DNA of 32,000 nucleotides from Candidatus Thorarchaeota archaeon. GTDB lineage: Archaea; Asgardarchaeota; Heimdallarchaeia; Hodarchaeales; Hodarchaeaceae. Under the pieces are notes generated by a model, which saw only the letters and a program-made list of their open reading frames with translations, ran no database searches and had not been told where the DNA came from. The stretch is taken from positions 330,001 through 362,000 of the forward strand of contig JBHLRO010000001.1 of the NCBI GenBank assembly GCA_048882505.1. Reading direction: 5' to 3'. Positions 1 to 32,000 of the stretch are shown here, in pieces. The translations under genes were made by a program, and so were the position numbers. Every line of letters starts with the position of its first letter. Position 1 is the stretch's first letter.

Positions 1-2
1 CC

Positions 3-536
3 AAGAATTTTCTGTTTAGCGATAGAGTTTCATTCCCTGTTTTCGAATTTCAACCGTTATCAAAAGCGTTATATCGTATCCAGGATACCGCTGCCTTAGT
101 AAGGAACCTTACCATCCTTTCTCATCTAACTGGCGAACCCAAATGGCGTGATATGGCCACAAGATGCATCGCCAGCTATTCATCATATTTAGATGTATCT
201 CGAGAGGTTCCATTTCCACCTGAATTTGTCATTTCCCTTTATCACTTAATAGAAAGTCCTATCGAAGTTTTAATTTTTGGAAAACCGAATAATAGTGTCG
301 TCCAAGGGATTTTGGCTGAAGTTAAGATGATCTATGAACCTTTTAAAATAATTCAACTGCTAAACCCAGAAACTGATTCTCATCTCATTAAAAAACGAAT
401 CCCAGAGGCACAGCTTTTTCCACGACCCGTAGCTTATATAAAAATCGATAATATGCTTTCACCGCCGGCTTTCACGCCCAAAGAAATACAAACCATGCTC
501 CATTCGTTGGTTCAAGCCATTGAAATGAATTCCTAA
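3..536 (+). CDS. 3' part (5'-truncated by window) of a YyaL/SPATA20-like thioredoxin-domain/six-hairpin protein
   Basis: The frame is open from base 3, not only from the ATG at 153. LVRNLTILSHLTGEPKWRDMA and PIEVLIFG...YEPFKII...VAYIKIDNMLSPP resemble the YyaL C-terminal region. Confidence 0.55.
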   Translation, partial: KNFLFSDRVSFPVFEFQPLSKALYRIQDTAALVRNLTILSHLTGEPKWRDMATRCIASYSSYLDVSREVPFPPEFVISLYHLIESPIEVLIFGKPNNSVVQGILAEVKMIYEPFKIIQLLNPETDSHLIKKRIPEAQLFPRPVAYIKIDNMLSPPAFTPKEIQTMLHSLVQAIEMNS

Positions 537-596
537 CCCTACCCTCCTGTAAACGGGGAAAAATGATCTGTCCCTGGAATCCTTTGTTTTGAGAGG

Positions 597-1688
597 TTGA
601 GTCACTTGGCAGAAGAAGTCATTTTAATCGATTCAAAAAAGCTGAAGAAGTTCATTAAGGAAGTTTTCCAACGTTTAGGTACTCCAGCTGAAGATGCAGA
701 GATATGTGCTGATGTTTTGAATAGAAGCGATCTCACAGGTATTGAGTCTCATGGGGTACAAAGATTAAAGATGTACTATGATCGAATTAAGAAAGGTATT
801 CAATCTCCAGTCACCAAAATAACTGTTATCCAAGATTCTCAGTCAGTTGCCCGTCTTGATGCCGGACACGGCATGGGTCATGTAGCCGCCTATCGGGGAA
901 TGCAGATTGCTATTAGCAAGGCCAAACAATTTGGAATTGGAGCTGTCGCTGTTGGTAATTCAACACACTTCGGGATAGCTGGATACTATAGCATGATGGC
1001 TGTAAAGGAGGGAATGGTTGGAATCACCATGACAAATGCTCGTCCTTCAATCGCTCCTACGTTCGGAACTGAGCCAATGATGGGTACAAATCCACTTACA
1101 ATTGGTATCCCGACTGATGAGGAATTTCCGTTTCTATTTGATGCGGCGACCTCTATAACTCAGCGAGGAAAAATCGAGGTTTTGGCTAGGACAAATACAC
1201 CTACTCCTCGTGGTTGGGTTATTGATAGCGAAGGGAAGATGTCTACCAATAGTATAGAAATCTTGAAGGATTTACTGAACGGAACTGCGGCCTTGCTTCC
1301 TCTCGGAGGCGAGGGCGAGACACTCGGCGGTTATAAGGGGTACGGTTTTGCGGCTGCTGTAGAAATACTAACGGCTGCGCTTTCTGATGGTCCGTTTTTG
1401 ACAGATCTAACCTTAGAAAAGGGATATAAGTTAGGTCATTTCTTCCTTGCTCTTAATATTGAAAATTTCTTGCCGCTAAAAGCATTCAAAACCATAGCAG
1501 GAAGTATTTTACGTAAACTTAGGAATTCACGAAAAGCTCCAGGCCATGAACGCATCTATACTGCTGGGGAAAAGGAATATGAAACAGAGATTAAACGAAA
1601 GAAAAGTGGGATTCCAATCAATAGATCCATTCTTGAGGATTTGAGGGTTATGAGGCAGGAGCTGAATTTGGAGAATTATTCGTTTTAA
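597..1688 (+). CDS. Ldh_2 family (malate/L-lactate/ureidoglycolate-type) NAD(P)-dependent oxidoreductase
   Basis: Motifs GIESHGVQRL..Y, STHFGIAGYY, GTNP, FDAATS...RGKI, GGYKGYG. TTG start. Confidence 0.9.
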   Translation: MSHLAEEVILIDSKKLKKFIKEVFQRLGTPAEDAEICADVLNRSDLTGIESHGVQRLKMYYDRIKKGIQSPVTKITVIQDSQSVARLDAGHGMGHVAAYRGMQIAISKAKQFGIGAVAVGNSTHFGIAGYYSMMAVKEGMVGITMTNARPSIAPTFGTEPMMGTNPLTIGIPTDEEFPFLFDAATSITQRGKIEVLARTNTPTPRGWVIDSEGKMSTNSIEILKDLLNGTAALLPLGGEGETLGGYKGYGFAAAVEILTAALSDGPFLTDLTLEKGYKLGHFFLALNIENFLPLKAFKTIAGSILRKLRNSRKAPGHERIYTAGEKEYETEIKRKKSGIPINRSILEDLRVMRQELNLENYSF

Positions 1689-1860
1689 ACAGGTTGGGAC
1701 CAAGAAACTGGAGTAAAAGGCGAAGTAAAACGCCTACAATCTGATTAGCACTTTTAATCGATTTTTGAATGATCGATGGTTTCCATGACGATAATCTAAA
1801 CCTTAGCTAGCTCAACAGATTCCTTTTGGCCTCGCTTCTGACGAAAAACGTAAAAATAAC

Positions 1861-3270
1861 CTATTTGAATGCATTTACGATATATTTCAATTCCTCTTGA
1901 ACAACCCCTTTGGCAAGCAGGAAACGCTTATACCATCTTCTATATTCGTCCAAAATCATTTTTTCATACTCTATGAAAAACAATACTCCACTAGCAATGA
2001 GCGAGGCGGTTCCTGCTAGAATAAAGATGATTAAAGTAGGATTATTACCAGCAAATACGTTTAAAATCTGAGCTCCTAGAAGTCCTACTAGAGGTTGCGT
2101 CCAAGACGATGCAAACTGGTTAATTCCCATAAATTGTGCCTCTTTTCCTTCTGGTACTAAATCTGCTGGCAGAGAGATTCTTACTGACTCGATGAATATA
2201 GCTCCGAGACCTGCTATTACAGCAAGGGAAATTAAGGCCGCCCATGAAGACGCTCCAAAAAAGCCAGTTCCAAAGCAATATATCGCATATAAGATAGAGC
2301 CAGCCATCGCTGTTTTCACCTTTCCAACACGTTGAATGATCAGGCCGGCTGGAATGGCCGCGATCGCGGCAACGACTCCCGTTATAATGAGAACAATACC
2401 TTCATTTCCCTCTCCAATAACTGCGATCGCAGCTGGTGTTGAAAGATGTATTATTAAATACATGGAAATACTAGCGACTGCGAAACCCCAAAGACTCTGG
2501 ACTACGAGCATCTTCCCGAAATCTCTTCCGCCAAAGGTTACAAGATATTTTGGCGTACTTCGTATATCAAGAAAAGTGGAATCTATTGGTTCAAAAGGTG
2601 GATTAACCTTCTCTACCAAGAAAAAAATAGCCAACCCAGCGACCAAAAAGAGGATACCTGTTACAAAAAACATTCTCATAATTCCATAATTATCAATAAC
2701 CGCTCTGAGTAAAACAATGCCCGCAAAAGATCCGATTGTTGTGAAACCTGCCAAAATTAATCCTACCCATCCCCTTTGATCTCTAGTGAATAGCTCAGAC
2801 ATCAAGGCATATGCTGGCGATGACCCCAGTCCCAAACCAACGTATATGATGAAAAAAAGTATTGGAAAAATAAGAATGAGAGATTCAATTGGAAAAACTT
2901 CCCCAAAAATCGGCAATAGAATTATGGTTGTGCCGGACATGGTTGTTCCAGCTAGGATAAAAGGTGCACGGGCACCATATCTGGACCGAAAATCATCTGA
3001 AAAAGCTCCACCAACAATTACAGTCAAAAGTAAGCCGATAGAGCCCGCGGCGGTGGAATAACTAAAGATAGTGTTTGCTTGTGTCTCATCTAATCCAAGA
3101 ACCGGTCTTAGATACCATGTGTTATAATAGGTAAGAATTAATGAAATAAAAAACGCACTGAGAAAGCCATAGAGGCCGATTGCTATAAGGTTCCTATATT
3201 TCTGTTGTAGAGGAAATCGAATGCGAAGAAGCTCAGTGGTCTTATCGATAATTGCCTGGGTGGTCATCAT
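1861..3270 (-). CDS. MFS transporter
   Basis: About 12 hydrophobic segments, loop motif GAFSDDFRSRYGARAPFILAG, and a C-domain repeat IQRVGKVK. Confidence 0.85.
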   Translation of the reverse strand: MMTTQAIIDKTTELLRIRFPLQQKYRNLIAIGLYGFLSAFFISLILTYYNTWYLRPVLGLDETQANTIFSYSTAAGSIGLLLTVIVGGAFSDDFRSRYGARAPFILAGTTMSGTTIILLPIFGEVFPIESLILIFPILFFIIYVGLGLGSSPAYALMSELFTRDQRGWVGLILAGFTTIGSFAGIVLLRAVIDNYGIMRMFFVTGILFLVAGLAIFFLVEKVNPPFEPIDSTFLDIRSTPKYLVTFGGRDFGKMLVVQSLWGFAVASISMYLIIHLSTPAAIAVIGEGNEGIVLIITGVVAAIAAIPAGLIIQRVGKVKTAMAGSILYAIYCFGTGFFGASSWAALISLAVIAGLGAIFIESVRISLPADLVPEGKEAQFMGINQFASSWTQPLVGLLGAQILNVFAGNNPTLIIFILAGTASLIASGVLFFIEYEKMILDEYRRWYKRFLLAKGVVQEELKYIVNAFK

Positions 3271-3482
3271 TATTCACTTCAATACACTAGAGAGGTATTC
3301 CAGAATAGTACGCCAATTTAATTTCTAGGGAGTAACAACGCAGCTAAGGTATATTAAGATTCATATTATCTGGAGAATTCTTCTTTGGCATTATTAACGA
3401 ATATTCCTATACCACAATCGAGAAAATCCATGTTGGTCTTTGTTTGCTATCCCATATGCATGTCTGAGGTATATGCAGCATT

Positions 3483-4448
3483 TCATTGAAAGAGCGGATC
3501 CATTATTTTGGCAGCGGCCGTGTATGGATCTTCTTTTCTGTCAATAACCAATTGAAGGATTTCCTCCCATTGTTGACGATCGTATACGTTCTCTAGCATA
3601 TTTTCAAAGATTTCGTACTTTATTATTTCTTGGATTTCGCTCTTTCTACGAGCGAATTCTCGTTCACGGGCGTATTTACGATTTCTCGGGTTGACCAAGA
3701 ACTTTTGGTGCCGAATGATAGTATCTACAAGCTCGGAAATGCCTTGCAATGGGTGTATATTGGAGGTTTTAAGAACAGGAATTTTCCATTCAGATAATCC
3801 TTCATTTATTGGAGAGAGACTTAGAAGGAGCTGTAATTCTTTAACCAGCTCATTGGCTCCCGGACGATCCGCTTTATTGACTACATAGATATCTGCTATC
3901 TCAAGGATTCCCGCTTTAATGGCTTGAATAGCATCCCCAGCACCAGGGATTCCTATTACAATGGTTGTGTGAGCTGTTTTACCAATTTCAATCTCCGATT
4001 GGCCAGCACCAACGGTTTCTACTAGGATTAGATCAAATCCCGCCGCCTCAAGAATTCGAATTGCATCAGTAGTAGCTCTTGCCAATCCACCAGCCCTCCC
4101 GCGAGATCCCATCGATCTGATAAATACATCTGGATCTCCTTGGATAGAGGTCATTCGAATCCTATCTCCTAAAAGAGCCCCGCCACTAAACGGTGACGAG
4201 GGATCAACAGCAATGATTCCTACTCGTTTCTGACGTTTAAGAAGATCTTCTGCGATATTATTCACTAGTGTGGATTTCCCCGATCCTGGAGGTCCCGTAA
4301 TACCAACAATGAAAGATTTCCCTGTTGCTGGAAAAATCTGCTTTATTATATCGCGATAATATTGGGATTGGCTTTCAACAAGAGTAATTGCCCTTGCAAC
4401 CGCTCTCTTGTCCCCTTGAAGTATTTTATTTACCAGAGACTGCATCAA
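3483..4448 (-). CDS. meaB: MeaB/ArgK methylmalonyl-CoA mutase-associated GTPase
   Basis: GITGPPGSGKST, AVDPSSPFSGGALLGDRIRM, FIRSMGSRG..GGL, ETVGAGQSE, NKAD. Start is TTG 4448 or ATG 4445. Confidence 0.93.
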   Translation of the reverse strand: MMQSLVNKILQGDKRAVARAITLVESQSQYYRDIIKQIFPATGKSFIVGITGPPGSGKSTLVNNIAEDLLKRQKRVGIIAVDPSSPFSGGALLGDRIRMTSIQGDPDVFIRSMGSRGRAGGLARATTDAIRILEAAGFDLILVETVGAGQSEIEIGKTAHTTIVIGIPGAGDAIQAIKAGILEIADIYVVNKADRPGANELVKELQLLLSLSPINEGLSEWKIPVLKTSNIHPLQGISELVDTIIRHQKFLVNPRNRKYAREREFARRKSEIQEIIKYEIFENMLENVYDRQQWEEILQLVIDRKEDPYTAAAKIMDPLFQ

Positions 4449-4514
4449 TTAACGTTCCTTGCGTCTCAGGAAAAGATTCGAATAAAAAAGGGGTCATGGG
4501 TTCATTTATTGTGC

Positions 4515-4715
4515 CTAGAAAATTTTCTCAATAACGGCGATCAAAATCAGGAGAGCGCCAGTGGCAACAATCCCAATTATCCCAAAAAAACCGACATTCA
4601 CAATGTTATTAGCTGTAATTGCGTCCACAGATGCCCATGCAACAAGCGCCCATATAATCAGAAGGCCGCCGATAAGGAAGTATTCCTTCCACGTCAAGTT
4701 TTGCAAAAAACCCAC
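4515..4715 (-). CDS. Small two-TM membrane protein, unknown function
   Basis: Two hydrophobic stretches. The GTG at 4715 follows an AGGTGGA RBS (the ORF track start at 4742 is an alternative). Same strand as surE and meaB. Confidence 0.6.
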   Translation of the reverse strand: MGFLQNLTWKEYFLIGGLLIIWALVAWASVDAITANNIVNVGFFGIIGIVATGALLILIAVIEKIF

Positions 4716-4888
4716 AAGTTCCACCTTTTTATGCGATAACAAAAGGCCGCTTCTTTAAGGTTTTAAAGATTACCTTTCTAGCTTCGACTAAATGGGAGGT
4801 CTGGGTCATGCTAAATTCTAACACGTAGTATAACATCAAAGGATTTCCCAAGTTTACTAGTATCTATAGATGAGATTTCTACACGCTT

Positions 4889-5707
4889 TCAAAGATTCGT
4901 CAAATACTCAAGTCCTGTGCCTATTTCGGAAGCGTTTCTAGCATCCAAATCCAGGGTGATAGGCGTTACGCTCGTAATTTTTTTCGTCAAAACTGCGAAA
5001 ACATCAGTATCCTCCGGAACCGTTATGGTGTCTCCCCATATCCAGTAATAGGGAATCCCTCGTGGATCTTCCCGCTTTATAGTGAAATCTCTATACTTCG
5101 TTAATGCCATCCTGCAGATTTCTATTGGAGTATCTGGAGAAATCGAAGCAGGGAAGTTTACATTTAGGAATGCTACACCTTCGGGGAGGCCTCCCTCTTC
5201 TAATACCTTTTCTATAATGATGCAAGCCGTCTCGGCGGCTACTTCTAGTCCAGGGATCCATGCATTCTCGTTGAAGAATAATTCTTCGCTAACGTCGATG
5301 GAGAACGCAATAGCGGGAAGACCGAGAAGAGCACTTTCAAAAGCCACGGCACAAGTTCCAGAGGTTAAGACGGAATGAACAGAACAATTTTCTCCTGCAT
5401 TAATGCCGCTGACAACTAGGTCAAATGGCGGAAAATTCTGCTCTTGTCGTGCATGGGCACCAAAGATAACAGCATCAGCTGGCGTTCCCGTCGTTCGCCA
5501 ACCCGTATTTCCGTTACGATAAGACAAAGATATCTCTTCCACACGAATGGGGATGTCAAATGTTATTGCTTTGCCCTCCCCTGATCGTTGTAAACTGGGA
5601 GCCACAATGGTCACGTCCCAGTTCCGCTTGTCCATAGCTATGGCTAACGCGCGAATTCCAGGGGCATATATGCCATCATCGTTTGATAGAAGTATATTTG
5701 GAGCCAT
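4889..5707 (-). CDS. surE: 5'/3'-nucleotidase SurE
   Basis: ILLSNDDGIYAPGI, VAP...RSG, GTPADAV, SGINAGEN, SGT, LNVNFP, VTPITLD. Confidence 0.95.
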   Translation of the reverse strand: MAPNILLSNDDGIYAPGIRALAIAMDKRNWDVTIVAPSLQRSGEGKAITFDIPIRVEEISLSYRNGNTGWRTTGTPADAVIFGAHARQEQNFPPFDLVVSGINAGENCSVHSVLTSGTCAVAFESALLGLPAIAFSIDVSEELFFNENAWIPGLEVAAETACIIIEKVLEEGGLPEGVAFLNVNFPASISPDTPIEICRMALTKYRDFTIKREDPRGIPYYWIWGDTITVPEDTDVFAVLTKKITSVTPITLDLDARNASEIGTGLEYLTNL

Positions 5708-5974
5708 GGGGTCTCGTATCGTGATTTTTCCAAGGAGCGTTATCTACCTATAGTACCGCAGTCTTTTAGACCCAAAATAATACCTGGTTGTATTAGAACG
5801 GTTGTTGACAGGAATGGGGAAAAGAAGATGACAAAAATAACGGCCAATTGAAAATATTCCTTTTTCCTGATTTTATCTCAATCTTAATGTTTTCGGAGAT
5901 ACAGGGCCGAGTCCACGAGGAATTTGAACCTTCATTAGAGGACGAACTGCATCCTTGCATTGCCAAGCTGCTAT

Positions 5975-6025
5975 TATAGTAAGACATATAAAGCTTGTAT
6001 AGCATGTCATACATGATTGCTATAG
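5975..6025 (+). promoter_or_regulatory. Putative promoter plus operator upstream of the RHH-like gene pair
   Basis: TATA-like ATATAAAG at 5986-5993; TATAG at 5975, 5998 and 6021; inverted repeat TATAGCA(5998-6004)/TGCTATA(6018-6024). Confidence 0.45.
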
Positions 6026-6051
6026 TTGAACGCATTGGTGGATTGATAGAC

Positions 6052-6579
6052 ATGTCCAATGAAAATTATGAATCAGATCAAAATGAAGACGGAAGGGTTC
6101 TGAAAAACGTTACGATTAGAGGAGTAGACTCTGATATTTATGAAAACTTTTCTAACAAGATTAAAATGCTTGATATGACCATAGGTGATGCAATAACAAA
6201 AATGATGAGGGATATTGCGGCCAACCTTGATGAAACCTTCACTGACCTTGACCTCAAATCTCCTTTGTCTTCCAGAGCCCTCATCGGTTTGGAAAAAGTT
6301 ACAGTTTCCCATCATAAAAAGCTAGAAATCAATGCAAAGGATTTAGTCGACGCCAATTCACAGATTTCGTTTGCACATATTAACTCGTTAAGAATTGGCG
6401 CTGATGTCACAAAAAACCTGTTTATGAGATACATTCGTAACATCAGCCATTGTAAAGAAGTGAAACTTCCAGGAATTCTGCCAAAGCTTCTTCTTTTGTC
6501 TAAGATAAGTTTTTGTGGTAATATTGAAATGTATGAGGTAGATTCAACTGAATTGGTAGACAATGACATCGTCGATTGA
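6052..6579 (+). CDS. Uncharacterised protein: RHH-like N-terminus plus beta-repeat C-terminal domain (paralog A)
   Basis: ATG 6052 follows a GGTGGA RBS. NVTIRGVDSDIYENF...MTIGDAITKMMRD has a strand-helix-helix pattern. Alignable to 6591..7349. Confidence 0.75.
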   Translation: MSNENYESDQNEDGRVLKNVTIRGVDSDIYENFSNKIKMLDMTIGDAITKMMRDIAANLDETFTDLDLKSPLSSRALIGLEKVTVSHHKKLEINAKDLVDANSQISFAHINSLRIGADVTKNLFMRYIRNISHCKEVKLPGILPKLLLLSKISFCGNIEMYEVDSTELVDNDIVD

Positions 6580-6590
6580 TTTGAATTGAG

Positions 6591-7349
6591 ATGGAAATCG
6601 TGAGTTCTAATTCCAAGGTTTTTAACACCTTACAGATACAATCTACTCTGGCCTCTGACATTGAGCAATATCGAAAAAGAATGATCTTGGATGAGATGCG
6701 CCAAAAGGACATGGAAGTTCTAATCGAAAAGCTTCTACTTGAGAGGGAAATATTGATGACTGATTTAGCGGATTTAAAGGATAATTTGTCTCAATTCGCT
6801 ACTAATGTTACGTACGATATACGAAGTCTAAATTTGCTCCTATCTTCAATAGATGAAATAACGTACAACGATTTTTTTAATTTGTCCAATAAACTCCAGA
6901 TGGCCCCTGGGAAAGTCCTTTCTTCTCTCATGAAAGATTTTATAGATTCAACACGTGAGGGAGTTTTAAAAGATTTTTCTACTAGAAATTTGGAAAATCT
7001 GATTCGGCAGACGAGACCTCGTATTTCAATCAGCAACCAAGAAGAGATTTCCGTTTCCAGGCAAGATCTGATCGATCTAAAAATGAGAATCGATTTCAAA
7101 AACATCAAAGTATTGAATTTTGAGTTTGACGTGGATTTAGAAACGTTTAATGCTTTTGTAGGTAGTATAAGTAACTGTAACCTTGTCCGAATTCCCGTTT
7201 CTATTCCAAAACTGATCATATGGAGTAAAAGCCGCGAATGCTCTTATTATCAATTATATGATTCTGAATCAAAGGAAAAAAAAGCTGTAGCCTATGCCAT
7301 GGAAGCGAATGAAGTGGTAGAAGAATGGAGAAAGAATTTAAGGGACTAG
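6591..7349 (+). CDS. Uncharacterised protein: coiled-coil plus RHH-like plus beta-repeat domain (paralog B)
   Basis: Starts 11 nt after paralog A. Heptad M-L-L-L-F at aa 41-69; C-terminal half aligns with paralog A (DL....I.F..I..L....DV....F......I..C..V..P...PKL...SK...C). Confidence 0.75.
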   Translation: MEIVSSNSKVFNTLQIQSTLASDIEQYRKRMILDEMRQKDMEVLIEKLLLEREILMTDLADLKDNLSQFATNVTYDIRSLNLLLSSIDEITYNDFFNLSNKLQMAPGKVLSSLMKDFIDSTREGVLKDFSTRNLENLIRQTRPRISISNQEEISVSRQDLIDLKMRIDFKNIKVLNFEFDVDLETFNAFVGSISNCNLVRIPVSIPKLIIWSKSRECSYYQLYDSESKEKKAVAYAMEANEVVEEWRKNLRD

Positions 7350-7402
7350 GGAGGCATGTTAAACGTTAAAGGTATAACCTAGATTGATAATAATCGAGAC
7401 GT

Positions 7403-7669
7403 TTGGATCGTAATAGCCCCCTATATCAATTAAGTGTGATGTTTGTTTCCCTAATAACATTCCTGTTTGTATTGTTTGTTTTACCAACCCTCCCTCCCCA
7501 CTTTATTATCCCGATTTTTATAGGAATGATAATACTTATGGGAATTAGCTTTGTGATTCGTTACAGGAGAATGAAGTCACAATCTTCTCAAAAAGAGGAT
7601 TTCGATTACTCTTCTTCTACAAAACACTATATAGAGCAAATAGATGCCCTCTTAGGCGATAAAAAGTAA
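7403..7669 (+). CDS. Small two-TM membrane protein
   Basis: Two hydrophobic helices followed by RYRRMK (positive-inside) and a polar tail. Start uncertain (TTG 7403 or a downstream ATG). Confidence 0.65.
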   Translation: MDRNSPLYQLSVMFVSLITFLFVLFVLPTLPPHFIIPIFIGMIILMGISFVIRYRRMKSQSSQKEDFDYSSSTKHYIEQIDALLGDKK

Positions 7670-7692
7670 TAAACCATGCATAACGCAAATAA

Positions 7693-10503
7693 TCATTCCG
7701 AAATCCGGCATAACTTGATTTCGAATGGAGCAAAAACAACGTTGAGGGGGGTTCCCTTTGACTCATGCCTTGATTTTACTTTTCCATAAACAGTGAGAAC
7801 TTCCAAATGTCTCAAATTTGATGGAATCGTAACTAGGGCATTTGTCGATTCGCCATTTAGGTTATAGATGGTCACATATAATGTTTTATGCCGAACACGA
7901 AGTGAGGAGATTCGAATATTGGGATCGTCAATTTCAATTAAAGGATGAGTTAATATATCTCCTCCGAGGGGTGTGGTAACCTTTTTGGACTTGGTAGGGA
8001 GGGAAAACATTTCAGCATGGTCTGCACTCTTTGAAATCGGCTCACTCTTTGAATGAAAAAACAGACTATATTCATAATGAAACTTTGTTCCAATTTCCTG
8101 AGCTCCGGGGGTTGGAATGAACGGTCCAGCATGGTTTGGACGCTCAGGAAAATCAGAACGCGATAACCATCCAATTGAACGGATCAATGTGAGGGCAAGT
8201 CTGGTTCCCCCCTCAAGTTCAACTTCTGGCAATCCTTTGTTTATTAACGTTAGCGCAGCTTCAGATTTATCATCTTCAACCCGGATGAATCTTTTCTGTG
8301 GTTGTATACCTGAGGGCTGCTCCATATATTGTTCTAGTTCTTCAGGATCGCTTTTCCGTTTTATGTACCCGAAATGAGTACTTGTTATGGTTCTTTTTGC
8401 CTTGAAAGGTAGATCAAAGCAAACACGGAGTCGATGATCCTTGGTAATGTTTCTTATGCTCGTTTTGATGTCAATACGAGGGATACCGCGATATACCCTG
8501 AAATGTGTGATAACGGGTACCAGTACTTTTCCGGCCCTTGAATCCCGTGAACTATTCACTTCCATATAGATTTCTAGATCAAGATTCTGTCTGAACTCTA
8601 CCATAAGTGGCCCAGATACAATGAGTGTCCGTTTGGCGCCTATTGGCCTAGCATATTCAGGTGCCAAACGGCCAAAGGTATATTCATCACCTCGATCTCC
8701 CCAATCTTCAAACACATGCAGATTTTCATAAATTGTACCAGTGACGTGATCTAGAACATTAAATGTTCCTCTTTTTTGGAATTTTAAGGTAAAGAATGCA
8801 TTACTAATCTCGTCTTTTCCCACAGAAAGCTCTACATTTTGCCTTGGAGGGGGAGCAAATAAAGGATAGATTTCTGTAAAACCCCATGCCCTGAGTGGTA
8901 AAGTTACTAAATAAGAGATTTTTCTTTCCTTGGATACCAGAATATGAAAATACTTGTATTTTTTTGAATCTATAAGTTTTAGGGCGTTTGCCTTTAATTG
9001 CCCTGGATTCAAATCACCAATTGGCGAATCACCAACAACTATGCGAATTTCACAAACCTGTGGGTCTTCGCCTGTATAGTACCTTATGTCATTAACAAAA
9101 AAAGTCATTATCTTTCTTCCGGGCAACATTTGGAGTAGGGTTCGGAAGCGCCATACTCCCACAGACATTTCCCAGATTATATCTGATTGATCCCGAACTT
9201 CCTGTATTGGAAATACTTGACCCGCGTCAGTTTCAACACTAGTCAACAACTTTTGGTCTGTTGTAGAAACGTAAACAGGAATAGGGACATCATCACAATT
9301 TGAAGGATTATAGATTAACCAACTAGGTCGAACTTCGGTAGAATAGGATTGCTTCTCCACAGCATCCATAGCATCTTCAATGATAGTTTTAGCAAGGGAT
9401 TCGGCCCAATAAAACCTGGTTTTCATTTCTTCATGGGTTTGGTCCACGGAACATCCGCAAATCGAATCGTGAGGCTGGTTCCTTAAATGCCATTTCCATG
9501 CTTCTTTGAGAAATCCAGTTGGGTATCCTCTCTTAAAATAATACCATAGGTATGCACTCAAGGGCTCTGCGTAATGAACTAATTTGTCTTCAACCCGCTG
9601 GTTCCATATTTTAATCCAAATCCTACTGGAATAGGTATCCTGTAGTAGATTCGCTCTTGCTGAGGAACGAAATTCACCGGTATATTCAGGAACTTCATAA
9701 CCAGAACTGGTAATCGAACCTTGGAGCTCATCCATGAACTGATCCAAGGTGGAGACCTTCAACTCGTAGCCGGGTATGGTCAGATCTTGGATTGCTTTCA
9801 CAATATTTGCTTTGGGAAATTGGTGATCAGTTCCATGTTGGAGAAGATATAAAGGGAGCGGAGAAAAAGGTTCAAGTTGATTCACAATATCAATGATTTC
9901 TTTCTCCAAAAGCTCAGGATTTCCTGATAATCCAGCCGCATTACCATAACCAAATGGTAAATACGCCGTTAAAATCGATTTTTCAGAGGATTTGTGGCTT
10001 TTCCAAAAAAAGGGTACACTGGTGATTTCGGGAGGAACTCCACGCCAAACAATGGCAGAATCGAAATCGGTTAAATCACCCATAATCTGAGGAATTGCTC
10101 TTGAATGACCGAACATATCAGGAAGATAGGCAATGGACATCAACTGGATGTCCAAAGAGGTTGCCAAATCTAAGCTATATTCTAAATTACGGATCAAACT
10201 CTCTTCTCCGACCAACCAAATATCTGGCAATACGTACCAGGGTCCAACTTGAATTCTAGAGGTCTTAATATGCGAAACCAATCGTTCCTGATTCTCAGGG
10301 CGGATATCAAAATAATCCTCAAGGATAATTGTCTGACCATCCAGAGTAAAACAATATGGTTTTGAATCTAGGATATCTAACAGGGTATCGATAAGATTAA
10401 CCAACTTGAAACGGAATTCTTGAAAAGGTAGGTACCATTCTCGATCCCAATGCGTGTGAGGTACAATAAATACTTGTTTCACGTTGGAGGATCTGCTGGA
10501 CAT
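7693..10503 (-). CDS. Glycoside hydrolase family 38 (alpha-mannosidase / mannosylglycerate hydrolase-like)
   Basis: PHTHWDREWY, FTLDGQ, GPWYVLPD, nucleophile motif YLPDMFGH, QPHDSICGCS, DWGDRGDEY, LTLIRSIGWLSR. AAGGAG RBS. Confidence 0.92.
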   Translation of the reverse strand: MSSRSSNVKQVFIVPHTHWDREWYLPFQEFRFKLVNLIDTLLDILDSKPYCFTLDGQTIILEDYFDIRPENQERLVSHIKTSRIQVGPWYVLPDIWLVGEESLIRNLEYSLDLATSLDIQLMSIAYLPDMFGHSRAIPQIMGDLTDFDSAIVWRGVPPEITSVPFFWKSHKSSEKSILTAYLPFGYGNAAGLSGNPELLEKEIIDIVNQLEPFSPLPLYLLQHGTDHQFPKANIVKAIQDLTIPGYELKVSTLDQFMDELQGSITSSGYEVPEYTGEFRSSARANLLQDTYSSRIWIKIWNQRVEDKLVHYAEPLSAYLWYYFKRGYPTGFLKEAWKWHLRNQPHDSICGCSVDQTHEEMKTRFYWAESLAKTIIEDAMDAVEKQSYSTEVRPSWLIYNPSNCDDVPIPVYVSTTDQKLLTSVETDAGQVFPIQEVRDQSDIIWEMSVGVWRFRTLLQMLPGRKIMTFFVNDIRYYTGEDPQVCEIRIVVGDSPIGDLNPGQLKANALKLIDSKKYKYFHILVSKERKISYLVTLPLRAWGFTEIYPLFAPPPRQNVELSVGKDEISNAFFTLKFQKRGTFNVLDHVTGTIYENLHVFEDWGDRGDEYTFGRLAPEYARPIGAKRTLIVSGPLMVEFRQNLDLEIYMEVNSSRDSRAGKVLVPVITHFRVYRGIPRIDIKTSIRNITKDHRLRVCFDLPFKAKRTITSTHFGYIKRKSDPEELEQYMEQPSGIQPQKRFIRVEDDKSEAALTLINKGLPEVELEGGTRLALTLIRSIGWLSRSDFPERPNHAGPFIPTPGAQEIGTKFHYEYSLFFHSKSEPISKSADHAEMFSLPTKSKKVTTPLGGDILTHPLIEIDDPNIRISSLRVRHKTLYVTIYNLNGESTNALVTIPSNLRHLEVLTVYGKVKSRHESKGTPLNVVFAPFEIKLCRISE

Positions 10504-10510
10504 GGAGAAA

Positions 10511-10734
10511 CTACTCCTTTATGTTCTTTGGGATGCTTTCGTTAAATCGCTTGATCGGATTCTCGTACTTATTAATCAGATTATCTCCTAGAAAGACATC
10601 AACATCCTCTTTTCCGTGATTCTTTATTGGAAGCTAGGTTCTTCGGATATACATTTAAAAGCCATATCTATGCCAATATGAACGATTTCTCCTACATTCT
10701 CATAGGCTAGCCATTTCACTCCCGTGTTTTTCAT
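10511..10734 (-). pseudogene. Possible frameshifted small-gene remnant between the methyltransferase and GH38
   Basis: A 36-aa ORF (10734..10624) overlaps a 40-codon open frame (10633..10511) whose TAG abuts the GH38 RBS. No family recognised. Confidence 0.2.
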
Positions 10735-10790
10735 CTCTGTATTAGTGTCTGTATAATGTATGTCTAAAGAACTCTATGGAACTGCCCTGT

Positions 10791-11711
10791 TCACTGGCTT
10801 TTTGACATGTATTCAATCAAGGTCCCTTTTTTTGGAAATGGAGGAGATTTCGCTCTGTTGGCAGCTTCCTCCACAAAGGATCTGTTTAAATCACAACCGA
10901 TGAATTTCCTTTGGGTTTCAAGACAAACATCCATCATCGTTCCGGACCCTAAAAAAGGGTCGAATACGGTATCACCTGGCTCAGTCGTTGCCAATAATAA
11001 CCTTTTAACAATTTTACTTGGAAAAGTAGCCGTATGACCCTTTTTAGGCTCCGGAGCAAATACCCATACTTGATCATCCATTCTTAATCGGCCCGATTTT
11101 CCAGGAACCATCATTGGCTCGGGATTAAACTTATATTTCCCTTTCTTGGTAAAGTGGAGGATGTACTCGGAACTTTGCCTAACGCGATCCTTTACATTTT
11201 CGGGCATCGGGTTTGGTTTTTCCCAAATTATTAACTCACGCCAGATATAACGTTGCTGCACCAAATTGACGGCAATCCTGAACGGGATACCACATAAAGA
11301 CTTATTACGGATGATCTTATGTCGTGCTGTAACAGAACTTGTATTTCCTTGTTTACTTGAATCAAGTCCATCCCGTCGAAATTCCGGAAACAAATTGTTT
11401 TCCCAATAATTATGATGTGATCTAGAAATTCCGCTACCCATGTAGCTATCTTGCATAATGAAGAAAAGGGATCCATCGCCACGAATTTTGGCAAGGATTG
11501 CCGAATAAATGTCTACGTTGCGTTGAATATACTTTTCTAGGCTTTCGCTGCCGAATTCGCGTTGATCGGAAGAAAAAGACCTCTTTCCCCAGTATGTGGG
11601 ACTGGTGATACAACACTGGATAACATTATCAGGAATTAAATCCATACATTCGAAGGCATCCCCCGAATATAATTTTATACGATCGTTATCATAAAACAAT
11701 TCCGGGGCCAT
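10791..11711 (-). CDS. N4-cytosine/N6-adenine DNA methyltransferase, beta class
   Basis: Motif IV TSPTYWG precedes motif I VFDPFLGSGT; also IIWEKPNPMPENVKDR...EYILHFTK and HTATFP. Start placed at ATG 11711 (track start GTG 11801). Confidence 0.9.
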   Translation of the reverse strand: MAPELFYDNDRIKLYSGDAFECMDLIPDNVIQCCITSPTYWGKRSFSSDQREFGSESLEKYIQRNVDIYSAILAKIRGDGSLFFIMQDSYMGSGISRSHHNYWENNLFPEFRRDGLDSSKQGNTSSVTARHKIIRNKSLCGIPFRIAVNLVQQRYIWRELIIWEKPNPMPENVKDRVRQSSEYILHFTKKGKYKFNPEPMMVPGKSGRLRMDDQVWVFAPEPKKGHTATFPSKIVKRLLLATTEPGDTVFDPFLGSGTMMDVCLETQRKFIGCDLNRSFVEEAANRAKSPPFPKKGTLIEYMSKSQ

Positions 11712-11838
11712 GATGAGATAGAAAAGCTGTCGATTGAAAAGGATTGTCCTCGGGAACGGTGAACGAATTAGTGATGCAAGCAATTGGGGGCGTAATTGCA
11801 CGCGTATACGGTTTATTTGATGGATATAACTCGAGAGA

Positions 11839-12912
11839 TTAAACGACTCTTACAATCCAGCCGTACGGATCATCAATCAAACCATATTGTATTCCTATAA
11901 CCTTATCATGCAATTGTTTGGCGATCGGGCCCACCTGCATATCGTTAACGATGAAATCCTTCCCAGAATAATGAAGACAACCCACTGGGGCTATCGAAGC
12001 TGCGGTACCACTACCAAAAACTTCTGTGATTCTTCCATCTAAGGTACCCTCTGTAATTGTTTTGATAGATAGCGCTTCCTCCTGTACCGTATAACCCAAA
12101 TCTCGGGCAAGTTGGATTGTGCTTTCTCTGGTAACTCCAGGTAATACTGTGCCTGAAGATAAAGGAGCAGTATAGATAACATCTTCATATACAAAAAATA
12201 TGTTCATAGCTCCTACTTCTTCTACGTATTCCTTGTGAATAGCGTCTAGCCAAAGTACTTGGCTATATCCTTTACGAGTCGCTTCATCGCCAACCAATAG
12301 GCTAGCAGCATAATTTCCCCCAGTTTTTGCTGTTCCAGTCCCTCCTGGTGCGGCCCTGATATAATGTTCGGAAACGAATATTTTAATAGGAGCAAATCCC
12401 TCGGGAAAATAAGCTCCAGAAGGGGAAAGAATGATGTAGAAAATATACTCATTCGAAGGTCTTACGCCGAGTCCCCGTTCCGTTCCTATCATGGTAGGAC
12501 GTATGTACAGGGATGAACCAATCTTTTTTGGTGCCCAATCTTTTTCTAACCGGATTAATTCCTTTAATCCTTCGAGATAGGTATCAGGTTCGACCTCAGG
12601 CATCATCATCCTACGAGCGGAGTTATTAAAGCGTTTAACATTCTTATCGGGTCTAAAAAGATTAATATGGCCATCAGGAGTTCTATAAGCTTTCTGGCCT
12701 TCAAAAATCGTCTGGCCGTAATGTAAACATATGGCAGAAGGATCAAGAGCGATTGGACCATACTTACGAATCTCAGGGGTGATCCATCTTTCATTTTCAT
12801 ATTTCATGTAGAACATCCGGTCCGTAAAAACACGGCCGAAACCTAACTTGTCTTCCGAATCAAATTTTACTTTTAATTCTGATTCGGGAATGGAAGAAAT
12901 AGTAAAAGTCAC
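11839..12912 (-). CDS. ilvE: Branched-chain amino acid aminotransferase
   Basis: LHYGQTIFEGQKAY, LFRPDKN..RF..SA.R, SLYIRP, AKTGGNYAAS, EEVGAMNIF, LPGVTRES, GSGTAA. GTG start. Confidence 0.95.
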   Translation of the reverse strand: MTFTISSIPESELKVKFDSEDKLGFGRVFTDRMFYMKYENERWITPEIRKYGPIALDPSAICLHYGQTIFEGQKAYRTPDGHINLFRPDKNVKRFNNSARRMMMPEVEPDTYLEGLKELIRLEKDWAPKKIGSSLYIRPTMIGTERGLGVRPSNEYIFYIILSPSGAYFPEGFAPIKIFVSEHYIRAAPGGTGTAKTGGNYAASLLVGDEATRKGYSQVLWLDAIHKEYVEEVGAMNIFFVYEDVIYTAPLSSGTVLPGVTRESTIQLARDLGYTVQEEALSIKTITEGTLDGRITEVFGSGTAASIAPVGCLHYSGKDFIVNDMQVGPIAKQLHDKVIGIQYGLIDDPYGWIVRVV

Positions 12913-12982
12913 ATTTTGTCCCTTCTAGGTTATTGAAATGGAGAATGGGGAACCGAAAACTGGATTCGTGCCTAAAACTCAA

Positions 12983-13063
12983 ATGATTTGGTCGAAGTAA
13001 AGAGCAAATCATCAGGACTTCTTTATTGTTCTTAATATAAAAACCTTAGATTGTTAAAACAAT
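12983..13063 (-). promoter_or_regulatory. Putative ilvE promoter region with two inverted repeats
   Basis: Minus-strand TTTATATT at 13041..13034; ATGATTTG(12983-12990)/CAAATCAT(13005-13012); ATTGTT-AA-AACAAT at 13050-13063. Confidence 0.4.
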
Positions 13064-13126
13064 AGATTTATTCGAATATCTACGGCCCCAGGTCTGTTAA
13101 ACAAAAATTCTATTGGTCTTTCCGAT

Positions 13127-14221
13127 TTATTCTTTGCCAAAAAAGTTGATTGATTTTCTTGATAATTTTACGTTTGTTAGGATATCAGTTTGATCAATAA
13201 AATGGTCAATTGACCCTAGTGAATACTCAAGACTGGCAAGGGGCTCTTTAATCGTCCTTTTAATTTCCTTGCATATTTTTTCTGCGTTTATTACGACTTG
13301 ATCCCTGGTGTAATATGAAACTGGTTCAATATTCATTTTAGGAATTATTTTCAACTCAATCATTTTTTTTATCAAGATCAGATATGCACGGCATAATAAA
13401 TTTTCCCTTTGTCGCCAAGATCCTTCTTTTGTAATACTTAGAAGCAGAGAATATAAATCTCGACCAATTGAGAGTTTAGAGAATCCTGTTCCAAACCATT
13501 TGGGATAAGGTACATACTTCTTCGATAAAATATATCCAATCCGCATTATATACCGAACTAGTCTTCCTGTTTCAAGTATGGAGCCTAATTCATCGCCAGA
13601 CATCGCTGGTCTCCCTACAAATGCAATTTCCTGTCCAATATGCTCCCAATCTGCTAAGAGTTTAAATCGCCAGACATTTTCTGGAAAATAAGCCATCCTT
13701 GCTTGTACTTGTTCTAGTTTTCCCAGTGTATTGTAAAAAACCTTTCCAGATGTAAACTCTAAGAGTCGCTGTTCTGATAATGTAAGCCAGTCGAATTGAG
13801 AAATTTCCATGGTACTGATTCCTAAAAACGCTTCCAAATACGATCGCACTGTAAACAATTCCACTCTGTGATTAATAGGTTTGGTGTTTTTTTGTACCAG
13901 AGATTGAGTCATCGAATCATTGGGATCAGGTTCTGACCAGTTTGTGGAGTACCCAGAAAACGTATAAGGGAGCTTTTGGCCCAAGAGTTCGTTGATTGCA
14001 GGGCCATGATTTACAAGATCTTCTTCCGTTAAAAAAAGAAGGACACGAGGGCCCCAGTGATGATCAGTCGAAACCTCGTCGTCATAACCTAAAACTTCAG
14101 AACCAGAACCGAGAAGCGCGGCATCGAATTTCAGAAAAGGAAAATTCTCTTGAATAGGCGGAAGCACCGCATGGGAAAAGAACCGTTGTGCCAGCAATAG
14201 GCCAGGTATGAATTCAGGCAT
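13127..14221 (-). CDS. DUF4037 domain-containing protein (nucleotidyltransferase-like N-terminus)
   Basis: GL.LA..F, AALLGSGSEVLGYDDEVSTDHHWGPR, WLTLSEQRLLEFTSGKVF, YVPYPKWFG. Confidence 0.85.
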   Translation of the reverse strand: MPEFIPGLLLAQRFFSHAVLPPIQENFPFLKFDAALLGSGSEVLGYDDEVSTDHHWGPRVLLFLTEEDLVNHGPAINELLGQKLPYTFSGYSTNWSEPDPNDSMTQSLVQKNTKPINHRVELFTVRSYLEAFLGISTMEISQFDWLTLSEQRLLEFTSGKVFYNTLGKLEQVQARMAYFPENVWRFKLLADWEHIGQEIAFVGRPAMSGDELGSILETGRLVRYIMRIGYILSKKYVPYPKWFGTGFSKLSIGRDLYSLLLSITKEGSWRQRENLLCRAYLILIKKMIELKIIPKMNIEPVSYYTRDQVVINAEKICKEIKRTIKEPLASLEYSLGSIDHFIDQTDILTNVKLSRKSINFFGKE

Positions 14222-14294
14222 TTCATCTGACTTTTAGCAAGATCGTTTTAAAATCTAGGTAAATATTGGCTATATGAATTAATAGGGGTATAAA

Positions 14295-15221
14295 ATGGAG
14301 CAAAGCGCGGATTCAAATAGCGAAAAAGTATTAATGGATCAGTCATTATTTCTCACCTCCCGGAAAACTATTGCAAGCTATCCTGGGGGAAAGAGTGATA
14401 GACGTAAACATTCTACGCTATTTTTATCGGTTCCAGATAGAATTCCCTATCTCATTGAACCATTTGCAGGCCTGGCCAACTTTTTCCTCGTTTTATCCCC
14501 ACGAGTTTCAAGAGCATGGCTAAATGATAAAGATCCTGAAATTTTTTCGATATTAAAGAGCATTCAAGATCCCTACCTATTGTCAAAGTTGATCGATCAG
14601 GTTAAATCGATCGAGCCTATCGAAAGAGACGATTATTATGCGTGGAAGTCTTCTACTCCTGATGAAATCTTAGAACGGGCAATAAAACGTCTTATTGTAC
14701 TCAATTGTTCCCCAAACGGTGCAGGTGGAGGATATAGCAGGGAAAAAGCGCATAGGAACTGGTACCGAAGTAAGCCTCCTGTTTGGAGATTTATTCATAA
14801 GATCTTCCGTGAGAAAGAAGTTCGTATTACCAATTGGGACTACTCTAAGGTTTTAACAGCCTTGGCTGATGGACTGCGCCCTCGCTCATCCTTTTGCTAT
14901 CTAGATCCGCCTTATATTGAAGTTGCCAAAAGTGGAAATCTCTACGGGAAGTTGTACAACATTGTGGACTGGGGATTGTTGAAATTCCATTTAAATCAGG
15001 TCCAATGTCACTGGATTCTTTCTAATCGAGATGATGCAAGAATACACGAGCTTTTCACTGGGTATCATATTCTCCAATATAACACATATAATGATATGAA
15101 CAACACACTTGGGAATAATCCGGAAATGCTGGTTAGCAATCTGCCATTTGAGGCCACAACAAGTAGAAGGAAGCTTCTAGAAGCGTTTCTTGATGATTCT
15201 GAAAATTCCCATAAGCCCTAG
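14295..15221 (+). CDS. Dam-family (D12 class, alpha) N6-adenine DNA methyltransferase
   Basis: SYPGGKS, IEPFAG, LNDKD, YLDPPY, WILSN, EMLVSN. Target sequence cannot be inferred. Confidence 0.88.
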   Translation: MEQSADSNSEKVLMDQSLFLTSRKTIASYPGGKSDRRKHSTLFLSVPDRIPYLIEPFAGLANFFLVLSPRVSRAWLNDKDPEIFSILKSIQDPYLLSKLIDQVKSIEPIERDDYYAWKSSTPDEILERAIKRLIVLNCSPNGAGGGYSREKAHRNWYRSKPPVWRFIHKIFREKEVRITNWDYSKVLTALADGLRPRSSFCYLDPPYIEVAKSGNLYGKLYNIVDWGLLKFHLNQVQCHWILSNRDDARIHELFTGYHILQYNTYNDMNNTLGNNPEMLVSNLPFEATTSRRKLLEAFLDDSENSHKP

Positions 15222-15352
15222 AAACCCCTTAGGTCTTATTGAGAAAATCATATAGTAACTTATTATGAAAAGGATTGGAACTCATTTTTCTAAAGAGTTT
15301 GAGACAATTTATGGCTTGAGTGGACCTTTGATATTTATTAAAGGGTGGTTAA

Positions 15353-16324
15353 ATGAAATTCTACGAAAATATATTGGAAACAATGGGGAGAACACCCCTG
15401 ATCCGATTAAATAAAATCGTCCCGAAAGATGGGCCCCTTGTGTTGGTGAAAGCTGAATTTTTGAACCCTGGAGGAAGTGTGAAAGATCGAATAGGGGTCA
15501 CTATGCTGGAAGACGCCAAGAACAGAGGGCTAATCCAGAATGGAGGAACTATTATTGAACCGACTTCTGGTAATACAGGGGTCGGCCTGGCGATGGTAGG
15601 AGTTCTTACGGGTTATAAAATGATCTTTACCATGCCTGATAAGATGAGCAAGGAAAAAGAGCAATTACTTGGCGCTTTCGGAGGGAAAGTTGTACGAACA
15701 CGAACCGACGTACCTCCCGAGGATCCAGAGAGCTACTACTCAGTGGCGGAAAAGCTTGTTAAGGAGACTCCTAATGCTTACTCACCTAACCAGTATTATA
15801 ATCCGATGAACATCTACGCCCACTATAAGACAACTGGACCCGAAATTTGGGAGGACTGTCCAGAAATTACACATTTTGTGTGCGGTATGGGTACAGGAGG
15901 GACAATAACGGGAGCTGGGCGGTTTTTAAAAGAGAAAAACTCCGAAATAAAGGTCATTGGGGTCGATCCGGAAGGATCCATTTACTATGATCAGTTCTAT
16001 GGCCTAGAAGGTGAAGGTGCGAGGGTTTACAAGACTGAGGGAATTGGAGAAGACTTTATTCCGGAAACAATTGATCTTAATATAATTGATGAAGTAATTC
16101 GTGTTGGAGACAAGGATGCTTATACAACAGCAAGAGATCTGGCCCGTAAAGAAGCCATGTTGGTTGGTAGTTCCTCAGGATCCGCAGCATTTGCAGCAAT
16201 CCAAATCGCTCGTCGTCTAGATGAGAACGCGGTTATTGTGGTTCTTTTCCCTGATACGGGGAGGAATTATCTTAGCAAATTATTTGATGATGACTGGATG
16301 CGCCAGAATGGGTTTCTGGGATAA
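15353..16324 (+). CDS. Cystathionine beta-synthase / cysteine synthase family PLP enzyme (CBS-like, no regulatory domains)
   Basis: NPGGSVKDRIG, EPTSGNTG, MPDKMSKEK, PNQYYNP, GTGGTITG, YKTEGIGEDFIP, GSSSG, FPDTGRNY. Confidence 0.9.
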   Translation: MKFYENILETMGRTPLIRLNKIVPKDGPLVLVKAEFLNPGGSVKDRIGVTMLEDAKNRGLIQNGGTIIEPTSGNTGVGLAMVGVLTGYKMIFTMPDKMSKEKEQLLGAFGGKVVRTRTDVPPEDPESYYSVAEKLVKETPNAYSPNQYYNPMNIYAHYKTTGPEIWEDCPEITHFVCGMGTGGTITGAGRFLKEKNSEIKVIGVDPEGSIYYDQFYGLEGEGARVYKTEGIGEDFIPETIDLNIIDEVIRVGDKDAYTTARDLARKEAMLVGSSSGSAAFAAIQIARRLDENAVIVVLFPDTGRNYLSKLFDDDWMRQNGFLG

Positions 16325-16410
16325 TATAAAACTCTGATTAGCAAACCAATTCAGAAATGTAGTTCATTTAAAGAAAGTAAGGCAAATTATTACGATTTGG
16401 AGTTACAAAA

Positions 16411-17670
16411 ATGACTGAGAAGGAATTCGCGACGAGAGCGGTACACGCAGGTTACGTACCTGATCCAACGACTGGCGCTATCACTCCGCCAATCTACCAA
16501 ACATCTACATATGTACTCCCCAAATTGGGAGCTAATTTGGGTTATGACTATTCACGCACGTCTAATCCGACTCGGACGGTTTTAGAGAGCCTGTTAGCCG
16601 ATTTAGAAGGATCTTCTTATGGGGTTGCTTTTTCTACTGGTATGGCCGCGGTCGATGCTGTGATCAGAGCACGATTAAAATCGGGTGACCATGTCGTGGT
16701 TTTCGATGACGCCTATGGCGGGGTCTATCGTTTGTTTGAACAAAATTACAGGAAGTTCAGTTTGGATTTCACGTATGTTGATATGAGAAACGCGGAGAGC
16801 GTAAAAGAAGCAGTTCAGGCAAGTACTAGATTGATATGGTTGGAAACACCTACTAATCCACTGTTAAAGGTGGCAGATGTAGAAGCTATTTCTAAGATTG
16901 CTGCGGAGGAAAACAAGGCTAGAGAACCTCATGAAAAAATTCTAACAGCAATTGACAACACCTTTATGACCCCATATTTCCTGAAACCTTTCAAGTACGG
17001 AGCGGACATTAGTCTCCATTCGACCACCAAATTTCTTTCAGGACACAATCAATTGGTAGGAGGTTTCATCGCGGTACGTGACGATCCCTCACGGTGGTAT
17101 TATCAAGAACAGCCTGTGGTCGACGCTTCTGGGCGTTCAGTCGGGGAAGAAACAGAATTGGTAAATACTGTTTACCAGGATCTAAAATTTATACAGAATG
17201 CTGTCGGCGCAGTCCCAGGGCCATTCGATTGTTGGTTAACAATAATGGGGGTTAAAACGCTCCCTCTCCGTATGGCTCAGCACGATTCTAATGCCCAAAA
17301 AATCGTTGAATATCTCCTAGCTCATCCCAAGGTGTCCCAAGTCAATTATCCTGGTATTTCCTCGCATCAAAATCATGAGATCGCGAAATCTCAGATGTCT
17401 GGATTCGGCGGCATGCTCTCATTTGAATTAAAAGGTGGACTAGAAGCTGGTACAAAACTTATGAATGGAGTGAAACTTTGGGCATTGGCTGAATCGCTAG
17501 GCGCTGTTGAGTCAATGATCACTCATCCTGCAACAATGACTCATGCATCGGTACCTCCTGAGGTTCGTTATGCCCGGGGGATCTCAGATGGACTCGTAAG
17601 ATTAAGCGTAGGAATTGAAGCTCCAAATGATTTGATTGCTGATTTAGACCAGGCATTATCCCGAATCTGA
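16411..17670 (+). CDS. Cystathionine gamma-lyase/synthase (Cys/Met metabolism PLP family)
   Basis: PIYQTSTY, YSRTSNPTR, FSTGMAA, LETPTNP, DNTF, HSTTKF, AESLGAVES, RLSVGIE. Confidence 0.92.
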   Translation: MTEKEFATRAVHAGYVPDPTTGAITPPIYQTSTYVLPKLGANLGYDYSRTSNPTRTVLESLLADLEGSSYGVAFSTGMAAVDAVIRARLKSGDHVVVFDDAYGGVYRLFEQNYRKFSLDFTYVDMRNAESVKEAVQASTRLIWLETPTNPLLKVADVEAISKIAAEENKAREPHEKILTAIDNTFMTPYFLKPFKYGADISLHSTTKFLSGHNQLVGGFIAVRDDPSRWYYQEQPVVDASGRSVGEETELVNTVYQDLKFIQNAVGAVPGPFDCWLTIMGVKTLPLRMAQHDSNAQKIVEYLLAHPKVSQVNYPGISSHQNHEIAKSQMSGFGGMLSFELKGGLEAGTKLMNGVKLWALAESLGAVESMITHPATMTHASVPPEVRYARGISDGLVRLSVGIEAPNDLIADLDQALSRI

Positions 17671-17693
17671 GTCCTTATGGAAAAGGGGGAGGA

Positions 17694-18416
17694 TTAAGAC
17701 TTACATAAACTCCTTAGAAAGTCGTCAAACAGCTCTGGCTCATGCAGCTCCGGGGTATGGGTTGGGGGGATCTTTCGATTCTCCCTAGTTGTAAATTTTT
17801 TCGCAAAAGATGATTTTCCGATAGTATACATCCGTAATTGCGGAACTTCGTCCACAAATATGGAATGACCTGCAAAAGGGATCACTGGATCCATAACATC
17901 CCACAGAATGTTGAGAGGTTTATTCCATCCGCGAATCAAGAACCTATTTTTCTCCCCTCCCGAAGGTGCGATTAGACCTAAACCTGAAATTATCTTTGGT
18001 AATCGTTGAATCAGTTGCAGAGCGATTTGACCTCCGTACGATCTTCCAATAAGGATTAGCTCCTGAATCCCAAACCGTTTTGATATACTCTGTATAGAAT
18101 AGGTTGATGCATCTAGATGATCCTGATGGGAGACCTTGGGGCGGGAATGTGGAAGTGTCGATTTACCATGGCTTAATCGATCCATTAAAATCGGATTACA
18201 GTTGTCCAAAATGCGAGCCAAAAGAGGTTCCCAAAAGTCCGTATTCTGGGTTTTCCTGCTTGCCCCATGTAGGAAAAAAGCATAGGACTTATCACTAGTG
18301 GGCCTACTAGGTACTTTAAGATGGATTTTTCCAAGTGAATGGTTCAAAAATAGCGAAATTAACCGCATGAGATAAGCAATCAAAGAAATTCGTAAGTTTC
18401 TATTTTCTTTTTGCAT
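17694..18416 (-). CDS. Alpha/beta hydrolase
   Basis: FFLHGAS, nucleophile elbow GRSYGG, candidate Asp (WDVMDPVIP) and His (THTPE). Start uncertain. Confidence 0.8.
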   Translation of the reverse strand: MQKENRNLRISLIAYLMRLISLFLNHSLGKIHLKVPSRPTSDKSYAFFLHGASRKTQNTDFWEPLLARILDNCNPILMDRLSHGKSTLPHSRPKVSHQDHLDASTYSIQSISKRFGIQELILIGRSYGGQIALQLIQRLPKIISGLGLIAPSGGEKNRFLIRGWNKPLNILWDVMDPVIPFAGHSIFVDEVPQLRMYTIGKSSFAKKFTTRENRKIPPTHTPELHEPELFDDFLRSLCKS

Positions 18417-18606
18417 CGACCTTCCAATGGAGCGAAATTGGATGGTCAGTTTTTCGGTCTCAAAATCACCTTTCCACTATCTATGCTTTTAAAAAGGACG
18501 GATCAGGGTTCAAATCGCCATTAATATGATCATTATTCTTCAATTAGTCTTCTAATTACGATTTTAAAAATGAAAGAATTCTGAAATTTTGGTAGGTGAA
18601 GAATCA

Positions 18607-19404
18607 TTGAGTATTGTGGAAACAAATGGGTTAACCAAACGATTCAACAATGTAGTTGCTCTAAATGACGTTTCGGTGAGGATCCAGAAGGGCGAAGTCT
18701 TTGGTTTACTTGGTCCGAATGGTGCGGGGAAAACAACCCTTATTCGGATATTGATTGGACTATTGAAGCCAACCAGTGGGCAGGCGAAAGTTTTCGGGTT
18801 TGATGTGGAAAAAAATGTTATGGCTATTCGAAAACGCGCAAGCCTATTACCCCAGGAAGCAGAAGTTTATGAAAATCTAACTGCTAAAGAAAATATTCTC
18901 TATTACGGCCAGATTTACGGGAACATGCCGAGCGAAGAGGTTAATCAAAGGACCACAGAGTTGGTATCATTAATTGGATTAGAGAGTCGGCAAAATGATG
19001 TCACCAAAAAATTCTCTGGGGGGATGAAACGAAAGGTGCTCGTTGCTAGGTCAATGGTCATGGATCCTGATTTATTATTTCTAGATGAACCCACGACGGG
19101 GATTGATATTCTCGGGGCTCGCACGGTAAGAAATCTAATTAATAGACTGTCTAAGGAACTCCATAAGACCATAATCCTTACCACACACGATTTGAGCGAA
19201 GTGGATGAACTTTGCGATCGAGTCGGAATTATGGTTAAAGGGAAACTTAAGGCGGTGGGGCGACCCAGTGAGCTTGAAACCCAGTTTCAGAAAGCGGGCT
19301 TGGAAGACGTATTTATTGGGTTAACGACGGGTGAAGGGATATTGGAGGAAGATCAGGTAATACCCGAGAAGAAGAGTAGACTTCTACGAATTCTTGGAAG
19401 GTGA
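18607..19404 (+). CDS. ABC-2 type exporter ATP-binding subunit
   Basis: Walker A GPNGAGKTT, signature FSGGMKRK, Walker B LFLDEPT, TTHDL. TTG 18607 follows an AGGTGA RBS (track start 18589). Confidence 0.93.
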   Translation: MSIVETNGLTKRFNNVVALNDVSVRIQKGEVFGLLGPNGAGKTTLIRILIGLLKPTSGQAKVFGFDVEKNVMAIRKRASLLPQEAEVYENLTAKENILYYGQIYGNMPSEEVNQRTTELVSLIGLESRQNDVTKKFSGGMKRKVLVARSMVMDPDLLFLDEPTTGIDILGARTVRNLINRLSKELHKTIILTTHDLSEVDELCDRVGIMVKGKLKAVGRPSELETQFQKAGLEDVFIGLTTGEGILEEDQVIPEKKSRLLRILGR

Positions 19405-20729
19405 TAACAAAGATGAATCCTCTAAACCAGATCTATTCATTAACTAAACAGGAACTACGCATTGCAAGCAGGACCCGGTATATAGTTCTTACCTTCATGT
19501 TGATGCCCCTAGCCATGTGGGGGCTTCAAGGTGGAGTTCAAATACTCATTGGCGCCTCACTCACAGATTCTCAACAGGGAGCAACAATCTTCGCTGTGAA
19601 TTTTGATGAAGGAAATGGAACTCATTCTCTTGGAAATGAATTCATTGGCGCTCTGATTGATGAAACACAACGTAACGGATCCATACTGTTCGGTGCAACC
19701 ATAGATAATACTTCCTATACGAGCAGTACGCACACACATTCAGAGCTGGGAATTTTGCTAAACGATTCTACAAAAGCGAAGGCCATGACGCCCATGATTA
19801 TTATTCCATCGGGATTCACTGCTGCTTACACGAACTTTCCAGGCCCCGTTCCAACGATTGAAATGTACTCCTTTCCAGGTGGCATTTTGGGTTCTTCGTT
19901 ACTAAATGCTGCTGTTATATCTGTCGCTTCCTCTGAACCTTTTACCATTGTTAATGTTGAGAAAGTAGTTCAGGTCAAACAAACGACGATCGTATTTGAA
20001 GGGGAAGAATCGGCTGCTTCTGGATTTGGAGCTGGTTTCATAGGAATGTTTTCAGTGATTATTGCAGTAATGGCGCCCGCGCCATTTGTTGCAACATCAT
20101 TTGCAGGAGAACGCGAAAAGAAGACCTTGGAATCGTTGCTTGCGCTACCAATCGGTCGATTCAACATTTTGGTGGGGAAGCTGATAGCGGGTATGGTTCT
20201 GGTTGGGATCTTTTCACTTATGAATATAGTGGGGTTGGGAATGTTCGCATTTTTGTTAAGTTCCCAGGTTACGGCAGGCCAAATCGGTGATAGCTATTCC
20301 TCGGTTTTTTCGATAGATTTTGGATTAAATCTCATTATGTTGGTGGCGTTAACCATGTTTCTTTCAGCCTTTGTATCAATGGGTATTGGGATTTCTGTGG
20401 CAAGCCTTACGAAAGATGTCCGATCATCTGAGTCGCTTTATAATCTCACCATGCTCTTGCCAAGCCTTCTGGTTGGAATGACCGGTTTATTCGGAGCTTT
20501 GCCAGAAGAATCATTTGGTGGGGCAGGTATATTGCTTTACATCATTCCATGGAGTCATGCCATGGCAATCCTGTCGAAAGGTCTTTATCCCCAAACATAT
20601 GGGTCGCGTGCTTTGACTGGTAGCATTGCAACAGATCTTCTATTTCATCTGGGGTATTTGGTGATTGTCATATTGATCTGCCTCTTCATCGCCTCAAAAG
20701 TATTCGACCGCGAAGGGATCCTTTCCTGA
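19401..20729 (+). CDS. ABC-2 type exporter permease (NatB-like)
   Basis: Overlaps the ATPase stop (GTGA). N-terminal TM, large extracellular loop, SFAGEREKKTLESLLALPI.R..IL.GK, five further TMs. Confidence 0.9.
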   Translation: MITKMNPLNQIYSLTKQELRIASRTRYIVLTFMLMPLAMWGLQGGVQILIGASLTDSQQGATIFAVNFDEGNGTHSLGNEFIGALIDETQRNGSILFGATIDNTSYTSSTHTHSELGILLNDSTKAKAMTPMIIIPSGFTAAYTNFPGPVPTIEMYSFPGGILGSSLLNAAVISVASSEPFTIVNVEKVVQVKQTTIVFEGEESAASGFGAGFIGMFSVIIAVMAPAPFVATSFAGEREKKTLESLLALPIGRFNILVGKLIAGMVLVGIFSLMNIVGLGMFAFLLSSQVTAGQIGDSYSSVFSIDFGLNLIMLVALTMFLSAFVSMGIGISVASLTKDVRSSESLYNLTMLLPSLLVGMTGLFGALPEESFGGAGILLYIIPWSHAMAILSKGLYPQTYGSRALTGSIATDLLFHLGYLVIVILICLFIASKVFDREGILS

Positions 20730-20737
20730 TCCCTGGC

Positions 20738-20753
20738 TTTTTTTCTTTTTTTT
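20738..20753 (+). terminator. T-rich archaeal-type terminator
   Basis: T7-C-T8 run 9 nt after the permease stop codon. Confidence 0.6.
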
Positions 20754-21078
20754 GCCCGTAAAATTAAATCTTTAACCAGAAAGGCAGATTTGGTTCTCTT
20801 CTTTCGATTCCAACCAAGAACTAACTCAAGTTACGCAATCTGGATGACAGTTGTTTCAAACAAGACGCTCTGATCTGCAACAGCCATCGACGATAAGAGT
20901 GAAATGCTTTCTGCATCTACTTCAGGTTACATATTTCGTTTATCATTTCTTCCTAAAAGCCATCAATCTGAATAAATTCAGAGTTCTTGACTCAGCCTAG
21001 CGAACAATATCGCTCAATAATGTTCTTAATAGAACTGCATCAATTTGTCATTTAGTAGGAAGTTTTCGAGGCGATTTT

Positions 21079-21999
21079 CTGATTAAATACATTTTATTAA
21101 CTAATAAGGGGCTCTATGCTCCCAACAAGGATGGTACATACTCCATCACATCGAGCGATAAGGCATTTATCCATGGAGACGTAAATGGAAGGCAGATGGC
21201 TCTTATTGTTGAAGGAAACGAAGTTTGGGTTGGTAATTTCGAAAGAGGTTGGGAACCGATTCTGAAAAGCAACTTGAAATTACGGTGTATTCAATGGTTC
21301 AGTAAGAACCGATTACTAGTTGGGACTGCTGGTGCCAGATTGGCATGGATTAAAGACGGAAAATTGGATTTTATTTCCGGTTTTGATAACATTAAGGAAA
21401 GGCGAACCTGGAACACCCCCTGGGGAGGTCCACCCGATATCAGATCAATTGCTATTTCTGGAAATTCCAATATCTATGCCAATATTCACGTAGGATGGAT
21501 CGGTAGGTCGTTTGATTCAGGTAAAACATGGAAGAACATCCAGAATGGATTAGAAAAAGATGTACATCAGGTGGCGACTCACCCAACCCGCGAGGAGGTT
21601 GTTTTTGCTGCTACTGCTTGGGGTTTTCATGTTAGCTTCGATTATGGAGAATCCTTTGTTAGAAAATGGAAGGATATGCCACTAAATTACCAACGAGCCA
21701 CGATTTGCTTCCCAAATGATGATATTTACGTTGTATCGGTTGCACGCGGCTCGTATGGACGAAATGCACAACTATATTGGACCGACACGTCTGGTGATAC
21801 GTGGCAACAGGCCTCTGGACTTCCGATCGACATAGAGAAGAACATCGATACGTATCAATTAGGTCGAATCGGATCCAAGAGAGGTTTGGTCGTAATTGAG
21901 AATAATCAGCTTTACGGAACAGAAGATCAAGGAAAATCTTGGAAAAAGATCACGATAATTCCCCCACGTGTTAATCAGGTTCTTGCCTTATTAGAGTAG
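21079..21999 (+). CDS. BNR/Asp-box repeat beta-propeller protein
   Basis: Asp-box-like repeats RSFDSGKTW, VSFDYGESF, WTDTSGDTW, GTEDQGKSW. The frame is open upstream of ATG 21196; proposed CTG start at 21079 after GAGG. Confidence 0.75.
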   Translation: MIKYILLTNKGLYAPNKDGTYSITSSDKAFIHGDVNGRQMALIVEGNEVWVGNFERGWEPILKSNLKLRCIQWFSKNRLLVGTAGARLAWIKDGKLDFISGFDNIKERRTWNTPWGGPPDIRSIAISGNSNIYANIHVGWIGRSFDSGKTWKNIQNGLEKDVHQVATHPTREEVVFAATAWGFHVSFDYGESFVRKWKDMPLNYQRATICFPNDDIYVVSVARGSYGRNAQLYWTDTSGDTWQQASGLPIDIEKNIDTYQLGRIGSKRGLVVIENNQLYGTEDQGKSWKKITIIPPRVNQVLALLE

Positions 22000-22019
22000 A
22001 ATATCAGGGAAGCTATAAT

Positions 22020-23834
22020 TTGTCCCAGAATGAAACAAAGAATAAAAGCCTGGGTCAATATTTTACACCACGTTATGTTGCAGAGTTTATGACAAATCTC
22101 ATTTCATGTTCCTCACCAAGATCAATTATCGAACCCGCGGCAGGAACAGGGATTTTTCTTCAGGTGATTTCTGAACGTTTTGTTGAAACTGAAACTATCG
22201 GGATTGAAATCGACTCGACCTTGCCAAACAAGTCGGATTGTCCCGTGATCTATCAAGATTTTTTTGATTATCCTTTGAGCCACAAGTTTTCCATTGTTAT
22301 AGGGAATCCACCTTATGTTAGGTGGAAACATCAGTCACGAGACAAGAGAAAAAGGCTGTCAGAAAGATCTTTCTGGGGTAAACGGATGAACGGTCTAACA
22401 GACTTGCTTCAACCTTTTATCTTCAAATCTGTGGATCATTTGGAAGAAAATGGTGAACTAATCTTTATAACACCGAAATTCTGGCAGCAAACAATTCATT
22501 CATGCCCTTTACGCGACTATTTATTGTCTCAGGGGCAACTTGAACTTGTTATTGATTTCAACGAAAAAATAATATTTCCCCGTGCTTCTCTTAATCTAAT
22601 CATATTCAAATTCGTCAAAAATGCGGAAAATAAATTCATTAAATACGTTCAATTTAAGAAAAAAGGGCGTTTGACTCCAAGCCAGCTCGATCGTGCTAAC
22701 AGGCTCCTGTTTCAGCTTGAGACGATTTCTGTGGAAGAAACGTTTGAAGAGGAAGAGATGAGAGCGTATTGGGCTGCAGCACCAGAGGATCCAATCAAAT
22801 GGACATTTTATCCCATAGAAATCAAGAGACTCATCGCCCAGATAAACGAATCATGCACATATTCCCCTTTAGTGCAATGTCAACAAGGGGGGAGGAGGGC
22901 AAAATTTTCATTGACTCAATTGTATACCAAGGACGATATCATTCGTTTTTCTTTAAAGGAAAATAATTTAGTGGATACCTTATTTAATAATAGAACGTAT
23001 TTCGCCCATCGGGCGATAAAGCCGCTTAATTCCTTCGTTCCCAACCTAAAGAATTCCGTTCCTGAATCTTTACCTAAACGCCCTGTTAGATTGGGGGATA
23101 TTGCGGAGATAGGGAATGGAATGGTTTCGGGATTAGATAAGGCCTTCCTTAGGGATCGTAATACTCGTTTGTTACCTCAGGAGAAGAATTATGTAATAAA
23201 GGTTATAAAAGCCAGAACTCTAGACCGTTTCCTGGTAGGTAAGCCGACGGATTACATTTTTATTGAACAACATTCGTTTTCAGATGAATTGGAATTGAAG
23301 GGCCACCTTCCTAATATCTTCCAAATGCTCATTCCGTATAAGGATCAGCTCAAAAATCGATGGACCCCCCACCCTCTACCCTGGTGGACATGGGCATTCC
23401 CTCGAAACAAGAATCTGATCGAAGAGAACCCAAAGAAAATCTTCGTGCCCTGCAAAGAAAGAATTGACAGAAGAGGATTCATCCGTTTTGCATACGATGA
23501 CCAGGGTTATTATGCAACTCAAGATACCACTGTAATCATAAAGGATGAATGGGTAAAGGAATCTGACGAATACTTACTGGCTTACCTAAACTCCAGCCAG
23601 ATTTTTCAATTCCTAGAAAATGAGGGATTTAGGCGGGGAGGAGTACTGGAATTTTCAGAAAAGCCTCTTTCTGAGATTCCTATCAGGTTAATTAATTGGC
23701 AAAGAGATGAGGAAGTCGAGATTCATAACGAAATCTCCAAACAAGTAGCCAAATTCAGGAAACGATCGTCTCCGGACTTTGTTGAAGAAATAGTTTCGAC
23801 TAATGATGAATTACTGAAGCAACTCCTAAATTAA
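22020..23834 (+). CDS. Gamma-class N6-adenine DNA methyltransferase (M.TaqI/Eco57I-like) with C-terminal specificity domain
   Basis: LGQYFTP, IIEPAAGTGIF, GIEID, IGNPPY (22305-22316), LGDIAEIGNG..SG.D.AF, YLLAYLNS, LSEIPI. TTG start after AGGGA. No nuclease domain seen. Confidence 0.9.
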   Translation: MSQNETKNKSLGQYFTPRYVAEFMTNLISCSSPRSIIEPAAGTGIFLQVISERFVETETIGIEIDSTLPNKSDCPVIYQDFFDYPLSHKFSIVIGNPPYVRWKHQSRDKRKRLSERSFWGKRMNGLTDLLQPFIFKSVDHLEENGELIFITPKFWQQTIHSCPLRDYLLSQGQLELVIDFNEKIIFPRASLNLIIFKFVKNAENKFIKYVQFKKKGRLTPSQLDRANRLLFQLETISVEETFEEEEMRAYWAAAPEDPIKWTFYPIEIKRLIAQINESCTYSPLVQCQQGGRRAKFSLTQLYTKDDIIRFSLKENNLVDTLFNNRTYFAHRAIKPLNSFVPNLKNSVPESLPKRPVRLGDIAEIGNGMVSGLDKAFLRDRNTRLLPQEKNYVIKVIKARTLDRFLVGKPTDYIFIEQHSFSDELELKGHLPNIFQMLIPYKDQLKNRWTPHPLPWWTWAFPRNKNLIEENPKKIFVPCKERIDRRGFIRFAYDDQGYYATQDTTVIIKDEWVKESDEYLLAYLNSSQIFQFLENEGFRRGGVLEFSEKPLSEIPIRLINWQRDEEVEIHNEISKQVAKFRKRSSPDFVEEIVSTNDELLKQLLN

Positions 23835-23868
23835 CCATAAATGCAGCGTACATCGGAAGCGAGGCAAA

Positions 23869-26427
23869 TTGGGTTCCCAGGGAAAGAGAGTGAACAAAAC
23901 CAACCTCCTGCTTGATTTTGGCCCGAATAGCGAGCTGGCCAAGAATACTATTCGATTTTTGCACAGGGCCCTGGAAGAATCGCTTAATATGGACGATGAG
24001 GACATGAGTCAAGAAAAAAAACAGCTTCTTGATCATATAGTAAGGTATGATAAAAGACATCTGTTAGAACTCGGCCAGTTCTATAAAATACCTGGGAAGG
24101 AACCGAGATTCGTTTTATTTGGAATACAAACCTATTTCGCGCTGTTCATTAAGTTATTTGCGGCTGAAGTTGCTCACCTCCGCACACGGAAACATTACGA
24201 GGTATCCTACTTAAAAAATATAGTGAGTACGTATTCAGAAACTCCTGAGAAACTTAAATGTGTTTTTGAAGATCTAGAAAGTGGAAAACTATTTCTTCGT
24301 CTGATAAAGGTTAGGAATCTTATTGATCAAAGCATCTTCTCGTGGTACCTAAATGAATGGTCTGGAGAACTAGCTAATGTCATTTTAAAAATAGCATCTC
24401 GACTTTCGGAATATAATTTCAATTTTAAAAAGGAAAAAAGCAAAACAGATGATGTGTTCAAATCAATATACCTTGAACTTATACCAAAAGCTATTCGTCA
24501 TAAGTTAGGAGAATTTTACACGCCTCATTGGTTGGTTCAGTTTTCATTAGATAAGATTGGATATAATCTCGCTTCTTTCAAGAAGATTGCCCGAAATACA
24601 AGGGATCTCTTGGCCCCTTTTCGTCTTAGGGTAATTGATCCCTCATGCGGTTCTGGATCATTTCTTATTGAAGTATTAAATAGATTAAGATCATATGCTG
24701 AAAGGTACGGCTTAGAAAATGAGATGAGGAAGGTAATTTGCGAGAATATAGTTGGAATAGACCTTAATCCCCTGGCAGTATTAGCAACAAAAGCAAATTA
24801 CCTGATCTCAGTACTAGATTTGTTTCCACTAGAAAAGGAAATTGGACTGCCAGTTTTCCTAGCTGACGCTGTTTCACCAAAACCATCCGAGGTTTTATCC
24901 TCGTTGGGCGAATTTGATTTTCTTATTGGTAATCCCCCCTGGCTATTAATGGATAGGTTGCCCGTTGAATATCGGGAGGGAATGCAATCCCTCTGGGAAT
25001 ATTATGGGTTATTTACGCTAAAAGGATATCAAGCACAGCACGGAGGAGGAAAAAAAGATTTTTCTACATTATTCACCTATGTATGTTTGGATAGGTATCT
25101 TAAAAGTTCAGGAAAGGTTAGCTTCCTAATAACTCAGTCTGTGTTCAAAACTGTTGGAGCAGGAGAAGGTTTTCGTAAATTCAAGGTAAATGGCAAACCG
25201 TACAGAGTTACAGAGGTTCATGATTTTGGAGAAATTCGACCATTTAAAGGTGTAAATAACAGAGCCGTATTATTGATACTGGAGGGAGGCCATGAGACAG
25301 TTTACCCCGTTAATTATATGATTTGGATGCCAACCAGAAAAATGGACAGAGACTACCCCTGGCCAAGTTTTATCCAATCAATGCATCCAATACGCTTGGT
25401 CGCCATCCCCTCCATATCGACCAACATTCTCTCACCTTGGATAACAGTTCCTATTGATGTCCTTCCTATCGTAAAGAAGATTTACGGACGAAGTGAATAT
25501 TCCTCTAAGGAGGGAATAAACAGCGGGGGGTTAAACGGGGTTTTTTGGATAAGGCCTATGGAAATCCTATCCGCAATCCCCAGATCAGTTCCATTGAGAA
25601 AGGATTTACTTAAGCTCCCCGGAAGTCAGAAAACTCTAGCGATCCTCGCAATCCAAAATGTCACTCATGGTATGAAAAAGAAAGTAAAAAAAGTATTTGC
25701 GCGGATTGAGGATTTTTTTGTGTATCCTCTCTTGAAGTCCCGAAATGTTGAGAGATGGAAGATCAATAATTATAATTACGCATTACAAATGCAGGATCCT
25801 GTCAAACGGAAAGGATATGATGAAGATTGGGTTATTAACAATTTTCCGCTGACCTACGCGTATCTGAGAGAATTTAAGCAAATACTCCTCAGAAGAAAGT
25901 CGAAGGTTGTGCAACAATTGATACAACGAGGCCCCTTCTATTCAATGTACTCCGTAGGTGTCTATACATATTCCAAATTCAAGGTTGTCTGGAGTCAAAT
26001 GGGATCAAACCTACAGGCATGCGTTATATCTCGAGTTCAAGACAAGTACCTGGGAAATAAGCTAATTCTTCCTGAACACGTTCTGGCTTACATTCCAGTG
26101 GAAGATGAAAACGAGGCGCATTATCTCTGTGCCATTCTTAACTCAATGGCGGCCAATCTAGTTCTAAGATCAATAGCTCGAGGCACTAAAAGCTTTGGTA
26201 CTCCCCGTTTGGTGGATAAAACGATAAGAATACACAAATTTGACCAAAAAAACCAATCACATATGAAATTGGCGCGCCTCTCATTAAAGGCGCATAATTT
26301 CGCTCGATTAGGGTCATCCAAATTAATAGAGATTGAAAAAAAAATCGAAATGAGTATCGCAAACTTGTATAAGATTACTCCAGAAGAATACCTAAAGATT
26401 CAACAATGGTTGGAGATTATATCTTGA
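23869..26427 (+). CDS. Type IIG-like gamma-class N6-adenine methyltransferase-specificity protein lacking an N-terminal nuclease
   Basis: LFGIQTYFAL, LGEFYTPHWL, VIDPSCGSGSFL, GIDLNPLAV, IGNPPW (24931-24942), FKVVW, EAHYLCAILNS. A stop lies 42 nt upstream in frame. Confidence 0.85.
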   Translation: MGSQGKRVNKTNLLLDFGPNSELAKNTIRFLHRALEESLNMDDEDMSQEKKQLLDHIVRYDKRHLLELGQFYKIPGKEPRFVLFGIQTYFALFIKLFAAEVAHLRTRKHYEVSYLKNIVSTYSETPEKLKCVFEDLESGKLFLRLIKVRNLIDQSIFSWYLNEWSGELANVILKIASRLSEYNFNFKKEKSKTDDVFKSIYLELIPKAIRHKLGEFYTPHWLVQFSLDKIGYNLASFKKIARNTRDLLAPFRLRVIDPSCGSGSFLIEVLNRLRSYAERYGLENEMRKVICENIVGIDLNPLAVLATKANYLISVLDLFPLEKEIGLPVFLADAVSPKPSEVLSSLGEFDFLIGNPPWLLMDRLPVEYREGMQSLWEYYGLFTLKGYQAQHGGGKKDFSTLFTYVCLDRYLKSSGKVSFLITQSVFKTVGAGEGFRKFKVNGKPYRVTEVHDFGEIRPFKGVNNRAVLLILEGGHETVYPVNYMIWMPTRKMDRDYPWPSFIQSMHPIRLVAIPSISTNILSPWITVPIDVLPIVKKIYGRSEYSSKEGINSGGLNGVFWIRPMEILSAIPRSVPLRKDLLKLPGSQKTLAILAIQNVTHGMKKKVKKVFARIEDFFVYPLLKSRNVERWKINNYNYALQMQDPVKRKGYDEDWVINNFPLTYAYLREFKQILLRRKSKVVQQLIQRGPFYSMYSVGVYTYSKFKVVWSQMGSNLQACVISRVQDKYLGNKLILPEHVLAYIPVEDENEAHYLCAILNSMAANLVLRSIARGTKSFGTPRLVDKTIRIHKFDQKNQSHMKLARLSLKAHNFARLGSSKLIEIEKKIEMSIANLYKITPEEYLKIQQWLEIIS

Positions 26428-26571
26428 TTACGGCCCTAGAAAATCCATAGATTTCATTCCTATTTGAAAATTGGTGTTCAATGTTAGAATAGCTTGAGGA
26501 AATGATTCAACCCAAGTGATTAAAAGGAGAATTCCAAAATGAGTGAAAGCCAGAAAAATTAAGGTTTTAGT

Positions 26572-27963
26572 ATGCTTACATTCAAAGAAAAGGTTAGTTA
26601 CGGGATTGGACGTCTCGGGTCTTCCATAACTATAGATATGGCGGATCTCTTCCTAGGATATGTTTATTTTGCTTTCTTTGGTCTTGATAAAGATCCTTTT
26701 CTTGCGTTCCTCGGTGTTGCACTTGGAAAAATAGTCATTGCTTTTACTAGCTATGGCGCAGGATACCTTTCTGATAGGACAAACACGCGGTGGGGGCGTC
26801 GCCGCCCTTTCATTCTCATCGGAGCTCCGCTATTAGCTGTTTCCTTTTTCTTCCTATACTCTCCTCATCTTGTTCTTCCCCCTGGGAGCAACCCGATGGC
26901 AATTTTTACGTATCTCCTTGTCTTTAACACGCTTTACCAGGGATTATATGGATTTTTATTGACCCCATTCCAAGCCTGGATGCCCGAAATCACTATTGAG
27001 GCAGAACGACTTGAAATTTCAGGATATCAGAATACTGTCAATCTCATAGCATTTGTTATAGGTGCTGGCTCTGCGTTTCTTCTGCCAGCATTGTTGGGGG
27101 GTTCTTCAGAAGACGTAGATCTAGCAGCAGCTAATGGTTTTCTTCCCTTTTTATCAAACGGATTAGTTATCACCACTCTGATAGGTATATTTGCAGTATT
27201 GGTTGTAATATTCTTCATACCATCATTAATCGGCATTCATGCCAAAGAAGTATTTATTCCAAAGCCAAATATCCGAGAAGAACTAAACGTAATCTTTAGT
27301 AACAGAAATTACCTCTGGTGGACCCTATCCCGTGGTTTCCTCTCTGTAGGATTGAGCATAACTCTGGGAATCGTTTTGTCATGGATAGATAAGGCACTTC
27401 GGTTTGGATCGTTAGAATATATAGTATTTGGATTAACCCTTCTAGCTACGATTTTTGCCGGATTTTATTGGTGGGTCAAATATGGTAACAAAGAAGGTAA
27501 GACCAAGAGTTTCATATACTCAACACTTTGGATGATTGTATTCGTCCCCTTTTCTATACTTGTGGGCCAAATCCAATTTATTTCTGAAGTTGTTCCTATA
27601 CTTGTCCAGGCATTGGTTTTTGTAGTACTTACTGGAGTTGGGGTCGCGGGATTCTATCTTCTACCTTATGCAATAGTCGCAGATATTGTGGAAGAAGATG
27701 AAAGGAGAACGGGCGAGTCTCGGGGAGGAATCTACTACGGATTTGAGGCCATCCCACTTAATTTCTTTCAATTTATAGGATACCTGACTGTTGGTTTTTT
27801 ACTCCAAAACCTACCATTATTTACGGACTGGCGAGGTTATCAATATTCAATGGGATTTTTATTGTGGGGACCCGTCTCAGCGGTGTTTATTCTATGTTCC
27901 CTACTTATCTTTTGGCGAAAAGTGAATGCAGATCCCCTTAAGGATACCCCTCCCACTCGATAA
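26572..27963 (+). CDS. MFS transporter, GPH/MelB-like
   Basis: KEKVSYGIG, SDRTNTRWGRRRPFILIG, PFQAWMPEI, ADIVEEDERRTGESRGGIYYG; about 12 TMs. Confidence 0.9.
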   Translation: MLTFKEKVSYGIGRLGSSITIDMADLFLGYVYFAFFGLDKDPFLAFLGVALGKIVIAFTSYGAGYLSDRTNTRWGRRRPFILIGAPLLAVSFFFLYSPHLVLPPGSNPMAIFTYLLVFNTLYQGLYGFLLTPFQAWMPEITIEAERLEISGYQNTVNLIAFVIGAGSAFLLPALLGGSSEDVDLAAANGFLPFLSNGLVITTLIGIFAVLVVIFFIPSLIGIHAKEVFIPKPNIREELNVIFSNRNYLWWTLSRGFLSVGLSITLGIVLSWIDKALRFGSLEYIVFGLTLLATIFAGFYWWVKYGNKEGKTKSFIYSTLWMIVFVPFSILVGQIQFISEVVPILVQALVFVVLTGVGVAGFYLLPYAIVADIVEEDERRTGESRGGIYYGFEAIPLNFFQFIGYLTVGFLLQNLPLFTDWRGYQYSMGFLLWGPVSAVFILCSLLIFWRKVNADPLKDTPPTR

Positions 27964-28059
27964 AATTATCCTCATTATTGATGGTTTCAATCGGTTATCG
28001 TATCAATTTAAGACATCGGATTGAAGCACTTTGATCGAGTTTTTACAATCTAGGACGTG

Positions 28060-29322
28060 ATGAAAATTACATTCACCGGTGTAAAAAAACTCACAAACTC
28101 TGATTTCACGAATTTTGCGGCAATTGTGATTAGAGCATACCCAGGTATGCTCCCAGAAAGATTTTCGCAGGAGGACAAAGAATCCTGGATAAACCGGATG
28201 CAAGCAGTCCATGAGAAGAATGTAAAGATTAATTACTGGGGATATTTTAAGGATGATGTTTTAATTGGAGGCATGATCCTGTATGATTATAAAATGTCTC
28301 TTTTTGATGTACAAATGGATGTGGGCGGAGTTGGGATGGTTTGTGTGGATCTGTTGAGGAAAAAAGAACATACAGCTAAGAAATTAATTGAGTTTTTCCA
28401 TCAACACTATCTGGATCGAGGGTTCACAATTACGTGTCTTTGGCCGTTCCGTTCAGACTTCTATGAAAAGATGGGATATGCAATCGGGAAAAAAATGAAC
28501 CAATATCGGTTTAATCCCGACCAAATCCGATCGATATCCAGAGAATCCACGGTTTATTTCGAAACCACTGATATCCCAGAGTTATGTCGATTCTTCAATT
28601 CAGTTGCTTCACATACCCATGGAATGATCCTTCGAGAAGACCTTCAATTTAAAAATCTATTTAGGGACAAGTTCGTTGTCGGTTATCGACGAAATGGGAG
28701 GATTGAAGGGTATATCAGTTTTTCATTTAGAAAATTAAGCCCAGATAACTTCATACGGAATGCAATTGAAATTCATGAATGCATCTATTCCACCCCCCAA
28801 GCTTTCGGTGCACTATTAGTATTTTTAAAGAAACAAGATGATCAGATTGATCAAATCATATTTAACACTCCTGAGGATTCATTTCATCTTGTTCTAACTG
28901 ATTCCAGATTGGAGGATCCACCCATGTTCTTAACCGCTCAGGCCTCCAATTTACAGGGAGTAGGAATCATGTACCGTATACTTAATATCAAGAAGTTCTT
29001 CGAAAAACTCAAGGATCGAAGATTCGCCGCAGAGACCATCCGTGTGAAGGCTTCGGTTTCTGACACTTTTCTTCCAGAGAACTCAGAACCCTTTGTATTA
29101 TCCTTTAAAGACGGCCATGCTTCCATTCTCCCAGAACAAGATAACTTTGATCTAGAAATTAGTACAGATGTAGCTACATTCACGTCCATACTGCTTGGAA
29201 TAGCTCCATTCAAGACATTACATTCCTATGGCCTTATCCATGCCTCAGATTCACGCTATATTGAGAAATTGGATCGTATTTTTAGAACCAAAAGGCAACC
29301 CATTACTATCGAACAATTTTGA
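28060..29322 (+). CDS. Eis-like GNAT acetyltransferase with C-terminal SCP2-like domain
   Basis: VGGVGMVCVD, LWPFRSDFYEKMGY, MYRILN, and a C-terminal DLEISTDVATFTSILLG...L..YG. Start ATG 28060 or GTG 28057. Confidence 0.88.
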   Translation: MKITFTGVKKLTNSDFTNFAAIVIRAYPGMLPERFSQEDKESWINRMQAVHEKNVKINYWGYFKDDVLIGGMILYDYKMSLFDVQMDVGGVGMVCVDLLRKKEHTAKKLIEFFHQHYLDRGFTITCLWPFRSDFYEKMGYAIGKKMNQYRFNPDQIRSISRESTVYFETTDIPELCRFFNSVASHTHGMILREDLQFKNLFRDKFVVGYRRNGRIEGYISFSFRKLSPDNFIRNAIEIHECIYSTPQAFGALLVFLKKQDDQIDQIIFNTPEDSFHLVLTDSRLEDPPMFLTAQASNLQGVGIMYRILNIKKFFEKLKDRRFAAETIRVKASVSDTFLPENSEPFVLSFKDGHASILPEQDNFDLEISTDVATFTSILLGIAPFKTLHSYGLIHASDSRYIEKLDRIFRTKRQPITIEQF

Positions 29323-29330
29323 TCCGATTT

Positions 29331-29346
29331 GGAACCTTTTGGTTCC
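29331..29346 (+). terminator. Hairpin after the GNAT gene
   Basis: Perfect GGAACC-TTTT-GGTTCC 8 nt after the stop codon. Confidence 0.4.
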
Positions 29347-29476
29347 TCACCATAACTTCTAATCTTCTAGAATCCTCCAACCCCTCTCCTATCGGTATTT
29401 TATTCCGCAATCTTAAGTGTTATAAAAACTGCTAAAACTAAAGTCTTCGGAGGTTTTCCAAAAATAGGTGGGAACC

Positions 29477-29980
29477 ATGGCAAAGGCTGGATTAAATAAT
29501 TGCCCAAATTGCGGAACATATGTTGATCCAAAAGATTTCTTTTGTAATAGCTGCGGATCGGCACTAACCAGTCCTCAACGACCCAGAACAAAAGAGGTCA
29601 GGGGTTATATTCAGATCATTGGTGTCGTAGAAATAGTTTTCGGAATAATGGCCGTTTTTATTGGCATTATTCTCTCTGTATTCACGGCATACCTCCCCGT
29701 CTTATTGGGTTATGCTAATTTGAATTCGGATATACAGAATCTAGCAGATTTTACAGGTGTCATTCAATCATTTCTTGTAACAATCGCTCTTATCGTGTTC
29801 TGTTACGCCCTCGCATCGATTTTTAGCGGCTATAAACTAATGCAGTATCGCAGCGTCGGCCGAGCCGGTACAATGGTTATGGGGGCTCTGAATCTCTTTC
29901 TTATCCCTGTTGGCACCATTTTCGGGATTGCAGCCCTTTATATCTTGACCCGCCCAGAGGTTGAACCCCTCTTCACGTAG
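29477..29980 (+). CDS. Zinc-ribbon domain membrane protein
   Basis: CPNCG...FCNSCG followed by 3-4 TM helices. ATG 29477 follows an AGGTGGGA RBS. Confidence 0.85.
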   Translation: MAKAGLNNCPNCGTYVDPKDFFCNSCGSALTSPQRPRTKEVRGYIQIIGVVEIVFGIMAVFIGIILSVFTAYLPVLLGYANLNSDIQNLADFTGVIQSFLVTIALIVFCYALASIFSGYKLMQYRSVGRAGTMVMGALNLFLIPVGTIFGIAALYILTRPEVEPLFT

Positions 29981-30258
29981 TATCGTCCTCTTCTTCCTTA
30001 TTTACCCATTTAAGATCTTTTGCTGTATAAGAAAACATACCCTCAAACCTCTTGAACTGGTGCGATCGAACAGACGATTCGGCGTTTCCGACGCCACATA
30101 ATTCATCGGGAGCTTTTAGAAAGTGGCAAACGCTCATATCCTGCTTAATCGCGGAAATATGATATTAGAATCGGCCAAAAAAGATGAACTTTGGCACTAG
30201 AGAACCTCAGATCCTACGGTCTGATAAGCCCTATCCATCTGGAGTATACATATTCATT

Positions 30259-30756
30259 TTAGCCATAAAGGAGTTTACTCCCACTAGGATCAAATTCCTC
30301 CATAGCACCTCTGTTTTTTATAATCATAACTTCAACAATTTTTTTAGCTAGATTATCAGAGATGTCCAAGGACTCTTGTAACCTTTCTAGGAATTCTTTT
30401 TCCTTTGTATCCACGATTCCATCTGCTAATACGATATCTACTGCAACTGCAAATGCCGTTTCCTTTAAGTTATGATCTAAGCTGTTTTTAGCGGAATCTA
30501 CAATCGTTCCAATTCCTTCTCTTCTAATTATATTCTGAAATCTGTTTAACATGTCTACAACTTGGTTAGGATGGAATCTCCTAAATGCTCTCATCCTTCC
30601 AAGAGTATGTATCATGGAATTGATTTCAACCTGATTAATTACGTCATCAGCAGCTACAGAACTCAATGCGATTCCCAAAAAGGCTTCTTCTGTAGATAGC
30701 TTTAGTTCTTTGGCACGTAATGAATTTACTTTAAATAAAGAGTCAAATAATCCCAA
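30259..30756 (-). CDS. TerB-like (tellurite resistance family) protein
   Basis: AADDVINQVE and ETAFAVAVDIVLADGIVDTKEKEFLERL...L.I....A.KI. TTG start (MGLFDSLF) after a GAGAGGTGG RBS. Confidence 0.82.
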   Translation of the reverse strand: MGLFDSLFKVNSLRAKELKLSTEEAFLGIALSSVAADDVINQVEINSMIHTLGRMRAFRRFHPNQVVDMLNRFQNIIRREGIGTIVDSAKNSLDHNLKETAFAVAVDIVLADGIVDTKEKEFLERLQESLDISDNLAKKIVEVMIIKNRGAMEEFDPSGSKLLYG

Positions 30757-31394
30757 CTTGATACCACCTCTCATTTAGTTTAGAAAAGCTATTTAAAAAC
30801 GCGTATTTGTATCGGTGTTTACTTTTAAAGTTATCTATGCAACTTTCTGCTTCAAAAAACCCCCTAATATTGGGCCTTCCTCTAGCACAATCTATGGGTT
30901 GTAATTTGGTCAGGTTTGATTTCAAGAAGGCTTAACTGCATTTAGAAACTAGTCAATTCCTTATTCTTGCAGTTTAATGCAGTGTTAAGCCGCCTTAACC
31001 AAATTTATTTCATTTGGTTTGTAATAAGATCGAATACGTCACTCATGTAGGTTCCTAGAGTTCCGAAGTAACGTGCCGTGTCATGAAAGAAATCGTTTCT
31101 TAAACTACATCTCCTCCCGATCTTCATCGACGTTCTCAAACTAAGGAATGAACCTGTAATTCATTATCAAACTGTAATGGTTGATTTTATATCAAAAACG
31201 TCATAAATGCGTCCTCATGAATCCCTCAAGAGATGGGACCTCTGTTTACCAGATCTCCCCGTTTCGTCTCTTTTATTTGTCCTTGAAACTACTTGAAACT
31301 ACCTAAATGCTAGGCCATTTGAAAATTTCGGGCTGATTAAGCAACCAAAACTTTAAAACCACCCACTATTATTTGCCCTGGGTTTTAGCACACG

Positions 31395-31913
31395 ATGACT
31401 AATCACAACAAGCAGCTTGTAAGAGATCTAGTTGAATGCATGAATGAGCGAGATTTTGACCGGGGAAAAATGTTGCTTCATCCAGATGTCACCTTTGGTG
31501 TATTTATGACATCGACTGGGAATTTCCATGATGTAAAAGGAATAAATGATGTGATCGCGGTCTTGGAAGCTAATTTTGGAGGGTCCAATGATATTATCTT
31601 TGTTACTAGCAAGATAGTCTGCGAGGGGAATGCAGCATGCCTGTGGGGACTTTTGAAAGGCTCAACCTTCTTGGACGTTGCCCTTGGCCCATTTGAGGTC
31701 AAAGCATCGGCACTGATTGAATTTGAGAAGGAGAAGATGATCCGATTTACATGGATACCTGACACATTTGCCGTGATGCGTTTAATGGGACGGGTCTCAT
31801 TTGTTTCAAATGACCAAGACATAATAAACCAGTATCTCGATAATCTAGTTGAGATGGGGCTAATCCGTGAAACGGACAGAAGGTTAAGACGGCCAAAAGA
31901 ACATGGGGCTTAG
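31395..31913 (+). CDS. SnoaL/NTF2-like fold protein
   Basis: NKQLVRDLVECMNERDF...LLHPDV, KGINDV, IVCEGNAA, IEFEKEKMIR..W..DT..VMRLMG. Confidence 0.7.
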   Translation: MTNHNKQLVRDLVECMNERDFDRGKMLLHPDVTFGVFMTSTGNFHDVKGINDVIAVLEANFGGSNDIIFVTSKIVCEGNAACLWGLLKGSTFLDVALGPFEVKASALIEFEKEKMIRFTWIPDTFAVMRLMGRVSFVSNDQDIINQYLDNLVEMGLIRETDRRLRRPKEHGA

Positions 31914-32000
31914 ATTATGACTGCTCTATGATGAAGTTAAAAAACCAGAAACGAATAGGTTCTTCAACAGACGGTGATAGAAAATCGCAATTTAACATGA

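Follow-up and report, generated by a model that had tools for sequence, protein, structure and literature searches.

PIP-box-like C-terminal tails on two solitary DNA methyltransferases of a Heimdall-group archaeon suggest a possible coupling of methylation to PCNA

Two solitary DNA methyltransferases encoded in a 32,000-nucleotide window of an Asgard archaeal genome carry, beyond their catalytic cores, short C-terminal tails of a type that, in Asgard genomes, is statistically associated with both methylases and PCNA clients. PCNA-coupled methylation by both tailed enzymes is plausible, and on balance it is the account we lean towards from sequence comparison and structure prediction. Each catalytic core would lead through a flexible linker into a short amphipathic peptide, L-x-x-[F/Y]-[L/M], whose most likely role would be to dock in the hydrophobic pocket of PCNA, just as polymerases, Fen1, RFC-L and glycosylases of this archaeon do by their C-terminal PIP boxes. 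The enzymes would be tethered to clamps remaining on new DNA and would methylate hemimethylated sites shortly behind the fork. We infer that PCNA is the receptor of the tails and that methylation is coupled to replication.

The MTase1 gene (10791..11714, minus strand) encodes a beta-class N6_N4 DNA methyltransferase of 307 aa, counted from the ATG at 11714; this is likely its start rather than the GTG at 11801, which gives an open frame of 336 aa (10791..11801, minus strand). The MTase2 gene (14295..15221, plus strand) encodes a divergent Dam-like (D12, alpha-class) DNA adenine methyltransferase of 308 aa. The first-pass annotation had spoken of unrelated MTase folds, a description that needs amending: both enzymes are Rossmann-fold class I SAM methyltransferases and differ in permutation class (alpha/D12 vs beta/N6_N4). 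Its view of the source as a probable Asgard-like archaeon is borne out by the presence of a PCNA gene and by nearest homologues that bear the names Heimdallarchaeota or Hodarchaeales.

MTase1 scores 138.7 bits in PF01555 N6_N4_Mtase (E 3.7e-40, cut-off 26.7; Pfam), and its nearest solved relatives are M.MboIIA (an N4-cytosine methyltransferase), DpnA and CcrM. Its catalytic motif IV, TSPTYW (residues 37-42; 11589..11606, minus strand), is a variant of [SD]PP[YF] with Thr instead of Pro at the third position, a replacement invariant in the family; S38, P39, T40, Y41 and W42 are invariant across 90 homologues. The SAM-binding motif I, DPFLGSGT (residues 252-259; 10938..10961, minus strand), lies C-terminal to motif IV, with P253, F254, G256 and S257 invariant across the 90 homologues. 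The order IV then I is that of the beta class, and the base specificity may be N4-C or N6-A. Family members share 55-70% core identity across bacteria and archaea, and the MTase1 core has an AF2 pLDDT above 90 and a dN/dS of 0.04 against the closest genome.

MTase2 belongs to PF02086 MethyltransfD12 (E 2e-9, 38 bits, cut-off 22; Pfam), and its score of 40.7 against TIGR00571 (Dam, GATC methylase) falls under the cut-off of 114.85 (NCBIfam). By these profiles it is a relative of Dam and not Dam proper, and GATC specificity should not be assumed; neither MTase1 nor MTase2 attains equivalog cut-offs. The MTase2 family (n=48) contains Asgard names only, and in its variable gene neighbourhoods no conserved partner gene was found. 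Motif I, EPFAGLAN (14457..14480, plus strand; E55, P56, F57, G59), and catalytic motif IV, DPPY (14904..14915, plus strand; D204, P205, P206, Y207), are invariant at these residues in 42 homologues, and the core dN/dS is 0.15 against the closest genome. PDB 7m6b matches MTase2 at 1.4e-10; an alignment of the MTase2 tail to this sole solved relative was of low confidence and uninformative, and was set aside. Catalytic motifs are intact and both cores are under purifying selection; MTase1 and MTase2 are real and apparently active DNA methyltransferases.

Genes around the two methylases encode GH38, class IV aminotransferase, DUF4037 and cysteine synthase domains (Pfam), and the synteny around both is kept in the closest relative. 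The neighbours are metabolic, and no restriction gene was found among them. Type II restriction-modification methylases of the MTase1 family differ in this respect: a conserved nuclease candidate of ~230 aa, for which no Pfam family was found, adjoins their gene in 19 of 22 named genomes, whereas no such partner lies beside the window copy or that of its closest relative, and a genome-wide tblastn search gave a best match of only E 0.06. MTase1 derives from an ordinary restriction-modification methylase whose nuclease has since been lost, and the epigenetic system hinted at in the first-pass annotation gains no support from these results. The earlier statement that the two enzymes lack a restriction partner thus stands, and both are orphan methyltransferases, with a cognate nuclease neither adjoining nor found elsewhere in a genome that is 94.6% complete, so that its absence is not absolute.

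The MTase1 tail (residues 288-307; 10794..10853, minus strand) consists of a Pro/Lys linker, AKSPPFPKKG, followed by TLIEYMSKSQ. The MTase2 tail comprises residues 286-308, EATTSRRKLLEAFLDDSENSHKP (15150..15218, plus strand). The PIP-like cores, KGTLIEYM (10829..10806, minus strand; Leu at position 4, Tyr-Met at 7-8) and RKLLEAFL (15168..15191, plus strand; RKSLKAFL in the closest genome, GKSLEEFL in P0123), and the two genes were placed exactly by the first-pass annotation, as judged by codon count, and the motifs end 4 (MTase1) and 9 (MTase2) residues ahead of the stop. In AF2 models both tails are of low confidence (pLDDT 57-63) against cores above 90: the MTase1 tail, at about 60, is coil over 290-298 and a short helix over 299-305, and the MTase2 tail, at 57-59, forms a low-confidence helix over 290-304. 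A search for a terminal motif in the window's two gamma-class methylase genes (22020-26427) revealed none that was convincing.

Neither tail matches the canonical Qxx[LIM]xx[FY][FY]: Lys or Arg stands at position 1, with Y-M or F-L at positions 7-8. The Pfam-verified PCNA clients of this genome, however, end in a looser xxxLxxF[F/L] from which Gln is often missing: PolB (GQINLMEFFT), a second PolB (RQNLNQFF), Fen1 (RQSLDQFF), RFC-L (KSLTDFFSSEI), PolY (KTSLESFFS), SRAP (TTLSEFF), UDG (KGLDRFLG), HhH-GPD (VPLESFFS) and Nre (QKRLTDFF). The in-genome consensus dispenses with Gln and permits F-L, and the earlier caveat about Lys or Arg at position 1 carries little force, RFC-L, PolY, SRAP and UDG having no Gln there either. 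MTase2 fits the in-genome pattern well and MTase1 in part, and both methylase tails lack the Gln and di-aromatic F-F of the strongest clients. Judged by residues, the motif case is stronger for MTase2, whose F-L recurs in UDG, than for MTase1, whose Y-M is a poorer match than the F-L or F-F of its paralogues. What holds of the proposal of PIP-type tails is the statistical tie of the tail type to methylases and PCNA clients; the canonical motif is unmatched, and the fit of MTase1 is the weaker one.

Short motifs arise by chance, as the first-pass annotation had cautioned. The loose form, [LIM]xx[FY][hydrophobic] in the last 20 residues, occurs in 458 of 3392 genome ORFs of at least 100 aa (13.5%) and in 5 of the 25 ORFs of the window, and because of this frequency it was discarded as stand-alone evidence. 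These counts lend weight to the view that the tails are functionless and match by chance, being short C-terminal extensions that evolve fast (arising, for example, by stop-codon shifts), and that the methylases are untethered and solitary, an account we consider unlikely. The methylase enrichment is hard to reach randomly: L..[FY][FLMIY] in the last 12 aa is found in 7 of 24 PF01555-like ORFs against 119 of 3392 overall (3.5%; Fisher p=1.2e-5), in a crude set of ORFs (at least 100 aa, overlaps removed greedily, not an annotation) whose paralogues are not independent. Methylases of relatives end in IVLDKFFD, RQPLDKFLQ and RRKQLDDFLPS... The motif exceeds chance only in context, through methylase enrichment and recurrence in homologues.

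The chance account draws further on the evolutionary rates of the tails, and is opposed by the pattern of what is retained. The MTase1 tail is relaxed, with a dN/dS of 0.33 vs 0.04 in the core, but the Leu and aromatic residues persist amid changing flanks: orthologues of 69-93% identity carry TLIEFM, KLTEYI, KITDYL, TLLQYI and SILQYV, and LxxF/Y is conserved in Heimdall and Helarchaeota orthologues. Of the named archaeal proteins in the MTase1 family, 7 of 9 have LxxF/Y among their final 12 aa, compared with 1 of 14 bacterial ones, a split that also speaks against chance (p=0.001, for members that are not phylogenetically independent). The MTase2 tail is seen only in the source genome, its closest relative and one same-clade sequence (67% identical); most orthologues terminate directly after ..LISNxP, and 10 of 11 congeneric ones lack the tail. 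Over its 23 codons, comparison with the closest genome gives a dN/dS of ~1.4, a value that neutral drift at all but three residues could produce. Because most orthologues lack it and dN/dS is ~1.4, the MTase2 tail is best read as a young, repeatedly gained add-on and no conserved family feature. Tails of at least 12 aa occur in 8 of 43 family members, and 6 of these 8 contain L..[FYW]L vs a background of 2.7% (binomial 1e-8); the bearers are spread over four separate lineages with similar motifs (LDKFL, LDTWL, LIKYL), a recurrence that the chance account does not readily accommodate. Orthologue conservation, by these comparisons, is better for the MTase1 tail than for the MTase2 tail. By the checks proposed in the first-pass annotation, LxxF/Y is common in archaeal members of the MTase1 family and nearly absent in bacterial ones; in the MTase2 family the hydrophobic positions are retained where there is a tail, but most orthologues have none.

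The same controls bear on whether the tails simply form the structural end of these methyltransferase folds in general, found wherever the families occur. An FPNLxTLxxYV-like element does occur internally in some paralogue families, with ~50 further residues behind it, yet the tail is missing from bacterial members of these families, most MTase2 orthologues terminate without it, and AF2 packs neither tail on its core with confidence. A generic end of PF01555 is excluded by the bacterial controls, and with the orthologue controls this explanation is largely refuted and very improbable. Five bacterial genomes with 31 distinct PF01555 methylases yielded the strict motif in none of them, and five non-Asgard archaea yielded it in 3 of 29.

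The tails might also hold a genuine short linear motif with a target other than replicative PCNA, for which a divergent PCNA-like clamp, another hub protein, methylase self-association or autoinhibition, and a degradation signal are candidates. The genome encodes at least one further divergent PCNA-like gene; the tails, as low-confidence predicted amphipathic helices, could pack in cis or in trans; a tRNA-synthetase-like protein ends in KNKLDKFLVSD, so that carriers are not all DNA enzymes; and the tails are mostly missing from non-Asgard archaea that have PCNA, the methylases of Nitrosopumilus and Thermoplasmata having none although PCNA is present, a point that also counts against PCNA docking. 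We nonetheless regard another target as rather improbable, given that the identical tail type is found here on eleven classic PCNA-client families, and that an unrelated protein in place of PCNA lowers the predicted complex score to 0.00, itself weak support.

Modelling of tail-PCNA complexes, called for by the first-pass annotation, was carried out for MTase2 and favours the PCNA reading weakly. The complex of PCNA(1-258) with MTase2(262-308) scores 0.44 (runs 0.44, 0.52 and 0.29; verdict 'weak support') against 0.00 for the best of three controls, with contact agreement among the runs of at least 57% and a partner pLDDT of at least 41. Of 80 solved complexes, 58 attain the mark, as do 2 of 110 mismatched pairs, but scores of up to 0.60 account for only 7 of the 80 and for both passing mismatches; for a weak pass of this kind, error is the likelier outcome unless the interaction was likely beforehand. 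Many PIP-PCNA complexes have been solved, and the pass may for this reason reflect mere likeness.

The closest parallels to PCNA docking by the methylases are the archaeal C-terminal PIP clients (PolB, Fen1, RFC large subunit, Y-family polymerase, UDG, Nre), which share the terminal xxxLxxF[F/L] on a basic flexible linker; the carriers here differ in being DNA methyltransferases, in the Y-M of MTase1 for F-F or F-L, and in that their docking is predicted. Chuang et al. reportedly described in 1997 a PCNA-binding domain of DNMT1 and replication-coupled maintenance methylation. The proposal resembles DNMT1 in placing a DNA methyltransferase on PCNA by a PIP-type peptide, with methylation trailing the fork. 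DNMT1, however, is large, acts on C5 of cytosine and has its PIP at the N terminus, whereas MTase1 and MTase2 are small, belong to prokaryotic N6/N4-type families and hence are not of the DNMT1 type, and bear C-terminal motifs; the parallel is a functional analogy only and implies no homology. Dam (alpha-class) and CcrM (beta-class) are likewise stand-alone, nuclease-free methyltransferases; CcrM and MboIIA are among the nearest solved relatives of MTase1, and MTase2 weakly matches the Dam model. We know of no clamp-binding tail in Dam or CcrM. In the literature, with subscription journals mostly outside the scope of the search, we found no paper on DNA methyltransferases as archaeal PCNA clients, and no report of methyltransferase-PCNA coupling in archaea or Asgard archaea or of methyltransferase-beta-clamp coupling in bacteria.

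A wider reading, which we offer tentatively, is that in Heimdall-group Asgard archaea a large part of DNA methylation is tied to the replisome, many unrelated methyltransferases of prokaryotic type having repeatedly gained PCNA-docking tails. That such tails were acquired independently, on solitary and restriction-linked enzymes alike, is conceivable but short of probable. In its boldest form, clamp tethering may be a cross-domain habit of the enzyme class: bacterial members of the MTase1 family have a conserved S[ST]QLxLLEER element similar to the beta-clamp motif QLxLF. If true, the wider reading would give the closest relatives of eukaryotes a prokaryotic equivalent of maintenance methylation by DNMT1 and PCNA. 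To our knowledge, replication-coupled DNA methylation has hitherto been known for DNMT1 only. Should the tails bind PCNA, it would be no eukaryotic invention, and Asgard archaea would use ordinary N6/N4 methylases for it. A whole enzyme class would join the archaeal PCNA interactome; for restriction-linked paralogues this would explain the protection of nascent DNA in a cell with about two dozen methylases, and for solitary enzymes it would supply a mechanism for the faithful inheritance of methylation marks.

The genome of the Candidatus Thorarchaeota archaeon (4.3 Mb, completeness 94.6%) is archaeal, and the first-pass annotation was right to place the window, positions 330001-362000 of contig C1, in an Asgard-like host: the closest homologues of both methylases bear Heimdallarchaeota or Hodarchaeales names. 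MTase1 (10791..11801, minus strand) is a PF01555 N6_N4, or beta-class, DNA methyltransferase (3.7e-40), whose start is most likely the ATG at 11714, giving 307 aa, because homologue alignments begin there. MTase2 (14295..15221, plus strand) is a PF02086 D12-class, Dam-like enzyme by a weak but significant match (2e-9), with a score under the NCBIfam Dam cut-off. Motifs IV (TSPTYW) and I (DPFLGSGT) of MTase1 are invariant across 90 homologues, as are EPFAG and DPPY of MTase2 across 42. The solved structures closest to MTase1 are M.MboIIA (an N4-cytosine methylase), DpnA and CcrM; the sole solved relative of MTase2 is 7m6b. The low dN/dS of the cores against the closest genome, Heimdallarchaeota TM2S.58 (0.04 for MTase1, 0.15 for MTase2), shows that both genes are maintained. 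The window holds four methylase genes in total. The other two (22020-23834 and 23869-26427, both plus strand) are tandem gamma-class DNA methylase-like genes, one with Eco57I/N6_Mtase/TaqI_C and the other with Eco57I/N6_Mtase/MmeI_Mtase domains, and resemble a Type IIG/IIL-like or BREX-like module; a convincing PIP-like (PCNA-binding) end was found on neither.

The best explanation of the MTase1 and MTase2 tails, to which we give somewhat better than even chances, is that both are PCNA-docking peptides recruiting the methylases to newly replicated DNA. The pattern by which the tails had been noticed, [LIM]xx[FY][hydrophobic], does not as written rise above chance: 13.5% of the 3392 ORFs of the genome, and 5 of the 25 ORFs in the window, match it within their last 20 residues. 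A client consensus was drawn from the C-termini of Pfam-verified PCNA clients of the same genome: PolB (GQINLMEFFT), a second PolB (RQNLNQFF), Fen1 (RQSLDQFF), RFC large subunit (KSLTDFFSSEI), Y-family polymerase (KTSLESFFS), SRAP (TTLSEFF), UDG (KGLDRFLG), HhH-GPD glycosylase (VPLESFFS), DUF4130 (ASLDAFF), Nre (QKRLTDFF) and DUF72 (QYGLSEFFG). It reads xxxLxxF[F/L], lies in the final dozen residues behind basic ones, and does not require Gln. MTase2 RRKLLEAFL is a good match to this consensus, MTase1 KKGTLIEYM a poorer one.

Several other proteins of the genome have ends of this kind. On contig C4 (38171-39310, minus strand), a protein resembling class I tRNA synthetases of the Trp/Tyr type (PF00579) ends in a client-type tail, KNKLDKFLVSD; this is either coincidence or the mark of an unexpected client of the clamp. 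Two products that match no Pfam family, one of 349 aa (C11, 13951-15000) and one of 201 aa (C23, 32809-33414), terminate in PIP boxes of canonical appearance, QQELHGFFRK and QTSLRAFLAHGDDDRP respectively, and are candidates for unknown PCNA clients. The canonical PCNA, encoded on C67 (locus L001, local positions 1489-2361), ends in a long acidic tail. C11 carries another PCNA-like gene (locus L002, local positions 970-1812, minus strand), which is highly divergent and matches PCNA_N only, at 23.7 bits.

The stricter motif L..[FY][FLMIY] in the last 12 residues is found in seven of the 24 PF01555-like ORFs retrieved from the genome with an HMM built from paralogues, against 119 of 3392 ORFs overall (Fisher p=1.2e-5). 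The tails are KSLASYFQP, VKLSEFL, KGLDSFME, EGLVRYLDR, RNLPYFLDSH, TSLDQFL and GTLIEYMSKSQ of MTase1; the PF01555 identity of the other six ORFs was confirmed by Pfam. Directly adjoining the first of them (C13, 36451-37536) is an AP endonuclease 2/xylose-isomerase-like TIM-barrel protein (37603-38484, minus strand) that ends LLKRLRAFLS. Methylase ends in related genomes include IVLDKFFD, RQPLDKFLQ and RRKQLDDFLPSLNEKAE, and PKLTDF[LIM] is the usual end in a large Asgard-rich methylase family. Among 31 distinct PF01555 methylases of five bacterial genomes the strict motif is absent and the loose one occurs once. Five non-Asgard archaea yield three strict matches among 29 PF01555 methylases: two are Bathyarchaeial MTase1 orthologues, and the third closes the catalytic domain of a Nitrosopumilus enzyme that has no tail. 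That such tails are a generic structural end of methylase folds is very improbable, being contradicted by these bacterial controls and by the orthologue controls.

Beyond the core, MTase1-family sequences are highly variable, and LxxF/Y recurs across many separate sub-clades. Of the 9 named archaeal members, 7 have it within their last 12 residues, versus 1 of 14 bacterial ones (p=0.001, the members not being phylogenetically independent), in agreement with the conservation in orthologues, as opposed to bacteria, expected of a PCNA-coupled enzyme. The Heimdall and Helarchaeota sub-clade displays the forms TLIEYM, TLIEFM, KLTEYI, KITDYL, TLLQYI and SILQYV, and dN/dS against the closest genome is 0.33 in the tail versus 0.04 in the core. 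Bacterial homologues (loci L050-L057; Elusimicrobia, Cloacimonadota, Planctomycetota, Ignavibacteria, Bacteroidales, Firestonebacteria) bear a C-terminal extension of 50-70 aa, in which a conserved element, S[ST]QL[ATIV][LF]LEER, lies ~30-45 residues past the methylase core. This element resembles the bacterial beta-clamp-binding motif QLxLF. In another PF01555 family, ends such as ..GQHLLFSG.., ..EITLFSL.. and ..LELFDL.. occur in some members. Clamp tethering could thus have a bacterial counterpart.

The MTase2 family comprises 48 sequences with Asgard names only. The tail is missing from 10 of 11 congeneric orthologues, which, like most of the family, terminate directly after ..LISNxP, and tails of at least 12 aa occur in 8 of 43 sequences, yet six of these eight contain L..[FYW]L (LEAFL, LKAFL, LEEFL, LDKFL, LDTWL, LIKYL) against a background of 2.7% (binomial about 1e-8). 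The six represent four lineages nested among tail-less sisters; the same peptide has therefore been repeatedly gained, or repeatedly lost. We favour the view that this D12-class enzyme has a young tail, acquired more than once. Over 23 codons the MTase2 tail has a dN/dS of ~1.4 against the closest relative, with Leu, Phe and Leu retained. This pattern is typical of a short linear motif, yet one genome pair does not separate it from drift. Chance or neutral tails are an explanation we hold unlikely.

AlphaFold2 predicts confident cores for both enzymes and low-confidence tails (pLDDT near 60 and a short helix in MTase1, pLDDT 57-59 in MTase2), as would be expected for flexible docking peptides. 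The proposed PCNA complex was predicted for the C-terminal segment of MTase2 (residues 262-308) with canonical PCNA residues 1-258 (102-row alignment), and passed weakly: the verdict was 'weak support', with a score of 0.44 (runs 0.44, 0.52 and 0.29) against 0.00 for the best of three controls, contact agreement between runs of at least 57% and partner pLDDT of at least 41. Among 80 solved complexes 58 pass the mark, and among 110 mismatched pairs 2 do; passing scores of 0.60 or below comprise only 7 of the 80 solved complexes and both mismatches. Since many PIP-PCNA complexes have been solved, the pass may reflect likeness and not binding. That the motif is real but serves another receptor, or acts in cis, we hold unlikely. 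Under PCNA docking, the tail would place the methylase on the clamp, and the enzyme would be brought to newly replicated DNA.

Both methylases had been described as lacking a restriction partner, and this is confirmed. Their neighbours are metabolic-type genes (GH38 mannosidase, class IV aminotransferase, DUF4037, cysteine synthase), in an order identical in TM2S.58. The DUF4037 protein (13127-14221, minus strand; 364 aa) lies between the methylases, divergent from MTase2, an arrangement kept in that relative; no link between this gene and methylation was found. No conserved partner gene was found for the MTase2 family either, the neighbours varying among members. A search of 40 related genomes turned up an orthologue of MTase1 in only one, yet its family is widespread across bacteria and archaea at 55-70% identity. 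Among 22 named genomes, 19 have a family member adjoined, convergently or directly upstream, by a conserved Cys-rich protein of ~230 aa (for example L158:5905-6600 and L160:5859-6563, both minus strand, with matching positions in L050-L068). This protein has no Pfam family, shows 45% identity when the copies of a Bathyarchaeon and a member of the Paracoccaceae are compared, and combines a C-terminal Cys-rich part with an HNH-like motif, DHRxP..GSN..NWQL..N; it is presumably the cognate restriction endonuclease. A Paracoccaceae chromosome carries the pair twice, adjoining an IS1595 transposase. The partner is missing beside the Heimdall MTase1 copies and from the entire 94.6% complete genome (best tblastn E 0.06). 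Its local and genome-wide absence points to MTase1 being a restriction-modification methylase turned solitary. A literature search turned up no report of archaeal DNA methylases tethered to PCNA. In the restriction-linked paralogues, clamp coupling, if true, would simply protect nascent DNA.
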